A stretch of 64,000 nucleotides of DNA from Candidatus Levyibacteriota bacterium (GTDB taxonomy: Bacteria; Patescibacteriota; Microgenomatia; Levybacterales; GWA1-39-11), in the NCBI GenBank assembly GCA_018062815.1, contig JAGORM010000001.1, positions 160,774-224,773 on the forward strand, given 5' to 3'. Both the position numbers and the translations under genes were made by a program. Positions 1 through 64,000 of this stretch are shown one piece after another. The notes beneath the pieces are model-generated. The model saw only the letters and a list, made by a program, of their open reading frames with translations. It was not told the origin of the DNA and did no database searches. Within the stretch, counting starts at the first letter, position 1, and the number at the start of each line of letters is the position of its first letter.

Positions 1-1152
1 ATGATTGTTGTGATAAATATATTTTCAAATCGTCTGGTGTTGCGTCCTGAGATTTTTAGTTTCATTTTTTTAAGTCTATTTATCTTAATAATTGAAAAAT
101 TTAAACAAAGCAGAAATTATAAGCTACTATATCTTCTTCCTTTTATGCAATTATTATGGGTAAACACTCATGTTTTTTTCTTTTTTGGTCCCATCCTATA
201 TTTATTTTTTTTGATAGAGGAATCAATACGGGAAAGAGTATTTATAAATTTGAGACTAATTATTATTCTTTTCTTTATTCTTTTCGCGTGTGTGTTAAAT
301 CCACTGTTTTTAGTTGGTGCTCTTTATCCTCTATTGGTGTTTAACAGTTACGGACCACAGATAAATGAGAACCTCAGCCCTTTCTCGGGAAATCCTTTAT
401 TTATTGCCGACTACTCGTATTATATTTGGTTTTTTGAAGTGACTGTTGCGTTATTTTTTATAGGAATTTTATCTAATTTTAAAAAAGTTCCTCTGTTTCT
501 AAGTTTTAATACAATTTTTTTCATATTTTTATCATTTATAATGGTTAGAGCATTTCCGTTATTTGCTCTTGCCTCAATATTACCGTTATCTATCATGTTC
601 ACTTTTATTGAACTCAAAATAAAAGTAGAAAATAAGCAGATAGTTTTCTTGATAAAGACACTAATTGTAATAGTTCTTTCCATAATAGTTGTGTTTCAGT
701 TAGGCACTTTGGTTGGGCAGAAGAAAATGTCACCACATTTCATGGTTGAAAAGTTAAATGGTATAGATTTTGTATATAAACATAAAATAAAAGGTCCGAT
801 ATTTAATAGTCTAGGAATAGGGGGGTATGTAATATATAAATTATATCCTGTAGAAAAAGTCTATATAGATGCGCGACCTGACGCATATCCAACAAGTTTT
901 ATAAATAATTATCAGAAGCATTTTACTGATCCAAATTTTTTTCAGCAACAGTTAGTTAAATATAAGTTTAACTCACTAATAATTGCAAAAGATGAAAATT
1001 ATTATTGGACAAATAATCTTATTGAATACTTAATAAAAAGTAGAAATTGGATAATTGTATATGAAGATATCTTTACTACCGTTTTAGTAAGAAATAGTAA
1101 TGTAAACATGAATATAATTGAGAAATTCGGAATCACAAAGGATAATGAATAA
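1..1152 (+). CDS. Polytopic membrane protein with a soluble C-terminal domain. Possibly 5'-partial at the window edge, possibly a GT-C-like glycosyltransferase.
   Basis: Long ORF with ~8 hydrophobic helices in the N-terminal 230 aa and a soluble C-terminal ~150 aa. Very AT-rich codon usage. It starts exactly at position 1, so the upstream continuation is unknown. Confidence 0.45.
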   Translation: MIVVINIFSNRLVLRPEIFSFIFLSLFILIIEKFKQSRNYKLLYLLPFMQLLWVNTHVFFFFGPILYLFFLIEESIRERVFINLRLIIILFFILFACVLNPLFLVGALYPLLVFNSYGPQINENLSPFSGNPLFIADYSYYIWFFEVTVALFFIGILSNFKKVPLFLSFNTIFFIFLSFIMVRAFPLFALASILPLSIMFTFIELKIKVENKQIVFLIKTLIVIVLSIIVVFQLGTLVGQKKMSPHFMVEKLNGIDFVYKHKIKGPIFNSLGIGGYVIYKLYPVEKVYIDARPDAYPTSFINNYQKHFTDPNFFQQQLVKYKFNSLIIAKDENYYWTNNLIEYLIKSRNWIIVYEDIFTTVLVRNSNVNMNIIEKFGITKDNE

Positions 1153-1684
1153 AAAACTTGGAGTATTAATTTTGTTTCAGCTCAGCAGTTTTGTTTTAGG
1201 GACAATATTATTTATTATTTTGTTTAGGCTTAATTTATTCTTATTTGTTGACACAATTTTCTATAGAGGAATAGCTCTTCTCATCCTTACCTGCATTATT
1301 ATGATTGGATTGCTTTTGTTGTTCAAGAAAAGCAGATATGGAGGAATTATTGAACACAAGGACATACTTATGTGTTTGATAATGGTTTTTTCATTTAATC
1401 TTGTTATTTTTGCCCTCCTACCTGTGACTACAGACAGATCAATTTCAGTGATGATATTAAGAAATATGGATACTCAAAGAAGTATGAGTTTTACTCCCTA
1501 TCAACTAGAAGATCAACTTGATAAGATTCTCAGCAAAAAGCAGGCAGTTGCGAAACGGTTACATGAGCAAGTAGTTACGGGAAATATTAAAAAAACCCCT
1601 AAGGGGTATAAGATAACTGCTCAAGGGAGTTATTTGGTGCATCTATTTTCAGTCATAGATACAATATTTAATACAAAGAAATAA
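1145..1684 (+). CDS. Hypothetical small membrane protein (3-4 TM).
   Basis: ORF overlaps the stop of the upstream gene (translational coupling). MNKKLGVLILFQL... hydrophobic segments. No recognisable catalytic motif. Confidence 0.4.
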   Translation: MNKKLGVLILFQLSSFVLGTILFIILFRLNLFLFVDTIFYRGIALLILTCIIMIGLLLLFKKSRYGGIIEHKDILMCLIMVFSFNLVIFALLPVTTDRSISVMILRNMDTQRSMSFTPYQLEDQLDKILSKKQAVAKRLHEQVVTGNIKKTPKGYKITAQGSYLVHLFSVIDTIFNTKK

Positions 1685-1783
1685 TCACAAAACTTCTAAA
1701 GCTTATTGAAAATAATACAGGGAAAGTATATATAAAATCTCTCTTACAAGAATTTGAAATATTTTTCTGGTACAATAGTGAGC

Positions 1784-2725
1784 ATGCGGAAACTGATTGT
1801 TTTAGCTACACTTTTTGCAATTTTCATAATCGGGTTCTTTATTTGGTGGAAAAATGGAACTTCCGCGGTTAATATACGTGACAAGTCTGAAAAAGTTTTT
1901 GTAGTACAAAGAGGAGCAGGAATTCGCGCCATAGGAAACAATTTAAAGAAGGAAGGTCTTATAAGAGATCCGATTGTTTTCTTTCTATTTCTTAAAAAGA
2001 ATGATAAAGATACTACGATTCAGGCAGGAGATTATAAACTTTCCCCTTCAATGAATTTAGACCAATTGATAAATGCGATGTCCCATGGAACATTGGATAT
2101 ATGGGTGACAGTTCCTGAAGGTATGAGAGCAGATGAGATAGCGGATATTTTGCAGAATGACATTCCTTCTTACAGTTCCAGTTGGAGAGAAGAATTAAAT
2201 AAAAATGAAGGGTATCTTTTTCCTGATACATACCTATTTCCAAGAGATTCAGATATTGCGACAATAATATCTATTTTTAGGAATAATTTTGATAAGAAAA
2301 TTAGTGATGCAGGGTTATCTAACAGAAAAGATCTATCTGATATTATAATAATTGCGTCTCTGGTAGAGAGAGAGGCACTAAAAGACGATGAAAAACCGTA
2401 TATAGCTTCAGTTATATCAAATCGATTACGTGACGGAATGGCATTAGATATTGATGCGACATTACAATATGCAAAAGGGAAAGTAGGTGATAAGTGGTGG
2501 ACTGTGCCTGTTGGTGAAGATAGGAAAATTAATTCACCATATAACACTTACCAGAATCCCGGGCTTCCCCCTTTCCCCATTGCAAATCCAGGAATAGAGG
2601 CGATACGAGCAGCAGCCAATCCTGCCCAGTCTACTTATTATTATTATATTCATGATCAAAATGGTAATGTGCATTTTTCAAAAAGCCTTGAGGAACACCA
2701 AAGAAATATAGATAAATACCTCTAA
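1784..2725 (+). CDS. mltG: Endolytic murein transglycosylase MltG (YceG family).
   Basis: N-terminal TM helix, followed by YceG-like signature regions (LVEREA..., GLPPFPIANPG). The start was chosen at an ATG downstream of the TTG that opens the six-frame ORF. Confidence 0.7.
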   Translation: MRKLIVLATLFAIFIIGFFIWWKNGTSAVNIRDKSEKVFVVQRGAGIRAIGNNLKKEGLIRDPIVFFLFLKKNDKDTTIQAGDYKLSPSMNLDQLINAMSHGTLDIWVTVPEGMRADEIADILQNDIPSYSSSWREELNKNEGYLFPDTYLFPRDSDIATIISIFRNNFDKKISDAGLSNRKDLSDIIIIASLVEREALKDDEKPYIASVISNRLRDGMALDIDATLQYAKGKVGDKWWTVPVGEDRKINSPYNTYQNPGLPPFPIANPGIEAIRAAANPAQSTYYYYIHDQNGNVHFSKSLEEHQRNIDKYL

Positions 2726-2852
2726 AACAGATTTTTTAATGTAAGTTTTTCAATAAAGTAATAATTCTTCAATATACCCTTTTCATATAGGATTTTTAGC
2801 GTAAAAAAAATGCCTTTTTCTGCGTCAGGCTTAATGTGGGTAAAATTGGTGC

Positions 2853-2881
2853 TTGACATGTCTTAATATAGGTTGTATAAA
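2853..2881 (+). promoter_or_regulatory. Sigma70-like promoter upstream of rpoB (TTGACA-17-TATAAA).
   Basis: TTGACA at 2853-2858, a 17-nt spacer, then TATAAA at 2876-2881, ~85 nt upstream of the rpoB ATG. Confidence 0.5.
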
Positions 2882-2965
2882 TACATAACGCATCCTGAAC
2901 AAATAGGGGTATTCGTACCTTCTGTTGTTTTTTGCGTTTAAAAGGTCTTCTACAATTAATTCCAA

Positions 2966-5900
2966 ATGGCAAAAAAAGTCGGAAAAACAAAATTAGCTTC
3001 AAAAACAATAATGAAGCGATCTGATTGGGGCAAAAAATATACAAATTTACCAGAATTAGATCTTATCTCCATCCAACACGAGTCATATAATTGGTTTATT
3101 GAAGAAGGTATAAAAGAAGTAATTTCAGAAATTTCCCCTATTGAAGATTTCACCGGAAAAAATTGGGAACTTACGCTAGGAGACTACAAATTAGGAAATC
3201 CAAAAATTACAGAGGAAATGGGTATTAAAAAAGGACTTACCTATTTTTCTCCCCTAGTTGTAGAGGCAAGTCTTCTTAATAAAAAAACAGGAAAGCGAGT
3301 GAAGCAAGACGTATTTTTAGGTGAAGTACCTAAGATGACTGACCGTGGAACATTTATAGTAAATGGGATTGAGCGCGTTATTGTTAATCAAATTGTTCGT
3401 TCTCCTGGAGTATTTTTTACAGCAGCAGAAGATCCAATTACTGGCCGCACGCTTTATACCGCAGAGTTAAGACCTGTTCATGGATCTTGGTTGGAGTTTT
3501 CTACTACCAGAAATGACATGATCGTTGTCAGAATTGATCGTAGAAAGAAATTCCTTGCATCCGTTTTCTTAAAATCACTTGGTCTTGAAGGTACTGAGAA
3601 TATTTATAAGAAATTTGAGGAAATTCCAGGAGCTGAGAAATTTATAAAGAATACATTGGGGAAAGACGAAACAAAGGGGGAAACCGATGCTCTTATAGAA
3701 ATATTTAAAAAAATGAATCCAGGAGAGCCTGTAGTTATTGATACTATCAGGCAAAATTTTAGAGACTTGTTCTTTGATAGAAGACGTTATGATCTTTCAA
3801 AAGTAGGAAGATACAAGATAAACAAAAAACTTAAAAATATTACCAATTTTGTTTCCTCAGAAGCGCTTACCTTAACGATGGACGATATAATAGGGATAAT
3901 TTCATATCTAATTGGTCTCGCGGAAGGTCGCGGTAAGGTAGATGATATTGACCATCTTTCAAACAGAAGAGTAAGAAGTGTCGGTGAGTTGGTGCAAACT
4001 ACTGCTTTTAGAGTCGGAGCTCTTCGTCTAGAGAGAATTATTAAGGAAAAAATGAGTCTTGCCTCAACCGAAGAGCAGTTTTCTCCTTCACACTTTATAA
4101 ATGCTCACCCAATTATTGCAGCGATAAATGAATTTTTCAGAACTTCCCAGTTGTCAGCTATTCTAGATCAAACTAACCCGCTTGCTGAAATTGATAACCT
4201 CCGCCGCTTGACCGTTATGGGTACAGGTGGAATATCCCGTGAGCGTGCTTCATTCTCTATCCGAGACATAAATGCTTCTCAGTATTCAAGAATATGTCCT
4301 GTTAGATCGCCAGAAGGGCCTAATATTGGTCTTGTTACGTATCTTGCTCTTTATACTCAGGTAAATGAGTTTGGTTTTCTTGAGGCTCCATATAAAAAAC
4401 TGATAAAAGAGAAAAAAGGACAAAAAACACGCATAAAGGTAAGTGATGAAGTTGTTTATATGGATGCAGATGAAGAATCAGACCATTATATTACACATGC
4501 AGATATAGCTATTGATGAAGATGGATACATAAAGGAAGAAATAGTTCCCGCAAGAATAAACGGAGAATACCTAGAAGTTGAGGCTGAAAAGATTGAGTTT
4601 ATTGATGTGGTTCCGCGACAGGTTGTTGGAACTAGTGCATCACTTATTCCATTTATTGATCATGATGAGGCAAATCGTGCCCTTATGGGTACTCACATGC
4701 AGTGTCAAGCCGTTCCGTTAGTAAAAACTGAAAGTCCAGTTGTCGGAACCGGTATGGAGGGTGCAGTTTCTTCCGCAATGAGTCGTGTAGTTAAAGCACC
4801 ATATGATGGTACAGTTACTTTTGTAGATGCAACTAAGCTTGTTTTGAAGGGGAATGCTCGTGGAGAGGAAGAAACATATCTTATTGATAAGTTCAGAAGG
4901 ACTGCGCAAAACACATTTTTCTCTCAGCGCCCAGTTGTTCCAGCCGGAACTGAAGTTAAAAAAGGAGATGTTTTAATAGACGGACCAGCTTCAGATATGG
5001 GAGAACTTGCCCTAGGTAAGAACCTTTTAATCGCTTATGCATCTTTTGATGGACTTGGATATGAGGACGGAATTGTAATTTCAGACAGATTAGTAAAAGA
5101 CGATTCACTTACGTCAATTCACATTGAGAAGTATGAGGCGACAGTTGTAGATACAAAGCTTGGGCCAGAAGAGACAACCCGTGATATCCCAAACGTTGCA
5201 GAAGAAGATCTCGCATATCTTGATGATGAAGGCGTGGTTGTTGTTGGATCAGAAGTAAGCCCAGGAGATATTTTAGTAGGAAAAATTGCACCAAAGGGAG
5301 AGACAGAGCTTACAGCAGAGGAGAGACTGTTACGAGCTATATTTGGAGAGAAAGCACGTGAAGTCAGAGACACATCACTGAGAATGCCTCATGGAGAGCA
5401 TGGAATCGTTATAAATGTTCAAATTCTTGATCGTGAAAAGGGAGACGAATTAGAACCAGGGACAATCAGAAAAATATTGATAGAGGTCGCTCAGATGAGG
5501 CATGTTGTAGTAGGAGACAAATTAGCAGGGCGTCACGGAAATAAGGGTGTTATTTCAAAGATTGTTCCTCAATCTGATATGCCTTATTTAGAGGATGGAA
5601 CACCAATAGATATTATTATTTCCCCGATTTCCGTTCTTTCACGTATGAATTTAGGACAGTTATTAGAATCCCATGTTGGGTGGGCAGCCCAGAGGCTTAA
5701 TATGAAGATAGGTATGCCAGCTTTTGAAAAACAGCCTGAAGATAGATTGTTTAATCTTATGAAAGAGGCTGGACTTCCTGTGAGTGGTAAAGTAAAATTG
5801 TTTGATGCTCGCACAGGAGATCAGTATGAGAATGAAGTTGTTGTGGGAATAGGCTATATCATGAAGCTAATCCATATGGTAGAGGATAAGGCGCATGCAC

Positions 5901-6391
5901 GTTCTACTGGACCATACTCATTGGTTACTCAACAGCCACTTGGAGGAAAGGCACAAATGGGAGGACAGCGTTTGGGAGAGATGGAAGTTTGGGCACTTGA
6001 AGCACATCGTGCTGCATATACTCTTCAGGAGATGTTAACAACAAAATCAGATGACGTTGCAGGTCGAGCGAAGGCATTCGAGGCGATTATTAAGGGTGTT
6101 GACATTCCTACACCGAAAGTGCCAGAATCCTTTAAGGTTCTTATCCGTGAGCTTGAATCACTTGGTATGATGATTCAACCGACTGAAGCAGTTGTTGCGG
6201 TAGAGCCAGATGAAACAGAAGAACAATTAAATGAGGAAGAAAAGACAATAAAGGAAGCGGCTGATTTAGCTGAAGCTACAGAATCACTTGAAGTAGATGT
6301 TGCAAGCGCAGATGATGCAATCATAAAAGATGTTGCAACTACAGAATCAGAAGAAAATCTTGAAGCTGCAGAGATAAAGGAATCAAACTAA
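2966..6391 (+). CDS. rpoB: DNA-directed RNA polymerase subunit beta, with an acidic C-terminal tail.
   Basis: 1141-aa protein. Conserved beta-subunit blocks are present (e.g. GEMEVWALEAHRAAY...). The rpoC start follows 1 nt after the stop. Confidence 0.97.
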   Translation: MAKKVGKTKLASKTIMKRSDWGKKYTNLPELDLISIQHESYNWFIEEGIKEVISEISPIEDFTGKNWELTLGDYKLGNPKITEEMGIKKGLTYFSPLVVEASLLNKKTGKRVKQDVFLGEVPKMTDRGTFIVNGIERVIVNQIVRSPGVFFTAAEDPITGRTLYTAELRPVHGSWLEFSTTRNDMIVVRIDRRKKFLASVFLKSLGLEGTENIYKKFEEIPGAEKFIKNTLGKDETKGETDALIEIFKKMNPGEPVVIDTIRQNFRDLFFDRRRYDLSKVGRYKINKKLKNITNFVSSEALTLTMDDIIGIISYLIGLAEGRGKVDDIDHLSNRRVRSVGELVQTTAFRVGALRLERIIKEKMSLASTEEQFSPSHFINAHPIIAAINEFFRTSQLSAILDQTNPLAEIDNLRRLTVMGTGGISRERASFSIRDINASQYSRICPVRSPEGPNIGLVTYLALYTQVNEFGFLEAPYKKLIKEKKGQKTRIKVSDEVVYMDADEESDHYITHADIAIDEDGYIKEEIVPARINGEYLEVEAEKIEFIDVVPRQVVGTSASLIPFIDHDEANRALMGTHMQCQAVPLVKTESPVVGTGMEGAVSSAMSRVVKAPYDGTVTFVDATKLVLKGNARGEEETYLIDKFRRTAQNTFFSQRPVVPAGTEVKKGDVLIDGPASDMGELALGKNLLIAYASFDGLGYEDGIVISDRLVKDDSLTSIHIEKYEATVVDTKLGPEETTRDIPNVAEEDLAYLDDEGVVVVGSEVSPGDILVGKIAPKGETELTAEERLLRAIFGEKAREVRDTSLRMPHGEHGIVINVQILDREKGDELEPGTIRKILIEVAQMRHVVVGDKLAGRHGNKGVISKIVPQSDMPYLEDGTPIDIIISPISVLSRMNLGQLLESHVGWAAQRLNMKIGMPAFEKQPEDRLFNLMKEAGLPVSGKVKLFDARTGDQYENEVVVGIGYIMKLIHMVEDKAHARSTGPYSLVTQQPLGGKAQMGGQRLGEMEVWALEAHRAAYTLQEMLTTKSDDVAGRAKAFEAIIKGVDIPTPKVPESFKVLIRELESLGMMIQPTEAVVAVEPDETEEQLNEEEKTIKEAADLAEATESLEVDVASADDAIIKDVATTESEENLEAAEIKESN

Positions 6392-6392
6392 T

Positions 6393-9300
6393 ATGGATAA
6401 TAATTTAGCTAAAAAAAGACAAAATCGAAAATTTGACGCAATTAACATATCAGACTTTAAGGGTCTTAAGATATTAGTTGCAGATCCGACAACTATAAAA
6501 GATCTTTCATATGGTGAAGTAACAAAACCGGAAACCATAAACTATAGAACTTATAGACCTGAAAAAGATGGATTATTTGATGAAAGAATCTTCGGTCCAA
6601 CGAAAGATTTTGAATGTTACTGTGGGAAATATAAAAGAATACGCTATAAGGGAATTGTTTGTGATAGATGCGGAGTTGAGGTAACTTATTCTCGCGTAAG
6701 ACGTGAACGTATGGGACATATCTCACTTGCTACTCCTGTAGTGCATGTATGGTTTTCTAAGGGAACTCCCTCTAAATTATCAACATTATTAGATATTTCT
6801 CAAAAAGAGCTTGAGTCGGTTGTATATTTTGCTTCTTATTTAGTTGTTGAGCTTGACGAGAATAAAAGGAAAGAAGCTCAAAAGGTTTTGGCAGAATTGA
6901 AGAGTAAGAGAATTGAGAAAATAAAAGAGCAGGTTGATGAGGAAAGAGAAAAATTAGCACACGAAGAGGCAGATAAGTTAAAGGAAATTGAGGCAACTCT
7001 TTCAGAAGAACAAAAGAAACTAGTTCTTGAAGAAACAAGAGTAACCTTTAGACAAAAAAATATTGCGCTTGATAAAAGGCTAGAGACAGAAAGCGCAAGA
7101 ACAGAAGAAATTCTTACACGCGTATCAGATATAGTTAAAAGTCTAAAGCTTTGGAATGTATTGTCTGAAGAGGAATATGTACGTCTAATTGAGTATGATA
7201 TTCCGTTATTCTTTGAGGTTTCAACTGGGGCACAAGCAGTGCTTGCCGCAATTGAGTCAGTTGATACGCAAAAGCTTGTGGGTGAACTTCGTGAAGAAGT
7301 TAAAAAATCAGCCGGTCAGAAGCAGCTAAAGCTACTAAAAAGACTCCATCTTATTGAATCAATTAATAAGGCAGGGTTTAAGCCAGACTCATTAATCTTG
7401 AGAATTCTTCCGGTGCTTCCGCCAGATCTTCGACCAATGGTTCAGCTTAATGGGGGAAGATTCGCAACATCTGATCTCAATGATCTATATAGGCGTGTTA
7501 TTAATAGAAATAACAGGTTAAAGCATCTTATTTCATTGGGTGCTCCTGAGATTATTTTAAGAAATGAGAAAAGAATGCTTCAGGAGGCAGTCGATTACTT
7601 AATTGACACATCAATTAGGACTTCTACTACTCAAAGACAATTTAAATCTTTATCTGATATTCTTCGCGGAAAACAAGGAAGATTTAGAAAAAACCTCTTG
7701 GGTAAGCGTGTAGATTATTCTGGTCGTTCGGTTATTATTGTGGGTCCTGAGTTAACATTAAATCAGTGTGGACTTCCAAAGGAGATGGCGCTTGAACTCT
7801 TTAAGCCGTTTGTTATTCGTGAGGTTATAACACGTGGATTAACAACCCCAAATGCGAAGGCTGCAAAGCGCTTTATAGAAAAACGTCCGCCAGAGGTTTT
7901 TGACATTTTGGAGGAAATAACCAAAAATCACCCTGTTCTTCTAAATCGTGCACCAACCCTTCATAAATTAGGAATTCAGGCATTTTATCCTGTCTTGGTA
8001 GAAGGATCAGCTATAAGAATTCATCCATGTGTTTGTGCAGGATATAACGCTGACTTTGATGGAGATCAGATGGCTATTCACGTTCCATTATCATCTCGCG
8101 CTCAAGAGGAAGCAATTAAGCTTATGATGCCTGAGCATAATTTGCTTAAGCCTGCAGATGGGTCTCCAATTACTCTCCCTAATAAAGAAATGGCTTTGGG
8201 TGTATTCTACTTTACTTCAGTAGACGAGAGACTAAGGCGTGAAGTCCTCCCACATTTTGTTGACGAGCAAGAAGCATTTTTTGCATTTTCTCTTAAGAAA
8301 ATTGCACTTCGTGAGCCTATCATGGTAAGAATTAAAGGAAAATTAACAGATACTAGCATCGGAAGAATTTTGTTTAATGAAAAACTTCCAGAAAAAATGC
8401 GATATGTGAACACAGAAGTTAAAGCATCAACAATTAAAGAGTTAGTAACTCGCGCAATGGTTGAGTTAACTGAAGGAGAGGTAGGAAAATTGATTGATAG
8501 CATTAAAGAGATTGGGTTCTATTCAGCTACAATTTCTGGTATTTCTGTTTCCACATTTGATCTTAAAATGCTTGATAACAAAAACCAACTTATTTTAGAT
8601 GCTGAAAAAAAGGTTATGGATATTGAAAATGAGTATCAGCAGGGACTTATTACTCTTTCAGAGCAAAAAAGATTAATGAATAATGTTTGGCTTGAAGCAA
8701 CTGAAAAAATAGCCAATCTTACATGGGAGTTATTTGACAAAAATGATATGGTAAGAATTATTGCGGAATCAGGTGGAGCTCGTGCTGGAAAAGACCAAAT
8801 CAAGCAGCTTGCAGCTATGCGTGGACTTATTTATGATCCGCTTGGTCGTATTGTTGAGCTTCCAATCAAATCTAATTTCCGTGAGGGATTGTCTATTTTT
8901 GAATATGTAAACTCTGCTCGTGGATCAAGAAAAGGTCTTACTGATTCAGCGCTAAAAACTGCAGACGCTGGGTATTTAACTCGTAGATTGGTTGATGTTG
9001 CCCATGATGTAATCATTCGTGAAATGGATTGTGGTACTGTGGAGGGTATGCCTGTTGATATGAAGATGCGCGAGAATGCAGCATACATGACGAATATGCT
9101 TCTCGGAAGAACGGTAATGCATGATGTTGGGAAGGGTAAAAATGCGTATGTTAAGAAGGGTGAACAAATAGACCATGATACATTGCCACAAATCTTAACT
9201 GACGAAGTTACTGAAACTATCATGGTAAGATCCCCTCTTTATTGCAGATTGAAATACGGTCTTTGTGCGCTTTGTTACGGATGGGACATGAGTTCATATA

Positions 9301-10169
9301 AGCTTGCTGATATGGGAACTCCAGTTGGAGTTATTGCGGCTCAATCAATTGGAGAGCCAGGTACGCAGCTTACCATGCGTGTTAAACATTTTGGTGGAGT
9401 TGTTATGTCTGACGTGACACAAGGACTTCCACGCGTTGAAGAATTGTTTGAGGTTAGAAGACCAAAAAATCTTGCTCCTGTTGCTGAAATTACAGGTAAG
9501 GTTCAGGTAAACAAAGTGGATGATGGGTTCATCATTCGTGTAAGAAATGCGAAGGTTAAACCTGTTGAAGAACGTGAATATTTTGTTCCACTTACTGCAA
9601 GCCTATTAGTTACTGAAGGTGAAGAGGTAGTTGCAGGTACAAGGCTCTGTGAGGGTTACCTAGACCCAAGAGATGTACTAAAGGTATCAGGACTTCAAAA
9701 AGCTCAAGATTACTTGATTGCTGAGGTTCAGAATGTGTATGAGTCTCAAGGAATTTCTATTCATTATAAGCATTTTGAAACAATAACACGTAAGATGTCA
9801 GATAAAGTAATGGTTGAGACGCCAGGGGATACTGCTCTTCTTCCGGGAGATTTAGTAAGTAAACTGCGCTTTGAGGAAGAGAATGCAAATGTTATTGCTG
9901 AAGGAGGAGAGCCTGCTTCCGCACGAGAAATTATACTTGGTATTACTAAAGCAGCTTTGGTAACAGATTCATGGCTTTCTGCATCTTCATTCCAGGAGAC
10001 AACTCAGGTGTTAACTGACGCAGCTCTAGAAGGTAAAGAGGATAATCTCATAGGACTTAAAGAGAATGTTATTGTCGGACGCTTAATACCAGTACGTGAG
10101 GACTTTATGGAGGGTAATACCGCTATAATTAATGCTGAAAAGCCTCAAATGGAGACACCACAGGCATAA
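6393..10169 (+). CDS. rpoC: DNA-directed RNA polymerase subunit beta'.
   Basis: Zn-finger CYCGKY...CDRCGVEV, the catalytic NADFDGDQM motif, and a long coiled-coil insertion at ~aa 140-330. Confidence 0.97.
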   Translation: MDNNLAKKRQNRKFDAINISDFKGLKILVADPTTIKDLSYGEVTKPETINYRTYRPEKDGLFDERIFGPTKDFECYCGKYKRIRYKGIVCDRCGVEVTYSRVRRERMGHISLATPVVHVWFSKGTPSKLSTLLDISQKELESVVYFASYLVVELDENKRKEAQKVLAELKSKRIEKIKEQVDEEREKLAHEEADKLKEIEATLSEEQKKLVLEETRVTFRQKNIALDKRLETESARTEEILTRVSDIVKSLKLWNVLSEEEYVRLIEYDIPLFFEVSTGAQAVLAAIESVDTQKLVGELREEVKKSAGQKQLKLLKRLHLIESINKAGFKPDSLILRILPVLPPDLRPMVQLNGGRFATSDLNDLYRRVINRNNRLKHLISLGAPEIILRNEKRMLQEAVDYLIDTSIRTSTTQRQFKSLSDILRGKQGRFRKNLLGKRVDYSGRSVIIVGPELTLNQCGLPKEMALELFKPFVIREVITRGLTTPNAKAAKRFIEKRPPEVFDILEEITKNHPVLLNRAPTLHKLGIQAFYPVLVEGSAIRIHPCVCAGYNADFDGDQMAIHVPLSSRAQEEAIKLMMPEHNLLKPADGSPITLPNKEMALGVFYFTSVDERLRREVLPHFVDEQEAFFAFSLKKIALREPIMVRIKGKLTDTSIGRILFNEKLPEKMRYVNTEVKASTIKELVTRAMVELTEGEVGKLIDSIKEIGFYSATISGISVSTFDLKMLDNKNQLILDAEKKVMDIENEYQQGLITLSEQKRLMNNVWLEATEKIANLTWELFDKNDMVRIIAESGGARAGKDQIKQLAAMRGLIYDPLGRIVELPIKSNFREGLSIFEYVNSARGSRKGLTDSALKTADAGYLTRRLVDVAHDVIIREMDCGTVEGMPVDMKMRENAAYMTNMLLGRTVMHDVGKGKNAYVKKGEQIDHDTLPQILTDEVTETIMVRSPLYCRLKYGLCALCYGWDMSSYKLADMGTPVGVIAAQSIGEPGTQLTMRVKHFGGVVMSDVTQGLPRVEELFEVRRPKNLAPVAEITGKVQVNKVDDGFIIRVRNAKVKPVEEREYFVPLTASLLVTEGEEVVAGTRLCEGYLDPRDVLKVSGLQKAQDYLIAEVQNVYESQGISIHYKHFETITRKMSDKVMVETPGDTALLPGDLVSKLRFEEENANVIAEGGEPASAREIILGITKAALVTDSWLSASSFQETTQVLTDAALEGKEDNLIGLKENVIVGRLIPVREDFMEGNTAIINAEKPQMETPQA

Positions 10170-10258
10170 CTTTGATAGTAGAGCTCAAATTTCAAACTCC
10201 AGTATTAACTTGTGGCCCTGGTAATTTGAGGCAAAATATTGTAAAATAGGAACTTAAT

Positions 10259-10684
10259 ATGCCTACATTAAATCAACTCGTCAAAAAAGGACGTTCAAAA
10301 AAAGGTAAAAAGGTTAAAGCAACTGGTTTGCGAACTACATTTAATGCAAGAACCAGAACATATGGTAAACTTTCATCTCCCCAAAAACGTGGTGTTGTAA
10401 CGCTTGTTAAAACAATGACTCCTAAGAAACCAAATTCAGCGCTTCGTAAAGTTGCGCGTATTAAACTTTCCAATCGCGAAGAGGTAACAGCATATATTCA
10501 AGGTATTGGGCATAATTTAGCAGAGCATGGAATAGTTTTGGTTCGTGGAGGAAGAGTTAAAGATTTACCAGGAGTAAAATACCATTTAGTGCGTGGGAAA
10601 TTTGATTTAGCTGGCGTTGATGGTAGAAAATCATCTCGTTCAAAGTATGGAGCAAAAAATTCTGGAGGAGGAGCTGCTGCCTAA
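10259..10684 (+). CDS. rpsL: 30S ribosomal protein S12.
   Basis: [12 protein letters not shown]...PNSALRKV... canonical S12 sequence, with a short Gly/Ala C-terminal tail. Confidence 0.95.
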
Positions 10685-10703
10685 AAGGTGGGAGTAATAA
10701 ATT

Positions 10704-11183
10704 ATGAGAGGTGCACATGTTACTAAAAAAAGAAAAATAGAGCCGGATCCAGTTTATAACAATTTGTTATTGGCAAAATTTATAAATCGTCTTATGCGTC
10801 ATGGGAAAAAGACTGTGGCTCAGACAGTTGTATATGATACTTTAGACTTTATGAAAGAAAAGGGTGAAGATGATCCTATCGCAGCATTTGAAAAAGCTAT
10901 TGATACAGTTTCACCAAAAGTTGAAGTTAAGGCAAGAAGAATTGGTGGGGCTGCTTATCAGGTTCCTACAGAAGTAAGAGGTCCAAGGAGAATTTCTCTT
11001 GCAATTCGTTGGATTTTAGAGGCTGCAAATAAGAGACCTACATCTGACTATAAAAAGTTTTCAGAAAAATTGGCTGCAGAGATAATGGATGTTAATAAAA
11101 ACACGGGAGAAGCCGTAAGAAGAAGAGATGTAGCACATAAGATGGCAGAAGCAAATAGGGCGTTTAGTCACTTTCGTTTCTAA
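10704..11183 (+). CDS. rpsG: 30S ribosomal protein S7.
   Basis: Canonical S7 sequence. RBS AAGGTGGGA upstream. Immediately downstream of rpsL. Confidence 0.95.
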   Translation: MRGAHVTKKRKIEPDPVYNNLLLAKFINRLMRHGKKTVAQTVVYDTLDFMKEKGEDDPIAAFEKAIDTVSPKVEVKARRIGGAAYQVPTEVRGPRRISLAIRWILEAANKRPTSDYKKFSEKLAAEIMDVNKNTGEAVRRRDVAHKMAEANRAFSHFRF

Positions 11184-11665
11184 AGTTCCTGCGGTGCTCG
11201 TCGGGTAAGTTCGACTGCGCGCCTAAGAGTCTTTTCACATTTCCGTTTTTAAATAGTCTTGTAAAGTCCTCTGAAGTCTTGGCGAAAGGGGAAGAATCGC
11301 GTTTTCTCCATTTCAGATTTTAAATCTAAGACGTTCTTATTACTTGACAAATATTATACATTCTGGCAATATAAGAATTACCAAAAAGCAAAAAACTGAA
11401 AACCTTCCTACGCGCATAGAAAGAATTTTCAGCTACTTCGTCAAGTACAAACTTCAAATAACATACCCGTTATTTTCGATTAGTTTTTGCCACACACATA
11501 TTGTGTCTCCAATATGGTAAGACACTATATTTACCCTGTCAACAGGTAATTTCTGTATCAAAAGATATCAGGTCATTTTTTACTCTTGGAATTTTGCTTC
11601 AAGAAAGCACACCACTTATTTTAAAAAGCACGAACACTTTTGTATACAAGGAGTATAATATCTTT

Positions 11666-12328
11666 ATGGAAAATGTGACCTGGTTTGGGCATGCTTCTTT
11701 CTCATTTGTTGATAAATTTTCAGGACATAGGATTTATTATGTAGATCCGTTTCAGCTTACTCAAAATAATGATTTACTACCTGCTGATATTATCTTTATT
11801 ACCCACGCGCATTCTGACCATTTGTCCCGTGGAGACATAAACCTTATCTTAAAAGCGGACACTATAGTTGTTGCAACCCCTGATTCTCTGCGCACACTTG
11901 ACATCATGCAAGAGAAATTACCTGTAGAATCTAATAAAAGCTATAAAATAAAAGGGTTTGAATTTAGAACAGTTCCTGCGTATAACATAAAACCTGACCG
12001 ATTAGAATTTCATCCTCAAAAAAACAAATGGGTAGGATATATTTTTGAATTAAATGGATTAAAAATATATCATGCAGGAGACACTGATTTTATTCCTGAA
12101 ATGAGGGATTTGGCAGAAGAACATCTGGATATTGCCATGCTTCCCATGGGAGGGCATTACACCATGGGTGTGGATGAGATGATCGAGGCAGCGCGCATAA
12201 TTCGTGCAAGAAAAGTTATCCCCATGCATTACAGAATGCTTCTTGCAGATGAAGCCTACAAAGCAGAACAAAAGTTATTGTCAGAGTTAAAGGATTCAGA
12301 GGTTGTGATTTTAGAAGAATTTAAGTAA
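11666..12328 (+). CDS. MBL-fold metallo-hydrolase.
   Basis: ITHAHSDH (HxHxDH) metallo-beta-lactamase motif. Start placed at the ATG with AAGGAG 8 nt upstream. The in-frame upstream extension to 11501 has no RBS. Confidence 0.7.
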   Translation: MENVTWFGHASFSFVDKFSGHRIYYVDPFQLTQNNDLLPADIIFITHAHSDHLSRGDINLILKADTIVVATPDSLRTLDIMQEKLPVESNKSYKIKGFEFRTVPAYNIKPDRLEFHPQKNKWVGYIFELNGLKIYHAGDTDFIPEMRDLAEEHLDIAMLPMGGHYTMGVDEMIEAARIIRARKVIPMHYRMLLADEAYKAEQKLLSELKDSEVVILEEFK

Positions 12329-12964
12329 TTATTCGACAGTAATAGATGTCATCTTATCTCCTGCTACCATTTTGTGTACAACATCCATTCCTTCTGTAAC
12401 TTTCCCGAAGATAGTGTAATTATGAGGTAGTTGTTCATTGTCTTGCCACATAATAAAAAATTGTGAGCCATTTGTGTTGGGGCCGGAATTTGCCATTGCT
12501 AAGACACCCTCCTTATATCCTTCTTTGTAGGAAGGAGTTTCTGGATTGAGCTCATCCTCAAAGGGTTTTCCGTAGATTGAATATCCACCTGTTCCATTAC
12601 CGCTTGGATCTCCGCCTTGGATTACAAATCCAGGTTCTACTCTGTGAAATGTTAGACCGTCATAAAATTTATTTTTCGCAAGTGTTGCAAAATTTGTTGC
12701 TGCTTTTGGTGCATCCTCTGGATAGAGAGCTAATTGAATAGTGCCTTTTGTTGTAATAATTGTTGCTTTAGTTGCTGTAATTGGTGTAAATGTTGGCATA
12801 GGTGCTGATTGTTTTATTGTTGGTAACACAACTGATTGGGGAGCGGTTGCGTTTAAAATATCTGTATCAGAACTGTTTCCGCCCACTCCACGGTTTGTTG
12901 CAAAAATAAGTACTCCTAATCCTAAAACAATTATAACAATAAACGCTATAAGTGTACGGTTCAT
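12329..12964 (-). CDS. ppiB: Cyclophilin-type peptidyl-prolyl cis-trans isomerase with an N-terminal membrane anchor/signal.
   Basis: FHRVEPGFVIQGGDP...GGYSIYG...FFI cyclophilin core. N-terminal hydrophobic helix. Confidence 0.85.
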   Translation of the reverse strand: MNRTLIAFIVIIVLGLGVLIFATNRGVGGNSSDTDILNATAPQSVVLPTIKQSAPMPTFTPITATKATIITTKGTIQLALYPEDAPKAATNFATLAKNKFYDGLTFHRVEPGFVIQGGDPSGNGTGGYSIYGKPFEDELNPETPSYKEGYKEGVLAMANSGPNTNGSQFFIMWQDNEQLPHNYTIFGKVTEGMDVVHKMVAGDKMTSITVE

Positions 12965-13051
12965 ATGTCAGTAAATTGTATCAAAAAGACAATAAATCAC
13001 AAGAGACATTTTAGATACAAATTATCACTAATAGTTTTAATAATAAAGGTT

Positions 13052-14161
13052 TTATAATTCAATTAGTTTTTTTGATGATTGTGTAAGGGGAATAATTTCT
13101 TTGCCATTAAACCATGCGGTATCTTCAATTCTTACCCCTCCAAATTCACTAATATAAATTCCTGGCTCAATTGTAAAAGAAGTATTGGGAGAGAGTGCTT
13201 CTTTATAACCAGGGGATATATGGGGTAATTCATGAACTTCAATTCCTACGCCATGTCCTATAGAATGGGGTACAGATGGATATTCTTGGGATAAAATATA
13301 ATTTCTCGCGGTCATGTCAATTAATTCGCCAGTGAGTGCGTCCGTAGGTTCAATAATTTGACATTTCAAAGCTATTTCTTGTCCAATACGTACTGTTTCA
13401 TATATTTTCTTAAATTTTTCAGAAGCCTTTCCCATAAAGAACGTGCGGGTCATATCAGCACAATAGTCATTTACTTTTGCTCCAAAATCAAGCAAAACAA
13501 TGTTATTTTTTTCTAATTTTTTATTGCTTGTATTGTGATGTGGCGTAGCTGAGTTTTCTGAAAAGGCTACAATCGTTGGGAACGCAAGTTCCCCTCCTGA
13601 TTCACGAATAAATTTTTCCACTTCCCAAGCTATATCTTTTTCACTTTGACCTATTCTTATAGTCTTGAGAATATGAGAATATGTTTTATCAGTTAATTTG
13701 CATGCAGCTTGCAAGGTATTCAGTTCGTAGTTATTTTTGATTTGCCTTATGAACTCAATGATTTCTTCAGTCAATTTAAGTTTTACGTTTTTCAATTTTT
13801 TAAAATATTCGTATTCTGAATATGTTAAATTTTCTTCAAATCCAATTATTTTTAACTTTTCGTAATCCACGATCTCCTGAATTTGTGGTATTAATTTTTT
13901 TTCTGCATTATATTCAATAATTTTAGGTTTTTTCCAAGTTCCAGCTGAGGTTTGTAGAGTTTTTTTAACGCCCTCAAATAGTCTTGGGTCTGTAAATATG
14001 TACAGATTTGAATCTGTTAACAGTGCAAAACCTTCCCTTTCATTAGTGTTAAAGCCATTAAAGCCTGTGAGGTAGGTGATGTTGTAGGCAGAAGAGATAA
14101 GGAGTGCATCAATTTTCTCAGTCTTCAAAATACGACGAGCTTGTATTTTTCTGTCTTCCAT
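13052..14161 (-). CDS. pepP: Xaa-Pro aminopeptidase (M24 family).
   Basis: Creatinase-like N-domain plus M24 metal-binding motifs (HSIGHGVGIEVHE, DxD, EPGIY). Confidence 0.8.
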   Translation of the reverse strand: MEDRKIQARRILKTEKIDALLISSAYNITYLTGFNGFNTNEREGFALLTDSNLYIFTDPRLFEGVKKTLQTSAGTWKKPKIIEYNAEKKLIPQIQEIVDYEKLKIIGFEENLTYSEYEYFKKLKNVKLKLTEEIIEFIRQIKNNYELNTLQAACKLTDKTYSHILKTIRIGQSEKDIAWEVEKFIRESGGELAFPTIVAFSENSATPHHNTSNKKLEKNNIVLLDFGAKVNDYCADMTRTFFMGKASEKFKKIYETVRIGQEIALKCQIIEPTDALTGELIDMTARNYILSQEYPSVPHSIGHGVGIEVHELPHISPGYKEALSPNTSFTIEPGIYISEFGGVRIEDTAWFNGKEIIPLTQSSKKLIEL

Positions 14162-14215
14162 TTTGCAATTGTATCACAAGAATCTGAATTTTATAAAATT
14201 TGCCAAGGCTAATTG

Positions 14216-14244
14216 TTTACAAACACTTCTGACTTTGTTATACT
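14216..14244 (+). promoter_or_regulatory. Putative promoter for fusA (TTTACA-17-TATACT).
   Basis: TTTACA at 14216-21, a 17-nt spacer, then TATACT at 14239-44, in the divergent pepP/fusA intergenic region. Confidence 0.35.
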
Positions 14245-14254
14245 TATCTTGGTT

Positions 14255-14284
14255 CGAGAGGTAGGCTCTCGAATTATTTTTTTT
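14255..14284 (+). terminator. Hairpin plus U-tract (CGAGAG-gtagg-CTCTCG then AATTATTTTTTTT) in the fusA 5' leader. Possible attenuator or 5' stabiliser.
   Basis: Perfect 6-bp inverted repeat followed by a T-run on the + strand, ~70 nt upstream of the fusA ATG. Confidence 0.4.
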
Positions 14285-14354
14285 GACCGAAGGGAGAAAA
14301 AAATATGTTGAGACCCATGTACCCATGAGTTGAGCATGTTTTTTTATTATAAAT

Positions 14355-16511
14355 ATGGCTGATCCACTAACAAAAGATCGTAATGTACCGTTGGATAAAA
14401 TTCGTAATATTGGGATTATCGCGCACATTGATGCGGGTAAAACTACAACCTCTGAGCGAATTCTATACTACACAGGGAGAACATATAAAATTGGAGATAT
14501 AGATGAGGGAAATACTGTAATGGACTGGATGGCCCAGGAGCGTGAGCGTGGAATAACTATTGTCTCTGCTGCAACTACTACTTTTTGGACTAAAACTTCT
14601 GATAAAGAGAAGGGAATAGATAACCCCTATAGAATTAACTTTATAGATACTCCGGGACACGTTGATTTTACCGCTGAAGTAGAACGCTCTCTTCGCGTAT
14701 TGGATGGTGCTGTGACAGTGCTTGATGCTGAAGAAGGGGTTCAGTCTCAGTCTGAGACAGTATGGCGTCAGGCTGATAAATATCACGTTCCACGTATATG
14801 TTTCGTGAACAAAATGGACAAATTAGGGGCAGACTTCTTAAAAACTGTTGATTCTATTGAAAAAAGACTAGGAGCAAATCCAATTATCATGGCGTTGCCA
14901 ATTGGTGCAGAAAATGAATTTAAAGGAATTGTAGATTTATTGACTCGAAAAGCGCTCATATGGACAGGGGAGGAATTAGGTGCAAAGTATGAGACAACTG
15001 ATGAAATTCCAGAGCACATGAAAACCCAAGTAGAAGAGTACAGACACAAAATGATTGAGAAGATAGCCGAAAATGATGATACACTTCTGGAAAAATACCT
15101 CAACGGAGATGAGATATCAGTAGAGGAATTGCGCGCAGGACTACGCAAGGCTGTAGTTGGGTATAAATTAGTTCCTATTTATGCAGGTTCGTCTTTAAGA
15201 AATAAAGGCGTACAGCCGCTCTTAGATGCTGTTGTCGATTTTCTTCCTTCCCCACAAGACCGTGTAGAAGTAAAAGGAATTAATCCTAAGACCGGCGCTG
15301 AAGAGATAAGAAAGTTAACCCCTGAAGAGCCATTCACAGGTTTTGCATTTAAAGTTCAGATTGATCCGCACGTTGGTAAGATCACGTTTGTACGTATTTA
15401 TTCAGGAAAGCTTATGGCAGGTTCATATGCTTATAACTCTACGAAAGATGTGAAGGAGCGCGTGGGAAGGCTTCTTCTAATGCACTCAAATCAACGAGAA
15501 GAAATTAAAGAGGCAGTTTCAGGTGAAATTGTGGCAGTAGTTGGTCTTAAGGATACTATAACAGGTGATACATTATGTGATGAGGCACATCCTCTTATCC
15601 TTGAGAAAATTTCTTTCCCGGAGCCAGTCATATCTCTTGCTATTGAGCCTAAGACTAAATCAGACCAGGAAAAAATGGGTCAAGCATTAAAACGCCTCAT
15701 GGAAGAAGATCCAACATTTACTGTGAAGATGAACCATGAGACAGGACAAACTATTATGTCTGGTGTTGGAGAGCTTCAATTAGAGATAATGGTTGACCGT
15801 ATGAAGCGCGAGTTTAATGTAGAAGCAAATGTAGGCGCACCACAAGTTGCATACAAGGAAACATTTAGTCCGACAGAAATAAAAGGTGAGGGTAAATATA
15901 TAAGACAAACAGGAGGAAAAGGACAGTATGGTCATGCAATGATTCGTGTTGAAGGAAAAGCACGCGGAGAAGGATATGAGTTTGTAAACGCTATTAAAGG
16001 AGGAGCAATTCCAGGAGAGTTTTGTACTTCAATTGAGAAGGGTGTTAAGGAAACTCTTGAAAATGGACTTTTGCTTGGATATCCAGTTGTTGATTTAAAA
16101 GTTACACTATATGATGGGTCCTTCCATGAAGTTGATTCATCAGATATGGCGTTTAAGATTGCGGGATCAATGGCGCTTCAGGATGCAGCCAAAAAGGGGC
16201 AACTTTCATTGCTTGAACCTATTATGAAAGTTGAAGTAACAACCCCTGAAGAATTTATGGGAGATGTTATTGGTGACTTATCCGCGAGACGTGCGCAAAT
16301 TACGGGAACAGAAGAGCGTGGAAATGCTCGAATTATCCATGCGTCAGTGCCCTTGGCAGAGCTTACAGGTTATGCAACAATCATAAGATCTATGTCGCAG
16401 GGTCGTGCGACATATTACATGGAACCTTCTCACTATGAAGAAGTTCCTCAGAACATTGTTCAGGCAATGCTTGCAAAATCTACTTTCACCGGACGCGTAA
16501 ACGCTCAGTAA
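14355..16511 (+). CDS. fusA: Elongation factor G.
   Basis: [16 protein letters not shown]-domain. 718 aa. Canonical EF-G. Confidence 0.97.
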
Positions 16512-16560
16512 GGAAATGGTCATAGTTTTTATTTTTTTGAAAATCTTGTAATCCATAAAT

Positions 16561-17037
16561 TTGCGTGATATTATGGTTCATATTCTAAATATGCCAGATA
16601 ATTTAAATATTCCACAATTTGATAAATCAAAATTTAATAACGACGGGTATGTAAAACGTGTAGAAAAGCCATGGGGTTATGAGTTGCATTTTGTTAAAGA
16701 AGAAATGCCTTATATGGGAAAACTGATGCATATTAACGCCGGTTGTAGGCAGTCAATGCAGCTTCACGATGCTAAACAAGAAACGTATTTGGTTACATCT
16801 GGTCGGGCAAAAGTGCTATGGGAGAACAATAAAGGAGAGATAATTGAAACAGAACTTGAACAGAATGTAGGATTTACGACACTATTAGGTCAGAGACATA
16901 GGCTATGTGGAATTACAGATTGTGATATTTTAGAGTTTTCTACGCCTGAAATGGGAACAACATGGAGATTGGAAGATGATTACGCACGCCCAGATGAAAC
17001 TCCTGAACAGAGGAAGAAAGAGAGGGGAGAGAAATGA
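16561..17037 (+). CDS. Cupin-domain protein of the type-II mannose-6-phosphate isomerase type, with partly substituted metal ligands.
   Basis: KPWGYE...SMQLHDAKQETY aligns with the ManC C-terminal cupin motif (RPWG.YE ... SLQMHHHRAEHW) but lacks several of the His residues. Start ambiguous (16561/16576/16591). Confidence 0.55.
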   Translation: MRDIMVHILNMPDNLNIPQFDKSKFNNDGYVKRVEKPWGYELHFVKEEMPYMGKLMHINAGCRQSMQLHDAKQETYLVTSGRAKVLWENNKGEIIETELEQNVGFTTLLGQRHRLCGITDCDILEFSTPEMGTTWRLEDDYARPDETPEQRKKERGEK

Positions 17038-18074
17038 TTGACTTAACCAACTTGGAAGAAGTAAAAAGACTTGATCTTCAGGATACCTTGCGTTCTACGC
17101 AATTACTTCCCGAACAATTGGAGGCAGCATGGGATGAGGTGAGGCAAATTCAAGTTCCCCAGGGATATAATAATGTTTCTAATATTATTTTCTGCGGTAT
17201 GGGAGCATCTATATATGGTGCGTTAGTTGTAAAGGCACTTTTTGGTTCAGACTTCTCTTACCCAACAGAAATGGTATCAGACTACCATCTTCCAAAATAC
17301 GTAAATAATAATTCACTTATTGTTTTAACTAGCTATTCAGGTACAACAGAAGAGGTGTTGTCTTGCGCACAAGAAGCAAAGGAAAAAGGTGCAAAGATGT
17401 TAATTCTCACAAAGGGTGGTAAGCTCGCAGAGTTTGCAAAACAAGAAAACGTTCCTTCATATGTATTCAGTGGAGCGCTAAACCCAGCAGGTGTTCCAAG
17501 ACTTGGTAATGGGTACACCATAATTGGACTTATGGGACTTTTGCATAACGCAGGGATAATTCAGATTGATGAAGGTTTATTAAAAGGGGGAATTGAACAC
17601 ATTAGAAAAAATAAAGATGCAATTGTTGAGCGTGCTATGCATGATGCGCATAGTATGGTAGGTAAAATTCCAGTTATTTTTGCGGCAGAACATTTGTCAG
17701 GGAATGCTCAGATTTTAAGGAATCAGTTTAATGAAACAAGTAAAACTTTTTCTGCTTATTATTTAATTCCTGATTTAAATCATCATCTCATGGAAGGCTT
17801 GCAGTTTCCGTCTTCTAGCAATCTAAAGTTTATGATATTTGATTCCCACATGTATTCACCAAAAATTCAAAAAAGAGTTGAGTTAACACTGGATGTTGTT
17901 CGTCAGAACAATCACACAATACTTGAATATATTACTCGCGGAACTGATAAGTATCAGGATTTTCTTGAAGTGTTATCGCTTGGATCATATACAACTTTAT
18001 ATTTAGGACTGTTATATGAGCAAAATCCAGCCATAAACCCTTGGGTTGATTACTTTAAGGAAAAGTTGGCATAG
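17034..18074 (+). CDS. SIS-domain bifunctional phosphoglucose/phosphomannose isomerase family protein.
   Basis: GMGASIYGA SIS motif and overall archaeal-type PGI/PMI layout. ATGA overlap with the upstream cupin gene. Confidence 0.6.
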   Translation: MIDLTNLEEVKRLDLQDTLRSTQLLPEQLEAAWDEVRQIQVPQGYNNVSNIIFCGMGASIYGALVVKALFGSDFSYPTEMVSDYHLPKYVNNNSLIVLTSYSGTTEEVLSCAQEAKEKGAKMLILTKGGKLAEFAKQENVPSYVFSGALNPAGVPRLGNGYTIIGLMGLLHNAGIIQIDEGLLKGGIEHIRKNKDAIVERAMHDAHSMVGKIPVIFAAEHLSGNAQILRNQFNETSKTFSAYYLIPDLNHHLMEGLQFPSSSNLKFMIFDSHMYSPKIQKRVELTLDVVRQNNHTILEYITRGTDKYQDFLEVLSLGSYTTLYLGLLYEQNPAINPWVDYFKEKLA

Positions 18075-18083
18075 TACGGGTAT

Positions 18084-18401
18084 ATGAAGTTTTCTCCTAC
18101 TCTTTTTTTGATTCTACAATTTTTTATTATCATTCCTTCATTGCTTTTTGTCTTAAGTATACTTTCTATATTTTTTATAAAAGATTCAGCATTATATTAT
18201 CTTGTAATTACAAAAAATACTTTACAAAATATAGGCATATTGATTGTATCTCCGCTAACTTCTGGGTTTGTTGCATATCACTACATGGAGCGCTATCGGC
18301 CACAGGGGTTTGTGGCATTAGTATCAAAATGCATGTTGGGATATGCAATAACAGTCTTAGGCATGACTATCATTTTTTTATTTTTAAGTTTCTTCTTCTA
18401 G
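18084..18401 (+). CDS. Hypothetical small membrane protein.
   Basis: 105 aa with three predicted TM helices. No recognisable motif. Confidence 0.35.
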   Translation: MKFSPTLFLILQFFIIIPSLLFVLSILSIFFIKDSALYYLVITKNTLQNIGILIVSPLTSGFVAYHYMERYRPQGFVALVSKCMLGYAITVLGMTIIFLFLSFFF

Positions 18402-18442
18402 ATTTTCTTGATTAACATATACCAATCACATACAATATCGAC

Positions 18443-19411
18443 ATGATCGTTATTAGGGATGCACAAATGAAGGATTATTTGTGGTATAAAATAGGCGGAA
18501 ATACTCGCTATCTCTTGCAGTGCTTTTCTGAAGAAGATATTGTTGAAGCTTTTGAGTTTATAAAAAAAGAAAAAATTGATAAGTATTTTGTTGTAGGCAT
18601 GGGCTCAAATCTTCTCTTTACTGATGGGTATTTTGACGGTGTAGTTATACAAATACTTGTAGATGCTCCCAGTGTTGGAATTACTCTATTAAACAAGGAA
18701 ACAGTACAAGCGTTTTCAGGTGTAGAGCTTGATTCTGTAATTCAGTTTGCATTTGATAAGAATCTTCTGGGACTGGAGTGGGCAGGTGGATTACCCGGTA
18801 CTGTTGGAGCAGCGGTTAGGGGGAATGTTGGTGCGTTTGGGGGTGAAATTAAGGATAGCTTTAAAGCTGCACGTGTTCTTGTTTATGATAAAAAAAAATA
18901 TAAAGTTTTAGATCTAAATAAGAGGGATATAAAATTTGCATATAGAAATAGTACTGTAAAAAAACAAAAAAACATGGTCATTCTTTCAGTTACATTTAAG
19001 CTCAATAGCGTTGATGATAAGAAGTTAGGGTGGGGAAAACAAACATACTTTGCGAATATAGAGTATCGTAAGAGCAAACATCCTATGGATTTTCCCTCAA
19101 CAGGTTCTGCGTTTAAAAACATAAATAACCCAGGGGATATAAAAAAAGTACTGACTGCTTTTCCTGATATAGAATCTGATGTAAGAGTTAAATGGCATGG
19201 GAAAGTTAGCATGGGGTATTTGAATAAGCGTCTTGATCTTTCTGGTTTAAAAATCGGTCAAGCACATATCTCAAATAAACATAGCAATTTTATTGTAAAT
19301 TTAGGAGGCGCAACTGCGTTAGATGTTTTGTCTATTATAAAAAGAGTGCAGGAAACTTTTAAAGAAGCGTTTGGATTTACTCCTGAGCCTGAGGTAGAAA
19401 TTGTTCAGTAA
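18443..19411 (+). CDS. murB: UDP-N-acetylenolpyruvoylglucosamine reductase.
   Basis: FAD-binding domain with VGMGSNLL and a C-terminal GSAFKN motif typical of MurB. Confidence 0.75.
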   Translation: MIVIRDAQMKDYLWYKIGGNTRYLLQCFSEEDIVEAFEFIKKEKIDKYFVVGMGSNLLFTDGYFDGVVIQILVDAPSVGITLLNKETVQAFSGVELDSVIQFAFDKNLLGLEWAGGLPGTVGAAVRGNVGAFGGEIKDSFKAARVLVYDKKKYKVLDLNKRDIKFAYRNSTVKKQKNMVILSVTFKLNSVDDKKLGWGKQTYFANIEYRKSKHPMDFPSTGSAFKNINNPGDIKKVLTAFPDIESDVRVKWHGKVSMGYLNKRLDLSGLKIGQAHISNKHSNFIVNLGGATALDVLSIIKRVQETFKEAFGFTPEPEVEIVQ

Positions 19412-19413
19412 TT

Positions 19414-20217
19414 ATGAAAAAAAAATACAAACTAATTATTTCAGACTATGACGGAACACTTGCTGGTAAAGATCACAAAATTTCTCAAGCAACTTCATCT
19501 GCAATTAAAAAATGGATAGCATCGGGGAAAAATTTTACAATTGCAACAGGACGTCAGTTTCTCATGATAAAACATGAAGCAAGAGAATTAGGTCTTACGA
19601 CCCCTCAGATAACAAGAGGAGGTGCGGAAATTATAGACCCATTAACAGAGAAGGTAATATATTCTGAGCTTATTGATCAGTCAACTGTTGAAGATTTCAC
19701 TTCATTTATGAAGGAAAACGGATACGGATTTATAGTTGAACAAAGCGGTACATTGTATTCAACTTATCATACTAGTTATGGATATCCTGAAGTTCAAGAG
19801 CTATCTTTTGATGACTTTGTGATGTCGCCTGCCCCTAAGATACTTGTTTCTTTGAGGGGTAAAGATATTAACGAGAGCGAAAAGTTTTTGGAAGATGTGG
19901 TTTGGAAAAAATATCCGCAACTTCATGTAGCAAAAAGTTACAATCCAATAGAAAAAGTTTGGGATGTAACCTCGTTATCCGCCACAAAGCATTTGGCTGT
20001 TCTTGAGTTGTTAAAATTACTTGATATACCCAGAGAGGAAGCTGTGGGAGTGGGAGATGGATATAATGACTTCCCTTTGCTAGAAGCATGCGGCCTAAAA
20101 GTTGCTATGGGAAATGCTGTAGAGGAATTGAAAGCGATTGCAGACATGGTAGTTCCCACACAAAAAGAAGAAGGGGTAGCATTTCTTATAGAAAAATTAT
20201 TAAGAGAAGAATCTTAG
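19414..20217 (+). CDS. HAD-IIB (Cof-type) sugar phosphatase.
   Basis: DYDGTL motif I and VGDGYNDFPLLEACGLKVAMGNA motif IV. Confidence 0.8.
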   Translation: MKKKYKLIISDYDGTLAGKDHKISQATSSAIKKWIASGKNFTIATGRQFLMIKHEARELGLTTPQITRGGAEIIDPLTEKVIYSELIDQSTVEDFTSFMKENGYGFIVEQSGTLYSTYHTSYGYPEVQELSFDDFVMSPAPKILVSLRGKDINESEKFLEDVVWKKYPQLHVAKSYNPIEKVWDVTSLSATKHLAVLELLKLLDIPREEAVGVGDGYNDFPLLEACGLKVAMGNAVEELKAIADMVVPTQKEEGVAFLIEKLLREES

Positions 20218-20335
20218 CAAATAAAAATATTCCTCACGATGCTTTGCAGATTTAATACAAAAATTACAAAACTTACTATAATTTCAGAAAATGTCATATA
20301 TTAGTAAAGTTAAATCGTTATGATACAATGTTTGC

Positions 20336-21403
20336 GTGCGAAAGATATTTGTATTTTTTATTATATTAATCTGTTTTATTGCCATATTTATATTTTATAA
20401 ATCATCACCCCAAGAGCAAACAATTCAACCATCTCAAAAGATAAAAATTGTAAAAACAGAAACTAAAACATCACCTAAAGAAGATTATTTATTTGTTCCC
20501 TACTGGACTATAAATGAAGATATATCATCAAATGAGATGACATTGGTATATTTTGGGGTTATGGGAGGGAAAAATGGAATTGAAAAAAATGAGGAAGGAT
20601 ATAAAAATTTATCTGTATTTGAGAAAAACAAGAATGCAAAAAATACAATATTAGTTTTGAGAATGTTAAATACAGACACCAATCTAGACATATTAAAAGA
20701 TAAAAATATTCAGCAAAAAATTATTGCCGAGACAATATTTCTTGCAAAAAAACATAATTTTTCAGGAATCGTACTGGACTTTGAAACGCAAGGTTTGCCA
20801 TTCAAAACATTACTTGAGAGCATTACGTCAATGCACGCACTTTTTGCAAAACAAACACGTCTATCTGGTCTATCATTTGCTACGCTTTTATTTGGAGACA
20901 CCTTTTATAGAGTACGACCTTATGATGTAGAAAAAATCGCGGATGTGGTAGATCGTGTATATATAATGGCTTACGACTTCAGTAAGGCAAGAGGTGATCC
21001 GGGTCCCAATTTTCCATTGAATGGAAAGGATATATATGGTTATGATTTTAAGACAATGGTTCAGGATTTTTTACATGTTGTGCCTGAACATAAGATCACA
21101 GTTATTTTTGGTATGTTTGGGTATGATTGGAAGATTGATGAGAAAGGAAGGGGTCGTGAAAATGCAGTTTCTAAGAGTACGATCGCTTTTGAAAAATTTA
21201 TGTTAACCTGTGAGGTTGTAAACGCATGTAATGTAATAACGGACAGTAATAAGTCTGGGGAAACTAACATAACGTATGTTTCAGGGGAGAATGAAGATCA
21301 TGTAATTTGGTTTGAGAATTCTGAATCTGTTCTAAGAAAAAAATCATATCTTACTGATTTGGGGTTACAATCAGTTGGCTACTGGGCGTACTCATATTAT
21401 TAA
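20336..21403 (+). CDS. Membrane-anchored glycoside hydrolase family 18-like protein.
   Basis: GTG start. N-terminal TM. YW...GIVLDFE (DxDxE-like catalytic motif), MAYDF, and a C-terminal GYWAYSYY resemble GH18 signatures. Confidence 0.55.
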   Translation: MRKIFVFFIILICFIAIFIFYKSSPQEQTIQPSQKIKIVKTETKTSPKEDYLFVPYWTINEDISSNEMTLVYFGVMGGKNGIEKNEEGYKNLSVFEKNKNAKNTILVLRMLNTDTNLDILKDKNIQQKIIAETIFLAKKHNFSGIVLDFETQGLPFKTLLESITSMHALFAKQTRLSGLSFATLLFGDTFYRVRPYDVEKIADVVDRVYIMAYDFSKARGDPGPNFPLNGKDIYGYDFKTMVQDFLHVVPEHKITVIFGMFGYDWKIDEKGRGRENAVSKSTIAFEKFMLTCEVVNACNVITDSNKSGETNITYVSGENEDHVIWFENSESVLRKKSYLTDLGLQSVGYWAYSYY

Positions 21404-21974
21404 ATTCTTCTTTGCAATAGATTGTTAAGGGGATGGTTTTTGCCAACAGAGAATAAGAATTTTTTTGAGATCCGGTAGAGCTTTTATTTAAAAAACGTAT
21501 AGTATGAGTTTCGGCAGAAAGGGGTGAGTTTATGGTAAAAGCAATCATTGCAACTTTGCTATTTCCCCTTTTTTCAGTACTTTGTGCCTTTAGCTCCAGA
21601 GCAAGCGATGCTCTTCCATATTGTTCGCGTGTTTCCTCAAGCAAGATTGAATAATCGGTACTTTCTCCAAAGAAATTTGGCAGATAAGGGGTAAGTCTTA
21701 CGTTATAAATTACCTCAGGATTATATGACAATTCAATTTGTGCGCTATTAAGGTAGTTACTCTCAGATGAAAGGTAAATAGGGATTTCAAAAGAGGAGTT
21801 ATTGCATGAAGAAGTGATAGTATTTGGGTTAAAATAAAACACAGAAGATGGAGAGTTGAAAACAGATTCTTTCTTTTGCGTTATTGAGTTGAAGGGTGAT
21901 ACATAGGAGAGTAAAAAAAACGTAAGCGTGAGGACAAATAAAGTGATTCCTAAGACGATGACATATTTACTCAT
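21351..21974 (-). CDS. Small anchored/secreted protein with a cohesin-like domain.
   Basis: N-terminal hydrophobic anchor. FEIPIYLSS...AQIELSYNPEVIYNV...VAMIAFTINS aligns with the cohesin hallmark (VRIPVRFSG...CDFVYSYDPNVLEI...GVFATIVAKV). Confidence 0.5.
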   Translation of the reverse strand: MSKYVIVLGITLFVLTLTFFLLSYVSPFNSITQKKESVFNSPSSVFYFNPNTITSSCNNSSFEIPIYLSSESNYLNSAQIELSYNPEVIYNVRLTPYLPNFFGESTDYSILLEETREQYGRASLALELKAQSTEKRGNSKVAMIAFTINSPLSAETHTIRFLNKSSTGSQKNSYSLLAKTIPLTIYCKEEFNNMSTPSSQLIVTPNQ

Positions 21975-21977
21975 GAG

Positions 21978-24479
21978 TTAATCCCCGCCTCTTTCTCTAA
22001 GTTGTCTTAAGAAAATGTTAAGATCTTTCTCGTCTGCTACTCCGTCATCATCAAAGTCTGCAATTGTATCATTGCAGTTATTGTTAATTGCACAATAAAC
22101 TGAGATGTTGTAGTCAAGAATATCAAGTATTTCGTCTTGTGTTAGGTCTCCAACAATTAGTGTTGTAGTTGGAAGAATTACATTGTTACCACTATCTTTT
22201 ATTGTATAAAAACCAGGAATGGATTTTTTAAGCGTAGGAGACCCATCGGCAAAATTCACTTTTAATTGATATGTACCAGGAGGGGTATTTAATATTGGCA
22301 TGTCTCCTATGAATACACCATTTGTGTACGTGACAGGAGTTGTTGTTCGTGAGATAACTTCCCCGTTCTTATCAATAAACTCAATATTTGCGGTTCTTGT
22401 TTTATTAATTGGATTTGTATTTCCCCCTGATCCTATTCCCGGTTGAATAATAGATATTTTTATTGTTCCTCTGGATGAGGATAATGTAGGTGTAGGATTT
22501 GAGGGGGAAGGGGTACTCACTGCAGGCGTGGTTGCAGGTATAGTTGGGGTTGGATTTTGTGGTTGATTTGTTGGAGTTGGGACAGCTGTTGTAACAGTCG
22601 GGGTTGGGTTTTGGTTGTCAGGCGCTAGGGAGTTTACCGCGCGCGCAAGATTTAATCTTGGTCCAATAGGTCTATCAGTTGAGATAACGTCAGCGTTTGA
22701 AACTAATATATTTTTTATCTCATCTGGGGACAGATTTGGATTAATGGATAAGAGCAGTCCTGCAGCTCCTGCCACGTGAGGAGTAGCCATAGATGTACCA
22801 TTAAGGCTTTTATATTGATTTTGTGGCCAAGTAGAAATAATTGATACGCCAGGAGCGCTTATATTAACAATAGAACCATAGTTTGAGAATGATGCCCGTT
22901 GGTCAGATTCAGTAGTTGCGCCAACTACAAATGTACCATTGCAATTTGCAGGAGAACTTGTAGAAGCATCAACTGGTATTCCTCCAGAGACTCCATTTCC
23001 CGCTGCAACTAGAACGCTTACATTAGCATTTTTTGCGTAGTCAACTGCTTCTTGAAATATACCACAAGGAGAATATCCACCGAGACTCATGTTGATAACT
23101 TTAGCTCCATTATCTACTGCATAATGAATTGCTTGAATAATGATAGAGTCATCTCCCTGACATTCTCCGTTGTATTGTCCCATTGCTTTAATTGCCAATA
23201 CCTTTACATTCCAATTTACCCCTACCACTCCAATACTGTTATTGGTTAATGCACCAATTGTACCGGCAACATGTGTTCCGTGTCCGCAATCATCCTGTGA
23301 GTTGTTTGTTCCGTTGAAAAAATTATATCCATTCTCAATATGTCCGATTAAGTCTTCGTGGCTAGAATCTACTCCAGAATCAATAACTGCAACCTTAACA
23401 TTATTATTCCCCTTTGCTTTATTCCAGGCGGTAGGTCCTTGAATTTTTTCCATTCCCCACATTTGTGAAAAGTATGGGTCATTTGGGATTTCTGTTGCTT
23501 GTTTGATTCCATTTTCAACCACAATCTCTACTGTGGGGAGTTTTTTATATTCATCTATCGCTTCCTGTATAGATGAACCGTTGTTTAATGTTATTACTTG
23601 CGCATTTTCTAGGGGCGTTTCATATTTTGTATTTTCAAGTAAGTTTTTTTCTTGAATAAAGCCAATTTTTTCTTTGGTTTCGGCATATAACTCCTGTAAT
23701 ACCATTGGATTTGGGGTTCTTGATACAGAATTTGCCGCATCTATAGCTGCTATCCTTGCCTTCCCAATTATGGGCTGAGAGGCAATTCTTTCTCTTTCTT
23801 GAAGATTTTCTGTCACATCAGTAGGTGTGGTGCCTTGTTTATACTGTACGATTATCTGTTGTTTCGAGCGTTCTATTGGGTTTTCCTCCATAGACTGAAT
23901 GGTTTGAGTTGTCTTAATAGAGTTTGGTGCTGCGTTTTTAACCTGCGGCAGAGCAAGGAATAATTTAATTGCTTTTTTTATGTCAGATCCTGGTCGTAAG
24001 GTTACAAGGTTAGTTGCTGATTGATTTATTTTTGTTGCGTATAAACTTTTTTGAGATATGACACCAGATTCATTTTCAACTTTTGCTATCTGCTGTAATT
24101 GATTAGTGTAGAAAGAGGTCCCTGGTATTTTTCCTGATAATTCCATGAAGAACATTTTAGTTTTATTTATAATTCCTTGAGATTTTTGTTTTCGTTCATT
24201 TAGGTTGGCCTCCAGTTGTAGGGGGGAAAGTCCCGGTTGGTACACAACTATAATTTGAGAAGAGACATTCTTTATTTGATTTGAGGCTATAGAATTTGAT
24301 GCAGCGTAGGAAAACGCATGTATAGAGCTTAATAAAATGAAAAGTATGAGTAAGATAAGACCATTTTTTAACACATATATATAGTAGCCTGCAAGAAAAA
24401 ACTTCGCAATAGGAAAAGCATACAATACTCTTTGTTTTTTAATTTCCCCCTTGACGAGTTTTGAAAGATGTAGTATCAT
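21978..24479 (-). CDS. Subtilisin-like serine protease (S8) with tandem propeptide domains, a Pro/Thr-rich linker and a C-terminal dockerin-like module.
   Basis: Catalytic triad motifs VAVIDSGVD / HGTHVAGTI / GTSMATPHVAG. Two I9-like repeats (QIIVVYQPG.., QIIVQYKQG..). PTPT-rich linker. C-terminal GDLTQDEILDILDY and DFDDDGVADEKDLNIFLRQL Ca-loop-like pair. Confidence 0.85.
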   Translation of the reverse strand: MILHLSKLVKGEIKKQRVLYAFPIAKFFLAGYYIYVLKNGLILLILFILLSSIHAFSYAASNSIASNQIKNVSSQIIVVYQPGLSPLQLEANLNERKQKSQGIINKTKMFFMELSGKIPGTSFYTNQLQQIAKVENESGVISQKSLYATKINQSATNLVTLRPGSDIKKAIKLFLALPQVKNAAPNSIKTTQTIQSMEENPIERSKQQIIVQYKQGTTPTDVTENLQERERIASQPIIGKARIAAIDAANSVSRTPNPMVLQELYAETKEKIGFIQEKNLLENTKYETPLENAQVITLNNGSSIQEAIDEYKKLPTVEIVVENGIKQATEIPNDPYFSQMWGMEKIQGPTAWNKAKGNNNVKVAVIDSGVDSSHEDLIGHIENGYNFFNGTNNSQDDCGHGTHVAGTIGALTNNSIGVVGVNWNVKVLAIKAMGQYNGECQGDDSIIIQAIHYAVDNGAKVINMSLGGYSPCGIFQEAVDYAKNANVSVLVAAGNGVSGGIPVDASTSSPANCNGTFVVGATTESDQRASFSNYGSIVNISAPGVSIISTWPQNQYKSLNGTSMATPHVAGAAGLLLSINPNLSPDEIKNILVSNADVISTDRPIGPRLNLARAVNSLAPDNQNPTPTVTTAVPTPTNQPQNPTPTIPATTPAVSTPSPSNPTPTLSSSRGTIKISIIQPGIGSGGNTNPINKTRTANIEFIDKNGEVISRTTTPVTYTNGVFIGDMPILNTPPGTYQLKVNFADGSPTLKKSIPGFYTIKDSGNNVILPTTTLIVGDLTQDEILDILDYNISVYCAINNNCNDTIADFDDDGVADEKDLNIFLRQLRERGGD
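24451..24479 (+). promoter_or_regulatory. Putative tuf promoter (TTGACG-17-TATCAT).
   Basis: -35 at 24451-56, a 17-nt spacer, -10 at 24474-79. It overlaps the start codon of the divergent subtilase gene. Confidence 0.4.
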
Positions 24480-24486
24480 TCTTTAT

Positions 24487-24510
24487 ACACCTTTAAAAAG
24501 GTGTTTTCTT
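24487..24510 (+). terminator. Hairpin plus U-tract (ACACCTTT..AAAGGTGT then TTTCTTTT) at the predicted +1 of the tuf leader.
   Basis: 8-bp inverted repeat followed by a T-rich run, ~90 nt upstream of the tuf ATG. Confidence 0.4.
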
Positions 24511-24598
24511 TTACTCAGGACAATAAATCCTTAATAAGGAAAGGCTTTCAAGCTAAATTCTAAAAAAACTGAGCAGAACGGAAAGGAATATTTAAAAA

Positions 24599-25777
24599 AT
24601 GGCAACATTTCAAAGAAACAAACCACACGTTAATATAGGAACTATCGGTCACGTTGACCATGGTAAAACCACTTTAACAGCAGCTATCACTACCGTTCTT
24701 GCAAAAAAAGGAATGGCAGAAGCTAGGAAATATGAAGATATAGACAATGCCCCAGAAGAACGAGCTCGTGGAGTTACGATTAACATTTCCCATCAAGAAT
24801 ACGAAACTGAAAAGAGACATTACGCACATATTGATGCTCCAGGACACGCAGATTACATTAAAAACATGATTACAGGAGCTGCACAAATGGATGGAGCAAT
24901 TTTAGTTGTTTCAGCAGCTGATGGTCCAATGCCTCAGACACGTGAACATATACTTCTTGCACGCCAGGTTGGAGTGCCAGCACTTGTTGTTTTCCTTAAC
25001 AAAGTAGATATGGTACAAGATCCAGAGCTCATTGATTTAGTTGAGATGGAAGTACGTGAACTTCTTTCAAAGTACCAATATCCAGGAGATGAAATTCCTA
25101 TGGTTAAAGGATCAGCTCTTAAAGCAACTCAGGGAGATGCTGAAGCTGAAGCTCAGATAATGGAATTAATGGCAAAGGTTGATGAGTATATTCCTACTCC
25201 AGAAAGACCAACAGATAAACCATTATTAATGCCTGTTGAAGACGTTTTCTCAATAAAAGGACGCGGAACAGTTGTTACTGGACGTATTGAGCGCGGAATA
25301 GTAAAAATTAATGACACAGTTGCAATTATAGGTATAAAGCCTACAAAAGAAGTTGTTGTTACAGGTGTTGAAATGTTTAGAAAACAATTGGATGAGGGGC
25401 AAGCCGGAGATAATGTAGGACTTTTGCTTCGTGGAATTGAAAAACAGGATGTAGAGCGTGGACAGGTTATTGCAAAACCAGGAAGTATTACTCCACACAC
25501 AAAATTTGAAGCTGAGGTATATATTTTGACAAAAGAAGAAGGTGGACGCCATACTCCATTCTTCTCTGGATACAGACCACAATTCTATATTAGAACAACT
25601 GATGTAACTGGTGAAATTAAACTTCAAGAAGGCGTTGAAATGGTTATGCCTGGAGACAACGCTAAGATGACTGCTGAGCTTATAGTGCCTGTAGCTATGG
25701 AAGATGGAATGAGATTTGCAATTCGTGAGGGTGGAAGAACAGTTGGAGCAGGAGTTGTTACCAAAATCTTAGCATAA
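24599..25777 (+). CDS. tuf: Elongation factor Tu.
   Basis: [15 protein letters not shown]. 392 aa. Canonical EF-Tu. Confidence 0.97.
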
Positions 25778-25797
25778 AGCTTAAGATAATCGCACAT

Positions 25798-25827
25798 TTT
25801 ACATTTAGTCTGAAAGTATGGTAATAT
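25798..25827 (+). promoter_or_regulatory. Putative promoter (TTTACA-18-TAATAT) between tuf and rpsJ.
   Basis: -35 at 25798-803, -10 at 25822-27. Confidence 0.35.
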
Positions 25828-25830
25828 AAA

Positions 25831-25858
25831 CCTCGCTCAAAAGCGGGGTTTTTTTATT
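25831..25858 (+). terminator. Intrinsic terminator or attenuator hairpin (CCTCGCT-caaa-AGCGGGG then TTTTTTTATTTT), 15 nt upstream of rpsJ.
   Basis: 7-bp stem with one G-U pair, followed by a long T-run. Located after the tuf stop and immediately before the rpsJ RBS AAGGAG. Confidence 0.55.
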
Positions 25859-25872
25859 TTTAAGGAGCAAAT

Positions 25873-26181
25873 ATGCCAAAAGGAAGAATAAGAGTTAGAT
25901 TAAAAAGTTATGATCCCAGAATTATTGATTCAACGTGTCAACAAATTTTAGACACTGCAATTCGTACTGGAGCAAAAGTAGTGGGTCCTGTACCACTTCC
26001 TACACAGCGCTCTATGTTTGCTGTTAATAAATCAGCATTTGTTGATAAAAACGCGCAAGAGCACTTTCAAATTAAGACACATAAGCGTCTTATTGACATA
26101 ATGTCTCCAACAGATAACACTATAGAGTCTCTTATTCATTTAGATCTTCCAGCAGGTGTGGATGTAGAAATTAAAATGTAG
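25873..26181 (+). CDS. rpsJ: 30S ribosomal protein S10.
   Basis: [14 protein letters not shown]... canonical S10. Confidence 0.95.
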
Positions 26182-26182
26182 T

Positions 26183-26320
26183 ATGTCTTTTTTAGAAAGA
26201 GTACCTAATCCATTTAAGAAATCAAATTCCCCTTTGCCTGACAGATTTTCTTCAAGAGAGATAAAAAAGGTTTTAAAAACCGGGGCTCCTCAGGAGATTA
26301 ATCAACTTTGGCTCGATTAA
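26183..26320 (+). CDS. Possible 45-aa small ORF directly abutting the rpsJ stop.
   Basis: ATG 1 nt after the rpsJ stop codon. MSFLERVPNPFKKSNSPLPDRFSSREIKKVLKTGAPQEINQLWLD. No RBS and no recognisable homology. Could be non-coding. Confidence 0.2.
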   Translation: MSFLERVPNPFKKSNSPLPDRFSSREIKKVLKTGAPQEINQLWLD

Positions 26321-26415
26321 TATAAAGCTAAGTTAGTCGCTGAAATAAATCACTTAACAAATTTTCAAATAATTAGGTCGATATCTCTAGCGCAGGGATT
26401 AGCCTCCTTGTGTGC

Positions 26416-26444
26416 TTGCATTTCGCTTATAACTTCTATATAAT
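26416..26444 (+). promoter_or_regulatory. Near-consensus sigma70 promoter (TTGCAT-17-TATAAT) for the rplC-led operon.
   Basis: TTGCAT at 26416-21, a 17-nt spacer, and a perfect TATAAT at 26439-44, ~120 nt upstream of rplC. Confidence 0.55.
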
Positions 26445-26523
26445 AACTTTTACTCATGTTTAGGCTTACAACCGAGACTGAATGGAATACTACATAAGAG
26501 CTTAGCTGCATTTTTTGCGTATG

Positions 26524-26550
26524 AAGCGACTTTATGTAGTCGCTTTTTTT
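26524..26550 (+). terminator. Strong hairpin plus U-tract (AAGCGACT-ttatgt-AGTCGCTT then TTTTTTT) in the rplC leader. Candidate attenuator.
   Basis: Perfect 8-bp stem, 6-nt loop and a 7-T run ending 14 nt before the rplC ATG. Confidence 0.6.
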
Positions 26551-26564
26551 GTGTTTAAGAAGAT

Positions 26565-27446
26565 ATGTCTTTACAAGCAATTATAGGAAAAAAATTAGAT
26601 CAAACGCAGGCGTTTTTGGAAGACGGAAGAAGAATTCCTCTTTCATTGATTTCTGTGTCTGGAAATGTTATTGCACAAGTTAAGACATTGGAAAAAGACA
26701 AATATACATCTGTACAGCTTGGATTCGGAGATAAAAAGAAGGTAAACAAGGCAACTGCGGGACATATAAAAAAAGCGGGAATTACAAAAACACCCCGCTT
26801 TTTTCGTGAAGTAAGAGTTGAAGATATCGCAGGATATGAAGTTGGAAAAGTTGTGAATGTTGAGGACATACTTGAGCTTGGAGACGTTATAGATGTTACA
26901 GGAACATCAAAAGGAAAAGGATATGCGGGGGTAGTTAAGAAACACGGATTTAAAGGCGGACCAAGAACTCATGGACAGTCTGATCGTGAACGTGCCCCGG
27001 GTTCAAGCGGTCAAACAACAACGCCTGGACGTGTTTATAAGGGAAAGAGAATGTCTGGACGTATGGGAAATGAACGTGTAACTATTAAAAATCTGACAGT
27101 TGTTGATATCAAAGATGGAATAATTTATGTTCGTGGTTTAGTTCCAGGAGTAAAGGGTTCATTGGTAATGATTTCAAAGGTGAAAGAAGACAAGAGAAGT
27201 CGTGCAACAAAGAAGAAATTTATTCCTCTGTTCACAATCAAAGAAGAAATTATTGAAGAAAAAGCCGTAGAGCCTGTTGCAATAGAAACAGTAGAAGTTG
27301 ATTCACTTCCGGAAGAGCCGTTGAAAGCAGTTGAAGAACAGATAGAAGAAATAGCTGAACCTACTGAAACAACAAAAGAAGAAGATTTAAAAGTAGAAAA
27401 TCAAACTAAAGAAGCTGCACCTGAGTTGAAAGAGGAGGGTAAGTAA
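26565..27446 (+). CDS. rplC: 50S ribosomal protein L3 with an ~80-aa acidic C-terminal extension.
   Basis: Canonical L3 core to ~aa 210, then a Glu/Lys-rich tail (…EEIIEEKAVEPVAIETVEVDSLPEEPLKAVEEQIEEIAEP…). Confidence 0.95.
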   Translation: MSLQAIIGKKLDQTQAFLEDGRRIPLSLISVSGNVIAQVKTLEKDKYTSVQLGFGDKKKVNKATAGHIKKAGITKTPRFFREVRVEDIAGYEVGKVVNVEDILELGDVIDVTGTSKGKGYAGVVKKHGFKGGPRTHGQSDRERAPGSSGQTTTPGRVYKGKRMSGRMGNERVTIKNLTVVDIKDGIIYVRGLVPGVKGSLVMISKVKEDKRSRATKKKFIPLFTIKEEIIEEKAVEPVAIETVEVDSLPEEPLKAVEEQIEEIAEPTETTKEEDLKVENQTKEAAPELKEEGK

Positions 27447-27448
27447 TT

Positions 27449-28240
27449 ATGGCTGAAAAAAAGACAAAAAAAGAGGTAAGTGTTACAAAAACCAAATCAC
27501 CTGTTAAGAAAACAGTTGCTAAGCCTGCAAAGGAAATTGGAAAAAGTATTGAAACAGGAAAAAAGAGCACAATTAAAGTTGTTGAGCCAAAGGAAGTCGC
27601 AACTTCCATAAAAGACACATTTTCAGTGGATGTTTATGGGTTGGACGGTAAGGTATCAGGGAAGGTAAATATTCCAACTGAAATCTTTAAAGCAAAAGTA
27701 AACGCTACTTTAATGGCACAGGCAGTAAGGGTATACCTTGCTACACAAAGAAGCGGAACATCTTCAACTAAAACACGATCAGAAGTTTCGGGAACAACTA
27801 AGAAGATGTATAGACAAAAAGGTACAGGACGCGCACGTCATGGAGCCGCAAAGGCACCTATTTTTGTGGGTGGAGGAATTGCTTTTGGTCCACGACCTAA
27901 AAGTTTTGCTCTTACTCTTCCTAAGAAAATGAGAAGAAAGGCGCTTTTTTCTGCCTTAACAAGTAAGTATTCAGAAAATAATCTTAGAGTTTTAGATACA
28001 TCACAGGTATCAGGGAAAACAAAGGAAATGGTAGAAACATTTAAAAATCTTGGGTTAACAAAAAAAGTAACCATTATAGTTACACCTGAAGAAAAACAGG
28101 TTGCCCGAGCAGCAAGAAACATTAAAGGGGTAACGGTTGAGCACGCTGCAAATTTAAATACCTATAGCGTTCTAAATAGTAATACTGTTGTCTTTGCAAA
28201 AGATGCACTCAATGTTTTGCAGAGTACATTCTTAAAATAA
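27449..28240 (+). CDS. rplD: 50S ribosomal protein L4 with an ~55-aa Lys-rich N-terminal extension.
   Basis: L4 core (GTGRARHGA...) preceded by MAEKKTKKEVSVTKTKSPVKKTVAKPAKE... Confidence 0.95.
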   Translation: MAEKKTKKEVSVTKTKSPVKKTVAKPAKEIGKSIETGKKSTIKVVEPKEVATSIKDTFSVDVYGLDGKVSGKVNIPTEIFKAKVNATLMAQAVRVYLATQRSGTSSTKTRSEVSGTTKKMYRQKGTGRARHGAAKAPIFVGGGIAFGPRPKSFALTLPKKMRRKALFSALTSKYSENNLRVLDTSQVSGKTKEMVETFKNLGLTKKVTIIVTPEEKQVARAARNIKGVTVEHAANLNTYSVLNSNTVVFAKDALNVLQSTFLK

Positions 28241-28241
28241 T

Positions 28242-28592
28242 ATGAAAACAATAATTATAAAACCATTAATTACAGAAACATCTATGAAAGATGCAGCTAC
28301 AAACAAGTTTACATTTTCTGTATTCAAAGATGCTACCAAGACAGAAATAAAGAAAGCGGTTGAAAAAACATTTAACGTACATGTTGTAGGGGTTACAACT
28401 GTGAATTTGACAAGGCGAAAAACTATTTTTACAAAATTTGGACGTAAAAAAAGCGTTGAGAACATTAAGAAAGCACGTGTAGAACTTGAGAAGGGACAAA
28501 CAATTCCTGCATTTGAAATTGACGGTAAAAAAGAAGATTCTGCCGTTAAAAAAGAAAAAAAAGTAAAAAGCAAAAAAGAAGAAGGTAAGTAA
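28242..28592 (+). CDS. rplW: 50S ribosomal protein L23 with a Lys-rich C-terminal extension.
   Basis: L23 core, plus a tail ...KKEDSAVKKEKKVKSKKEEGK. Confidence 0.93.
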   Translation: MKTIIIKPLITETSMKDAATNKFTFSVFKDATKTEIKKAVEKTFNVHVVGVTTVNLTRRKTIFTKFGRKKSVENIKKARVELEKGQTIPAFEIDGKKEDSAVKKEKKVKSKKEEGK

Positions 28593-28597
28593 ATATT

Positions 28598-29347
28598 ATG
28601 ACAAAAGCACTAAAACATATTTTAAAAAAGAACTCTGGAAGAGATTCTTCTGGTCAAGTGATGGTGAGATATCAGGGGGGTAGACACAAGAGGTTTTATA
28701 GAGTTATTGATTTTAAGAGAAATAAGCACGGAGTTGATGCACAAGTAATAGATGTTGAATATGATCCAAACAGATCAGCAGATGTGGCATTATTGCAGTA
28801 TAAGGATGGAGAGAAGAGATACATCTTGCGTCCAGTAGGTCTTGAGGTGGGGATGACAGTTTCAGCAGGAGATGCGGTAGACTTGAAGCCAGGTAACGCA
28901 TTACGCCTTATTCAAATACCGGTAGGTACGTTTGTCCACAATATAGAGCTTACATCTGGGCGCGGAGGACAAATAGCAAGATCCGCAGGTGATCAGGCTG
29001 TAGTTACTGCACGTGAAGGTGAATATGTGCATGTAAAGATGCCATCGGGAGAGGTAAGGCGCATTTTGGGTAAGAATTATGCTACAATCGGCCAGGTAGG
29101 AAACGTTTTATGGAAAGATCGCGTGCTTGGAAAAGCAGGAGCATCTCGCCATATGGGTATTCGTCCACATGTACGAGGCGTTGCTATGAATCCTCGTTCT
29201 CATCCTCATGGTGGAGGAGAAGGAAGAAGCGGTATAGGTATGAGTAGTCCTAAAACGTATACAGGAAGAAAAGCTGTAGGAAAAACAAGAAGACCAAAGA
29301 AATACTCAAATAAGTTTATAATTTTAAGAAGAAAGAAAGGAAAATAA
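28598..29347 (+). CDS. rplB: 50S ribosomal protein L2.
   Basis: Canonical L2 motifs (…GRNxxG…HPHGGGEGR…). Confidence 0.95.
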
Positions 29348-29364
29348 GAAAAGTATATCTTTTC

Positions 29365-29661
29365 TTGGATAAAAATATGTCAAGATCACTTAAAAAAGGA
29401 CCATATATAGATGAACGAATTATGAATAAGGTGCAAGCTCAAAAGGCTAATGGGTCAAATGATCCAATAAAAACCTGGTCTCGCGCATGTCAGATTCCAC
29501 CGGAATTTGTAGGACATACATTTCTTGTACACCAGGGAAAGCATTTTGTGACAGTTAAGGTAACGGAAGGTATGGTTGGACACAGATTAGGGGAATTTGC
29601 GCAGACTAGATTGTTTAAGGGGCATGGTAGAATTGTTGCTCGTGAAATATCAAAGACCTAA
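29365..29661 (+). CDS. rpsS: 30S ribosomal protein S19.
   Basis: [12 protein letters not shown]... An alternative start at 29377 would remove the 4-aa MDKN prefix. Confidence 0.93.
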
Positions 29662-29677
29662 TGGTTTTTTAAAAAAT

Positions 29678-30121
29678 ATGCAATACGTCGCAGAAGCAAA
29701 AAATGTTAGAATATCACCTCGGAAGATGAGGTTGGTAGTTGATGGGGTAAGAAAAATGCCGATAGATAAGGCGATAGCAACTCTTTCAATTGCGAGTCAG
29801 AGAGCGTCTGATCCTATCAAAAAAGCTTTGGAGAGTGCAGTCGCGAATGCGGTTCATAATGGTCAGGCAAAAAAAGAGGAACTTTATATATTTGAAATGT
29901 TTGTAAATGAAGGAACGTCATACAAGAGATTTCATTATGCAGGAAGAGGAAGAACAAGACCATACAAGAAGAGATCAAGTCACTTAAAAGTGATACTTGG
30001 AGTAAAAGATTTAACAACTACTCCCTTAGCTGAAGAAGGAGAAGTAAAAAAGGCTGAAAAACCAATGAAAGAAATTAAAAAAAGAGAAAATAAGAAAGGA
30101 GAAAAACAAGTTAGCAAATAG
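29678..30121 (+). CDS. rplV: 50S ribosomal protein L22 with a Lys-rich C-terminal extension.
   Basis: MQYVAEAKNVRISPRKMRLV... L22 core. Start placed after the S19 stop. The ORF track's upstream extension overlaps rpsS. Confidence 0.93.
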   Translation: MQYVAEAKNVRISPRKMRLVVDGVRKMPIDKAIATLSIASQRASDPIKKALESAVANAVHNGQAKKEELYIFEMFVNEGTSYKRFHYAGRGRTRPYKKRSSHLKVILGVKDLTTTPLAEEGEVKKAEKPMKEIKKRENKKGEKQVSK

Positions 30122-30141
30122 CTTGTTTAGTATTAAACAAA

Positions 30142-30786
30142 ATGGGACAAAAAGTTAATCCAATCGCATTAAGGTTAGGAGGTCATCAGAGCTTTTTAAG
30201 CGTTGGATATTATTCTAAAAAAATGTATCCGAAGATTACTCTCCAAGATATAAAGATTCGGGAAATGTTGTATAAGAAGCTTAAGCAAGCAGGTGTGGGA
30301 AGAATTGTAATAGAAAGATCAGTTAGTACAATTAAAATTACAATATTTGTAGTTCGTCCTGGAATAGTCATAGGAAGAGGGGGAAGCGGACTTGAAGATA
30401 TTAAGAGAATGGTGTTGGGAATGTTATTTGAACCCAAGAAGGATAAAAAAAATCAACCAAGAGTTGAGTTAAAGGTGGAACCTGTTAAGGATCCCAATCT
30501 TGTAGCATTCTTGGTGGCATCTAATATTTCAGACCAGCTTATAAGAAGGATGCCTTTTAGAAGGATTATGAAGCAGTCAATTGAAAAGGTAATGGCTAGT
30601 GGAGCCAAGGGAGTAAGGATAGTTTTAGCGGGAAGAATTAATGGAGCAGAAATCGGACGTCGGGAAAGGTTGCAGGTTGGAAAAGTATCACTTTCAACAA
30701 TAAGAGAAGATATTGATTATGCAAGCGTTCCAGCCCTTACAAAATCAGGATATATAGGAGTGAAGGTATGGATAGATAGGGGATAG
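30142..30786 (+). CDS. rpsC: 30S ribosomal protein S3.
   Basis: KH plus S3-C domains. MGQKVNPIALRLG... Confidence 0.95.
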   Translation: MGQKVNPIALRLGGHQSFLSVGYYSKKMYPKITLQDIKIREMLYKKLKQAGVGRIVIERSVSTIKITIFVVRPGIVIGRGGSGLEDIKRMVLGMLFEPKKDKKNQPRVELKVEPVKDPNLVAFLVASNISDQLIRRMPFRRIMKQSIEKVMASGAKGVRIVLAGRINGAEIGRRERLQVGKVSLSTIREDIDYASVPALTKSGYIGVKVWIDRG

Positions 30787-30822
30787 ACAGAATTTACGAT
30801 AATTTAAATTTAATTAAATCAT

Positions 30823-31233
30823 ATGTTAGCACCAAGAAGAACAAAATATAGAAAGCAGTTTAGGCCAAAGACGGTTGAAAAACCATCCAGGGGCGGAAAC
30901 TATGTAGCATTCGGAGAGTTTGGATTAAAAGCTATGAATTCAGGTAATGTTTCAAGTAGGCAAATAGAGGCAGGAAGAAAAGCCATGACCCATTTTACAA
31001 AAAGAGGGGGACGTATCTGGATCCGAATTTTTCCAGACCGCCCTACTACTCGCAAGCCGCCTGAGACAAGAATGGGCGGGGGTAAAGGTGATTTGCATGA
31101 ATATGTCGCACCTGTTCAAACCGGAAGAATAATATTTGAAATGGGTGGAATACCAGAAACTATAGCAAGGGAAGCAATGAGATTGGCAGCAAACAAGTTA
31201 CCTATAAAATGTAGAGTTGTTGAGAGAAAATAA
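30823..31233 (+). CDS. rplP: 50S ribosomal protein L16.
   Basis: MLAPRRTKYRKQFR... canonical L16. Confidence 0.95.
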   Translation: MLAPRRTKYRKQFRPKTVEKPSRGGNYVAFGEFGLKAMNSGNVSSRQIEAGRKAMTHFTKRGGRIWIRIFPDRPTTRKPPETRMGGGKGDLHEYVAPVQTGRIIFEMGGIPETIAREAMRLAANKLPIKCRVVERK

Positions 31234-31253
31234 AATAAAAGGATATTAAGAGT

Positions 31254-31469
31254 ATGAAAAAGAAAGATTTAGAAAATTTGCGCATGAAAACAAAAGAAGA
31301 GCTTACCGTTCTTTCGGCTTCAATTTGGGTTGAAATCATGAAGGCTCAGATAGAAAAGAGAACAAACGGGAAAGTAAAAAATATTAATGAGGCAAAAAAT
31401 AAAATGAAAGATAGAGCACGAATTTTAACAATTATCGGAGAAAAGGAAAGGGAGGTAAAACATGTCTAA
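31254..31469 (+). CDS. rpmC: 50S ribosomal protein L29.
   Basis: Position between rplP and rpsQ. L29-like helical sequence (LRMKTKEEL...). Confidence 0.88.
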   Translation: MKKKDLENLRMKTKEELTVLSASIWVEIMKAQIEKRTNGKVKNINEAKNKMKDRARILTIIGEKEREVKHV

Positions 31470-31716
31470 AAAAACATTTACTGGAAAAGTAGTTTCAGAC
31501 AAAATGAAAAATACCATAATCGTTGCGATAGAAAGAAATATTTCGCACCCGCGTTATGGGAAATTAATTAAACGAACACAAAAACTTATGGCTGATAAGA
31601 GCGGAATGGATGTTGTTGTTGGTGATATTGTTAAGATTGAGGAGACCAAGCCGATGAGTAAAAATAAAAATTTCAAAGTAGTAAAGAAGGAAGATGGTAG
31701 TAAGGCTACCAAATAA
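31462..31716 (+). CDS. rpsQ: 30S ribosomal protein S17.
   Basis: TFTGKVVSDKMKNTIIVAIER... canonical S17. Confidence 0.93.
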   Translation: MSKKTFTGKVVSDKMKNTIIVAIERNISHPRYGKLIKRTQKLMADKSGMDVVVGDIVKIEETKPMSKNKNFKVVKKEDGSKATK

Positions 31717-31733
31717 TTAATTAAATTTTATAT

Positions 31734-32108
31734 ATGGTACAACACAGGACAAAATTAATAGTAGCAGATAATTCAGGTGTTAAAGAGCTGATGGTAATTC
31801 ATATCTATGGTGGGTCAACAAGAAGAAAAGGTCATATTGGAAGTATTCTTGGGTGTGTTGTTAAAAGATCGTTGCCAAATACCCAATTTAAAAAAGGTGA
31901 TAAAGTGAAAGCGGTGTTGGTACGTTCGAGAAAAGAATTTAAAAGGATTGATGGTACATATATAAGATTTTCAGAGAATGCCGGGGTTGTTATTGAGAAT
32001 GCGGAAACAAAGAATCCGGTTGGGACAAGAATTTTTGGTCCTATAGCTCGAGAAATTAAGGAGGAAGGTTTTGCAAAAATTGCGTCTTTAGCAAATCACG
32101 TTGTTTAG
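31734..32108 (+). CDS. rplN: 50S ribosomal protein L14.
   Basis: [15 protein letters not shown]... canonical L14. Confidence 0.95.
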
Positions 32109-32145
32109 TTTTAAAATTACGGATATTTAATTAAAGGATATATTT

Positions 32146-32445
32146 ATGAAAATTAAAAAAGGAGATACAGTTAAAATTACTCGCGGAAAAGATAAGGGAA
32201 AAGAAGGAATTGTTGAAAGAGTGAAGTCAGGGACAATTGTTGTTCCAGGAGTAAACGAATTTAAAAGACACATAAAGAAGAGTGCCACAGGGCAAAAGTC
32301 TGAAATTGTAACTATTACAAAGCCAATGCAGGCATCAGTTGTTGCGCTTATTTGTCCAAAGTGCAAAAAACAAACGCGTATTGGGTATGTAATTAAAGAG
32401 AATGGAAAAGTAAGAGTGTGTAGAAAATGCAAAAAAGAGATTTAG
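32146..32445 (+). CDS. rplX: 50S ribosomal protein L24, with a C-terminal CxxC...CxxC motif.
   Basis: KOW motif (GDTVKITRGKDKGKEG). C-terminal CPKC...CRKC four-Cys motif. Confidence 0.92.
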   Translation: MKIKKGDTVKITRGKDKGKEGIVERVKSGTIVVPGVNEFKRHIKKSATGQKSEIVTITKPMQASVVALICPKCKKQTRIGYVIKENGKVRVCRKCKKEI

Positions 32446-32459
32446 AAAAACATTAAAAC

Positions 32460-32573
32460 ATGAAAGTACAAGCGTCAATTAAAAAAAGATGTAAAAAATG
32501 CAAGGTTATAAAAAGACGAGGAGTCTTATTTATAATCTGTGAGATCCCAAAACATAAGCAGAGACAGGGGTAG
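32460..32573 (+). CDS. rpmJ: 50S ribosomal protein L36 (37 aa, Zn-ribbon type), absent from the ORF track.
   Basis: [37 protein letters not shown] is a near-exact match to the L36 consensus ([37 protein letters not shown]). Confidence 0.9.
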
Positions 32574-32601
32574 ATTTATAAAACAAGGTAAATATAAAAT
32601 T

Positions 32602-33144
32602 ATGCAAACATATAAAGAAACATTTGAAAAAGAGATCGTAAAGAAGCTTCAGCAAGAGTTGGGGCTTAAAAATGTAATGTCTGTTCCAAGACTTAAAAAG
32701 ATTGTGGTAAACACTAGCACTAAAGACTTTCTTTCTGATAAGAAAAACTTGGAACGTGCAGCAGAAGACCTTAGTATAATTACCGGACAAAAGGCAAAGG
32801 TAGCCAGGGCGAAGGTATCTATTGCTACATTTAAATTAAGAGAGGGAGATAAGCTCGGCTTAGTTGTAACTCTAAGAGGTAAACGGATGTATGATTTTTA
32901 TGAAAAACTTGTTAAAATTGTCTTTCCTCGGGTGCGCGATTTTTCAGGCGTATCTGAAAAGTGGTTAGATGGACAAGGAAATTTAAGCATAGGCTTTTCA
33001 GAAAATACAGTTTTTCCTGAGATAGATCCTGGGAAGGTAGAAAAAATACGATCTCTACAGGTAACAATAGTTACAAATGCAGAGGATAACAAACAAGCTA
33101 AGGCATTGTTTGAGGCAATGGGAATGAAATTTAAGAAAAATTAA
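32602..33144 (+). CDS. rplE: 50S ribosomal protein L5.
   Basis: [31 protein letters not shown]... canonical L5. Start placed after the rpmJ stop. Confidence 0.94.
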
Positions 33145-33149
33145 AACAT

Positions 33150-33335
33150 ATGGCAAAAAAATCAAGCATAGTAAAGTTTCAACATAAACAGAAATTTAAA
33201 ACAAGGGACGTAAATAGATGTGCTCTTTGTGGGCGTTCACGTGCTTATTTACGCCGCTTTGATTTATGTAGAATTTGTTTTAGAGAAAAAGCATTGAAAG
33301 GAGAATTACCTGGAGTAACAAAGGCGAGTTGGTAA
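33150..33335 (+). CDS. rpsN: 30S ribosomal protein S14 type Z (zinc-binding, 61 aa).
   Basis: CALCGR...CRICFRE C4 motif. 61 aa. Confidence 0.95.
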
Positions 33336-33347
33336 GCAAATAAATAT

Positions 33348-33734
33348 ATGTACACAATAGGAGACTTTTTAATTCAAATAAAAAATGGGTATATGGCTCG
33401 TAAGAAGCAGCTAGTAGTTCCTTATGCGAAGATAGTTTTATCCATGGGGGAAATCTTAGCAAAAGAGGGATATATAAAGACCGCAGAGGTTACAGATAAT
33501 AATGGTCGAAAAATGATTACCATTCAACTGCTTTATAAAAATAAAAGACCAGCGCTTAAGGATGTAAAACTGGTTTCAAAACCATCTCTTCACCGATATG
33601 TAACAAAATCAAGAATTAAAAGATTTGCAGGAAATTTTGGAATTTCAGTTGTTTCAACAAGCAGAGGAGTGATGACAGGAAAGGAGGCCTTGCAGCAAGG
33701 AGTTGGCGGAGAATTATTGTGTGAGATCTCCTAG
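33348..33734 (+). CDS. rpsH: 30S ribosomal protein S8.
   Basis: Canonical S8 (…DFLIQIKNGYMARKK…). Confidence 0.95.
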   Translation: MYTIGDFLIQIKNGYMARKKQLVVPYAKIVLSMGEILAKEGYIKTAEVTDNNGRKMITIQLLYKNKRPALKDVKLVSKPSLHRYVTKSRIKRFAGNFGISVVSTSRGVMTGKEALQQGVGGELLCEIS

Positions 33735-33752
33735 CTGTGGCTTTAAATATCT

Positions 33753-34304
33753 ATGTCTAATAATATTGGAAAAAAACTTATAAAAGTAGAAGACGGGGTC
33801 AAGATTGAAATTTCTGATGGTAAAGTTATAGTAACAGGAACAAAGGGAACTTTGTCAGCAAAGATTCCTGAGGGCGTAGAGATAGAAATAGCTGAAGGGA
33901 GTGCAAAAATTAAAAGATCCCAGAAGGATCCTAATTCAGGGAAATATGCAGGTTTAATTCGTGCAATTCTATCAAATATGGTAGAGGGTGTTTCAAAGGG
34001 TTTTAAAAAGGACTTGGAGTTGTCAGGGGTGGGATACAGAGCAAAAGTGGAAGGCAGAGATTTAGTTTTAAATGTAGGATTTGCAAATGCCGTAAGAGTA
34101 TCTCCTCCGGAAGGGATTACAATTGCTGTTTCTGAAAACACAATTTCTGTAAGCGGTATTGATAAAGCGTTAATTGGTGACATTGCATCAAAAATTCGCG
34201 AGGTAAGAATCCCTGATCCTTATAAAGCAAAAGGAATTAAGTACGCGGGTGAGAAAATAAGAAGGAAAGTAGGGAAGGCAGCAAAGGCAGTAGGAGGAAA
34301 ATAA
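33753..34304 (+). CDS. rplF: 50S ribosomal protein L6.
   Basis: Two L6 repeats. MSNNIGKKLIKVEDGVKIEI... Confidence 0.95.
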   Translation: MSNNIGKKLIKVEDGVKIEISDGKVIVTGTKGTLSAKIPEGVEIEIAEGSAKIKRSQKDPNSGKYAGLIRAILSNMVEGVSKGFKKDLELSGVGYRAKVEGRDLVLNVGFANAVRVSPPEGITIAVSENTISVSGIDKALIGDIASKIREVRIPDPYKAKGIKYAGEKIRRKVGKAAKAVGGK

Positions 34305-34345
34305 CTATCTATATCAATGATTTAATAAAACGGGAGAGATAAAAT

Positions 34346-34711
34346 ATGAAAAGTACAAAAGAAGAAAAAATTAAAAAAATAAGAATTGAAAGAAGAAAGT
34401 TGAGGACAAGAAAAAAGATTATTTCTATGTCTACTTTACCTAGACTTTCTATATTTCGTTCAAATGTGAAAGTGTATGCGCAAATTATTGATGACAAGAA
34501 AGGTGTTACGCTTGTTTCTGCTAATGAGAAAGAGTTGAAGGATGCTGAGGGAACGAAAATAAATAAATCTGAAAAATTGGGAGAGTTAATCGCAAAAAAA
34601 GCTATTGATAAAAAAATTGAGGCAGTAGTTTTTGATAAGGGATCATATAGATATCATGGACGCGTGAAAGCATTCGCGGATGGTGCGCGAAAAGGAGGAT
34701 TAAAATTTTAA
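34346..34711 (+). CDS. rplR: 50S ribosomal protein L18.
   Basis: RKLRTRKKI...PRLSIFRSNVKVYAQIID... canonical L18 N-terminal region. Confidence 0.93.
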   Translation: MKSTKEEKIKKIRIERRKLRTRKKIISMSTLPRLSIFRSNVKVYAQIIDDKKGVTLVSANEKELKDAEGTKINKSEKLGELIAKKAIDKKIEAVVFDKGSYRYHGRVKAFADGARKGGLKF

Positions 34712-34714
34712 TAT

Positions 34715-35182
34715 ATGGATAATAATTCTATGGAAAAATTTGAAGAAAAGGTAATACAAGTTTCTCGAGTTTCAAAGAAAACAAAAGGTGGAAATAAGGT
34801 CAGATTTGCCGCATTGGTAGTTGTAGGAGACAGGCGAGGAAAAGTTGGGATTGGGTTGGGTAAATCTGGAGATGTAGCACAGGCAATCGCAAAAGCTGTA
34901 TCCTATGCTAAGAGAAGGATGATTTTTGTGCCTATACATAATGAAACAATCACACAGCAAATCAGAGTAAAAAAAGGTGCTGCTCAAGTGCTTTTGAAGC
35001 CTGCGCCTAAAGGTACCGGAATTATTGCTGGCGGTGCAATTAGAAGTGTTGTGGAAGTAGCTGGAATTAGAAATATATCTTCAAAGATTCTAGGATCGTC
35101 AAATAAAGCAGGAAATGCACAAGCAACCTTTGAAGCCCTAACACAACTCGCTCAAGATTATGAGACAAGGGAGAACAATTAA
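34715..35182 (+). CDS. rpsE: 30S ribosomal protein S5.
   Basis: dsRBD-like N-domain plus S5 C-domain (…IIAGGAIRSVVEVAGI…). Confidence 0.95.
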   Translation: MDNNSMEKFEEKVIQVSRVSKKTKGGNKVRFAALVVVGDRRGKVGIGLGKSGDVAQAIAKAVSYAKRRMIFVPIHNETITQQIRVKKGAAQVLLKPAPKGTGIIAGGAIRSVVEVAGIRNISSKILGSSNKAGNAQATFEALTQLAQDYETRENN

Positions 35183-35183
35183 T

Positions 35184-35624
35184 ATGCAGTTACATAATCT
35201 ACCAAAAATAACAACAAAAGGATTAAGGCGTGTAGGCCGTGGACATGGATCAGGACGGGTTAAAACTTCAGGACGGGGAACAAAGGGTCAAAAAGCAAGA
35301 AGAGATATAAAGCTTCATTTTGAGGGCGGTGCACTTCCTTTAATAAAACGTTTGCCCTTCTTGAAAGGTAAGGGAAGAAATAAAACAATCAATCACAATC
35401 CTATCGTATTAAATGTTAAAGACTTTAAGGGTCTTCCTGAGAAAACAGTGATTGATTTTGATTTTCTTAAAAAATATAAGCTGATAGACACAGACAAAGC
35501 GAAAAAATATGGAGTGAAGATACTTGGCGAAGGAGAGTTAACAATTCCATTAATAGTAAATTTTCCAGTTTCAAAAATAGCTAAGACAAAGATAGAAAAA
35601 GCGGGCGGGACAGTTTCCGTATGA
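35184..35624 (+). CDS. rplO: 50S ribosomal protein L15.
   Basis: [39 protein letters not shown]... canonical L15. It begins 2 nt after the rpsE stop, so there is no rpmD in between. Confidence 0.94.
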
Positions 35625-36907
35625 ATCTTTTTTTAAAACTTTTTAGAAATAGCGTAAGAGATAGGGAAATTCGAAAGAAAATCCTTATTACGCTTTTTCT
35701 GCTCCTCATATTTAAGTTGTTTGCGCATATACCAGTTTCTGGTGTAAACATAGCACAGCTAAAAAATCTTTTTGCTCAAAATCAACTTCTAGGTTTTTTG
35801 GACATTTTTTCTGGGGGAACACTTTCAAATTTTTCCATTTTAGCATTAGGATTAAATCCATATATTTATGCATCAATAGTTTTACAGCTTCTGACAATCG
35901 TTTATCCTAAGCTTGAGGCTCTTGCTAAAGAAGGAGAGTACGGGAAGCAAAAAATAAATCAATATACACGCTATATAACGATTCCTCTTGCAATAGTTCA
36001 GGGAATAGGAATGTACGCTCTTTTAAGAAATCAAAATATTGTTTCAAGTCTTTCGCCGTTAGAAATTGTTTCTTTTATAGCTACATTAACCTGTGGGACA
36101 ATGATTGCTATGTGGATTGGTGAACTTATCTCCGAGCAAGGTATAGGAAACGGAATTTCAATTCTTATTTTTGCAGGAATTGTTGGGCAAATACCGGTGA
36201 TGCTTATGCAGACAATTACAACAATCACTGCTGAACAATTTTTAAATATCGGCATTATTGTAATCTCTGCTGTTCTTCTTGTAGCAGCCGTTGTCGCAAT
36301 TAATGAGGCTGTAAGACGTGTCCCTATTTATTATGCAAAACGGGTTAGGGGTTCTAAAATGCTTGGTGGTCAATCCACCCATTTGCCGTTAAAATTAAAT
36401 CAAGCAGGAGTTATCCCTATAATTTTTGCTGTTTCGTTGGTTTTACTTCCTTCAGTTGTAGCCAACTTTTTGATGACTACACGTAATAATACACTTTCTC
36501 TCATAGGAACGAATATCTCAACTTATCTTGATCCCAACGGAACAATATATAATGTTTTATACTTCTTGTTAGTTGTAGGGTTTACCTATTTTTATACTGC
36601 GGTCGTTTTTAACCCGTCAAAAATAGCGGAGGAAATCCAAAAGTATGGGGGATTTATCCCAGGAGTAAGGCCGGGTAAGCCTACAGCCTCATTTTTGAAT
36701 TTTATTGTAACAAGAATAACTCTTGCTGGGGCAGTATTTTTAGGTATAATTGCAGTATTGCCGAATATAGGACGTGTGATAACAGGGAACCAGACACTTC
36801 TCATAGGAGGAACAAGTATCTTAATTGTTGTATCAGTTGTCATTGAAACTGTTAAAATACTAGATACTCAGATGGTAACAAAGAGTTATGAAAAGTTTTT
36901 AAAATAA
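35621..36907 (+). CDS. secY: Preprotein translocase subunit SecY.
   Basis: 10-TM topology. Conserved SecY segments (…GGTSILIVV…). Confidence 0.95.
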
Positions 36908-36915
36908 ATATTTTT

Positions 36916-37467
36916 TTGACATCTATGAAACTTATTTTAATAGGAATACAAGGAAGCGGTAAGTCTACACAAGGGAATATACTTTCCGAGAGGCTACATA
37001 TTCCATATCTTTCTTCTGGACATATATTCCGCGAAATGGCAAAAGAAAAAACTCCCCTAGGTCGTTATATTAAAGAAACCATGAACGCGGGCTTTTTGAT
37101 TCCGGATGATAAGACGCTAGAGATTGTTATAGAGTACTTAGGACGCTCTGAATATCAGGATGGATACATTCTAGATGGATTTCCTAGAACTGTTCCTCAG
37201 GCTGAAGCATTTCCAAACGGTGTAGAGAAAGTAATTTATCTTAAAGTGACAGATAAAGAGGCCTTATGGAGATTAGCTGGTCGTGATGAAGAGGGGGTAC
37301 GTGAGGACAACACATTAAAGGCTATATTAAAGCGTATAAATGAGTTTCATACAAAAACAGAACCAGTAATTGAATATTATAGAGAAAAAGGGAAACTGCT
37401 TGAAATAGATGGTGAAAGACACATAGAAGAAATCGCCTCTGAGATACTTTCAAATATCCAGAAATAA
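36916..37467 (+). CDS. adk: Adenylate kinase (short type, no zinc LID).
   Basis: P-loop GIQGSGKSTQ, NMP-binding YILDGFPRTVPQA, LID RxDD region. Confidence 0.88.
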   Translation: MTSMKLILIGIQGSGKSTQGNILSERLHIPYLSSGHIFREMAKEKTPLGRYIKETMNAGFLIPDDKTLEIVIEYLGRSEYQDGYILDGFPRTVPQAEAFPNGVEKVIYLKVTDKEALWRLAGRDEEGVREDNTLKAILKRINEFHTKTEPVIEYYREKGKLLEIDGERHIEEIASEILSNIQK

Positions 37468-38037
37468 ATGACAAAACCTCAAATTTTAGGAATCACAGGT
37501 GCTTTTGGAAGCGGAAAATCTACTGCTTCTGATTTCATTGCTTCATTCGGATACAAAAAAGTAAGCTTATCGAAATTTTTAGAGGATGAACTTTTATCAA
37601 ATGGTGAAACTGCTATTACTCGTGAAAAACTTCAAGATCTGGGTAATTCTTGGCGTAATGAGTACGGAAGTGGTGTATTAGGAAAGAAAACAGCGGAGTA
37701 TATTTTAAAAAATAATCTTGAAAAGGTGGTTGTTGAGGGGATTAGAAATATTGAGGAGATTCATGAGCTAGAAAAAGTAGGAACACTGACCTTAATTGCT
37801 CTTATGGTTGATAGGAGTCTTAGGTATAAGAGGCTAGAAAAATTAACGAGAAGAGAAAAATTAACTCCTGAATTGTTTGAGAAATTAGATGCAAGAGATT
37901 TGGGAGTTGGGGAGAACGAATCCGGGCTACAAACAGCTCTGTGTATTGCGTTATCAGATATATATATAAACAATAATACAGACGAGGAAGATCTGCGAGT
38001 TAAATTAAGAAAAGTTATAGAGGGGATAGAGAAATAG
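37468..38037 (+). CDS. P-loop nucleotide kinase of the archaeal-type cytidylate kinase / dephospho-CoA kinase-like family.
   Basis: ILGITGAFGSGKST Walker A at the N-terminus. ~190 aa. Position after adk mirrors the archaeal secY-adk-cmk order. Exact substrate not determinable. Confidence 0.45.
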   Translation: MTKPQILGITGAFGSGKSTASDFIASFGYKKVSLSKFLEDELLSNGETAITREKLQDLGNSWRNEYGSGVLGKKTAEYILKNNLEKVVVEGIRNIEEIHELEKVGTLTLIALMVDRSLRYKRLEKLTRREKLTPELFEKLDARDLGVGENESGLQTALCIALSDIYINNNTDEEDLRVKLRKVIEGIEK

Positions 38038-38051
38038 CAAAATTTTTTAAT

Positions 38052-38624
38052 ATGCAAAATATATACATTTTAATTGGGCCACCACTATCAGGGAAAGAAA
38101 CACAGGGAGAACTGTTGGAGACATCATTGGGAGGTATTCCAAGATTTTCGATGGGACATTTAATTCGTGAGGCAAGAAATAAGGATAAAAAATTTGAAGA
38201 TGCATACCAAGAATATAGTATGCGAGGGAAGCACTTGCCAAACAATATAAAATTTCCTCTTTTAGCGGATAAGATGAATAAGGCAAGTCGGTCTGGTTTT
38301 ATTCTGGATAATTTTCCCGCGTCGGCGGAGGACGTGGAGTACTTAGAGAAATATCTTGTAGGAAAAGAATTGAATATTAAAACCGTAATAGTTTTAAATA
38401 TTTCAGAAGATGAAATGAGGAAACGTTTTGAAATTGCAAGAAATAGACGTGGACGTGCTGACGATACAATTGAAAACATTCGCGATAGGCGGGAGATACA
38501 AGACGCCGATCGTATTGCAGTACTTAATCATTATAAAAACTTGGGGATAGTTAAGGTAATTAACGGAGAACAGTCTGTTGAGATGGTTCATCAAGATATA
38601 TTAAAAGAGGTTGATCGGTCATAG
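38052..38624 (+). CDS. Divergent adenylate-kinase-family paralog (possible UMP/CMP kinase or pseudo-kinase).
   Basis: Adk-like fold markers (FILDNFP, NRRGRADD LID motif). However, the P-loop is GPPLSGKETQ (versus Adk GxPGxGKGTQ), and the conserved Arg of the GFPR motif is Ala. Confidence 0.55.
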   Translation: MQNIYILIGPPLSGKETQGELLETSLGGIPRFSMGHLIREARNKDKKFEDAYQEYSMRGKHLPNNIKFPLLADKMNKASRSGFILDNFPASAEDVEYLEKYLVGKELNIKTVIVLNISEDEMRKRFEIARNRRGRADDTIENIRDRREIQDADRIAVLNHYKNLGIVKVINGEQSVEMVHQDILKEVDRS

Positions 38625-38634
38625 ATTTCTAAAA

Positions 38635-39414
38635 ATGAAAAATATTATAAAGACAAGTAATGAGATTGATATTATGGCAAAGGCAGGAAAGATGCTTGGG
38701 GTTGTTTTGGCAGAGACTTTAGAATTGATTAAACCCGGAATAACAGAATTGGAGCTTGACGAATTTGCGGATAAAAGAATAGTAGAGTTGGGTGGTTTTC
38801 CAGGATTTAAGAAGGTTGATGGGTATAAGCATGCTATTTGTGTAGCTACTAATGATATTGTGGTACACGGAATACCGAAAAAAAGAATTTTACGAGAGGG
38901 GGATATTATTGCTGTAGATGCCGGAGTATTCCTTGACGGGTTTCACTCTGATATGGCAGAAACGGTTATTGTGGGAAAAGCTAAAAACAGTAAAATTTAC
39001 ACCTTTTTAGAATCTGGGAAAAAAGCTATGTATGCAGGTATTATGCAGGCGAAGCCAGGTAATCGTGTTGGAGATATTTCAAAAGCCATACAGGAAATAG
39101 TGGAAAAGCAGGGTGGATATTCAGTGGTGCATTCCCTTGTAGGTCACGGTGTAGGAAGAGAACTTCATGAAGATCCTCAAGTTCCGGGGTATTTACGCGG
39201 GAGAATAGAGAAGACTCCGCTTCTTGTTCCGAATATGACTATTGCAGTTGAGGTAATTTACAATATGGGTAATCAAGAGGTTGAATATGAGGGATCAGAT
39301 GATTGGACAATCGCCACAAAAGATCATTCTTTGTCTGGGGTTTTTGAGAGAACAATTGTTATAACAGACGCAGGGCCAAAGCTTTTAACTCACTTTCCGG
39401 GCGAGCAACTATAG
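38635..39414 (+). CDS. map: Methionine aminopeptidase type I.
   Basis: Pita-bread fold motifs (…HGIP…DAGV…HSLVGHGVGRELHEDPQVP…). Confidence 0.92.
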   Translation: MKNIIKTSNEIDIMAKAGKMLGVVLAETLELIKPGITELELDEFADKRIVELGGFPGFKKVDGYKHAICVATNDIVVHGIPKKRILREGDIIAVDAGVFLDGFHSDMAETVIVGKAKNSKIYTFLESGKKAMYAGIMQAKPGNRVGDISKAIQEIVEKQGGYSVVHSLVGHGVGRELHEDPQVPGYLRGRIEKTPLLVPNMTIAVEVIYNMGNQEVEYEGSDDWTIATKDHSLSGVFERTIVITDAGPKLLTHFPGEQL

Positions 39415-39510
39415 CCTTGATATGAGGCTTAGTATCTGATAGAATATACTAATACTTAAGCTCTCTTAGAGGAATCTCAAGGGAGAATTTTTGAGTTTAG
39501 GGATATACGG

Positions 39511-39732
39511 ATGGCGCATCAAGGATCAATAGAAGTAGATGGAATTGTAAAAGAAGTTTTGCCCAACACTTTATTTAGGGTTGAAATAGAAGGTGGGAGG
39601 GTGGTTCTTTGTCACCTTTCAGGTAAGATGAGGATTCATTTTATAAAAATTTTACCAGGGGATAGAGTACGGATCGAAATGACGCCATACGATAAAACAA
39701 AGGGAAGAATTACTTTTAGGCATAGAAGTTAA
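39511..39732 (+). CDS. infA: Translation initiation factor IF-1.
   Basis: S1-like OB fold. …[31 protein letters not shown]…. Confidence 0.95.
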
Positions 39733-39787
39733 AAATTTACTAGCGAGTGATTAGTAAAAACTATTCACCGTTTTTCTATAAAAAAAT

Positions 39788-40180
39788 ATGAGAGTAGCAG
39801 GTGTAAATGTACCGGATGGAAAAAGAGCAGATATAGCACTTACCTATATTTATGGAGTAGGTCGTTCAAACGTGAAAAAAATTTTAGTAAAAGCTAAAAT
39901 TGACCCTGAGCGAAGAATAAACACTTTATCTGAGGAAGAGTTAACTCAAATCCAGAAAGCGCTTGATTCAATTAAAATTGAAGGAGATCTAAGGGGGGAA
40001 ATATTTGAGGATATTAAACGTCTTAAAAACATAAGTTCTTATAGAGGACTAAGACACGCAAGAAATCTTCCAGCACGAGGTCAAAGAACTCGTTCTAACG
40101 CCCGCACAAAACGTGGAAAGAGAGTTACTATTGGAGCGATTAAAAAAGAGGTTGCAGAAAAAATGGGAATTAACAAGTAG
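39788..40180 (+). CDS. rpsM: 30S ribosomal protein S13.
   Basis: MRVAGVNVPDGKRADIALTYIYGVGRS... canonical S13. Confidence 0.95.
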   Translation: MRVAGVNVPDGKRADIALTYIYGVGRSNVKKILVKAKIDPERRINTLSEEELTQIQKALDSIKIEGDLRGEIFEDIKRLKNISSYRGLRHARNLPARGQRTRSNARTKRGKRVTIGAIKKEVAEKMGINK

Positions 40181-40198
40181 GATTGAGCAATAAATAAT

Positions 40199-40597
40199 AT
40201 GGCAAAAGTACAAGCAAAAACAACAAAAACAAAAAAGAAAAAAATGGTGACAACATCATTAGGGCGCGTATATGTGAGTACCACGTTTAATAACACAATT
40301 GTTACTGTAACAAATGAAAAAGGCGATGCACTCTCATGGAGTTCATCTGGAAACATGGGTTACAAGGGGACAAGAAAATCTACTCCTTTTGCAGCGACTC
40401 AAGCAGTTGATGAGGCATTAAAACGAGCAAGAGAAGCCGGCCTTCAATCAGTTGAGGTATACATTAAAGGTCCTGGTGTTGGGCGTGATGCAGCTCTTCG
40501 TGCAGTTAGAAATTCTGGTCTTACAATATCAATGATAGCAGACGTAACACCTATTCCACACAATGGAGTAAGGGCAAAGAAAAAAAGAAGAGTTTAG
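40199..40597 (+). CDS. rpsK: 30S ribosomal protein S11.
   Basis: Canonical S11 (…GRVYVSTTFNNTIVTVT…GPGVGRDAALRA…). Confidence 0.95.
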   Translation: MAKVQAKTTKTKKKKMVTTSLGRVYVSTTFNNTIVTVTNEKGDALSWSSSGNMGYKGTRKSTPFAATQAVDEALKRAREAGLQSVEVYIKGPGVGRDAALRAVRNSGLTISMIADVTPIPHNGVRAKKKRRV

Positions 40598-40620
40598 AAA
40601 ATTATTATTAAATATTTATT

Positions 40621-41208
40621 ATGGCAAGATATACAGGACCAAAACATAGACTAGCAAGACTTGAGGGTGTAAATATTCTTGAGAAAACATCTAACTCGCT
40701 TGAGCGTAGACTAAATATTATTCCTGGAATTCATGGGAAAAAAGGGAGAAGAAAAACATCAGAGTACGGGCTACAGTTAAGGGAAAAGCAAAAACTTAAG
40801 AAAATATATGGTCTTTTGGAAAAACAGTTTAGAAATTACGTTGACCTTGCACAGAGTAAGAAGGCTAATACGGAAGATGCTTTGGTTCAACTTCTTGAGA
40901 CAAGATTAGATAATGTTGTTTATCGTTTGGGTTTTGCTAAATCTAGAAATCAGGCTCGCCAGATGGTTTCACATAAGCATGTATTTGTAAATGGAAAAAA
41001 AGTAAATATCCCTTCATACAGAGTTAAAGAAGGAGATGCTATTACTTTCTCAGCCAAAATGATTAAGCCTGCGGAAGAGGAAATGCGAGCAGTTTTACCA
41101 TTTGTAGAAAGAGAAGCAGATTCAGGTAAGCTTGCGAGGCTTCCTGAGAGCAAAGATGTGCCAAATCCAGTAGACTATCAATTGGTTATTGAATTTTACT
41201 CTAGATAG
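40621..41208 (+). CDS. rpsD: 30S ribosomal protein S4.
   Basis: MARYTGPKHRLARLEG... plus an S4 RNA-binding domain. Confidence 0.95.
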   Translation: MARYTGPKHRLARLEGVNILEKTSNSLERRLNIIPGIHGKKGRRKTSEYGLQLREKQKLKKIYGLLEKQFRNYVDLAQSKKANTEDALVQLLETRLDNVVYRLGFAKSRNQARQMVSHKHVFVNGKKVNIPSYRVKEGDAITFSAKMIKPAEEEMRAVLPFVEREADSGKLARLPESKDVPNPVDYQLVIEFYSR

Positions 41209-41295
41209 TAGTACAATAACGATTATAGAAGCCTAGCGTATGGGTTATTGCTCATATTGTGTAGGCTTTAATTCTGTCAATTTGGAGTTATTAAT

Positions 41296-42219
41296 ATGAT
41301 CAGTCCTAAATTTAAAGTTGTTGAAGAGAGTACGCAAGAGAATTATACAAGATTTGTTTTTGAGCCACTTGAACCTGGTTTTGGAAACACATTAGGAGTT
41401 GCCCTTCGTCGTGTCCTATTGACCGGTATTGAAGGATCCGCAGTAACCTCAGTAAAAATTAATGGTGTAAAACACATGTTCTCTACACTTCCTGGATTAA
41501 AAGAAGATATTATTGAGCTTATACTCAATATTAAAATGTTGAGGGTTAAAATGGCTGAGAGTAAAAAGGAAGCTAAATTAACACTTGAAGTAACAGGACC
41601 AGGAGATGTTACTGCATCAAGCATAGAAGTAGCAGATGGTATAGAAATTGTAAATGCTGATCATTATTTGGGTTCTCTTTCTGATAAAAAATCAAAACTA
41701 GAAATGGAAATGACAGTTGAACGTGGTCTTGGATACTCACTCGCTGAAGAAAGAAAAATATCTACAATTGGAGTAATCCCAATTGATGCGATTTTTTCAC
41801 CAGTTGTAAGAGTAAACTATAAAGTAGAGCAAACACGCGTAGGGCGTCAAACAAATTATGATAAGCTCGTGCTAGATGTATGGACTGATGGAACAATTGT
41901 TGCTTCAGTTGTCTTAGAGCAGGCTGCTCGTATTTTAGTTTCTTACTTTATGAGAGTATACGAACAAGATGAAGATGTTGTAGCTGAACAAATCATATCC
42001 TCACCTAAATTATCAGATGACGTAGCAAGAATGACAGTTGATGAGTTAGATTTACCTACTAGAATATATAATTCACTAAGAAATGCAGGCATAGAAACAG
42101 TTGGTCAACTTTTAACAACTCCTAAAAAAGAATTGATGAATTATAGAAACCTTGGGGCAAAATCACTCTCCGTTATTGATGAAAGCCTTAAGGAAAAAGG
42201 AATTGATTTCAACATCTAA
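41296..42219 (+). CDS. rpoA: DNA-directed RNA polymerase subunit alpha.
   Basis: N-terminal dimerisation domain (…EPLEPGFGNTLG…) and C-terminal alpha-CTD (…LDLPTRIYNSLRNAGIETVGQL…). Confidence 0.95.
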   Translation: MISPKFKVVEESTQENYTRFVFEPLEPGFGNTLGVALRRVLLTGIEGSAVTSVKINGVKHMFSTLPGLKEDIIELILNIKMLRVKMAESKKEAKLTLEVTGPGDVTASSIEVADGIEIVNADHYLGSLSDKKSKLEMEMTVERGLGYSLAEERKISTIGVIPIDAIFSPVVRVNYKVEQTRVGRQTNYDKLVLDVWTDGTIVASVVLEQAARILVSYFMRVYEQDEDVVAEQIISSPKLSDDVARMTVDELDLPTRIYNSLRNAGIETVGQLLTTPKKELMNYRNLGAKSLSVIDESLKEKGIDFNI

Positions 42220-42257
42220 GGTTCTGCTTTAAAAATTTCGGTTTGATACATATTAAT

Positions 42258-42281
42258 GCGTCTTAACCGACGCTTTTTTTA
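42258..42281 (+). terminator. Hairpin plus U-tract (GCGTC-ttaacc-GACGC then TTTTTTT) between rpoA and rplQ, 7 nt before the rplQ ATG.
   Basis: 5-bp GC-rich stem followed by a 7-T run. Confidence 0.45.
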
Positions 42282-42287
42282 TAAAAA

Positions 42288-42761
42288 ATGAGAAAAAGAG
42301 TATTTGGTAAAAAATTAAAAAGAACGACAAATCAAAGAAAAGCTCTCTTTAGATCGCTTACTCAAGCGCTTGTTTTGCATGGTAGAATAAAAACAACAGA
42401 AGCTAAGGCAAAATCAATAAAAGGAGAAATTGAAAAACTGATAACTTACGCAAAAAATAATAAAGAAAATGCGTATAATCATTTACAGCATCACGTACAC
42501 CCAAAAACGGCCGAAGGAATTATAACAATAGCACCGGTATTTGAGAATAGACCTGGAGGATACACAAGAATTATAAGAATCGGGGGAAGAAAAAAGGATA
42601 ACGCAGCAATGGTTTTATTGGAATTTGTAGAAAAGACGCAATCTGTTGTTATGCCTTCAAAGAAAACTGAAAAAAAACCAGTTGAAGAAGATACAAAAAA
42701 AGAAGATATAAAAATAAAGAAAGGAAAAGATGCAAAACCTAACAAAACCAACAAAAAGTAA
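42288..42761 (+). CDS. rplQ: 50S ribosomal protein L17 with a Lys-rich C-terminal extension.
   Basis: L17 core (…LFRSLTQALVLHGRIKTTEAKAK…), plus a ~45-aa K/E-rich tail. Confidence 0.93.
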   Translation: MRKRVFGKKLKRTTNQRKALFRSLTQALVLHGRIKTTEAKAKSIKGEIEKLITYAKNNKENAYNHLQHHVHPKTAEGIITIAPVFENRPGGYTRIIRIGGRKKDNAAMVLLEFVEKTQSVVMPSKKTEKKPVEEDTKKEDIKIKKGKDAKPNKTNKK

Positions 42762-43167
42762 AGAAATAATTCGTTCATGGCATCTTGTGGATGCGAATGG
42801 TGCAATATTAGGCAGAACAGCCACAATGATTGCGGAGTCCCTTATGGGTAAAGGAAAGTCATATTTTGCAAAAAATATGGATTGTGGAGATTATGTTGTG
42901 GTGATAAACGCAGCAACTGTTAAGGTTACTGGTAGTAAGGAAAAAAATAAAATATACACGAGATACTCAGGTTATCCAGGCGGGTTACACTCAAAGCGTT
43001 TGGAAGAAGTAAGAGAGTCTAAGCCAACTGAAATTATAAGACATGCAGTTTCAGGAATGCTTCCAAAGAACAAATTAAGAGCACAAATGTTGAAGCGACT
43101 CTATATATATAAGGACACAGAACATCCATATGAGGATAAATTAAAAGGTAAAAATAAAAATGGATAA
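42730..43167 (+). CDS. rplM: 50S ribosomal protein L13.
   Basis: …WHLVDANGAILGRTAT… canonical L13. Overlaps the rplQ 3' end. Confidence 0.94.
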   Translation: MQNLTKPTKSKEIIRSWHLVDANGAILGRTATMIAESLMGKGKSYFAKNMDCGDYVVVINAATVKVTGSKEKNKIYTRYSGYPGGLHSKRLEEVRESKPTEIIRHAVSGMLPKNKLRAQMLKRLYIYKDTEHPYEDKLKGKNKNG

Positions 43168-43621
43168 AGTAGGAACAAAAACAAAATCATCAAAAAATTA
43201 TACAAATGCGGTTGGTAGACGCAGAGAGGCTGTTGCACGTGTAAGAATTTACACTGCAGGGGGAAAGATTGAGGTTTTTGGCGAAGAGAGAGAAAGAGGA
43301 GACATAATAATAAATAAAAAGCCCGTTATGGAATACTTCTCTTTTGCATCTTCAGCGTCTAAATATAAAAAATTATTGGGCGATGCAGGTGTAGACGGAA
43401 AGTATATAATTTCCGCAAGAATTACCGGAGGAGGCCTTAATGGACAATTGGAGGCATTTGTTCATGGTGTAGCACGCGCATTAGATAAAATAGATAAAGA
43501 GAAGCATCATAAGATATTGTCAGACAACGGTTATCTTACTCGTGATCCTAGAACTCGTGAACGACGCAAGGTAGGAAACGCTGGAAAAGCACGTCGCAAG
43601 AAGCAATCACCAAAGCGTTAA
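43160..43621 (+). CDS. rpsI: 30S ribosomal protein S9.
   Basis: …GGGLNGQ…ARRKKQSPKR C-terminus typical of S9. Confidence 0.94.
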   Translation: MDKVGTKTKSSKNYTNAVGRRREAVARVRIYTAGGKIEVFGEERERGDIIINKKPVMEYFSFASSASKYKKLLGDAGVDGKYIISARITGGGLNGQLEAFVHGVARALDKIDKEKHHKILSDNGYLTRDPRTRERRKVGNAGKARRKKQSPKR

Positions 43622-43646
43622 AGATCCATTTTCATTCCCTGTAATA

Positions 43647-44117
43647 TTATTCTACGGCCTTTTTAATAACATCAAAGGAAAACCCTCGAGATTGAAGTAG
43701 TCGCATCATTTTTCCTTTGAATTGAGCTTTATCTAGGTGTGCGTAAATTCGTTTTTTTCTTTCGACAAAGGCTTTTGCCGTTAATAAATCATCCTGTGCG
43801 TTTTTTGAGACTGTATTTATAATATCCTCACTTATCCCCTTTTGTTTTAGTTCGTATGAAATAAAATACTTGCTTTTTCCTCTATATTTTTGTCTACTGT
43901 GTGCAAAACTTTTTCCATAGTCTTCATCATTTAAAAAATTTAATTCTTTAAGTCTTGTAATTGTTTGAGAAACAACACTGATCGTAAAGCCCTTTTTTAT
44001 CAAATAATCATTTATTTCCTTTATGCTTCTTGCACGTAATGCCAAGTATCGTGTGGCGCTATTAAAGGCATATTGTGGATCTTCCGGATGTTGGTTACTG
44101 AAGGGCTTCTTCTTCAT
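43647..44117 (-). CDS. recX: Recombination regulator RecX.
   Basis: Three-helix-repeat RecX-like sequence. Overlaps the recA 3' end (recA-recX operon). Confidence 0.8.
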
Positions 44118-45213
44118 TTTCCTCTTTTGTTTCCTCTATTCCTACTTCAATCATAGGTTTTTGTGATTCTGACTTTTTCATTACTTCGTCAACTATCTTT
44201 TTTGCAGTATCTTTATGTTCAGTAAGATATGCTTTCGCTGATTCTCGTCCTTGTCCTAGCATTAATTCGCCATACCGTAAGAACGCTCCAGATTTTTGAA
44301 TTACTCCTGTTTCAATTCCCACGTCTAAAATATTACCCTCACGAGAGATTCCAATACCACCCATTACGTCAAATTCAGCAACTCTAAACGGCGGGGATAC
44401 TTTATTTTTTACAACTTTAACGCGTGTTCTATTTCCGATTACTTTGTCTCCGTCCTTTAATGTTTCAATTTTTCTGACGTCAAGCCGAATTGATGCGTAA
44501 AATTTTAAGGCCATACCTCCGGTGGTTGTTTCAGGGTTGCCAAACATAACTCCAATTTTTTGTCTGAGCTGGTTAGTAAATATGACAATAGTTTTAGATT
44601 TTGAAATTGCAGCTGTAAGTTTTCTTAGGGCTTGAGACATAAGCCTTGCCTGCATTCCCATAACTGCGTCTCCCATTTCTCCTTCTATTTCTGCACGAGG
44701 AACAAGTGCTGCTACAGAGTCAATTACTATTACGTCTACTCCACCAGACCTAATAAGCTGTTCAGTAATTTCAAGTGCCTGCTCTCCTGTATCTGGTTGA
44801 GAGATAATTAGATCCTCTAGTTTTACGCCAATAGTTTGAGCCCATAATGGATCTAGCGCATGTTCAGCATCTATAAATGCTGCAATGCCTCCTATTTTTT
44901 GAGCCTCTGCAATAACTGAAAGGCAAAGGGTGGTTTTTCCTGACGCTTCAGGTCCAAATATTTCAATAATGCGTCCACGGGGAAATCCTCCCACACCAAG
45001 TGCTAGATCCAGAGCAAGTGCACCTGTTGGAATTACTTCTATTGCCATTTTTCCAGCAGAGTCACCGAATTTCATAATGGATCCTTTTCCGTACTGTCTT
45101 TGAATTTGTTCCATTGCCATGTTGATTGCTTGAAGGCGTTGAGAGGAAGATGCGGAAGCGTTTGCTGCAGTAGTTGATAATCCGTTTGTCGTGTTTGCTT
45201 TTTGTTTTGCCAT
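44095..45213 (-). CDS. recA: Recombinase RecA.
   Basis: [12 protein letters not shown] Walker A, L1/L2 loops. Start chosen at MAKQKANTT... The ORF track's upstream extension is non-RecA. Confidence 0.95.
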
Positions 45214-45340
45214 ATTCTTTTTACTTCTGTTCTTTTCGAGTTTTATTGTAACAACTTTCGTATTAATTTCAACCATACGCACTATATCAAAAAGTAGCAA
45301 AATATCCATTCAGGTAAAAATTTGGTAAAATCACTTGTTA

Positions 45341-45411
45341 CGGGATGTAGTATAGTGGTAGTACGCTGCGCTGGGGGTGCAGTAGTCCGCGTTCGATTCG
45401 CGGCATCCCGA
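45341..45411 (+). tRNA. tRNA-Pro (anticodon GGG).
   Basis: Manual fold: acceptor CGGGAUG/CAUCCCG, D-arm GUAU-AGUGGUA-GUAC, anticodon stem CUGCG/UGCAG with loop CU-GGG-GG (U33, G37), T-arm CCGCG-UUCGAUU-CGCGG, discriminator A. CCA is not encoded. Confidence 0.8.
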
Positions 45412-45475
45412 CTAAGAAGCAAGAAACTATAATCTAGAGCAACGTATTCATTAAGGGTTTGATATACTGAAAAAA

Positions 45476-46072
45476 ATGAATCCGCTTATTTTTATTCTTC
45501 AAAGCAATATGCAATTAATTTTAAGTATTCATATTGTGGGTGTAGTAATAGGATTTGGAGGAGCAATAATTACCGATTTACTTTTTTTAAAGTTTGCAAA
45601 AGACGGAAAGATTGTAGCAAGCGAATCTATTGTTCTCTCAACAATGTCAAAAATAATTTGGATTGGCATTTTGATAATTGTTATTTCCGGTCTTTTTATT
45701 CTGCTTTCAGATATAGAACGGTATACTCATTCGGCAAAATTTTTACTTAAAATGTTAGTAGTATGGATAATAGTTATCAACGGATTGATTTTAAACTTTG
45801 TAATAACACCAAAATTACCCAACGTGAACTTTGGGAAAATAAATCCCTCTGAGGACAAGACAAGAAACATTAGAAAATTAGTATATGTAGCCGGTGCAAT
45901 TTCGGCAACCTCATGGTGGACTGTTTTTATACTCGGGATGTTGCGATTTTCTCCCGCACCATTTTTATTTCTTCTCACCTGTTACATATTAGTCCTGACA
46001 AGTGCAGTTATTGGGAGCCTTTTAATAAATAGCTTAATTACAAAAGGTATTATTAGATTTCCTTCTTTGTAG
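45476..46072 (+). CDS. Hypothetical polytopic membrane protein.
   Basis: 198 aa with 5-6 hydrophobic helices. No motif recognised. Confidence 0.4.
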   Translation: MNPLIFILQSNMQLILSIHIVGVVIGFGGAIITDLLFLKFAKDGKIVASESIVLSTMSKIIWIGILIIVISGLFILLSDIERYTHSAKFLLKMLVVWIIVINGLILNFVITPKLPNVNFGKINPSEDKTRNIRKLVYVAGAISATSWWTVFILGMLRFSPAPFLFLLTCYILVLTSAVIGSLLINSLITKGIIRFPSL

Positions 46073-46108
46073 CGTTTAGGAAAAATTTAAATTATAATCG
46101 AGCAAGAA

Positions 46109-46501
46109 ATGAATATGAACTTAAAAAGACCAAGAGGATTTCTTCGATTCGGTGGGGGGATCATTTTTATCATTGGGTTACTCGGTATTGCCGGTCTTAT
46201 GGGTCCAAGTCCAGCTCAAAGTATTTTTCATTCTTATTGGTGGCTTGGCGAAAGAGAGAGTCTTGCGTTCTTTATTGTTGGATTGGCCTTAGTTTTTATA
46301 TCATTTGCCGCTCCTGCAATTTTGCAGAGATACATAGTAATCATATTCGGAATTTTTGAGATATTAATTGGTCTATATGTTTTTTTTGACAGAAGTATAT
46401 TTGGAATAAGCCTTGAAAATCCTTCTGATCTTGTGCTGCATTTATTTATTGGTGGGTGGGCACTGTATTCAGTATATGGAAAGAATCAAATGAAAAGATA
46501 A
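46109..46501 (+). CDS. Hypothetical membrane protein.
   Basis: 130 aa with 4 hydrophobic helices. Confidence 0.4.
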   Translation: MNMNLKRPRGFLRFGGGIIFIIGLLGIAGLMGPSPAQSIFHSYWWLGERESLAFFIVGLALVFISFAAPAILQRYIVIIFGIFEILIGLYVFFDRSIFGISLENPSDLVLHLFIGGWALYSVYGKNQMKR

Positions 46502-46840
46502 TTGAATATGAAAAACTTATTAGATAAAAAATGTGTTCCATGTGAAGGCGGATTTCCTCCTTTCACTCCAGAAGAAGCCGATAAATATAAAAAAGAAGTA
46601 TCATCAGATTGGGAAATTTTAGAAGACGGAAAGAAAATTAGAAGAAAATTTAAATTTAAAGATTTTAAAGAGGCGATGAGATTTGTGAATAAGGTTTCAG
46701 TGGTTGCAGAAGAAGAGCAACATCACCCCAACATTGAAATTTTCTATAACATTGTTAATCTTACATTATGGACCCATGCAATTGTTGGATTGTCCGAAAA
46801 CGATTTTATAATGGCTGCAAAAATTGATCAAATCCAATGA
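46502..46840 (+). CDS. phhB: Pterin-4a-carbinolamine dehydratase (PCD/DCoH).
   Basis: …EEQHHPNIEIFYNIVNLTLWTH… PCD signature. Confidence 0.8.
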   Translation: MNMKNLLDKKCVPCEGGFPPFTPEEADKYKKEVSSDWEILEDGKKIRRKFKFKDFKEAMRFVNKVSVVAEEEQHHPNIEIFYNIVNLTLWTHAIVGLSENDFIMAAKIDQIQ

Positions 46841-47553
46841 AGGCTATTGTTGTGCGTGACAAAGATAAATTAAGGATTCTTGCGACTGATAGTCTGCAAT
46901 ACCTCTTTCAAAAAAACCAAGGAAAACCGATTCTTTTCTTGACCTCTGGAGGTTCATCTTTTAGTCTTTTAAAAAATCTTAAAATTTCTCATAAGGATAA
47001 TATTACCATTGGTGTATTAGATGAGAGATATAGTCTAGATGTTCTAGTAAATAATTTTTCTCAACTAAAGGAAACAAATTTTTTCAAAAAGTATCTTAAG
47101 CAGTTTAATGGGGTGATAGACACTACTGTTAAAGAAGGAGAGTCTTTAGAAGACTTTGCGGAAAGAATAAATATAGCTTTTAAGAATTGGAAAAGAAATA
47201 ATGCTCGGGGTATAGTTGTGGCAACTATTGGAATGGGATCTGACGGGCATATTTCTGGAATCATGCCATTTCCGGAAAATGAAGTGGTATATGAAGGCTT
47301 ATTTAATAATCCAAGAAATTGGGTTGTAGGATATGATGCTGGGAATAAAAATCAATACAGGCATAGAGCAACAACAACCTTGCCTTTTTTAAGAAATGAA
47401 GTTGATTTTGCAATTTTCTATGTTACAGGTGAAGAAAAAAAACAGGCACTAGGTGTGTTTCTTGCTGATGATAGGAAGACAGATGATGTTCCCGCTCGGG
47501 TAATTCACCAAATGAAAGATGTTATTCTTTTTACAGATATAGAAATAGTGTAA
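46837..47553 (+). CDS. pgl: 6-phosphogluconolactonase (NagB/Pgl superfamily).
   Basis: TSGGSS…VLDERYS motifs and a C-terminal TGEEKKQAL. ATGA overlap with phhB. Confidence 0.6.
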   Translation: MKAIVVRDKDKLRILATDSLQYLFQKNQGKPILFLTSGGSSFSLLKNLKISHKDNITIGVLDERYSLDVLVNNFSQLKETNFFKKYLKQFNGVIDTTVKEGESLEDFAERINIAFKNWKRNNARGIVVATIGMGSDGHISGIMPFPENEVVYEGLFNNPRNWVVGYDAGNKNQYRHRATTTLPFLRNEVDFAIFYVTGEEKKQALGVFLADDRKTDDVPARVIHQMKDVILFTDIEIV

Positions 47554-47556
47554 GTT

Positions 47557-48546
47557 CTACTTTCTTTGAATGACTTTTTTTACTGCAGATACAATATCAG
47601 GAGTATCCATATTGTATTTTTTTAATAGCTCATCAGGTTTTCCTGATTCACCAAAAACATCTTGAAGTCCTATTCTTTCAAGGGGTGTAGGGAGTTGTTC
47701 TGAAAATACCTCAGAGAGTAACCCACCCAAGCCGCCAGTTACTTGATGATCTTCAACTGATACGGCAGCTCGGGTTTTTTTGACAGATTCTATAACAAAC
47801 TTTGTGTCAAGAGGTTTTATGGATGCAATATTTAACACTTCCGTATTAATTCCCTCTTCCTCTAATTGTTTTGCAGCAAGAAGAGCATGGTAGAGCATGT
47901 ATCCGGTTGCAAATATAGTAGCTTGTGGATTTTCCCCTATCCAGTAAGCGTAGGCCTTACCTTCCTCAAATGGTGTCTCAGAAGTTGTTATTATAGGGGT
48001 CTTATCGCGCGTGAAACGTATATACACAGGTCCAATGACGCTTCCTGCAAGGATTGTAGCACGTTCACCCTCTAATGCGTCACAGGGCACTAAAACGCGG
48101 ATATTTGGCCATACACGGGTAATTGCTATGTCTTCAGTTGCCTGGTGTGTTGCTCCATCAGGTCCAGTCATTATGCCTGCGTGATGACCGGCTATTTTTG
48201 CATTGGCGTTATTGTACACAATAGTTGTTCTGATTTGCTCCCAGTTTCTTCCAGGTGAGAAAGTAGCATATGAGGAAATGAATGGAATTTTTCCGCTTAC
48301 GGCTAGTCCTGCAGCTATCGTTGCCATATTTTGTTCTGCTACTCCAACTTCAAAATAGCGACTACTATATTTTTTTGCAAATGCCTCTACTTTAGTTGAT
48401 TCCGTGAGATCTGCGCATAATGCGACTACGTTTGGATTTGTATCACCCAGTTTTATGAGTCCTGTCCCATATCCTGTGCGTGTTGCATCCTTTTCAACAT
48501 TTTCATCAAATAATTTTGGATTTAATTTTAAGACAGGATTTAACAT
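47557..48546 (-). CDS. Transketolase, C-terminal (pyrimidine-binding plus C-domain) subunit.
   Basis: Split transketolase. Pyr-binding domain (…GEDGPTHQ-like GPDGATHQ…). Confidence 0.85.
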   Translation of the reverse strand: MLNPVLKLNPKLFDENVEKDATRTGYGTGLIKLGDTNPNVVALCADLTESTKVEAFAKKYSSRYFEVGVAEQNMATIAAGLAVSGKIPFISSYATFSPGRNWEQIRTTIVYNNANAKIAGHHAGIMTGPDGATHQATEDIAITRVWPNIRVLVPCDALEGERATILAGSVIGPVYIRFTRDKTPIITTSETPFEEGKAYAYWIGENPQATIFATGYMLYHALLAAKQLEEEGINTEVLNIASIKPLDTKFVIESVKKTRAAVSVEDHQVTGGLGGLLSEVFSEQLPTPLERIGLQDVFGESGKPDELLKKYNMDTPDIVSAVKKVIQRK

Positions 48547-48559
48547 TTTAGTCGTTTTA

Positions 48560-49429
48560 TTAGGTTAATTTTACCTTTTCTTTCAGTTCTTGCAGTAAAG
48601 TATTCAACTCACCTACTGCTTTAGCCGCTTCTTCTTTATTGGGTGCTTTGCCATGCCATAGATAATCATTTTCCATAAATGATACGTTTTTACCTGGAAT
48701 TGTATGGGCTATTATACAGGTGGGTTTTCCACGAATCTTTTTGGCACCTTGAACTGCTTGGATAAATCCTTCTATGTCATGACCGTCTGTTTCATATACA
48801 TTCCAGTTGAAGGATTCGTATTTCAGTCGTAAAACTTCAAGAGGCACAATTTTTTCTGTCAACCCATCTATTTGAATCATATTTCTGTCAATTATGACAG
48901 TGAGGTTATCCAGTTCATATTTAGGCGCAAGCATTACTGCTTCCCATGTGTTGCCCTCTTGGTGTTCGCCGTCTGATGTAAGACAGTATACATGCCAATC
49001 TTTTTTATCCATTTTTGCAGCTAACGCCATACCTATTGCTTGCGATATTCCCTCTCCCAGTGGACCTGATGTGTTTTCTACTCCCGGAGTAACTCCTCTA
49101 TGAGGATGACCCTGGAGAGGGGAATTAATTTTTCGAAGTGTATCAAGCCAATCAAGTGGGAAATATCCTGCTTTTGCAAGTGAAGCGTATAGTACTGGAC
49201 ATATATGTCCATTTGACAGGACTAGTCTATCCCGATCTTCCCATTGTGGTTTTTTAGGATCTTTCTTTAAGATGTGAAAATACATGCATGTGAAGATATC
49301 AGACATTCCAAGTGATCCTCCCGGATGACCTGAGCCTGCTTTCTCAAGCATTTGTATAATCAGTATCTGAATCTCAGTTGAAATAATTCGTAAGTTATAA
49401 ATTTCTTGTTGTGTAGGAAGAGTGATCAT
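48560..49429 (-). CDS. Transketolase, N-terminal (TPP-binding) subunit.
   Basis: …GSGHPGGSLGMSDIF… plus the GDG…E TPP motif (SDGEHQEGN). Confidence 0.85.
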   Translation of the reverse strand: MITLPTQQEIYNLRIISTEIQILIIQMLEKAGSGHPGGSLGMSDIFTCMYFHILKKDPKKPQWEDRDRLVLSNGHICPVLYASLAKAGYFPLDWLDTLRKINSPLQGHPHRGVTPGVENTSGPLGEGISQAIGMALAAKMDKKDWHVYCLTSDGEHQEGNTWEAVMLAPKYELDNLTVIIDRNMIQIDGLTEKIVPLEVLRLKYESFNWNVYETDGHDIEGFIQAVQGAKKIRGKPTCIIAHTIPGKNVSFMENDYLWHGKAPNKEEAAKAVGELNTLLQELKEKVKLT

Positions 49430-49466
49430 ATTAAATATTGTTTAAGAATAAGTACAATAAGACATC

Positions 49467-50750
49467 TTAATACTTATATACGATAAATAAATCTGAAACG
49501 TTACTGGGTAGGCGTCCTGTTTCTATCCCATCTCCAATTTTTTCAAAAAAAGATAAACTATCGTTTTTTTGAAGAGTCGTATTGATATCTAACTGTAATT
49601 CTTCTGCACGTTCTTGGGTCGTGATATCTCCAATCGCTCCAGCAAATTTACTGTTATCCCAACCGTCTGAATCAAAAGAACACAAAATTGTATTATCTGG
49701 AATATCAGCAAGCGTACCCAAGACTACTTCTTGATTTCTTCCGCCCGTTCCTTCTCCCGTAACATGCACTGTGGTTTCTCCGCCTGCAAGTAGTATGCTT
49801 TTGGGTTTTGTAAGTTCAATAAGTGTTTTGCCTGCTGTTTTTGCTTCATGTTCAAACTTGTCGCTATAGATGTCTGCATCAATTTGAAATATATGTGCTT
49901 TGTCTTGCATGGCTGATAATGCGCTATTGTTTGAGAGCATTATGATATTTGTAACGTTTTGAAATATAGATTTATCCTTTGGGGTTTCAAGAAGCGCTTC
50001 TGTAACAAACGGTAAAATTTTTTGCAAATTATATCTCTCAATTATTGCTTTCGCGTCATTAACTGTTCCCTCGTCAAGCGTAGTGGGACCAGAAGCTATT
50101 ACTGATAAGTCGTTTCCTGGAACATCAGAAAAAATAAGACTTGCAACTCTGGACGGAAAAAGTGCTTTTGCGAGTCCTCCTCCTTTAACCTCGGATAAGT
50201 GCTTTCGGACAGTATTCATTTCAGATATTGTTGCGCCAGATTTGAGAAGTTCTTTGTTCACTTCTATTTTTTGATCAAGCGACATTTTATTTGGAGCCAC
50301 AAGCATTGCAGAGCCTCCCCCGCAGATAACTACAAGAACTAAATCACTTTCAGTTAGTTGAAGTGTTGCCAAGCGTTTTAGTAAGGCTTGTGTAAACGCA
50401 GCATTGATAGTAGAAGGAAGCGGATGGGATCCATTTGTGAAATGAATTTTTTTAAACTGTTCAGCGTTCGTATCTATTACATGTCCTTCTGTGAGTTTTT
50501 CGCCTAGTTTTTCTTCAATAATTTTTGCAATACCTGCAGAACCTTTTCCAAAGCCAATCAGAAAAACTCTTTGAAAGCGCGATAAATCAAATGATTGATC
50601 TGAAACAGTTAGAATGCTTTCTGCTAATTTAAAATTGTTGTTCATTACATGTTCAGGTTGGATAGATGTAAGCGCTGCTTCAACAAGCTCTAATACTACT
50701 TTTCTTTCTCTTGATGATGAAAGCGTGGATAGATTCTTAATAAAAGCCAT
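49467..50750 (-). CDS. MOFRL-family glycerate kinase (putative glycerate 2-kinase).
   Basis: …GFGKGSAGIA…, …VICGGGSAML… and a C-terminal …DSDGWDNS… arrangement typical of the MOFRL/GckA family. Confidence 0.5.
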   Translation of the reverse strand: MAFIKNLSTLSSSRERKVVLELVEAALTSIQPEHVMNNNFKLAESILTVSDQSFDLSRFQRVFLIGFGKGSAGIAKIIEEKLGEKLTEGHVIDTNAEQFKKIHFTNGSHPLPSTINAAFTQALLKRLATLQLTESDLVLVVICGGGSAMLVAPNKMSLDQKIEVNKELLKSGATISEMNTVRKHLSEVKGGGLAKALFPSRVASLIFSDVPGNDLSVIASGPTTLDEGTVNDAKAIIERYNLQKILPFVTEALLETPKDKSIFQNVTNIIMLSNNSALSAMQDKAHIFQIDADIYSDKFEHEAKTAGKTLIELTKPKSILLAGGETTVHVTGEGTGGRNQEVVLGTLADIPDNTILCSFDSDGWDNSKFAGAIGDITTQERAEELQLDINTTLQKNDSLSFFEKIGDGIETGRLPSNVSDLFIVYKY

Positions 50751-50805
50751 ATGTCTAGTATCTAGTATTTTTTATCTAGTATCAAGTACGTCTGGCGTTG
50801 ATTTG

Positions 50806-51606
50806 TTATTTTTTAGCTTTACCGTGTTTCCACTGAGTAGATTTTAGGAAGGTAGAATACACATCATCATCAATGTCTATGTTTAATGCTGATAGTTCCG
50901 CGTCAGTTGGATTGTTTTCTTGAAAAACAACAAACGGAATATCAGAAATCACGCTAAGCGGTGTTTGTTCTATCGTTTCTCCCATAAGTACAACTGCAGC
51001 CGAAGCAAGTCCGTCCATAATATTTACCTTTGTCATTTTAAACTCCCGGCCAAAAAGATCTTTTGTGCCAATGTGATCATTTACTGCCTGAAAACCACTG
51101 TGGGCTAGTCCGATTCCGGTTACTCCCCACCTAAGTGGAGTAGTCTTACTATCTGTGATAAGAACTCCTAGGTTTTTAATTTTGTGCTTGTCTTTTAAGT
51201 ATGTGCGGATTTTATTTGCACTTTCTTGTGCATTTTTTGGCCAGAATACAAAGTACCCATTTGTATTTGATTCATCAATCCCCGCTGTTGCGGCTAAGAT
51301 GTTATTCTTAATAGTAATATATACGCCATATTTATTTTCCTCTTTTGGAATATATAAATCTGCTTCTTGTGCTACCAATTCATCTTTTGTTGAGTCAGTT
51401 TCGGCAACCATATTTCCTTCACAGATTGCAATTATTTTTGAGGTTATAACAACAATAGAATTTTCCTCAAGTGAGGGTAAATACTGATCTAATATGGGTA
51501 AGATATCAGTATCTGCCCCGGTTATTTTGTGGGTTTTAAATGATTGAATGACCATGTGGCTAATTTTATCATAATTTTCTATGTATCCGACAAGAATACA
51601 AATCAT
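50806..51606 (-). CDS. CofE-like protein (F420-0:gamma-glutamyl ligase family homolog).
   Basis: …ITSKIIAICEG…, …ATAGIDESN…, …ITDSKTTPLRWGVTGIGLA… match CofE-family conserved blocks. Confidence 0.5.
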   Translation of the reverse strand: MICILVGYIENYDKISHMVIQSFKTHKITGADTDILPILDQYLPSLEENSIVVITSKIIAICEGNMVAETDSTKDELVAQEADLYIPKEENKYGVYITIKNNILAATAGIDESNTNGYFVFWPKNAQESANKIRTYLKDKHKIKNLGVLITDSKTTPLRWGVTGIGLAHSGFQAVNDHIGTKDLFGREFKMTKVNIMDGLASAAVVLMGETIEQTPLSVISDIPFVVFQENNPTDAELSALNIDIDDDVYSTFLKSTQWKHGKAKK

Positions 51607-51758
51607 TAGTTTTTATGACATGTTTGCAAAACAGATAGGTTTTTAGATATAATATGTGGTAGACACGATGGTGATGAGTAATTATGGTACGCACACACGC
51701 AATCATATCACCCTCTTTAAAGCTTATTTAAAAGCTTTTTCTTCGTGTAATTAAATTT

Positions 51759-52937
51759 ATGGCAGCGCAAAAAACACTAGACCAATTACGTCAGGAATAT
51801 ATTGAGAAGCTTGAGAAGGTTTCAGGTATTTCTAGGGATTCTGCAAGGAAAGAACTACTTGCCGAGGCAGAGCATGATTCCTCAGAACAGCTTGCTAAGA
51901 TAATTCGTGAGACAGAAGATCAAGCAAAACTCACCGCAAATCATAAGGTTCAAGAAATTTTAGTTGATGCCATGCGTCATGGTGCACTTAATTACATTGC
52001 TGAATATACAGTTTCAACCATAAGGGTAGAATCAGAAGATGTAAAAGGTAGGATAATTGGAAAAGAAGGAAGGAACATACGTTCATTTGAAAATGTTACA
52101 GGTGTAGATGTTGATTTAGATGAGGAAGGAATTATCAGGCTTTCCTCCTTTGATCCGGTTAGACGTGAAATAGCAAGACGTTCACTTGAGGTTTTAATTA
52201 AAGATACAAGGATTCAACCAGTAAGAATTGAGGAAGTTGTAACAGAGACAAAAAAAGAAGTAGATGCGATTTTGTTTGAAGAGGGAGAAAAGCTTGCTCA
52301 TGAAGTAGGAGTGTATAATCTTCAGCCTGACTTGTTGTCTATGTTGGGAAGGTTTAAATTCCGTACATCTTTTGGGCAAAATTTAGTGGTTCATACACTA
52401 GAGGAGACAAAAATTGGGATACAAATTGCATCAGAAATCGGAGCAAATGTTGATATAGTGCGTTTAGGATGTCTATTTCATGACATTGGAAAGATTGTAA
52501 ATGACAAAGAAGGCAGCCACGTAGCATTAGGAGTTGAGCTATTGCAAAAATACAAAATTTCAAAAGAAGTTATTAATTGCGTGGCAGAACACCATGAAGA
52601 TAAGCCATTTTCATCAGTAGAATCAGTTATTGTACATATTGCAGATTCTATTTCTGGTGCTAGGCCTGGCGCAAGACATGAGGATGTGCAGGACTATGTA
52701 AAGCGCATTCGTGACATGGAGGATATAGCAAAAAAGTTTGATGGAGTAGATGACGCTTATGCTTTTGAGGCAGGACGTGAGCTTAGAGTTATTATTAATC
52801 CAGGAAAACTAGATGACATTGAAACTACAATAATTGCAAAAAAAATTAAAGAAGAAATTGACAGTAAGTTAATTGTTCCTGGAGTAGTCAGAGTTACAGC
52901 TATTCGCGAGTTTCGCTCAACAGAACCAAAAGAATAA
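51759..52937 (+). CDS. rny: Ribonuclease Y (KH plus HD domains) lacking the usual N-terminal transmembrane helix.
   Basis: KH motif IIGKEGRNIR. HD motif LFHDIGK. C-terminal region typical of Rny. Confidence 0.8.
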   Translation: MAAQKTLDQLRQEYIEKLEKVSGISRDSARKELLAEAEHDSSEQLAKIIRETEDQAKLTANHKVQEILVDAMRHGALNYIAEYTVSTIRVESEDVKGRIIGKEGRNIRSFENVTGVDVDLDEEGIIRLSSFDPVRREIARRSLEVLIKDTRIQPVRIEEVVTETKKEVDAILFEEGEKLAHEVGVYNLQPDLLSMLGRFKFRTSFGQNLVVHTLEETKIGIQIASEIGANVDIVRLGCLFHDIGKIVNDKEGSHVALGVELLQKYKISKEVINCVAEHHEDKPFSSVESVIVHIADSISGARPGARHEDVQDYVKRIRDMEDIAKKFDGVDDAYAFEAGRELRVIINPGKLDDIETTIIAKKIKEEIDSKLIVPGVVRVTAIREFRSTEPKE

Positions 52938-52971
52938 TAATATCTCCTAGTATTTTCCCCCTTGAATTAAG

Positions 52972-53877
52972 TTGGAATTTGATCTATATATAATTATAGG
53001 CTATAATCCTTATATGCATGAGGTAAGACCTTCTACAAAGGCGTTAGGTTCGAGTTATTTTGCTGAATTTAGGCGAGGAGTCATGCACCCCAAAAAAAAT
53101 GAGGCCAGATCTCTTAATCTTCTAGCTCACTTCAAAGAACCACTATTGCCGGCGTCATTAGATCGATTTAATAAGCTGACTATTGAAGAGCAAAGAATAT
53201 ATATTGCTGCAATGGGTGGAGTTGAAAGAATGAAATCCATAAGAGAACAAGGTTTTCCTATCCCCAGAGACTTTAAGGAGACAAATCTTGATCATGTCCA
53301 AGATGCTTTAGGGATTGCACGCGAATACTATGAAAAGTTTCCCAGACTAAGTGAATTTATTGAATTTCCCGTTGTGCAAGACGATTTGATAGTGCATGAT
53401 ATTGCTGAGTCAAACATTGCGATAGATGATAGAACGCCTGTAAATAGAACTGCGCAAGATGAAAAAGCAAAAAGACTTGAACCGTATGCTGGGATAAGGT
53501 TTCTTCGAAGAATTTCTGATCCGGAACAGAGAGAGTATTGGAAGGATATTTATGTAAAACATAATTTAAAAGACCCAAATAATCTAAATGTTCAGATGGC
53601 AGTCTTTATTGATAAAGCTCAAGGAACAACAAGGGCTGCAGAAATTGCTTTTAATACACATAACGTATCGGACGAGGCGACTTTTATTAAAATGAGACTA
53701 CATTTATGGGAAACAATTCCTAGAATGATGGAGCCAGCAATGAACTTATTGATTGGATTGCCTACTCAAGAATCACGAGAAGATATGAGAAAAATAGTTA
53801 TGCATGAATTAGGATTCTTAGAAAGGTATGGACCAAAGGATATCGTAAGAACGATTAAAAAAGGATTTGCTGCATGA
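52972..53877 (+). CDS. HD-domain phosphohydrolase (YfbR-like 5'-deoxynucleotidase-type).
   Basis: H…HD…D pattern (…LDHVQDAL… / …LIVHDIAESNIAIDDRTP…). Start uncertain (alternative Met at 53014/53083). Confidence 0.45.
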   Translation: MEFDLYIIIGYNPYMHEVRPSTKALGSSYFAEFRRGVMHPKKNEARSLNLLAHFKEPLLPASLDRFNKLTIEEQRIYIAAMGGVERMKSIREQGFPIPRDFKETNLDHVQDALGIAREYYEKFPRLSEFIEFPVVQDDLIVHDIAESNIAIDDRTPVNRTAQDEKAKRLEPYAGIRFLRRISDPEQREYWKDIYVKHNLKDPNNLNVQMAVFIDKAQGTTRAAEIAFNTHNVSDEATFIKMRLHLWETIPRMMEPAMNLLIGLPTQESREDMRKIVMHELGFLERYGPKDIVRTIKKGFAA

Positions 53878-54410
53878 AAAAAAATAACTGGTTTGTTATA
53901 ACAGGCGGTCCTTCTTCTGGTAAGTCTACAACTATAAGACTTCTTTCTAGAAAAGGTTATGTTACTACACAGGAAATAGCAAGAGAGTTTATTGAATCTC
54001 AATTTAAATTAGGGTTAAGTATGACGGAGATAAGAAAAGATCAGCTTGGTTTTCAGATGCAAATTTTGGCATTGCAAATGAAATTAGAGGAGGGTTTAGC
54101 TTCAGGACAAATTACATTCCTAGATCGATCCATTCCTGATATTATGGCATACTTAATTTTCAGAACATGTCCCATCCCCGATGCTTATGTAAAAATATAT
54201 GAAGCATCCAAGCATAACTATAAAAAAGTTTTTATATTAGACAGCTTATCATTTGAAGAAGACCCTGTTAGGGTGGAAAACGCAAAAGAAGCAGAGGAAA
54301 TACGTTTGTTGCTTGAAAAAAGCTATAAAGACTTAGGAATAGATATTGTAAAAGTTCCTGTAATGGGAGAAGAGAAACGAGTAAGTTTTATACTTGAGCA
54401 CGTTAACTAA
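53874..54410 (+). CDS. AAA_28-type P-loop NTPase (putative nucleoside/nucleotide kinase).
   Basis: Walker A ITGGPSSGKSTT at the N-terminus. ~180 aa. Overlaps the HD gene stop (coupled). Confidence 0.45.
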   Translation: MKKNNWFVITGGPSSGKSTTIRLLSRKGYVTTQEIAREFIESQFKLGLSMTEIRKDQLGFQMQILALQMKLEEGLASGQITFLDRSIPDIMAYLIFRTCPIPDAYVKIYEASKHNYKKVFILDSLSFEEDPVRVENAKEAEEIRLLLEKSYKDLGIDIVKVPVMGEEKRVSFILEHVN

Positions 54411-54415
54411 ATAAC

Positions 54416-55159
54416 TTACCTTGTAAGTCTAGTTATATTTTCAGGAATTGTTGATAAATTTGGAGATAGACCATTTTTTCCCATCTTGCTATCAATTTCC
54501 TCTCTTGTTGAAAGAAAAATATTAAGCCCTAGATTAAGATACTTTTCAGGTATGTAGCTTTCTGATCCAGGGATAGTTGTAGCTACAGTTACCTTTAATG
54601 GTGATGGTTTTTCATCTGGTGCATGGAAGTCACCATTCCTCATTCCTTGCCATAGCAAAGGAAGTCCTTTTTCTCGTCCATCAAGCATAGCACCTGCAAA
54701 ATCATCTGCAGTACCGATAAAAACCTCATCTGGTTTATGAGTTAAAATTCTTCCCGTACACATTATGCATGGCTCAAGACTTGTGAATAGTTTTTTTTCT
54801 TCCATTTCATGTGGAGCTTGTCTTATTTTTAGAACCCTGTCCTTGTAGGTATCTTCTCCTCGAGCTAAGCTTTCTACTGCGTTTATTGTATCCTGTTCTG
54901 CATGAAGAACTGTATTTTTTCTGCTGAGTATTCCATTTCTTCCTCCTATCACATATTCAGTTCCATTTACCCTATAAACATATATAGCTCCAACTCCGTA
55001 ATTACCCTCTGAGTTTGCAATTAAAGCTTGTTCGTTTGCAAGAGCAAGGTATTCTTGTGCGGAATAGGACTTAGCTTCTTCTTTCATTTTTTCAGTTTCT
55101 TGACGGAAGCGTGAAATAGTTAAAGAAAAGTCAGATGTTAAAGGTATTTCATGTGTCAT
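54416..55159 (-). CDS. CDA-fold (cytidine/deoxycytidylate-type) nucleotide deaminase with N- and C-terminal extensions.
   Basis: Zinc motifs HAE … PCxxC (VLHAEQDTI … SLEPCIMCTGRIL). 247 aa, longer than TadA. Confidence 0.65.
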   Translation of the reverse strand: MTHEIPLTSDFSLTISRFRQETEKMKEEAKSYSAQEYLALANEQALIANSEGNYGVGAIYVYRVNGTEYVIGGRNGILSRKNTVLHAEQDTINAVESLARGEDTYKDRVLKIRQAPHEMEEKKLFTSLEPCIMCTGRILTHKPDEVFIGTADDFAGAMLDGREKGLPLLWQGMRNGDFHAPDEKPSPLKVTVATTIPGSESYIPEKYLNLGLNIFLSTREEIDSKMGKNGLSPNLSTIPENITRLTR

Positions 55160-55419
55160 AACATTTACTATAACATACTATCGGTTGTTAAACAAGAAAA
55201 ATAGAGTTCATACTTGACTTTGGTTTTTTAAGGTTGTACTGTTAAATCAATGCAATTTTATACTTTTGAATCTTCAAAAACTTCAATAAGTGCAATTCTT
55301 CATATCCAATCGACTTTTTCTACTAAAGTGAGGTTTTCATACAGCCTCCAGACGGGAGACTTAAACTTTTTCCATCATTACATTTCCATAAGAGGAAAAA
55401 AGATTGGGGGTGAAATCTG

Positions 55420-55698
55420 ATGTCTGTTACAAAAAAAGAGTTAATAGAAGTTGTTGCAAAAAAAGCAAACTTAACAAACAAAGCCTCAAAAGAAGCAATT
55501 CGAGTATTTTTAAATTCTATACGTGATTCTTTGAAACGGAATGAGAAGGTTGTTATTTCCGGTTTTGGTACATTTTCTCTAAGAACCAGAAAGCAAAAAA
55601 AAGGAAGAAACCCAAAAACTGGTGAACCTATGATGATTGCTGCTCGCCGTGCGCCGGGATTTACTCCTGGGAAAAGCCTTAAAAAGGCTGTAAGGTAA
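55420..55698 (+). CDS. hup: HU-family DNA-binding protein.
   Basis: …ISGFGTFSLRTRKQKKGRNPKTGEPMMIAARRAPGFTPGK… HU/IHF signature. Confidence 0.9.
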   Translation: MSVTKKELIEVVAKKANLTNKASKEAIRVFLNSIRDSLKRNEKVVISGFGTFSLRTRKQKKGRNPKTGEPMMIAARRAPGFTPGKSLKKAVR

Positions 55699-56072
55699 TT
55701 TGTTCTAGGAAACGAGTAAGCCAGATTCTGTTTTAGACTATATCTCTCTCGATTCGATATTAAGTCGAATACGGTAGCCTATTTAGGCTACTGCCTTCAA
55801 TCTTTGGCACTAAACAATGCGTTTAAACGTGCCGTTCGGAAGTTGCAGCAGGTAGGATTGCCCGTTTCACTCTCGCTCGTCTCTGTTGCTCTCAAATCTT
55901 GTCAGTTCAAGATTTGTTTTAAACCCGTAATGCGAGTAAAGGTTTAAACACTAGCTGTTACCAGTCGGAAGTTACCTTCCGTCCCCTGCATTGTTGCTGT
56001 CTGGACTTTCCTCTCCGATACCTATCTATTATAATAAGTCTCGGAGTAATAGTCCTGTTTCCTAGAACAGCC
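55699..56072 (-). ncRNA. rnpB: RNase P RNA (bacterial type A).
   Basis: The - strand carries P1 (GUUCUAGGAAAC … GUUUCCUAGAAC), P4 strands GAGAGGAAAGUCCAGAC and ACAGAAUCUGGCUUA, and GGUAAC, GUGAAACGGG and GCCUAAAUAGGC elements matching the universal RNase P RNA core. Confidence 0.9.
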
Positions 56073-56088
56073 TATATTATATCATATC

Positions 56089-58962
56089 TTATCCGTTACA
56101 AAGTAGTTTATATTCGCAATTTACACATAATACATTCTTGCTGCACTGAAAACTACTCTCTTCTATTTCCTTTATATCCTCAAGCAGATTATTTTCAAAT
56201 TCTTCTAAGTCATTCTTCTTAAATGTCATTGATTTTTTTGTGTTACCCTCCAAAAAATGAAGCGTTAGCTTAATTTCTTCAGGTTTTTTATCAAGTATTG
56301 GGTCTTTTACGCGGGTTGCAGCAAGTGCATACATTGCCAACTGAAGTTTGTGTGATTTTTCAGCTTTTGGATTATCCTCGCCGGTTTTGTAATCAATTAT
56401 TTCTATCCCGCTTTCAGTCTTGTCAATTCTGTCTATCTTTCCAAACATCTTAACACCATTTTTCAATGTAAAATTGAATGGCATTTCCAAAGCTAAGGGT
56501 ACTATGGGAGGATTACATTCATTTAGGTAAAATTCATTTAGTAGTGTTTGTCCCTGCGCAAAGCGTTCTTTTTCATATGCCTTGCTGTCATACCCATCTG
56601 ATTGCCATTCACGTTTTAGTAGATCGCCTAGTTCTTGAGCCGAGAGTATGTTTCCGTTTTGCACCTCTTTATAGAAGTTATACAAAGTATTATGTATTGA
56701 AATACCGAAGCTCTGCACAGCGGCTGGAGGAGTAGGTAAACCTAGAATAACCTTTGCTTTATAATGAAGCGGGCAAATATCAAACATTTGGAGGTTTGAG
56801 TAAGTAAGATAAGTTACTTTATATGGATTTTTGACTTCTATTTTTTCAGGCTTTTTTTCATACACTGATAAAACTTCATTCAGTGAGAGCTGTTGGATAT
56901 GTTTTGAGATTTGCTCTTTTTTTGCAAGATTAGGTAGCGCTTCATAAACAAAGGGAGAGATTTTTTTTGCGCGTTTCCCAGTTCCATAGTAATCTGCTGC
57001 CGTGAGATAAAGACGCTTACGCGCTCTCGTCATTCCGACATAAAACAACCTTCTCTCCTCTTGTAGGTGAAGGTCTTTCTCATCTATTATTTTCTCCTTA
57101 ATAATTTCTTGAGGCAGTGGAATTTTTTCAGTTCTTTCACGGGAGGGGAATCTGTCATTTACGAGATTGACCATAAAAACAGTATCAAACTCTAATCCTT
57201 TCGAAGAGTGGACTGTGAGGATGTTAACGGCATTTAAATCTCTGACATCAACATCTGCTGCTGTAGGGCTATCCCCCATGGTAAGCATGAGTGAAAGCCA
57301 GTCTACTAATGTAAAAATATTGCTATTTGTACGCTCTGACTCAAAATTTTTAATTCTATCAAAAAATTTTGCAATATTTTGAACCCGTCGTTCTTCTTTG
57401 ACAGAATTTGTTATGGATAGTGTTTCAAATAATCCACTATCAACTAAAAAATAATAAAGTACTTGCCCTGCAGTATCTTTCTTTGCCATATCTAAATGAC
57501 GTAAAACCATCTGTCTAAAAGAATTTAATTTTGCTTGAGTTTCCGGTTTTAGAAATGTCTGATTTAAATCATTAAGAGACTCAAAGAGTGTTAGGTTTTT
57601 CTTTTTTGCAAAATTTAATAAATAATTAAGCTCTATGGTAGGAAGTTTAAAAATATCCATTGAAAATACCCTAAAAAGAGAAACAGAATCAGAAAGATTC
57701 GTAAGAAACACAAGATATGCGATGAGATCTTTTATTTCATCCTGCTGAAATAAATGTCCTGGACCCAGGAATTGATATGGAATTTTGTGCCTCTGCAGAG
57801 CAGTTGTTATGATCTGAGCATGATTGTTTGCTCTTACAAGGATTGCGATATCCTTATAAGATACATTCCGACTAAGTTCAATTATTTTACGGGCGATAGT
57901 ATCTGCTTCATCTTCTGACCTGACCTCATGAATAAGTTCAATAGATGATTTTTTTGTGGGTTTAGTGTGAGATTTAAGTTTTTTATCAATCTTTTCAACT
58001 ACCTCAAGTCTATTTGGATTATTATGTTGGATAAGTGCATATGCAGAATCTAAAATTATTTGAGTCGAGCGATAGTTGTCAATAAGACTTATAACTGATG
58101 CTTTAGGGAAGGTTTTTTTAAATTGAAGGACATTGCTTACGGCCGCACCTCTAAATCTATAGATTGATTGGTCGTCATCTGCGACAACTGTAATATTGTG
58201 TTCTTTTCCTGCAAGCAATATGGCTAGTTCATTTTGTGCATAGTTTGTGTCTTGGAACTCATCAACTAAAATAAATTTAAACTGGGATTGGTAGCGTTCT
58301 AAAATATGAGGTCTTTGTCTAAATAAGAGTAAGGTGTTTGAAATAAGATCTGAAAAATCCATAACTGAATTTTCAATTTTTAGCTGTTCATATGCTCTAT
58401 ATGCATTTGCAAGTTCTTTGTATTGTGCAATTTCATCATTTTGTTCCTTACTGTTTTCTCTTTGTTCCTGAACCCATTTTATATAATTTTCAGGTGCTAT
58501 ATCTTCATCCTTAAGTCTTGCAAAGTGTGTGAGTAGAGCGTCTAAAAATTTCGTAGGATTTCCCAATGGTCTGAAGGTTTTAAGCCCTAAGTTAAAGATA
58601 TTTTGCCTTAATAAAAGAATTGCTTCAGACTCAGAGAGGAGTTTATAGTTTGGATCAAGCCCAATAGTATGTGCGTCATCTCTGAGGATCCTATCACAAA
58701 AGGAGTGGAATGTGTGAATCCATAGATTTGTATACCCATAAGGAAGCAAGATGTCTACTCTCTCTTGCATTTCGTGGGCAGCTTTTTCAGTAAATGTTAG
58801 TGCTAGAATTTGAGATGAAGGGATGTTTACTTCGGTGATAAGGTGTTTTATTCTCTCAGTAATAACCGTAGTTTTCCCTGTTCCTGCTCCTGCAATAATG
58901 AGAAGGGGACCTTTGCTGTACTTTACTGCCTGTTCTTGTTTGGGGTTTAATATATTGCTCAT
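56089..58962 (-). CDS. UvrD/PcrA-family helicase fused to a C-terminal PD-(D/E)xK nuclease domain with a Cys4 (Fe-S, AddB/Cas4-like) cluster.
   Basis: N-terminal IIAGAGTGKTT Walker A and UvrD helicase motifs. C-terminal …IDRIDK…IEIIDYKTG… nuclease motif, plus CPLHY…CSKNVLCVNCEYKLLC cysteines. Confidence 0.75.
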   Translation of the reverse strand: MSNILNPKQEQAVKYSKGPLLIIAGAGTGKTTVITERIKHLITEVNIPSSQILALTFTEKAAHEMQERVDILLPYGYTNLWIHTFHSFCDRILRDDAHTIGLDPNYKLLSESEAILLLRQNIFNLGLKTFRPLGNPTKFLDALLTHFARLKDEDIAPENYIKWVQEQRENSKEQNDEIAQYKELANAYRAYEQLKIENSVMDFSDLISNTLLLFRQRPHILERYQSQFKFILVDEFQDTNYAQNELAILLAGKEHNITVVADDDQSIYRFRGAAVSNVLQFKKTFPKASVISLIDNYRSTQIILDSAYALIQHNNPNRLEVVEKIDKKLKSHTKPTKKSSIELIHEVRSEDEADTIARKIIELSRNVSYKDIAILVRANNHAQIITTALQRHKIPYQFLGPGHLFQQDEIKDLIAYLVFLTNLSDSVSLFRVFSMDIFKLPTIELNYLLNFAKKKNLTLFESLNDLNQTFLKPETQAKLNSFRQMVLRHLDMAKKDTAGQVLYYFLVDSGLFETLSITNSVKEERRVQNIAKFFDRIKNFESERTNSNIFTLVDWLSLMLTMGDSPTAADVDVRDLNAVNILTVHSSKGLEFDTVFMVNLVNDRFPSRERTEKIPLPQEIIKEKIIDEKDLHLQEERRLFYVGMTRARKRLYLTAADYYGTGKRAKKISPFVYEALPNLAKKEQISKHIQQLSLNEVLSVYEKKPEKIEVKNPYKVTYLTYSNLQMFDICPLHYKAKVILGLPTPPAAVQSFGISIHNTLYNFYKEVQNGNILSAQELGDLLKREWQSDGYDSKAYEKERFAQGQTLLNEFYLNECNPPIVPLALEMPFNFTLKNGVKMFGKIDRIDKTESGIEIIDYKTGEDNPKAEKSHKLQLAMYALAATRVKDPILDKKPEEIKLTLHFLEGNTKKSMTFKKNDLEEFENNLLEDIKEIEESSFQCSKNVLCVNCEYKLLCNG

Positions 58963-59155
58963 GTTTTAAGCTACGTCTTCAAGCTTATAAATCTTGAGAA
59001 GTGTTTCTTTTTTGTGAATAATCGTGTTTTTTTGTCGTGTGTTAAGCTTCTTGTCCATGCGTTTTTATTATACGATTTTTTATGAGTAGACCATTGTAGC
59101 ACAGCATAGATATTTTGAGTATATGAATGCAGGTATGCTATACTCTTAAAATTCT

Positions 59156-59908
59156 ATGCACGCTACCTCATTTAAAGCTTCGCTTGTAAAAAAAGAAAAA
59201 AATGGCGGAAATGCATGGAATTTTTATTTTACAAAACCTGACATCATGCAACAGGCAGGACAGGAAGATTCGGGTATTGCAAAAAAATCTAAAAAATTTA
59301 CCTATCTTCCAGGTCAATATATAAAAATTAATCTTGACATCAAAGATCCAGACATAAGAGGGGTAAGTAGATATTTCACATTATCTAGCAGTCCTAAGGA
59401 CCAGTATTTGATGGTGACTACCCGTATTATAAAATCTACTTTTAAAGAGTCTCTAGGCAGCCTTGTATTAGGGCAGAAAGTTCAGATGAGGGGTCCCTGG
59501 GGAGACTTTGTTTTAGACAAAAAAGAAACACTTCCGCTTGTGTTTATTGCAGGAGGAATAGGAATAACTCCATTCCGTTCTATGTTGAGACATCTTTTAA
59601 AAGAAGAACATAAAATTCCAAGTATAAAATTATTTGTTTCATATAAAGTAAAACGTGACATTTTATTCAAGAAGGAAATGGATCTTTTGACAGATAAAAA
59701 GCGCATACAGGTGATTACAGTCATTTCATCAAAGAATAAGGAGAGGATATCAATAAGATCCTTACAAGAGCATCTTGTTTCTTTAGACAAATATTCGTAT
59801 TATATTTCAGGTTCTGAAAAAATGGTTTCAGATATGAAAAGAATGTTGATCCATGACGCAAAGATTTCAGATAGAAAGATAAAGACAGATGACTTCCCTG
59901 GTTATTGA
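59156..59908 (+). CDS. FNR-like oxidoreductase, FAD/NAD(P)-binding domain only.
   Basis: RYFTLSSSP (RxYS FAD motif). GGIGITPFRSM (NAD-binding). No Fe-S cysteines. Confidence 0.55.
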   Translation: MHATSFKASLVKKEKNGGNAWNFYFTKPDIMQQAGQEDSGIAKKSKKFTYLPGQYIKINLDIKDPDIRGVSRYFTLSSSPKDQYLMVTTRIIKSTFKESLGSLVLGQKVQMRGPWGDFVLDKKETLPLVFIAGGIGITPFRSMLRHLLKEEHKIPSIKLFVSYKVKRDILFKKEMDLLTDKKRIQVITVISSKNKERISIRSLQEHLVSLDKYSYYISGSEKMVSDMKRMLIHDAKISDRKIKTDDFPGY

Positions 59909-59911
59909 AAA

Positions 59912-60133
59912 ATGAAGCGTAACACTCAGAAAATACAAAAAACAAATGTTCTATCCTCGTCGGATCTTGAAAGATTTGGCGGTGCTGTAAAGCATATAAG
60001 ACAGGCTTGGGAGAATATGGCAGATGAAACAGACTTTGAAGAGAGAGAAATGTTTGTAGAAATGGCTTCTAAGATACTTTACTTAAGAGGTAAATTATCA
60101 GAACTTGATAAGAGTAATGATATGGTAAATTAA
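59912..60133 (+). CDS. Hypothetical small protein (73 aa).
   Basis: ORF begins 4 nt after the FNR-like gene. No recognised motif. Confidence 0.3.
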   Translation: MKRNTQKIQKTNVLSSSDLERFGGAVKHIRQAWENMADETDFEEREMFVEMASKILYLRGKLSELDKSNDMVN

Positions 60134-61104
60134 TCACCTGGTAATAATTTTTCTTCTTCGTTTTTAATATTTGCAGTTGACTGAATTTTTATACCCAACT
60201 TATCAAATCCGGTAGTAACGTGTGCCATGGTGTTGTAGGAATTTGTAATGTGTTTGCTAAGTATTCCTATAGCTTCGCCTACTTTTTCATAATCTTTTTG
60301 CATAGCTCTTACTCCGGAGAGAATCTCTTTTGCCTGCTCCGTTATCTTTTGACCTTCAAAGCTTATAAGAATAGATCTGAGATATGCGTAGAAAGTCATG
60401 GGAGACACGGGAAGAACCCGTTTTTGGGATGCATAGTCGTAAAGAGCTGAGTGGTTTACAATCTCATAATATATTGCTTCAGATGGAATATACATAAGAG
60501 CATAATCTATTGTTCCTTCTTGCGTCAAAATGTACTTTCCAGAAATCGCATCTATATGTTTTTTTACATCGGATATAAAATCTTTTTCAATCGTTTTTTT
60601 CTCAAGGTCTGTTTTAGAGGCTGCCATTTTTCTAAAATTTTCCAAAGGAAATTTTGAGTCTATAGGTATAATTCCCGCCTCAGTTTTAATCGCTGCATCT
60701 ACAATTACACCGCTTTTAAAGGAATACTGAAGGTGAAAAGAGGATTTCGGAAGCATTTGTGAAAGCAGCTCTCTTAAAACCTGTTCGCCTATGTTTCCTC
60801 TGAGTTTTGGGCTTTTAAGTAGGTCTTGCAGGTCGCGCATAGATCGTCCGATTTCTGACATCTCCCCAATATTTTTTTGTACTCCAGAAATAACCTCTGC
60901 AGCCTTGTCGAGTCTAGAATTTAACTGTTGAGAGTTATTATCAAGTCGTTTGTCCATAGATTTAAGCCATTCAATTAAGGTTTGGTCAGACTTCTGGTTT
61001 GATTTTTTTGAAATGAGGTAAATTACAACTCCAAAACCAATAACTAAAATTGAGGAAATAATGAGCAGATTTGTATCCATGTAGTGCTCTATTTTATCAC
61101 ACAA
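60130..61104 (-). CDS. rmuC: DNA recombination protein RmuC.
   Basis: N-terminal TM, coiled-coil, and …LRGNIGEQVL… / …IPIDSKFPLE… / …ALMYIPSEA… RmuC blocks. Confidence 0.8.
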   Translation of the reverse strand: MCDKIEHYMDTNLLIISSILVIGFGVVIYLISKKSNQKSDQTLIEWLKSMDKRLDNNSQQLNSRLDKAAEVISGVQKNIGEMSEIGRSMRDLQDLLKSPKLRGNIGEQVLRELLSQMLPKSSFHLQYSFKSGVIVDAAIKTEAGIIPIDSKFPLENFRKMAASKTDLEKKTIEKDFISDVKKHIDAISGKYILTQEGTIDYALMYIPSEAIYYEIVNHSALYDYASQKRVLPVSPMTFYAYLRSILISFEGQKITEQAKEILSGVRAMQKDYEKVGEAIGILSKHITNSYNTMAHVTTGFDKLGIKIQSTANIKNEEEKLLPGD

Positions 61105-61128
61105 GGTAAAGTGATATAATCTGCAGCT

Positions 61129-61518
61129 ATGAGTTCAAAAGAAGTGCATGAAGGTTCCATGCAGCCTCGTCCCATAAATCCTATTATGTATAGTGAAACA
61201 AAGTTTGAAAAATATATGGACAAACTGAGAACTCTTATGAACCCCGAAGAGGGAGAGGTAGATCATTTTGGTTCAGATGAATATTATGGCATGGTTAAAG
61301 ATGGAATTATAGGAGTTGGCGTTGGGATTAGGATATCACCAGGTGGTTCATCGCATGTATTCTATCGAGTTGAACCAGACGGTAGACTTTCAAGGGTTTT
61401 AGGGGTGGGGGCAGTAACTGCAGAAGAGGCATTTGACCTAGAATTGTTTCCAGGTGAACCATGGAGTATTGAGTCGCCTTTTCTTCAGGGAGACTTTGGA
61501 GAGCTTATAGATTCTTAA
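61129..61518 (+). CDS. Hypothetical protein (129 aa).
   Basis: ORF with no recognisable family. Gly-rich central segment GIIGVGVGIRISPGGSS. Confidence 0.35.
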   Translation: MSSKEVHEGSMQPRPINPIMYSETKFEKYMDKLRTLMNPEEGEVDHFGSDEYYGMVKDGIIGVGVGIRISPGGSSHVFYRVEPDGRLSRVLGVGAVTAEEAFDLELFPGEPWSIESPFLQGDFGELIDS

Positions 61519-62044
61519 TTTCTTCAGCTACTTTGTAAAGAACAATTCCAAGCGTAACCATTACGTTCAGGCTTGTGTTAATTCCAAACATTGGAAGTTC
61601 CACTATGGAATCACACGCATCTAGGGTCTTGGGAGAACAACCATCTGTTTCGTTACCTACTACAAGCGCGATAGGAAGTTTATAATCAAATGAATCAAAA
61701 GGTATACTTTTTTCGTGTTGTTCCACTCCTATAATATTTATTCCGCGGACTGTTTTTCTCAAATCTTGTATGGCATCCACAGCAGACGGAGAATAAACCC
61801 AAGGTGTCCATTGCCACGTGTTAATTGATGCCTTTTTAATTCGTGAATTAGGCGGTGTTTCTGTTCCTCCGCAGAGATATACCTTGGCTGCCCCTACGGC
61901 GTCTGCTAGGCGGAATATGGCGCCAACGTTATATGTGTCAAGAACGTTATCTAAGACAATATAGATTTCCTGTCTTATGATTGAGTTGAGTTGTTCTTGA
62001 GTCGGTTCAGTTGTTCTGAGTGTTGCAGGTTTAAGCTTATTCAT
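61505..62044 (-). CDS. SpoU-family (TrmH/TrmL-like) RNA 2'-O-methyltransferase.
   Basis: SPOUT motifs (…LDNVLDTYNVGAIFRLADAVGA…, …LVVGNETDG…, …IELPMFG…SLNV…). Confidence 0.8.
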   Translation of the reverse strand: MNKLKPATLRTTEPTQEQLNSIIRQEIYIVLDNVLDTYNVGAIFRLADAVGAAKVYLCGGTETPPNSRIKKASINTWQWTPWVYSPSAVDAIQDLRKTVRGINIIGVEQHEKSIPFDSFDYKLPIALVVGNETDGCSPKTLDACDSIVELPMFGINTSLNVMVTLGIVLYKVAEEIKNL

Positions 62045-64000
62045 TTGTCTGTTCTGTTATTCCCACCTCTTTCAGTAATTGTTTTTTTGTCCAGACGGCA
62101 AAATCACATTTAGGATAGTGACTGCAGCCAAAAAATGTTCTCCCTTTTTTTGTTTTTTTAACAATAACATCTCCTTTATCTTTTGGGCATTTATATTGCG
62201 TTACATCTATTATGGGGGCAGTGTATTTGCAGGTTGGGAAATTGCCGCAGGCATAAAACTTCCCAAAACGTCCACGTCTTATTAAAACAGCTCCGCCATC
62301 TAATGGGCAGATTTTGTCTGTTTTTTCATCTAAGTCAATTTTAGTAACTTCAGCATTTTCAGCTTCAGCTAATTGTTTTTCAAGAGGAGCATAAAATTCA
62401 GCTATCATTGGTTTCCATGAGGCTTCACCGTTTGCTATTGCGTCTAGTTTATTTTCCATAGCAGCGGTAAAGGGAATGTCATCTATATCAGAAAAGTTTT
62501 TCACTAAAAAATCGCTAACCGTGTTTCCGACCAGCGTTGGTATAAATCTATTCTCTTCACGCTCAATATAGAACCTATCTAATATTGTGGAGACAATTGA
62601 TGCATATGTTGATGGACGACCAATTCCGTTTTTTTCAAGAGTAGAGATGAGGCTTGCGTCATTATATCTAGGAGGAGGAGTCGTTGTGTGTTGGGTTTTT
62701 TGTGCACTCAAATATGGCAATATTTCTCCACGACTAAATTCTGGTAAAAACTCTTCGCCATCCTCACGATACCATAATTTTAAATACCCATCAAAAAGTA
62801 ATACTGATCCAGATTTTTCAAAAACGTGTCCTAAAGATGTTTGAATTGTGATTTTAGTAGACTCAAATAATGCATCAGCCATTTGTGTTGCGATGGCTCG
62901 TTTGTATACAAGCTCATAAAGTCGTACCCCATCCCTTCCCAATTCACCTGCGATTTTTTGTTTTACCTCTTCAAAATTTTCTATTCCAGTAGGGCGAATT
63001 GCTTCATGTGCTTCTTGGGCAACCTTAGATTTTGTTTTAAATATTCTATTCCCATCGTGTAGGTATTTATCCCCAAATTCTTTTTTAATAAAGCTTCTTG
63101 CTTTCGTCAAAAATTGATTGGAAAGATTAAAGGAGTCAGTTCTGTGATATGTGATGTATCCTTCTTCGTATAGTTTTTGAGCCACTTGCATGGTTTTTCT
63201 GCTGTTAAATGACAATTTTCTTGCAGCTTCTATTTGCATAGAAGATGTAATAAATGGTGGTAAGGGTGTACGTTTGCTTTGTTTTTTTACTACTTCTGAA
63301 ACAGTATAAGATTGAGTGGATAGTTCTGTAATTATCTTATTTGCGGTTGGTTCATCTAAAACAGTTTTTGTGTAAGTATATTGACCGTCATATAGGTCAA
63401 GTTTTTCATTTTGTTCAATTTTCTTCCCATCAAGAGAAGTTAGCTCAAACTGTACTTCATTTGAATTTGAGTTTTCTTTTCCATTTTTTTTGAGAGTAAC
63501 GAAAATTTTATAATATTCCTCCGAATTAAATTTTGCAATTTCTCGTTCACGTTCTACAATTAACCTTAAGGCAATAGATTGAACACGACCGGCAGATAAA
63601 TTTCTTTTAATTTTTTTCCATAAGATTGGCGACACTTTGTAGCCAACAATTCTATCCAAAACCCTGCGTGCTATTTGAGCATCTACTAATTTTTCATCAA
63701 TTTCCCTGGGGTTATTTAGTGCTTCCTCTATTGCTTCGCGCGTAATTTCATGAAAAACAATTCTTTTAAAGACTGCACCTTTTTTAGCTTCAGGCTTTAG
63801 CATTTCTAATAGGTGATAAGAAATTGCTTCACCTTCACGGTCAGGGTCAGTTGCAAGAAGCACGGTATCTGCTTTTTTTACTTTTTTCTTGAGTAGAGTT
63901 AGTGTTTTTTGTTTTGCCTTGGGCGTAACATACCTGGGTTCAAAATTGTTTTCAATATCAACCCCAATATCTCCTCTGGGCAAGTCTCTTATGTGGCCGA
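62037..64000 (-). CDS. topA: DNA topoisomerase I, 5'-partial (N-terminus lies beyond the window end).
   Basis: Toprim DPDREGE. The frame continues upstream of the TTG at 63983 as …GHIRDLPRGD…, the TopA toprim motif. C-terminal Zn-ribbon repeats (CPLDGG…, CPKDKG…). Confidence 0.9.
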   Translation of the reverse strand, partial: GHIRDLPRGDIGVDIENNFEPRYVTPKAKQKTLTLLKKKVKKADTVLLATDPDREGEAISYHLLEMLKPEAKKGAVFKRIVFHEITREAIEEALNNPREIDEKLVDAQIARRVLDRIVGYKVSPILWKKIKRNLSAGRVQSIALRLIVEREREIAKFNSEEYYKIFVTLKKNGKENSNSNEVQFELTSLDGKKIEQNEKLDLYDGQYTYTKTVLDEPTANKIITELSTQSYTVSEVVKKQSKRTPLPPFITSSMQIEAARKLSFNSRKTMQVAQKLYEEGYITYHRTDSFNLSNQFLTKARSFIKKEFGDKYLHDGNRIFKTKSKVAQEAHEAIRPTGIENFEEVKQKIAGELGRDGVRLYELVYKRAIATQMADALFESTKITIQTSLGHVFEKSGSVLLFDGYLKLWYREDGEEFLPEFSRGEILPYLSAQKTQHTTTPPPRYNDASLISTLEKNGIGRPSTYASIVSTILDRFYIEREENRFIPTLVGNTVSDFLVKNFSDIDDIPFTAAMENKLDAIANGEASWKPMIAEFYAPLEKQLAEAENAEVTKIDLDEKTDKICPLDGGAVLIRRGRFGKFYACGNFPTCKYTAPIIDVTQYKCPKDKGDVIVKKTKKGRTFFGCSHYPKCDFAVWTKKQLLKEVGITEQTNE

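What the first reader, a model, noticed from the sequence alone, without database searches (positions are those of the whole stretch)
21351..24479. Candidate cohesin-dockerin pair tethering an S8 subtilase to a small anchored scaffold protein
The 833-aa S8 protease has an N-terminal anchor/signal, two tandem propeptide-like repeats, a Pro/Thr-rich linker, and a C-terminal pair of calcium-loop-like segments (GDLTQDEILDILDY, DFDDDGVADEKDLNIFLRQL) shaped like a type-I dockerin. The co-directional gene immediately downstream encodes a 207-aa protein with an N-terminal hydrophobic anchor. A stretch of that protein (FEIPIYLSSES…AQIELSYNPEVIYNV…VAMIAFTINS) aligns well with the cohesin hallmark (VRIPVRFSG…CDFVYSYDPNVLEI…GVFATIVAKV). 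Together this looks like a minimal, non-cellulosomal cohesin-dockerin module displaying a protease on the cell surface. That would be an unusual find in what seems to be a streamlined genome, and the pair is inserted between fusA and tuf.
Basis: partly seen in the sequence, partly recalled or inferred. Interest (0 to 1): 0.7.

Follow-up and report, generated by a model that had tools for sequence, protein, structure and literature searches.

The report
Protease docked to membrane-anchored cohesin
A tiny uncultured bacterium (Candidatus Levybacteria) encodes a secreted protease whose tail is a "plug" (dockerin) next to a small membrane-anchored "socket" (cohesin), the same plug-and-socket parts that cellulose-degrading bacteria use, here apparently holding a protease on the cell surface.

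Summary

- **The 207-aa protein (21351-21974, minus strand).** It has an N-terminal transmembrane helix followed by a confidently predicted beta-sandwich. All 50 listed Foldseek PDB matches are cohesins or cohesin-like modules. Its own Pfam Cohesin score is below threshold, but its wider family matches Cohesin clearly.
- **The 833-aa S8 protease (21978-24479, minus strand).** It has a signal peptide, two tandem pro-domains, an intact catalytic triad and a Pro/Thr linker.
- **The dockerin.** The window's own dockerin fails Pfam because its first calcium loop is degenerate; orthologues pass.
- **The X-module plus dockerin unit.** The last 170 residues model as one rigid unit. Its best structural matches are the type II X-dockerin dyad of C. 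thermocellum CipA, not a lone type I dockerin.
- **Gene linkage.** In 16 of 17 distinct related loci, a gene ending in this dockerin lies directly beside the anchored cohesin gene, even where the cargo is not a protease.

Binding itself is inferred, not shown. The principle is already known, so this is a new variant. It occurs in a CPR lineage, is anchored by a transmembrane helix, and belongs to a large, mostly unannotated family.

The parts
21978..24479 (-). S8 subtilase gene (833 aa as annotated). It is identical to an NCBI record named 'S8 family serine peptidase [Candidatus Levybacteria bacterium]'.
   Evidence: ORF list. Pfam Peptidase_S8, E 2.5e-60. 100% match to P0010.
24306..24479 (-). 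N-terminal region, residues 1-58. It holds a hydrophobic core (about residues 40-53) followed by an AxA-like site (SYA|A), so it is probably a cleavable Sec signal peptide. An in-frame GTG at 24374 aligns with the start codons of orthologues.
   Evidence: Hydropathy scan and N-terminal comparison with P0011-P0025. DNA read. Cleavage is inferred.
23913..24275 (-). Pro-domain-like repeat 1 (residues 69-189).
   Evidence: Pfam Fervidolysin_NPro-like, 2 stretches. Internal repeat, 30% identity, E 4e-11.
23502..23876 (-). Pro-domain-like repeat 2 (residues 202-326).
22677..23405 (-). S8 catalytic domain (residues 359-601), with triad residues in the motifs DSG (Asp367), HGTH (His400) and GTSMA (Ser563).
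22476..22595 (-). Pro/Thr-rich linker (residues 629-668).
   Evidence: 11 T and 11 P in 40 residues.
22158..22472 (-). Ig-like beta-sandwich 'X-module' (about residues 670-774), packed against the dockerin.
   Evidence: AF2 of the last 170 aa: pLDDT 89, pTM 0.83, 7 strands. Best PDB matches are CipA X-dockerin dyads. An HMM of this module finds it in other cargo proteins next to anchored cohesins.
21981..22157 (-). Dockerin (residues 775-833) made of two Ca-loop plus helix repeats. The first loop (DLTQDEILDILD) is degenerate. The second (DFDDDGVADEKD) is canonical.
   Evidence: Two helices in the AF2 model. Orthologues score 33.1, 28.9 and 24.5 bits against a Pfam Dockerin_1 gathering score of 22.9. 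The window sequence itself gets no Pfam hit. Alignment of orthologues.
21351..21974 (-). Gene for the 207-aa anchored single-cohesin protein, named 'hypothetical protein' in NCBI.
21903..21971 (-). N-terminal transmembrane helix (residues 2-24). Its roughly 20-residue hydrophobic core has no AxA site, so it is a probable signal-anchor.
   Evidence: AF2 helix at residues 2-24. Hydropathy scan. Topology is inferred.
21414..21845 (-). Cohesin-type beta-sandwich (residues 44-187).
   Evidence: AF2 pLDDT above 90 over most of the domain. All 50 listed Foldseek PDB hits are cohesins or cohesin-like modules. Pfam Cohesin 19.7 bits, below the gathering score of 24.1. Family-level Pfam and PDB profile hits.
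21351..21413 (-). Disordered C-terminal tail plus stop codon. It overlaps the convergent GH18 gene by 53 nt.
   Evidence: pLDDT below 50 for residues 193-207. Overlap computed.
20336..21403 (+). Neighbouring GH18-family gene (355 aa, N-terminal hydrophobic segment). It is convergent and present in 10 of the 17 distinct loci, and has no dockerin. It is listed as context, not as a shown part of the system.
   Evidence: Pfam Glyco_hydro_18, E 4e-20. Synteny. No dockerin HMM hit.

Best explanation
This is a two-gene surface-display cassette of a Candidatus Levybacteria (CPR/Patescibacteria) bacterium.

1. The S8 protease is exported through Sec as a pre-pro-enzyme. It loses its signal peptide and its two pro-domains.
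2. The mature enzyme carries a flexible Pro/Thr linker that ends in an X-module plus dockerin dyad.
3. The gene 3 nt downstream, probably co-transcribed, encodes a protein held in the cytoplasmic membrane by an N-terminal signal-anchor helix. It exposes a single cohesin domain on the outside.
4. The dockerin binds that cohesin, presumably in a calcium-dependent way. This keeps the protease on the cell surface instead of letting it diffuse away.
5. For a very small cell with little biosynthetic capacity, retention would keep the released peptides close to its own transporters, or keep the protease aimed at a host surface.

Shown here: the domain identities, the folds, and the conserved gene linkage. 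Inferred: export, topology, Ca dependence, the binding itself, and the physiological role.
For: Cohesin:
- AF2 pLDDT 84.8.
- All 50 listed Foldseek PDB hits are cohesins or cohesin-like modules, best 6kgf_C at E 1.6e-8, target-normalised TM-score up to 0.79.
- Pfam Cohesin is hit weakly by the window protein and 6 of its 8 close homologues, and by 103 of 146 wider family members, best E 4.3e-13.
- The family profile hits solved cohesins, 3l8q at E 8.5e-7.

Dockerin:
- Orthologous C-termini pass the Pfam Dockerin_1 gathering score.
- AF2 of the last 170 aa gives pLDDT 89 and pTM 0.83.
- Foldseek's top 3 hits are CipA XDoc chains.

Linkage:
- In 16 of 17 distinct loci, a gene ending in this dockerin lies directly beside the anchored cohesin gene.
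- This includes 3 of 3 distant family members chosen without knowing their context, plus one more distant member (P0134) chosen for its long contig.
- The linkage follows the X-dockerin, not the protease. Neighbouring cargos in L020, L021, L022 and L024 are a Cys-rich protein, a cohesin-bearing protein, a 500-aa protein with no Pfam match, a VWA/SdrD_B protein and an SdrD_B protein; in L015 the cargo is unidentified because the contig has an assembly gap. All carry the same X-module plus dockerin.

Export and precedent:
- Signal peptides with AxA sites are present in the orthologues.
- Peptidases held on the cell surface by cohesin-dockerin pairs are described for R. flavefaciens (a cysteine peptidase XDoc binding ScaE) and C. 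thermocellum (an S8 double dockerin binding ScaD), in review PMC12484212.
Against: - No binding test was possible.
- The window's own dockerin gets no Pfam hit, and its first Ca loop has Thr at position 3 and Glu at position 6. The close relative L009 has Val at position 3. That loop may therefore not bind calcium.
- The window cohesin is below the Pfam gathering score: 19.7 bits against 24.1.
- Whether the small protein's N-terminal helix is retained or cleaved was not tested with a dedicated predictor.
- Only 64 kb of the genome was seen. Other cohesins or dockerins elsewhere could be the true partners.
- One related locus, L012, has no dockerin gene in the 99 nt available upstream.
Confidence: 0.72

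Rival explanations
1. Both modules are genuine, but they are not each other's partners. The protease dockerin would bind a cohesin encoded elsewhere, for example on a larger scaffold protein. The small cohesin would hold other dockerin proteins. The adjacency would then reflect co-regulation of surface proteins only.
For: Relatives do encode further cohesin-bearing proteins and other dockerin types in the same slot (L021, L024). Many Levybacteria S8 paralogues carry dockerins. Only 64 kb of the genome was searched.
Against: The specific X-module plus dockerin unit sits directly beside this cohesin family in 16 of 17 loci, across cohesin identities down to about 25-30% and across different cargos. 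In L024, the second cohesin protein sits beside a protease with a different C-terminal module. That pattern looks like separate matched pairs.
Confidence: 0.12
2. The small protein's N-terminal helix is a cleaved signal peptide. The cohesin protein would then be secreted and form a soluble complex with the protease, for example as a cap, stabiliser or bridging factor, rather than anchoring it to the membrane.
For: The N-terminus has the n-region plus hydrophobic layout common to signal peptides. No dedicated predictor was run.
Against: The hydrophobic core is about 20 residues long, which is typical of anchors and longer than the 7-15 residues of cleaved signal peptides (general knowledge of Sec signals). 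There is no AxA-type site after it. AF2 models a continuous helix over residues 2-24. By contrast, the protease orthologues have short cores with clear AxA sites.
Confidence: 0.1
3. The small protein is a dedicated regulator of the protease, such as an inhibitor, chaperone or immunity protein, that merely has a cohesin-like Ig fold. The acidic C-terminal loops of the protease would only stabilise it with calcium.
For: Adjacent small genes next to secreted proteases often encode inhibitors (general knowledge). The window protein's Pfam Cohesin score is below threshold.
Against: The small gene's partner changes to non-protease cargos while the X-dockerin stays (L020, L021, L022, L024). In L015 and L024, an S8 protease without this dockerin is not the direct neighbour of this cohesin.
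Confidence: 0.04

Closest known systems
R. flavefaciens ScaE anchoring cohesin with X-dockerin clients, including a putative cysteine peptidase (as summarised in PMC12484212)
   Same: A single-cohesin protein fixed to the cell envelope receives an X-module plus dockerin dyad, and one client is a peptidase. The logic is the same: a plug on the cargo and a socket on the cell.
   Different: ScaE is attached to the wall by a sortase signal (own knowledge), whereas here there is an N-terminal transmembrane helix and no LPXTG motif. ScaE serves a large cellulosome with many clients. Here the client gene sits directly beside the socket gene in a CPR genome, and no carbohydrate-active cargo was seen.
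C. thermocellum CipA type II X-dockerin bound to anchoring cohesins (PDB 2b59, 5g5d, 3kcp)
   Different: Sequence identity is only 13-16%. CipA is a nine-cohesin scaffoldin, not an enzyme. Its receptors carry SLH domains (own knowledge). The window cohesin's best fold matches are type I cohesins, while its family profile hits type II cohesins best, so no type can be assigned.
C. thermocellum S8 protease with double dockerin (Clo1313_0689, PDB 8x39)
   Different: It has a tandem double dockerin rather than an X-module plus single dockerin. It belongs to a cellulosome producer. Its partner gene is not adjacent, as far as the review states.
Non-cellulosomal cohesin and dockerin modules across Bacteria and Archaea (Peer et al. 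2009; Archaeoglobus fulgidus cohesin, PDB 2xdh)
   Same: These show that the two modules occur outside cellulose degraders and with non-CAZyme cargos. 2xdh is among the fold matches at E 1.9e-6.
   Different: The Peer et al. paper could not be read here, so its content is cited from memory. In the library searched, I found no description of a transmembrane-anchored mono-cohesin encoded next to its X-dockerin cargo in CPR bacteria.

Membership tests
Cohesin (Pfam PF00963) | Nine-strand jelly-roll beta-sandwich of about 140 residues | tested here: met
   The AF2 model has pLDDT above 90 over most of residues 44-187. All 50 listed Foldseek PDB hits are cohesins or cohesin-like modules, target-normalised TM-score up to 0.79.
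Cohesin (Pfam PF00963) | Sequence match to the family model above the curated threshold | tested here: inconclusive
   The window protein scores 19.7 bits against a gathering score of 24.1, E 1e-3. At family level the link is clear: 103 of 146 relatives hit Cohesin, best E 4.3e-13, and the family profile hits PDB cohesins at E 8.5e-7.
Cohesin (Pfam PF00963) | Binds a dockerin | not testable with these tools
Only gene linkage supports binding.
Dockerin (Pfam PF00404) | Two repeats of about 22 residues, each an EF-hand-like Ca loop (D-x-[DN]-x-D-G-x-x-[DN]-x-x-D) followed by a helix | tested here: met
   Repeat 2 (DFDDDGVADEKD + LNIFLRQL) is canonical. Repeat 1 (DLTQDEILDILD + YNISVY) keeps positions 1, 5, 9 and 12 but has T at position 3 and E at position 6. 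Both helices are present in the AF2 model.
Dockerin (Pfam PF00404) | Sequence match to the family model above the curated threshold | tested here: inconclusive
   The window sequence gets no hit even at E 10. Orthologous C-termini score 33.1, 28.9 and 24.5 bits (above the 22.9 threshold) and 20.2 bits. Precomputed PF00404 is present on P0017-P0019, P0022, P0024 and P0025.
Dockerin (Pfam PF00404) | Calcium-dependent folding and binding | not testable with these tools
   Inferred from the loop residues only.
Type II X-module-dockerin dyad (CipA-like XDoc) | An Ig-like X-module immediately N-terminal to the dockerin and packed against it as one unit | tested here: met
Type II X-module-dockerin dyad (CipA-like XDoc) | The partner is a type II cohesin (extra helix and beta-flaps) on a cell-anchoring protein | tested here: inconclusive
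   The partner candidate is cell-anchored by a TM helix. Its best fold matches are type I cohesins, with type II somewhat lower. The family profile hits type II cohesins best. The flaps and helix were not examined.
Cellulosome | A multi-cohesin scaffoldin with a carbohydrate-binding module, assembling dockerin-bearing carbohydrate-active enzymes | tested here: not met
   There is one cohesin and one dockerin in the 64-kb window, the cargo is a protease, and no CBM was found. The neighbouring GH18 has no dockerin.
Subtilase (peptidase family S8) | Asp-His-Ser catalytic triad in the S8 order, and a match to the family model | tested here: met
   Pfam E 2.5e-60. Triad motifs DSG (Asp367), HGTH (His400) and GTSMA (Ser563).

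The most novel reading that the evidence does not exclude
The X-dockerin plus transmembrane-anchored mono-cohesin cassette may be a general surface-display system of Levybacteria and related Patescibacteria. The hundreds of small 'hypothetical' anchored cohesins would serve as sockets for swappable cargos: proteases, adhesin-like SdrD_B/VWA proteins, and cohesin-bearing adaptors that build multi-level assemblies. Such a system would do the job that sortase or SLH anchoring does elsewhere, and could mediate nutrient scavenging or attachment to host cells.
Probability: 0.35. Interest if true: 0.7.

Novelty: new variant of a known kind. Interest (0 to 1): 0.45.

Why it matters
CPR/Patescibacteria are very small cells with reduced genomes, thought to live off other cells or scavenged nutrients. 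How they organise their surface is largely unknown.

This locus gives a concrete, testable pair. Two short recombinant fragments should bind each other. The work also assigns a likely role to a large family of about 200-aa proteins (882 clusters at 50% identity).

The result extends cohesin-dockerin display in three ways: to transmembrane-helix anchoring, to one-gene-next-to-the-other pairing, and to protease and adhesin-like cargos in a non-cellulolytic lineage. Matched pairs from such genomes could also supply new orthogonal parts for protein-assembly engineering.

The principle itself is not new.

Tried and rejected
1. Pfam on the window's own C-terminus, both the 163-aa and the 63-aa pieces, gave no Dockerin_1 hit. 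I resolved this through the orthologues.
2. phmmer and a 9-sequence profile of the small protein against PDB sequences found nothing useful. A 146-sequence profile was needed.
3. A word-index homologue search with the C-terminal 167 aa returned nothing, although the full-length query found an identical protein. I treat this as a limit of the index, not as absence.
The A1 scans gave only 3 and 4 loci.
6. Read-through fusion of the two genes was rejected. They are in the same frame here, separated by TAA plus one codon, but they are out of frame in L004, L007 and L011. The second protein also has its own TM start.
7. An alternative genetic code was rejected, because the stop codon is TAA.
8. GH18 as a second dockerin client was rejected, because it has no dockerin HMM hit.
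9. The JGI name 'FliL' for P0003 was rejected, because it is unsupported by any family or fold result.
10. Cluster look-ups to learn the taxonomy of distant family members returned no names.

Full report
**What is there.** The 833-aa protein is at 21978-24479 and the 207-aa protein at 21351-21974. The first ends in TAA. Three bases later the second starts, and the pattern scan found no terminator-like site on the minus strand anywhere in 21000-24700. Co-transcription is therefore likely, but it is inferred. The larger protein is 100% identical to an NCBI entry named 'S8 family serine peptidase [Candidatus Levybacteria bacterium]'. A cluster-mate of the small protein (at least 90% identical) is named 'hypothetical protein ... 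[Candidatus Levybacteria bacterium]'. A related locus comes from a Candidatus Levyibacteriota MAG.

**The protease.**
- Pfam gives Peptidase_S8 at E 2.5e-60 over residues 359-601, plus two stretches of Fervidolysin_NPro-like.
- The two pro-domain-like repeats (69-189 and 202-326) are 30% identical, E 4e-11. The triad motifs DSG (Asp367), HGTH (His400) and GTSMA (Ser563) are intact. The linker at 629-668 is 55% Pro plus Thr.
- The N-terminus has one hydrophobic stretch followed by an AxA-like site.
- Most full-length orthologues start about 35 residues later, with textbook signal peptides such as '...SANA|Q' and '...VSA|N'. An in-frame GTG at 24374 matches their start.
- I therefore read the N-terminus as a cleavable signal peptide, not an anchor. 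This is inferred.

**The protease C-terminus.** The window's own last 63 or 163 residues give no Pfam Dockerin_1 hit, even at E 10. The same region of four orthologues scores 33.1, 28.9, 24.5 and 20.2 bits against a gathering score of 22.9. Six further full-length homologues carry precomputed PF00404.

The alignment explains the miss. The second repeat, DFDDDGVADEKD-LNIFLRQL, is canonical. The first, DLTQDEILDILD-YNISVY, has Thr in place of Asn/Asp at loop position 3 and Glu in place of Gly at position 6. The close relative L009 even has Val at position 3.

AF2 on the last 170 residues, with 15 orthologues, gave pLDDT 89 and pTM 0.83. The model shows a seven-strand beta-sandwich followed by two long helices.
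- Foldseek's three significant PDB hits are all the X-module-dockerin dyad of C. thermocellum CipA: 2b59_B, 5g5d_B and 3kcp_A, aligned over 164-170 columns.

The module is therefore a real dockerin, but it is built as an X-dockerin dyad of the kind known from type II interactions. It is not a lone type I dockerin.

**The small protein.**
- AF2 with 8 homologues gave pLDDT 84.8. The model has a helix at residues 2-24, a short low-confidence linker, a beta-sandwich at 44-187, and a disordered tail.
- All 50 listed Foldseek PDB matches are cohesins or cohesin-like modules of types I, II and III, plus the archaeal non-cellulosomal one. The best is E 1.6e-8, with target-normalised TM-score up to 0.79.
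- By sequence the window protein is just under the Pfam Cohesin threshold: 19.7 bits against 24.1, over residues 59-170.
- The window protein and six of its eight close homologues give the same weak hit.
- An exhaustive profile search found 882 clusters at 50% identity with E up to 1e-3, and 397 with E up to 1e-10. Almost all of the best 150 are 180-225 aa and match along their whole length.
- Of 146 members scanned, 103 hit Pfam Cohesin, best E 4.3e-13.
- The family profile hits solved cohesins, 3l8q at E 8.5e-7.

Membership in the cohesin superfamily is therefore established by fold and by family-level sequence evidence. The hydrophobic core is about 20 residues long and lacks an AxA site. 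This favours a retained signal-anchor over a cleaved signal peptide, but no dedicated predictor was available.

**Are the two parts a pair?** This cannot be shown with the available tools. The strongest evidence is comparative.

I collected 17 distinct loci that encode a member of the small-protein family. In 16 of them, a gene ending in this dockerin lies directly beside the cohesin gene, usually 2-8 nt upstream. Three distant members (P0146, P0160, P0200) were picked without knowing their context, and all three show the pattern. So does P0134, which I picked for its long contig.

The linkage follows the X-dockerin, not the protease:
- In L020 the neighbour is a Cys-rich protein.
- In L021 it is a 508-aa protein that itself contains cohesin-like domains.
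- In L022 there are two neighbouring proteins, one a 500-aa protein with no Pfam match and one VWA plus SdrD_B.
- In L024 it is an 812-aa SdrD_B protein.
- In L015 the cargo is unidentified because of an assembly gap.

All of these end in the same X-module plus dockerin. In L015 and L024 an S8 protease is present in the same slot. It carries a different C-terminal module and is not the direct neighbour of this cohesin.

This pattern argues against the small protein being a protease-specific inhibitor or chaperone. It argues for a plug-and-socket relationship. The one exception, L012, has only 99 nt of upstream sequence, and no dockerin is encoded there. Within the 64-kb window there is no other cohesin or dockerin.

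**Mechanism proposed.**
1. The pre-pro-protease is exported through Sec.
2. The pro-domains assist folding and are then removed.
3. The X-dockerin at the end of the Pro/Thr linker inserts into the single cohesin of the signal-anchored 207-aa protein.
4. The enzyme is held at the cell surface.

The steps shown are the modules, the folds and the linkage. The steps inferred are export, topology, Ca dependence, binding and the purpose. The purpose could be peptide scavenging or action on a host surface. The degenerate first Ca loop in this sub-lineage may mean that only the second loop binds calcium. The helices after both loops stay nearly invariant among orthologues.

**Comparison with known systems.** Cohesin-dockerin pairs outside cellulosomes, and with non-CAZyme cargos, are established. 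Peer et al. 2009 is cited from memory because the paper was not held. Peptidases displayed in this way are also described (review PMC12484212):
- A putative cysteine peptidase of R. flavefaciens binds the surface cohesin ScaE through an X-dockerin dyad.
- An S8 protease of C. thermocellum has a double dockerin that prefers the cell-bound ScaD.

A dockerin-domain protein is among the essential envelope proteins of a cultured Saccharibacterium (PMC10633639).

Several features differ here:
- The lineage is CPR.
- The anchor is an N-terminal transmembrane helix rather than SLH domains or a sortase signal.
- The cargo and socket genes sit strictly side by side.
- The family is large, and the window's own copy carries no functional annotation.

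Full-text searches found no description of such cassettes in CPR bacteria. That is absence in one library, not proof of novelty. This is not a cellulosome: there is one cohesin, no CBM, and no dockerin-bearing carbohydrate-active enzyme.

**Context.** Between them also lie a cupin-like gene, a PGI/SIS gene, a small membrane protein gene, murB, a HAD hydrolase gene and the GH18 gene. The same block occurs in relatives whose small-protein orthologue is only 42-54% identical. It is therefore an old arrangement of this lineage rather than a recent insertion.

**Verdict.** It is a new variant of a known kind and of moderate interest.

Noticed in passing
window 21351-21407 (minus strand) and 21351-21403 (plus strand): The disordered C-terminal tail of the cohesin protein (FNNMSTPSSQLIVTPNQ) is encoded on the opposite strand of the last 17 codons of the convergent GH18 gene, a 53-nt overlap. 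Relatives with the tail show the same 47-53 nt overlap (L001, L004, L006). Relatives without the tail (L007, L015, L024) have no overlap. The tail's conservation may therefore be imposed by the GH18 C-terminus rather than by any function of its own.
   Followed up: partly
L024 942-6552 (same fusA-tuf slot in a relative, 525-kb contig); L015 149-4353 is similar: This is an expanded version of the locus. It holds an S8 protease of 564 aa with a different two-helix C-terminal module that lacks Ca loops. Next comes a 291-aa TM-anchored protein with a cohesin, a Pro/Thr linker and a plain dockerin. Then comes an 812-aa SdrD_B protein ending in the X-dockerin, and finally the anchored cohesin. This may represent two or three separate matched plug-and-socket pairs in one locus.
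   Followed up: partly
L021 99-2296: A 508-aa protein with cohesin-like domains and a C-terminal X-dockerin lies directly upstream of an anchored mono-cohesin gene. This would allow a two-level, scaffold-on-anchor assembly in some relatives.
   Followed up: partly
L022 4001-8160: Here the anchored cohesin gene comes first. It is followed by two genes that both end in the X-dockerin: a 500-aa protein with no Pfam match, and a 628-aa VWA plus SdrD_B protein.
   Followed up: partly
window 24372-24479: The annotated ATG start of the protease adds about 35 residues that most full-length orthologues lack. An in-frame GTG at 24374 gives an N-terminus (M)LKNGLILLILF... that aligns with the orthologue starts (MLKKLFLAIF...). 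An AGGTG-like motif precedes the ATG, so the true start is uncertain.
   Followed up: partly
L013 and L015 (record titles): The MAG records are titled 'uncultured Gammaproteobacteria bacterium'. Their gene content and near-identical proteins match Candidatus Levybacteria/Levyibacteriota records, so the titles look wrong.
   Followed up: no
window 1-44000: GC skew is positive in nearly every 2-kb bin, up to 0.34, where genes are mostly on the plus strand. It dips, with negative AT skew, over the minus-strand protease gene at 22001-24000. The strand asymmetry seems to follow the coding strand.
   Followed up: no
window 20336-21403: The GH18-family gene has an N-terminal hydrophobic segment and sits convergent to the cohesin gene in 10 of the 17 distinct loci (several other contigs end before it). 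It has no dockerin. Its substrate and any functional tie to the protease-cohesin pair are unknown.
   Followed up: partly

What the first reader, a model, noticed from the sequence alone, without database searches (positions are those of the whole stretch)
26182..26564. rpsJ separated from rplC by a 380-nt spacer with a consensus promoter and a leader terminator abutting rplC
S10 and L3 genes are normally adjacent. Here the spacer contains a near-perfect TTGCAT-17-TATAAT (26416-26444) and, ~80 nt later, a strong hairpin AAGCGACT/AGTCGCTT plus seven T (26524-26550) ending 14 nt before the rplC ATG. This looks like a dedicated promoter plus attenuator for the rplC-to-rpsI block. It is analogous to the L4-responsive S10 leader but shifted one gene downstream.
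Basis: partly seen in the sequence, partly recalled or inferred. Interest (0 to 1): 0.5.

Follow-up and report, generated by a model that had tools for sequence, protein, structure and literature searches.

The report
Promoter and translation-sensing attenuator before rplC
In this uncultured Levybacteria genome the main ribosomal-protein operon has been cut loose from rpsJ and has its own conserved promoter plus a roughly 100-nt leader that can fold as either a terminator or an antiterminator; a 13-codon mini-gene overlaps the antiterminator, so the operon may be tuned by how busy the ribosomes are.

Summary
The rpsJ-rplC spacer is 383 nt. It holds TTGCAT-17-TATAAT (26416-26444) and a 9-bp hairpin plus T7 (26523-26550) ending 14 nt before the rplC ATG.

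Single-genome scans do not make these significant; comparison does.
- TTGCA and TATAAT are invariant in 23 aligned relatives, over a variable 17-18-nt spacer.
- All 38 Levybacteria-like loci examined have a hairpin plus T-run just before rplC. The stem sequences differ but stay paired.
- Two relatives keep the promoter and leader although rpsJ is no longer upstream.

- The leader has a conserved alternative fold. 26489-26498 pairs with 26531-26540 (the terminator's last 5'-arm base, its loop and the start of its 3' arm), and 26500-03 pairs with 26524-27. RNAalifold picks this fold unaided, and it shows compensatory changes.
- An invariant ATG lies 11-12 nt after the -10 box. It opens an ORF of exactly 13 codons (26456-26497), and its last codons and stop lie in the antiterminator's 5' strand.

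Best model: this is a ribosome-mediated attenuator. A ribosome finishing the mini-ORF blocks the antiterminator, so transcription stops. The promoter and terminator are near certain, the switch is likely, and the ribosome as sensor is inferred. L4 control is not excluded. No Rfam family matches. I rate it a new variant of a known kind.

The parts
25873..26181 (+). rpsJ (S10), the upstream neighbour. It is no longer coupled to rplC.
   Evidence: Pfam Ribosomal_S10, E = 6e-32. The protein is 100% identical in L001 and L002.
26183..26320 (+). 45-codon ORF starting 2 nt after the rpsJ stop. This is variable filler in the spacer and not part of the leader.
   Evidence: Its first ~43 aa are 49% identical to the N-terminus of a 124-aa ORF at the same place in L002. 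It is absent from L001, and the other relatives carry unrelated small ORFs there. It has no Pfam match.
26401..26415 (+). AGCCTC-N5-GTGC motif just upstream of the -35 box. It could be an UP-like or factor-binding element; its function is unknown.
   Evidence: The motif is conserved in the A1-type relatives and in L073. The hairpin that the scan reported here (26390-26413) is not conserved as a hairpin.
26416..26444 (+). Promoter: -35 TTGCAT (26416-21), a 17-nt spacer, and -10 TATAAT (26439-44). The predicted transcription start is about 26451-26452.
   Evidence: TTGCA and TATAAT are invariant in 23 aligned loci, while the 17-18-nt spacer between them varies freely. The start site is inferred from spacing only.
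26456..26497 (+). Leader mini-ORF: ATG plus 12 codons plus TAA (MFRLTTETEWNTT*). It is nearly leaderless, with a predicted 5' UTR of about 4-5 nt and no Shine-Dalgarno sequence.
   Evidence: The ATG is invariant and lies 11-12 nt after the -10 box. The ORF is exactly 13 codons in all 17 loci with a 13-codon leader ORF (16 of type A1, plus L021). Its interior varies without indels. The ATG frame has 0 stops, against 18 and 27 in the other two + frames. The stop alternates TAA/TAG. Other leader types carry ORFs of 7-13 codons at the same position.
26489..26503 (+). 5' strand of the antiterminator: ACTACATAAG (26489-98) and GCTT (26500-03). It contains the last two sense codons and the stop codon of the mini-ORF.
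   Evidence: RNAalifold predicts this as the consensus structure of alignment A3. The cells are 95.6% paired in the 10-bp helix. On alignment A4, 8 pairs show compensatory changes against 2.1 in shuffles. The pairing energy is -11.3 kcal/mol against -3.7 +/- 2.1 for shuffled upstream sequence.
26507..26519 (+). P2 hairpin at the tip of the antiterminator: TGCA (26507-10), a loop, and TGCG (26516-19). It is compatible with both folds.
   Evidence: Three of its pairs show compensatory double changes, and the loop length varies by indels.
26523..26550 (+). Intrinsic terminator: GAAGCGACT / TTATGT / AGTCGCTTT plus a T7 run. Positions 26524-27 and 26531-40 are shared with the antiterminator's 3' strand.
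   Evidence: The scan lists it, dG -11.8 kcal/mol. An equivalent hairpin plus T-run lies 3-95 nt (median about 15) upstream of rplC in 38 of 38 loci, in at least 8 different stem sequences.
26565..27446 (+). rplC (L3), the first gene of the controlled block. The block runs rplC-rplD-rplW-rplB ... rpoA-rplQ-rplM-rpsI and ends at 43621.
   Evidence: Pfam matches. The L3 protein is 100% identical to a Candidatus Levybacteria MAG protein.

Best explanation
The 3' ~150 nt of the spacer is a self-contained control unit for the rplC-to-rpsI operon. A sigma-70-type promoter (TTGCAT-17-TATAAT) starts transcription near 26451. The ~100-nt leader can adopt two mutually exclusive folds.
1. An antiterminator: a long stem in which 26489-98 pairs with 26531-40 and 26500-03 pairs with 26524-27, capped by the P2 hairpin.
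2. An intrinsic terminator: 26523-46 plus the U7 run.

The antiterminator's 3' strand is completed about 6 nt before the terminator's, so read-through is the default whenever the 5' strand is free. That 5' strand contains the last two codons and the stop codon of a nearly leaderless 13-codon ORF (26456-26497). A ribosome that has translated to the end of this ORF would cover 26489-26503. That would free the terminator's 5' arm, and transcription would stop 14 nt before rplC. Efficient translation (many free ribosomes) would therefore lower ribosomal-protein transcription, and scarce or stalled ribosomes would raise it.

Shown: both elements are present and conserved, the two folds are complementary and covary, and the reading frame is conserved.
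Inferred: the start site, translation of the ORF, the ribosome as the sensor, and the direction of the response.

My sub-confidences are about 0.9 for the promoter plus terminator, about 0.75 for the terminator/antiterminator switch, and about 0.45-0.5 for the ribosome as sensor.
For: Promoter
- TTGCA and TATAAT are invariant in 23 loci, and the spacing is kept at 17-18 nt over a variable spacer.
- L083 and L087 have the unit upstream of rplC with no rpsJ upstream. In L083 the upstream neighbour is on the opposite strand.

Terminator
- It is present in 38 of 38 loci, with different stems that still pair.
- In the three closest genomes the ~170 nt before rplC are almost invariant, while the 5' half of the spacer has diverged.

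Switch
- RNAalifold on 16 sequences returns the antiterminator unaided.
- The TAA-to-TAG stop change goes with a U-to-C change in the terminator loop: the pair is G-C in 8, A-U in 3, and unpaired in 5.
- On 20 sequences, 93.6% of cells are paired and 8 pairs carry double changes, against 2.1 in shuffles (0 of 500 shuffles reach this). The slid controls give 29-48% paired.
- The two folds are nearly isoenergetic: -22.5 against -21.5 kcal/mol in the window. In L018 and L081 the antiterminator is the minimum-energy fold.
- The antiterminator pairing energy exceeds that of shuffles in types A1 and A2.

Mini-ORF
- The ATG sits at a fixed distance from the -10 box and the ORF is always 13 codons.
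- The interior has no indels, whereas the P2 loop does.
- The ATG frame has 0 stops in 16 unique sequences. The shuffle product for 11 representatives is about 10^-3.3.
- Among A2-like leaders the ATG lies 0, 12 or 18 nt before a conserved GAG GTG, always a multiple of 3.
- Entropy is equal at all three codon positions. This fits a leader peptide whose sequence does not matter.

Specificity
- The covariance model hits the window once, at 26450-26550, and hits relatives only upstream of rplC.
Against: - There is no transcript, start-site or ribosome data.
- The ORF has no Shine-Dalgarno sequence and needs leaderless-type initiation from a 5' UTR of about 4-5 nt. Whether that works in these bacteria is unknown.
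- The stop-codon statistic is weaker than it looks. One antisense frame has only 1 stop across the same 16 sequences.
- Constant length could reflect an RNA spacing constraint instead of a reading frame.
- Within type A1 the terminator and most of the antiterminator are invariant. Covariation therefore comes from a few pairs and from the more distant A2 sequences, which were aligned with the model, and that leans towards the structure.
- The antiterminator energy is not above shuffles in type B leaders or in L021, L035 and L028. The 'same logic in every subclade' claim therefore holds only for A1 and most of A2.
- Type C relatives have the terminator but no clear antiterminator and no promoter of their own.
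- Blocks such as GCTTAGCTGCA are more invariant than pairing alone requires, which could mark a protein-binding site.
Confidence: 0.5

Rival explanations
1. This is a ribosomal-protein-mediated (autogenous) attenuator, like the E. coli S10 leader or the B. subtilis rplJL and L20 leaders. A protein of the operon (L4, or L3) would bind the P1b/P2/terminator region when in excess over rRNA and favour the terminator. On this reading the mini-ORF is incidental or secondary.
For: - The layout is the same as in the E. coli S10 leader: promoter, leader, then an intrinsic terminator abutting the first gene. This comparison rests on established knowledge and was not tested here.
- Blocks such as GAGCTTAGCTGCA and GCGAATGAAGCGACT are invariant across genomes whose L3 proteins are only 65-80% identical. 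That is more than pairing alone needs.
- The B. subtilis rplJL operon shows that ribosomal-protein-driven terminator/antiterminator switches exist (PMC4538822).
Against: - No Rfam ribosomal-protein leader matches, even at E <= 10.
- The A1, A2, B and C leaders share no common sequence motif that one conserved protein could recognise.
- The invariance can be explained because most of these bases must pair in two alternative folds.
- This model does not explain the invariant ATG, the fixed 13-codon frame, or the stop codon sitting inside the antiterminator.
Confidence: 0.2
2. This is an unregulated promoter plus a leaky terminator. The hairpin would only insulate the operon from upstream transcription or set a fixed level, and the antiterminator and ORF would be by-products of sequence conservation.
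For: - A similar hairpin plus T-run also sits 11 nt before rpsJ (25828-25861), and its stem covaries in relatives. Terminators abutting the next gene are therefore a habit of this genome.
- Type B and C relatives lack a convincing antiterminator.
Against: - The terminator lies downstream of the operon's own promoter in all 27 loci that have the promoter. It cannot simply insulate; it taxes the operon's own transcripts.
- The alternative fold is conserved, covaries and is nearly isoenergetic with the terminator.
- About 100 nt of near-invariant leader is more than a plain terminator needs.
Confidence: 0.17
3. This is an independent ~100-nt small-RNA or micropeptide gene, with its own promoter and terminator, that merely happens to sit upstream of rplC.
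For: The unit has its own promoter, a short ORF and a terminator, and its sequence is highly conserved.
Against: - It is always immediately upstream of rplC, and it follows rplC when rplC moves away from rpsJ.
- Only 3-26 nt remain between the T-run and rplC in most loci, which leaves no room for another promoter.
- The peptide sequence is not conserved: entropy is equal at all codon positions.
Confidence: 0.06
4. The conservation reflects a protein-coding gene on the minus strand (the 71-aa ORF at 26365-26580).
For: The minus-strand frame is open for 55-87 codons in 15 of the 17 loci examined, and it has only 1 stop in the variable stretch across 16 sequences.
Against: - It has no conserved start codon. 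The ATG in the P2 loop exists only in the window's subgroup.
- The frame is not kept across the 1-, 2- and 5-nt indels in the P2 loop, so different peptides are read upstream of it.
- The frame is interrupted in L018 and L021, and the ORF ends vary.
- It has no Pfam match.
- The invariant blocks are contiguous and show no third-position wobble.
- The ORF would overlap the rplC start.
Confidence: 0.02

Closest known systems
E. coli S10 operon leader (L4- and NusA-dependent transcription attenuation)
   Same: Both have a dedicated promoter, a 100-170-nt leader, and an intrinsic terminator placed just before the first gene of the S10-type ribosomal-protein operon. In both, every transcript of the operon must pass this terminator.
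   Different: Here the element sits one gene downstream, before rplC rather than rpsJ. There is no sequence or Rfam similarity. The leader contains a conserved translatable mini-ORF and an explicit antiterminator, and the E. coli leader has neither (this point rests on established knowledge). L4 involvement is untested.
Leader-peptide (ribosome-mediated) attenuators of amino-acid operons (trp, his, leu, pheA, ilv)
   Same: Both have a short ORF in the leader and mutually exclusive antiterminator and terminator hairpins. In both, a ribosome reaching the end of the leader ORF masks the antiterminator strand so that the terminator forms.
   Different: There is no run of codons for one amino acid, and the peptide sequence is free to vary. 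The ORF is nearly leaderless and has no Shine-Dalgarno sequence. I found no supported segment-1 (anti-antiterminator). The controlled genes encode ribosomal proteins, so the signal would be translation capacity itself and not one amino acid.
B. subtilis rplJL leader (L10(L12)4 attenuation plus a leader peptide), PMC4538822
   Same: It is a ribosomal-protein operon controlled by terminator/antiterminator structures, and its leader also contains a translated leader peptide.
   Different: There the sensor is the L10(L12)4 complex binding an anti-antiterminator. The leader peptide lies downstream of the terminator and acts by blocking Rho. Here the ORF lies upstream and overlaps the antiterminator.
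Leaderless short-ORF attenuators in mycobacteria (bioRxiv 10.1101/834739)
   Same: Both have a short ORF at or very near the 5' end of the transcript, and its ribosome occupancy remodels downstream RNA structure to control the operon.
   Different: Those ORFs are polycysteine tracts that sense cysteine, and they act on translation by unmasking a ribosome-binding site. Here there is no amino-acid bias, and the target is an intrinsic terminator.
L4-Archaeoglobi ribosomal-leader candidate upstream of rplC (PMC7247131)
   Same: It is a conserved RNA motif directly upstream of an rplC-rplD-rplW-rplB operon.
   Different: It is archaeal and a different structure. It is represented in Rfam but was not matched here. 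No ORF or terminator logic has been described for it.

Membership tests
Sigma-70-type promoter | A -35 and a -10 hexamer separated by 16-18 nt, conserved in relatives while the spacer varies | tested here: met
   TTGCA[T/A]-17/18-TATAAT is found in 27 loci. The hexamers are invariant in the 23-sequence alignment. The -35 box matches the E. coli consensus at only 3 of 6 positions.
Sigma-70-type promoter | A mapped transcription start about 7 nt downstream of the -10 box | not testable with these tools
   There is no transcript data. The start at about 26451-26452 is inferred.
Intrinsic (Rho-independent) terminator | A G+C-rich stem-loop directly followed by a U-tract | tested here: met
   The stem has 9 bp (4 of them G-C), dG -11.8 kcal/mol, followed by T7. 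This is conserved with covarying stems in 38 of 38 loci.
Transcription attenuator (terminator/antiterminator switch) | A conserved alternative helix that shares bases with the terminator and excludes it | tested here: met
   26489-98 pairs with 26531-40, and 26500-03 pairs with 26524-27. This is the RNAalifold consensus, supported by pair counts and controls and by energy against shuffles. It is met for types A1 and A2 and not shown for types B and C.
Leader-peptide (ribosome-mediated) attenuator | A short conserved ORF in the leader positioned so that a ribosome masks one strand of the switch | tested here: met
   The 13-codon ORF has an invariant ATG, and its stop codon lies inside the antiterminator's 5' strand. 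Caveat: an antisense frame is nearly as open.
Leader-peptide (ribosome-mediated) attenuator | A cluster of regulatory codons for the amino acid being sensed | tested here: not met
   The peptides vary: MFRLTTETEWNTT, MLRFISERVMPAT, MFMPNRESEVFAT and others. Only the final Thr (ACA) is constant, and no shared codon run exists.
Leader-peptide (ribosome-mediated) attenuator | The leader ORF is actually translated, and translation changes termination | not testable with these tools
   This needs toeprinting or ribosome profiling, or a coupled in vitro system.
E. coli-type S10 leader (L4 autogenous control) | Located upstream of rpsJ as the first gene of the operon | tested here: not met
   The element lies between rpsJ and rplC, and in L083 and L087 it occurs without rpsJ.
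E. coli-type S10 leader (L4 autogenous control) | L4 binding and L4/NusA-stimulated termination | not testable with these tools
Rfam ribosomal-protein leader families | A match to a curated covariance model | tested here: not met
   No family reaches the gathering score in the window except tRNA. Nothing lies on the + strand within 26400-26564 even at E <= 10.

The most novel reading that the evidence does not exclude
Levybacteria and their relatives would control their main ribosomal-protein operon through a direct 'ribosome counter'. This is a nearly leaderless 13-codon ORF whose translation decides between an antiterminator and a terminator. Free translational capacity would then feed back on ribosomal-protein transcription with no ribosomal-protein repressor involved. 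It would be a cis-acting substitute for L4-type autogenous control in bacteria with minimal regulatory repertoires.
Probability: 0.35. Interest if true: 0.8.

Novelty: new variant of a known kind. Interest (0 to 1): 0.6.

Why it matters
How uncultured, genome-reduced Candidate Phyla Radiation bacteria regulate ribosome synthesis is essentially unknown. Known ribosomal-protein operon control relies on a ribosomal protein binding its own mRNA. Here the conserved parts are a promoter, a mini-ORF, an antiterminator and a terminator, which is the architecture of amino-acid-operon attenuators, placed in front of about 30 translation genes. If the ribosome itself is the sensor, the cell would measure translation capacity directly.

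The result also has practical uses.
- It gives a clade-specific promoter consensus, TTGCA-17-TATAAT.
- It shows that rplC is an operon start in this clade.
- It explains mis-annotated, over-long L3 start sites in public records.
- It provides a covariance model that finds the leader in metagenomes.

Tried and rejected
1. Rfam at gathering threshold and at E <= 10 found no family for the leader.
2. Single-sequence folding gave unremarkable z-scores of -0.7 to -1.8 on either strand. Structure only became visible by comparison.
3. The minus-strand 71-aa ORF was rejected. It has no conserved start, its frame is not kept across the P2 indels, and it has no Pfam match.
4. The hairpin at 26390-26413, flagged as terminator-like, is not conserved as a hairpin. 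Only the AGCCTC motif is conserved.
5. I considered a trp-style '1:2' anti-antiterminator between the start-codon region and the antiterminator strand. Only AUGU:ACAU (4 bp) is constant, and the flanking CUC:GAG pairing does not covary (read from alignment A3), so I dropped it.
6. Extending the antiterminator logic to all subclades failed. The energy test fails for type B, L021, L035 and L028, and type C shows several small hairpins but no clear antiterminator.
7. The 45-aa ORF as a conserved gene family is not supported. Its only homologue among 88 loci is the N-terminus of the L002 ORF. I ran no further search on it.
8. Literature searches found no described rplC leader with an upstream ORF. 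The library is limited to open-access papers.
Full report
**What is there**

The window comes from a Candidatus Levybacteria (Candidate Phyla Radiation, Microgenomates) genome. Its L3 protein is 100% identical to a protein that NCBI names that way. The local gene order is as follows:
- tuf (24599-25777)
- a hairpin plus T-run (25828-25861)
- rpsJ (25873-26181)
- a 383-nt spacer
- rplC (26565-27446), followed by rplD, rplW, rplB ... secY ... rpoA, rplQ, rplM and rpsI (ending at 43621)
- recX on the opposite strand

- TTGCAT at 26416-21, a 17-nt spacer, and TATAAT at 26439-44
- the hairpin GAAGCGACT/TTATGT/AGTCGCTTT at 26523-46
- the T7 run ending at 26550, 14 nt before the ATG

**More than chance?**

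In this one sequence, no.
- The consensus scan did not list the promoter, because TTGCAT matches TTGACA at only 3 of 6 positions.
- The pattern TTGCW-N16-18-TATAAT occurs twice in the window against 0.83 expected.
- Terminator-like sites are no more frequent than in shuffles (15 against 11.8).
- Single-sequence folding is unremarkable.
- Rfam has nothing here.

The case therefore rests on comparison with relatives.

**Relatives**

I fetched 88 loci using L3 as the probe:
- 16 from species-representative genomes
- 60 from metagenomes
- 12 via exact-protein look-ups

In outgroups rpsJ and rplC abut as usual; in L013 the gap is 2 nt. In every relative with L3 at least ~53% identical, the spacer is 105-1640 nt. 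In L083 and L087 rpsJ is not upstream of rplC at all.

In the three closest genomes the last ~170 nt before rplC are almost invariant, while the first half of the spacer has diverged. That first half holds the following:
- a 45-codon ORF in the window (26183-26320)
- a homologous 124-codon ORF in L002
- nothing in L001
- unrelated small ORFs or whole genes in other relatives

So the 'spacer' is made of variable filler plus a conserved unit of about 150 nt.

**Promoter**

In 27 loci, TTGCA[T/A]-17/18-TATAAT precedes rplC. In a 23-sequence alignment, TTGCA and TATAAT are the only invariant blocks and the sequence between them varies freely. Together with the two loci that lack rpsJ upstream, this shows that rplC starts an operon in this clade. 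TTGCA appears to be the clade's own -35 box.

**Terminator**

All 38 loci examined have a hairpin (dG -7 to -14 kcal/mol) followed by at least 5 T. It ends 3-95 nt (median about 15) before the rplC ATG. At least eight different stem sequences occur and all still pair:
- GCGACT/AGTCGC
- ACGACTGT/GCAGTCGT
- ACGGCTC/GAGCCGT
- GCGGCT/AGCCGC
- GTGCC/GGCAC
- GACCTC/GAGGTC
- GGTAGCC/GGCTACC
- GATAGCC/GGCTATC

The terminator lies downstream of the promoter, and no room is left for another promoter. Transcripts for L3 must therefore pass through it.

**Alternative fold**

I aligned 16 leaders of the window's type, which I call A1. RNAalifold, run without guidance, returned not the terminator but a long stem. 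In window coordinates:
- 26489-26498 pairs with 26531-26540. The latter is the last base of the terminator's 5' arm, its loop, and 3 nt of its 3' arm.
- 26500-26503 pairs with 26524-26527, inside the terminator's 5' arm.
- The stem is capped by hairpin P2 (26507-10 with 26516-19).

The evidence for this fold is as follows:
- P2 shows compensatory changes in three pairs, and its loop has indels.
- In the long stem, the third base of the stop codon covaries with the terminator loop: TAG goes with C and TAA goes with T (pair G-C in 8, A-U in 3, unpaired in 5).
- A covariance model of this fold hits the window once, at 26450-26550, and hits relatives only upstream of rplC. It also picks up a second, more divergent leader type, A2 (L020, L025, L034, L021), at the orthologous place.
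- On the 20-sequence alignment, 93.6% of cells pair and 8 pairs have double changes, against 2.1 in shuffles (0 of 500). Slid controls give 29-48% paired. This alignment was fitted to the model, which favours the structure.
- The two folds are nearly isoenergetic: -22.5 against -21.5 kcal/mol in the window, and in L018 and L081 the antiterminator is the minimum-energy fold.
- The pairing between the upstream strand and the terminator's 5' half is worth -11.3 kcal/mol, against -3.7 +/- 2.1 for shuffled upstream sequence. It is also above shuffles in L018, L081, L020, L025 and L034, but not in type B leaders or in L021, L035 and L028.

**Mini-ORF**

An ATG lies 11-12 nt after the -10 box in all 17 loci with a 13-codon leader ORF (the 16 A1 loci plus L021). 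In every one it opens an ORF of exactly 13 codons ending ACA-TAA or ACA-TAG. In the window this is 26456-26497, MFRLTTETEWNTT*.

The evidence that the frame is conserved:
- Codons 3-11 vary strongly but never gain or lose a base.
- Over 16 unique sequences there are 0 stops in this frame, against 18 and 27 in the other two + frames.
- The shuffle expectation for 11 representatives is about 10^-3.3 if they were independent.
- Entropy is the same at all three codon positions, so the peptide itself is not conserved.
- Other leader types have ORFs of 7-13 codons starting 9-15 nt after the -10 box. Examples are MTYTLEVNIAT*, MIIRLEVNLAT*, MEVKLRT* and MSKLLxxSLVT*.
- Among the A2-like leaders the ATG sits 0, 12 or 18 nt before a conserved GAG GTG, always a multiple of three.

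Caveats:
- One antisense frame has only one stop over the same stretch.
- The ORF has no Shine-Dalgarno sequence.
- The 5' UTR of about 4-5 nt is only inferred.

The antisense ORF itself has no conserved start, is read in different frames on either side of the P2 indels, and is broken in two loci. I reject it as a gene.

**Mechanism**

The last two codons and the stop of the mini-ORF (26489-26497) form the 5' strand of the antiterminator. A ribosome with the stop codon in its A site would cover roughly 26480-26506, which includes both 5' strands of the antiterminator. During transcription the antiterminator's 3' strand is complete about 6 nt before the terminator's.

The most economical reading follows:
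- With no ribosome, or a ribosome stalled early in the ORF, the antiterminator forms and transcription reads through.
- With a ribosome at the end of the ORF, the terminator forms and transcription stops.

This is the logic of trp-type attenuators at the 'full translation' step. Here there are no sensing codons, and the element sits in front of ribosomal-protein genes. The signal would therefore be translation capacity itself. This step is inference.

The main rival is a ribosomal protein such as L4 binding the very invariant P1b/P2/terminator region. It cannot be excluded. However, it does not explain the ORF features, and the different leader types share no common motif.

**Comparison with known systems**

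The layout (promoter, leader, terminator abutting the first gene) matches the E. coli S10 leader. That leader lies before rpsJ, has no ORF, and uses L4 and NusA (established knowledge); there is no sequence or model similarity here.

The B. subtilis rplJL leader combines ribosomal-protein-driven attenuation with a leader peptide. That peptide lies downstream of the terminator and counteracts Rho (PMC4538822).

Leaderless short-ORF attenuators are known in mycobacteria. They sense cysteine and act on translation (bioRxiv 10.1101/834739).

A survey of ribosomal-protein leaders lists an archaeal L4 candidate upstream of rplC and nothing for these bacteria (PMC7247131).

I found no description of this element, within the limits of the open-access library.

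**Verdict**

The element is a new variant of a known kind: a terminator/antiterminator attenuator with a leader ORF, in an unusual place and clade.

My confidence is about 0.9 for the promoter and terminator, about 0.75 for the switch, and about 0.45-0.5 for ribosome sensing.

Noticed in passing
window 25783-25872 (tuf-rpsJ intergenic region): A second hairpin plus T-run (25828-25861) ends 11 nt before rpsJ. It follows a conserved motif, GCACATTT(T/A)ACAT, and a -10-like TAATAT that abuts the hairpin. In relatives the stem covaries (CCTCGC/GCGAGG, CCTGCTG/CAGCAGG, CCCGGCT/AGCTGGG, CCTACT/AGTAGG). A start from this promoter-like site would fall inside the 5' arm. The tuf terminator might therefore not act on rpsJ transcripts.
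   Followed up: partly
window 26183-26320; L002 2437-2811; L018 788-901; L019 1717-1830; L078 971-1327: The stretch between rpsJ and the rplC promoter is a hotspot for small, fast-evolving ORFs. The window has a 45-aa ORF and L002 a 124-aa ORF with a homologous N-terminus. L018 and L019 have 38-aa hydrophobic ORFs, and L078 an unrelated 118-aa ORF. In L020 and L075, 1.3-1.6 kb of other genes are inserted. The window's ORF starts 2 nt after the rpsJ stop.
   Followed up: partly
window 26401-26415: An AGCCTC-N5-GTGC motif lies directly upstream of the -35 box. It is conserved in the A1-type relatives and in L073. It may be an UP-like element or a binding site for a regulator.
   Followed up: no
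L003, L027, L029, L030, L032, L033, L038, L076 (upstream of rplC): More distant relatives ('type C') have no promoter of their own in a 105-235-nt spacer. They do have an ORF beginning ATGCCCAAA (MPK..., 10-14 codons) at or near the rpsJ stop; in L003 it overlaps the stop as TGATG. The ORF ends in TATGATTGATTAA, which has stops in all three frames. Three small covarying hairpins and a GGTAGCC/GGCTACC terminator follow. No clear antiterminator was found.
   Followed up: partly
L020, L021, L025, L034, L035, L046 (leader ORFs): A perfect Shine-Dalgarno-like GGAGGT(G/A) lies inside the leader ORF, always read as Glu-Val and four codons before the stop (three in L046). In L034, L021 and L020 a possible start codon (TTG or ATT) follows it by 5 nt, giving a 3-codon ORF that ends at the same stop. 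In L035 the motif is complementary to CCUCC in the terminator. Its role is unexplained.
   Followed up: no
L088 1501-2565; L002 2953/2959; protein P0003: Public gene calls for L3 in some relatives start inside the leader. Examples are a 354-aa L3 in L088 starting at an ATG in the leader, and a 307-aa L3 in the L002 lineage against 293 aa here. These look like over-extended start-site annotations caused by the leader.
   Followed up: partly
window 26565-27446 and 27449-28240: L3 carries an acidic, Glu/Lys-rich C-terminal extension of about 80 aa (293 aa in total; the relatives vary in this tail). L4 has an N-terminal extension of about 70 aa before the Pfam domain begins at residue 73.
   Followed up: no
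window 24451-24504: Upstream of tuf, a promoter-like site (TTGACG-17-TATCAT, 24451-24479) is followed within 8 nt by a hairpin plus T-rich tail (24487-24512). It may be a 5'-terminal stem-loop of the tuf mRNA, or an element shared with the divergent gene at 21978-24479.
   Followed up: no
window 26365-26580, minus strand: A minus-strand frame stays open for 55-87 codons across the leader in 15 of the 17 relatives examined, yet it has none of the hallmarks of a gene. It is probably a by-product of the conserved blocks, but it weakens stop-codon counting as evidence for the plus-strand mini-ORF.
   Followed up: yes
L014 2802-2988 (Doudnabacteria): A distant Candidate Phyla Radiation genome also has a 187-nt rpsJ-rplC spacer with a long hairpin plus T-run (CCGCTAAG...CTTAGCGGTTTTTT). 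Separation of rpsJ from rplC by a terminator may therefore be wider than Levybacteria.
   Followed up: no

What the first reader, a model, noticed from the sequence alone, without database searches (positions are those of the whole stretch)
36916..38624. Three tandem P-loop NMP-kinase genes after secY (adk, Cmk/CoaE-like, divergent adk paralog)
The canonical secY-adk-map order is expanded to secY-adk-kinase2-kinase3-map. All genes are separated by 0-15 nt. Kinase2 has an N-terminal GITGAFGSGKST, resembling archaeal-type cytidylate kinase or dephospho-CoA kinase. The position after adk mirrors the archaeal spc operon. Kinase3 is an adk-family paralog. This may be a compact nucleotide-monophosphate kinase island substituting for missing cmk/pyrH-type genes in a reduced genome.
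Basis: partly seen in the sequence, partly recalled or inferred. Interest (0 to 1): 0.5.

Follow-up and report, generated by a model that had tools for sequence, protein, structure and literature searches.

The report
Nucleotide-kinase island in ribosomal operon
In a tiny-genome Levybacteria bacterium, three small nucleotide-kinase genes sit between secY and map: a normal adenylate kinase, an orphan archaeal-type kinase that is not dephospho-CoA kinase, and a remodelled adenylate-kinase copy that in related genomes swaps places with cytidylate kinase.

Summary
Three tightly packed P-loop kinase ORFs lie between secY and map: K1 36916-37467, K2 37468-38037 and K3 38052-38624. The window is from a Candidatus Levybacteria (CPR) genome. 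About 90 related loci share the layout secY-adk-(adk2)-(K2)-[cmk or K3]-map.

- **K1** is an ordinary short-form adenylate kinase.
- **K2** is neither CoaE nor archaeal Cmk; it falls below every curated cutoff for those families. It belongs to the orphan UPF0200/SSO1041, PRK08356-like kinase family, which is also the N-terminal "kinase" domain of anti-phage dCTP deaminases. Relatives are fused to dCMP deaminase or dUTPase, or sit beside RNR, ThyA and Tmk. I infer a pyrimidine (deoxy)nucleotide kinase. Some lineages lack it, so it is dispensable.
- **K3** is a Levybacteria-specific ADK-fold paralogue under strong purifying selection. Its ATP and LID residues are intact, but the acceptor pocket is rebuilt: the AK Arg88 position is Ala or Gly and the Gln92 position is Asp. 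It always occupies the slot that bacterial cmk holds in sister lineages, and the two were never found in the same island. I infer that it does the same job as Cmk.

I could not test whether pyrH, gmk, tmk or a second cmk exist elsewhere in the genome. This is a new variant of known enzyme kinds and of moderate interest.

The parts
35621..36907 (+). secY, upstream anchor of the island
   Evidence: 428-aa ORF. Its orthologues in relatives carry PF00344 SecY.
36916..37467 (+). K1: housekeeping short-form adenylate kinase (adk). The true start is probably the ATG at 36925.
   Evidence: Pfam ADK 121.4 bits; NCBIfam adenylate kinase NF001381 166 bits. It has the canonical motifs GIQGSGKSTQ and DGFPRTVPQA and the LID arginines. 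It is the first gene after secY in every related locus.
37468..38037 (+). K2: stand-alone UPF0200/PRK08356-like P-loop kinase. It is the same family as the N-terminal kinase domain of DcdV-type dCTP deaminases. Inferred pyrimidine (d)NMP kinase.
38052..38624 (+). K3: Levybacteria-specific ADK-fold paralogue with a remodelled acceptor site. Inferred functional replacement of cytidylate kinase.
38611..39414 (+). map (methionine aminopeptidase), downstream anchor. The probable start is the ATG at 38635.
   Evidence: ORF; its orthologues carry PF00557 Peptidase_M24. It lies directly after K3 or cmk in every locus.
39511..39732 (+). infA, where the alpha-operon part continues
   Evidence: ORF; orthologues carry PF01176.

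Best explanation
The three genes are a lineage-specific nucleotide-kinase insert in the spc/alpha ribosomal super-operon of Candidatus Levybacteria. It is co-transcribed with secY and map. The general layout is secY-adk-(adk2)-(K2)-[cmk | K3]-map.

**K1** is the housekeeping adenylate kinase (AMP + ATP = 2 ADP).

**K3** descends from an old duplication of a bacterial short-form adenylate kinase and is 27% identical to K1. It keeps the ATP-binding P-loop lysine and all the LID arginines. Its phosphate-acceptor pocket is rebuilt: Thr31->Met, Leu58->His, Gly85->Asn, Arg88->Ala/Gly and Gln92->Asp (E. coli AK numbering, taken from my own knowledge). It fills exactly the slot that bacterial-type cytidylate kinase fills in sister lineages, and each island holds one or the other, never both. 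The most likely reading is that K3 is an ATP:(d)CMP (possibly also UMP) phosphotransferase that has displaced Cmk.

**K2** is a stand-alone member of the UPF0200/SSO1041, PRK08356-like kinase family, not CoaE. At family level it is tied by gene fusion and neighbourhood to dCMP deaminase, dUTPase, ribonucleotide reductase, ThyA and Tmk. It most likely phosphorylates, or reversibly dephosphorylates, a pyrimidine (deoxy)nucleoside mono/diphosphate. That would link (d)CMP and (d)UMP pools in an organism that lives on salvaged nucleotides. K2 is accessory, because some lineages lack it or carry it split.

**What is shown:** the gene content, the family assignments, the residue conservation, and the slot alternation.

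**What is inferred:** the substrates of K2 and K3, and that cmk is absent elsewhere in K3 genomes.
For: **ORFs and spacing:**

**Organism:** K2 is 100% identical to an NCBI Levybacteria protein.

**K1:** canonical AK motifs and scores.

**K3**
- The family search returned 119 homologues, about 115 of them at 45% identity or more, followed by a drop from 144 to 51 bits.
- In 111 sequences the ATP and LID residues are invariant. The R88 position is Ala in 91 and Gly in 20. The Q92 position is Asp in 105 and Asn in 6. His61 and Asn87 are invariant.
- HMMER's alignment to M. tuberculosis AK places DNFPASAED opposite DGYPRSVEQ.
- Slot alternation: in loci anchored on K2, the gene before map is K3 in 14 and bacterial cmk (PF02224, 239 bits) in 19. 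No locus has both.
- 50 further metagenome loci anchored on K3 all have K3 directly before map, with no cmk within 3.5 kb.
- Three loci anchored on cmk are all in the island with no K3.
- Trees from flanking genes intersperse the K3 and cmk types, so several independent switches or losses occurred.
- The third slot is always filled, whereas K2 is absent in 9 loci anchored on K3 and in one anchored on cmk, and is split in L086.

**K2**
- Family assignment.
- DPANN homologues at 36-39% identity are fused to dCMP deaminase (PF00383, 82.6 bits). They sit next to RNR, dUTPase-Nudix, Tmk, ThyA, thioredoxin and NrdR.
- Of the 23 longest proteins among the top 150 family representatives, 13 carry dCMP deaminase, 2 dUTPase, 1 DCD, 2 ADK and 1 Cmk.
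- A K2::ADK fusion protein exists, P0367.
- The same kinase-plus-deaminase architecture is required for dCTP/dCMP deamination in phage defence.
- Archaeal CoaE-like P-loop proteins lack DPCK activity (PMC6650551).
Against: - No biochemical data exist for K2 or K3.
- K3 lacks the arginine (AK Arg88) that, from my own knowledge, binds the acceptor phosphate in characterised AK and UMP-CMP kinases. Ordinary NMP-kinase chemistry is therefore not guaranteed.
- K3 scores below every NCBIfam cutoff, including the UMP-CMP kinase family model at 100 bits against 208.
- The fold search cannot separate AK from UMP kinase.
- Absence of cmk elsewhere in K3 genomes was not shown. The cmk search returned 7979 hits, of which only 120 were listed.
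- In the DPANN clusters Tmk is present, and in Levybacteria cmk sits beside K2, so K2's own substrate is not pinned down.
- In the defence proteins the kinase-like domain may act as a nucleotide-binding or regulatory module rather than as a kinase.
- In other DPANN loci the neighbour of K2 is an Obg/YchF-like GTPase, which points to a different kind of role.
- The trees are neighbour-joining without support values.
Confidence: 0.5

Rival explanations
1. K2 is a dephospho-CoA kinase (or an archaeal-type cytidylate kinase) that happens to sit after adk. K3 is just a redundant adenylate-kinase copy.
Against: - CoaE scores 18.2 bits against a cutoff of 27, and only the P-loop (residues 6-34) aligns. 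No NCBIfam CoaE or archaeal Cmk model hits K2 at E<=0.1.
- Archaeal CoaE-like P-loop proteins TK1334 and TK2192 were assayed and have no DPCK activity.
- The family's fusions are with dCMP deaminase and dUTPase, not with CoA enzymes.
- K3 has lost the AK residues for the AMP phosphate (Arg88) and for adenine (Gln92) in all 111 members examined, so it is not a redundant AMP kinase.
Confidence: 0.1
2. K3 is not equivalent to Cmk. It is a kinase or ATPase with a different acceptor, for example a nucleoside, another NMP, or a non-nucleotide substrate, or it is a regulatory or ribosome-associated ATPase. Under this reading, K3-type genomes either keep cmk elsewhere or do without it.
For: The acceptor-phosphate arginine is lost and the pocket is wholly remodelled. 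K3 scores below all curated cutoffs. Absence of cmk elsewhere is unproven. The gene lies in a ribosomal operon.
Against: - K3 and cmk replace each other one-for-one at the same slot in about 90 loci, with repeated switches across the tree.
- The slot is never empty, whereas K2 can be lost.
- Every Levybacteria-type cmk whose context was examined lies in this island.
- The ATP-site and LID arginines typical of phosphotransfer to a phosphate acceptor are invariant.
- An Asp at the Gln92 position could accept the cytosine amino group (inference).
Confidence: 0.25
3. K2 is a nucleotide-sensing or regulatory P-loop module rather than a metabolic kinase. One version is a remnant or relative of DcdV-type defence proteins. 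Another is a translation- or ribosome-linked factor.
For: K2's best defence-library hit is the dCTPase kinase-like domain, at 75 bits. In DcdV the domain is required, but its kinase chemistry has never been shown. In four DPANN loci the next gene is an Obg/YchF-like GTPase. K2 is dispensable in some Levybacteria.
Against: - K2 has no deaminase domain and lies in a housekeeping operon, not a defence island.
- It sits between adk and cmk or K3, and elsewhere it is fused to ADK or Cmk domains.
- Its many invariant arginines in NMP-site-like and LID-like positions, and the AMP bound in the SSO1041 crystal entry title, fit an NMP kinase.
Confidence: 0.15

Closest known systems
Bacterial short-form adenylate kinase (for example M. 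tuberculosis Adk, PDB 1p4s)
   Same: K1 is a regular member. K3 shares the fold, the P-loop, the Arg36 equivalent and the LID motif R..GRxDD...R, and is 27% identical over its full length.
   Different: K3 has DNFP[A/G] in place of DG[FY]PR, Asp in place of the adenine-reading Gln, and His and Met in the base pocket. These changes are fixed across the whole K3 clade.
Eukaryote-type UMP-CMP kinase of the ADK family (TIGR01359; PDB 1tev, 1qf9, 1ukz)
   Different: K3 scores 100 bits against a cutoff of 208. It is closer to bacterial AKs by profile score. It lacks the conserved acceptor arginine that, from my own knowledge, these enzymes keep.
Bacterial cytidylate kinase Cmk (PF02224)
   Same: It occupies the identical genomic slot, directly upstream of map and after adk and K2, in sister Levybacteria. 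Its inferred role is the same.
   Different: It is a different P-loop kinase family. K3 gives no PF02224 hit.
UPF0200 protein SSO1041 (PDB 3lw7/3h0k) and NCBIfam PRK08356. These are archaeal CoaE-like orphan kinases; I infer that they belong to arCOG01045.
   Same: These are K2's best sequence and structure matches. The alignment runs the full length and shares motifs.
   Different: Identity is only 25%, and the PRK08356 score is far below its cutoff. K2 is bacterial and sits in a ribosomal operon. The function of the archaeal proteins is itself unknown, and DPCK activity has been excluded for TK1334 and TK2192.
Anti-phage dCTP deaminase / DcdV (P-loop kinase domain plus deoxycytidylate deaminase domain)
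   Same: K2 matches the kinase-like domain. DPANN homologues of K2 have the same kinase-plus-deaminase architecture.
   Different: K2 has no deaminase domain, is 189 aa rather than 530-630 aa, and is in a housekeeping context rather than a defence context.
Archaeal spc operon tail (secY-adk-...-cmk)
   Same: The gene order is the same: adk followed by a CMP kinase after secY. The archaeal order comes from my own knowledge and was not tested here.
   Different: The cmk in Levybacteria is the bacterial type. map and infA follow it, as in bacteria.

Membership tests
Adenylate kinase (PF00406 / NCBIfam adk) - K1 | Pfam ADK score above the gathering cutoff; P-loop GxxGxGK[GS]T; DGFPR..Q NMP-site motif; LID arginines | tested here: met
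   121.4 bits against a cutoff of 26.8. K1 has GIQGSGKST, DGFPRTVPQA and R..GR....R.DNT...KR. The NCBIfam equivalog score of 166 is slightly below its cutoff of 187.
Adenylate kinase (PF00406) - K3 | Domain-level match to the ADK model | tested here: met
Adenylate kinase (functional AMP kinase) - K3 | The acceptor-phosphate arginine (E. coli Arg88) and the adenine-reading glutamine (Gln92) | tested here: not met
   The Arg position is Ala in 91 and Gly in 20 of 111 members. The Gln position is Asp in 105 and Asn in 6 of 111. All NCBIfam adk equivalogs score below cutoff.
UMP-CMP kinase family, eukaryote type (TIGR01359) - K3 | Score at or above the curated cutoff | tested here: not met
   100.3 bits against a cutoff of 207.6.
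Bacterial cytidylate kinase (PF02224) - K3 | Sequence membership | tested here: not met
   K3 gives no PF02224 hit at E<=0.1. Only the genomic slot is shared.
Dephospho-CoA kinase CoaE (PF01121 / NCBIfam CoaE) - K2 | Score at or above the gathering cutoff over the whole domain | tested here: not met
   18.2 bits against a cutoff of 27, covering residues 6-34 only. No NCBIfam CoaE model hits at E<=0.1. PDB CoaE chains match only the P-loop.
Dephospho-CoA kinase CoaE - K2 | Enzymatic DPCK activity | not testable with these tools
   Archaeal CoaE-like P-loop proteins TK1334 and TK2192 lacked this activity in vitro (PMC6650551). I infer, but did not show, that they belong to K2's family.
Archaeal-type cytidylate kinase (TIGR02173 / PF13189) - K2 | Any significant match | tested here: not met
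   K2 gives no hit to either model at E<=0.1.
UPF0200 / SSO1041-like kinases - K2 | Full-length sequence and structure similarity to SSO1041 | tested here: met
PRK08356 (NF006226) - K2 | Score at or above the equivalog cutoff | tested here: not met
   52.5 bits against a cutoff of 189. The alignment nevertheless runs the full length, 5-186 of K2 against 6-192 of 195 profile positions. K2 is a related subfamily, not an equivalog.
Anti-phage dCTP deaminase (NF041025 / PADLOC dCTPase) - K2 | N-terminal kinase-like domain | tested here: met
   46.8 bits over profile positions 3-207 of 437. 75.4 bits over positions 156-332 of 630.
Anti-phage dCTP deaminase - K2 | C-terminal zinc deaminase domain; defence-island context | tested here: not met
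   K2 is 189 aa with no deaminase domain. It lies inside the ribosomal operon.
Phage-type dNMP kinase (PF21448 DNMK / phrog_139) - K2 | Match to the family models | tested here: inconclusive

The most novel reading that the evidence does not exclude
K3 would be a new class of (d)CMP/UMP kinase. It would have evolved from adenylate kinase inside the CPR, would work without the otherwise universal acceptor-site arginine, and would have displaced Cmk repeatedly.

K2 would reveal the long-unknown activity of the near-universal archaeal CoaE-like orphan kinases (UPF0200 / arCOG01045-like). That activity would be a pyrimidine (deoxy)nucleotide kinase feeding or draining the dCMP-deaminase / thymidylate branch.
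Probability: 0.3. Interest if true: 0.65.

Novelty: new variant of a known kind. Interest (0 to 1): 0.48.

Why it matters
CPR bacteria live on salvaged nucleotides, so it matters which kinases they keep and where. Three points follow.

1. K3 and Cmk alternate at one chromosomal slot. This gives an in-situ case of one enzyme fold replacing another, together with an ADK-fold protein that dispenses with a residue thought essential. A few enzyme assays and a complementation test would settle it.
2. K2 places a member of an orphan kinase family in a very telling context. Archaeal representatives of that family (as I infer the relationship) were shown not to be dephospho-CoA kinases and remain unassigned. 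K2 sits between adk and cmk, and its relatives are fused to dCMP deaminase, dUTPase or ADK. That narrows the candidate substrates for the whole family, including the kinase-like domain of DcdV-type anti-phage deaminases.
3. Public annotations of K2 homologues as "dephospho-CoA kinase" and of K3 homologues as "adenylate kinase" are probably wrong. They would distort metabolic reconstructions of these genomes.

Tried and rejected
- **K3 as a decaying duplicate.** Rejected. 111 homologues keep 30 or more invariant positions, including the ATP and LID residues.
- **Testing whether K3 genomes carry cmk elsewhere by matching contig lengths in a cmk family search.** Inconclusive. There were 7979 hits and only the top 120 were listed, all island-type Levybacteria cmk. 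None lay on a known K3 contig, but the list is too shallow to rely on.
- **Literature searches** for UPF0200/SSO1041, for CPR nucleoside monophosphate kinases, for cytidylate kinase in Patescibacteria, and for arCOG01045 follow-ups. None found a functional study. The CPR metabolism paper and MjCyc added nothing specific. The search on missing archaeal guanylate kinase gave nothing usable.
- **Taxonomy of the nearest non-Levybacteria K2 relatives through cluster names.** Mostly unnamed; only one Patescibacteria and one Aenigmarchaeota label appeared.
- **A single ancient replacement of cmk by K3.** Not supported. The two types are interspersed in trees built from flanking genes.
- **Internal promoters or terminators within the island.** None above the shuffled background.
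Full report
**1. Observation**

The window holds three consecutive same-strand ORFs at the stated coordinates:
- K1, 36916-37467, 183 aa
- K2, 37468-38037, 189 aa
- K3, 38052-38624, 190 aa

They lie between secY (35621-36907) and map (38611-39414). Spacers read from the sequence are 8, 0 and 14 nt. K3 and map overlap by 14 nt, or are 10 nt apart if map starts at the ATG at 38635. Relatives of K1 begin MK[IL]ILIG, so the real K1 start is probably the ATG at 36925.

The promoter and terminator scan of 35000-40500 found no more sites than shuffled sequence. The genes therefore look co-transcribed with the spc/alpha ribosomal operon.

**2. Source organism**

K2 and K3 are 100% identical to NCBI proteins from a Candidatus Levybacteria MAG, on a 250,695-bp contig. 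GC content is about 36%. No L30 gene lies between S5 and L15, which fits a CPR bacterium as far as I know.

**3. K1**

K1 scores 121 bits on Pfam ADK and 166 bits on NCBIfam adenylate kinase NF001381. It has the motifs GIQGSGKSTQ and DGFPRTVPQA and the LID arginines. It is the first gene after secY in every related locus. It is an ordinary short-form adenylate kinase.

**4. K2: family assignment**

- Only the generic AAA_18 model passes its cutoff. CoaE scores 18.2 bits against a cutoff of 27 and covers only the P-loop. K2 does not hit Cytidylate_kin2 or archaeal Cmk.
- The informative matches are NF006226 (PRK08356) at 52.5 bits over the full length and the anti-phage dCTP deaminase model NF041025 at 46.8 bits. 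PADLOC dCTPase scores 75.4 bits over profile positions 156-332 of 630. phrog_139, a dNMP kinase family, scores 54.8 bits.
- The only solved relative is Sulfolobus SSO1041, annotated UPF0200 and 'AdkA-like, bound to AMP'. It gives E 1e-10 with K2 alone and 2e-18 with the family profile.
- The Levybacteria K2 alignment has 40 invariant columns. They include the P-loop, TR..LQ..GN..R, RN..E, and an arginine-rich LID-like stretch R..R..RL....RRE. This looks like a site for a phosphorylated acceptor.

The exhaustive representative search found 6453 family representatives at E<=1e-3. Most are stand-alone proteins of about 190 aa.

**5. K2: context at family level**

- A genome-contig scan returned about 30 Levybacteria loci. 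It also returned homologues at 32-39% identity in Woesearchaeota, Pacearchaeota and Nanoarchaeota and in one Saccharibacteria contig.
- Three DPANN homologues are 341-344 aa proteins carrying a C-terminal dCMP deaminase domain (PF00383, 82.6 bits).
- In L039 the fusion lies in the cluster RNR - fusion - dUTPase::Nudix - Tmk - ThyA - thioredoxin. In L037 it follows NrdR and RNR.
- Among the 23 longest proteins in the top 150 representatives, 13 carry dCMP deaminase, 2 dUTPase, 1 a DCD-like domain, 2 ADK and 1 Cmk.
- P0367 is a K2::ADK fusion. Its ADK half is 35% identical to K3 and 33% to K1.
- The kinase-plus-deaminase architecture is the one described for DcdV and the anti-phage dCTP deaminase. 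In those proteins both domains are needed for dCTP/dCMP deamination.
- Shimosaka et al. showed that the archaeal CoaE-like P-loop proteins TK1334 and TK2192 (arCOG01045) have no dephospho-CoA kinase activity and remain unassigned (PMC6650551). I found no later study.
- That these proteins are K2's family is my inference. It rests on the UPF0200 and PRK08356 matches and on the N-termini encoded by the published primers.
- In four other DPANN loci the gene after the K2 homologue is an Obg/YchF-like GTPase. That association is unexplained.

My reading is that K2 is not CoaE. It is most likely a pyrimidine (deoxy)nucleotide kinase, and its exact substrate is open.

**6. K3: sequence features**

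- K3 scores 77 bits on Pfam ADK. On NCBIfam its scores for adk (113 bits) and for the UMP-CMP kinase family (100 bits) are nearly equal, and both are below cutoff.
- The homologue search returned 119 proteins. About 115 are at 45% identity or more, and the score then drops from 144 to 51 bits. All that carry a taxon name are Levybacteria.
- In an alignment of 111 members, the P-loop G/K/T, the Arg36 equivalent (R39), R125, R133, R135, D137, D138, R146 and Q150 are invariant.
- The AK motif DG[FY]PR..Q is replaced by DNFP[A/G]..[D/N]. The Arg position is Ala in 91 and Gly in 20 members. The Gln position is Asp in 105 and Asn in 6.
- His61 is invariant at the AK Leu58 position. Met34 stands at the Thr31 position in 100 of 111 members.
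- The motif also recurs in 45 of the 50 metagenome loci.

**7. The island in relatives**

I annotated related loci by phmmer, using the window's own proteins as references, and took Pfam families from the encoding-contig tables. The layout is always secY-adk-(adk2)-(K2)-X-map.

- In loci anchored on K2, X is K3 in 14 and bacterial cmk (PF02224, 239 bits) in 19.
- In 50 loci anchored on K3, X is always K3, with no cmk nearby.
- In three loci anchored on cmk, cmk is in the island with no K3.
- No locus has both K3 and cmk, and the slot is never empty.
- K2 is missing in nine K3 loci and in one cmk locus, and is split into two ORFs in L086.
- A third, different ADK paralogue (adk2, motif GFILEGGFR) is inserted after adk in several lineages.

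Neighbour-joining trees from the flanking genes L15, secY, map, infA and S13 intersperse the K3 and cmk types. The K3 tree and the cmk tree each roughly follow that tree. This points to long coexistence with differential loss, or to repeated swaps. Either history implies that the two genes are interchangeable.

**8. Mechanism proposed**

- K1 makes ADP from AMP.
- K3 uses ATP, since its P-loop lysine and LID arginines are intact. It phosphorylates (d)CMP, and perhaps UMP, in a pocket where Asp94 could accept the cytosine amino group. Another basic residue would substitute for Arg88; candidates are Arg147, Arg154, His61 and Lys67.
- K2 interconverts a pyrimidine (d)NMP and (d)NDP.

Steps that are shown: the family assignments, the residue conservation, the slot alternation, and the fusions and neighbourhoods. 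Steps that are inferred: every substrate, the compensation for Arg88, and the absence of cmk elsewhere in K3 genomes.

The attempt to test that absence was inconclusive. The cmk search gave 7979 hits, of which only the top 120 were listed. I could not check for pyrH, gmk, tmk or coaE genome-wide. Apart from the island, the window holds one other kinase-like gene, an AAA_28/dNK-like gene at 53874-54410.

**9. Comparison with the known, and verdict**

- K1 is a known enzyme.
- K3 is a member of the ADK superfamily. It fails the functional definition of an AMP kinase and the curated UMP-CMP kinase threshold. It works like Cmk by genomic logic, but it is not a Cmk family member.
- K2 is a member of the UPF0200/PRK08356-like orphan family. 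It is not a member of CoaE, of archaeal Cmk, or of the complete dCTP-deaminase defence proteins.
The island idea and the cmk substitution hold. The CoaE and archaeal Cmk readings of K2 do not.
- Novelty: a new variant of known kinds.
- Interest is moderate. The finding offers two directly testable enzyme assignments and a functional clue for an orphan family that is widespread in archaea.

Noticed in passing
window 53874-54410 (+) and 54416-55159 (-): There is a second kinase-plus-deaminase pairing in the window. A 178-aa AAA_28 P-loop protein (107 bits, with a weak 29-bit dNK match) is convergent with a 247-aa cytidine/dCMP-deaminase-like protein (PF00383, 39 bits). It may be another nucleotide-salvage module.
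   Followed up: partly
window ~32490 (+); gap 39733-39787: rpmJ (L36, [37 protein letters not shown]) is not between infA and rpsM, where only 55 nt are available. It lies upstream of rplE instead. Relatives L005 and L047 keep L36 after infA.
   Followed up: partly
window 34715-35624: No L30 gene lies between S5 and L15, and those two ORFs overlap. As far as I know, this loss is characteristic of CPR bacteria.
   Followed up: no
L004:3033-3998, L009:5081-5992, L010, L023:5115-5768, L048, L088: A third, different ADK-family paralogue (adk2, 209-307 aa, motif GFILEGGFR, Pfam ADK 32-62 bits) is inserted after adk in some Levybacteria. In one lineage it is followed by a 110-aa ORF with no Pfam match. 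Its function is unknown.
   Followed up: partly
L009-L013, L016, L017, L019, L022, L026, L028-L033, L035 (genome contigs): Many MAG records titled 'uncultured Gammaproteobacteria bacterium' carry Levybacteria-type spc operons with K2 homologues at 50-64% identity. The record titles look taxonomically wrong.
   Followed up: no
L044:2819-4597: A Woesearchaeota contig carries three tandem K2-like genes. The second and third are highly diverged, at 24-28 bits to K2.
   Followed up: no
L040, L041, L042, L043: In DPANN-type contigs the stand-alone K2 homologue is directly followed by an Obg/YchF-like GTPase (MMR_HSR1, YGR210-like and TGS domains). In L043 a Nudix gene lies between them. This conserved pairing is unexplained.
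   Followed up: partly
L086:942-1511: In one K3-type metagenome contig, K2 is split into two short ORFs scoring 62 and 92 bits. This suggests a frameshifted or decaying K2.
   Followed up: no
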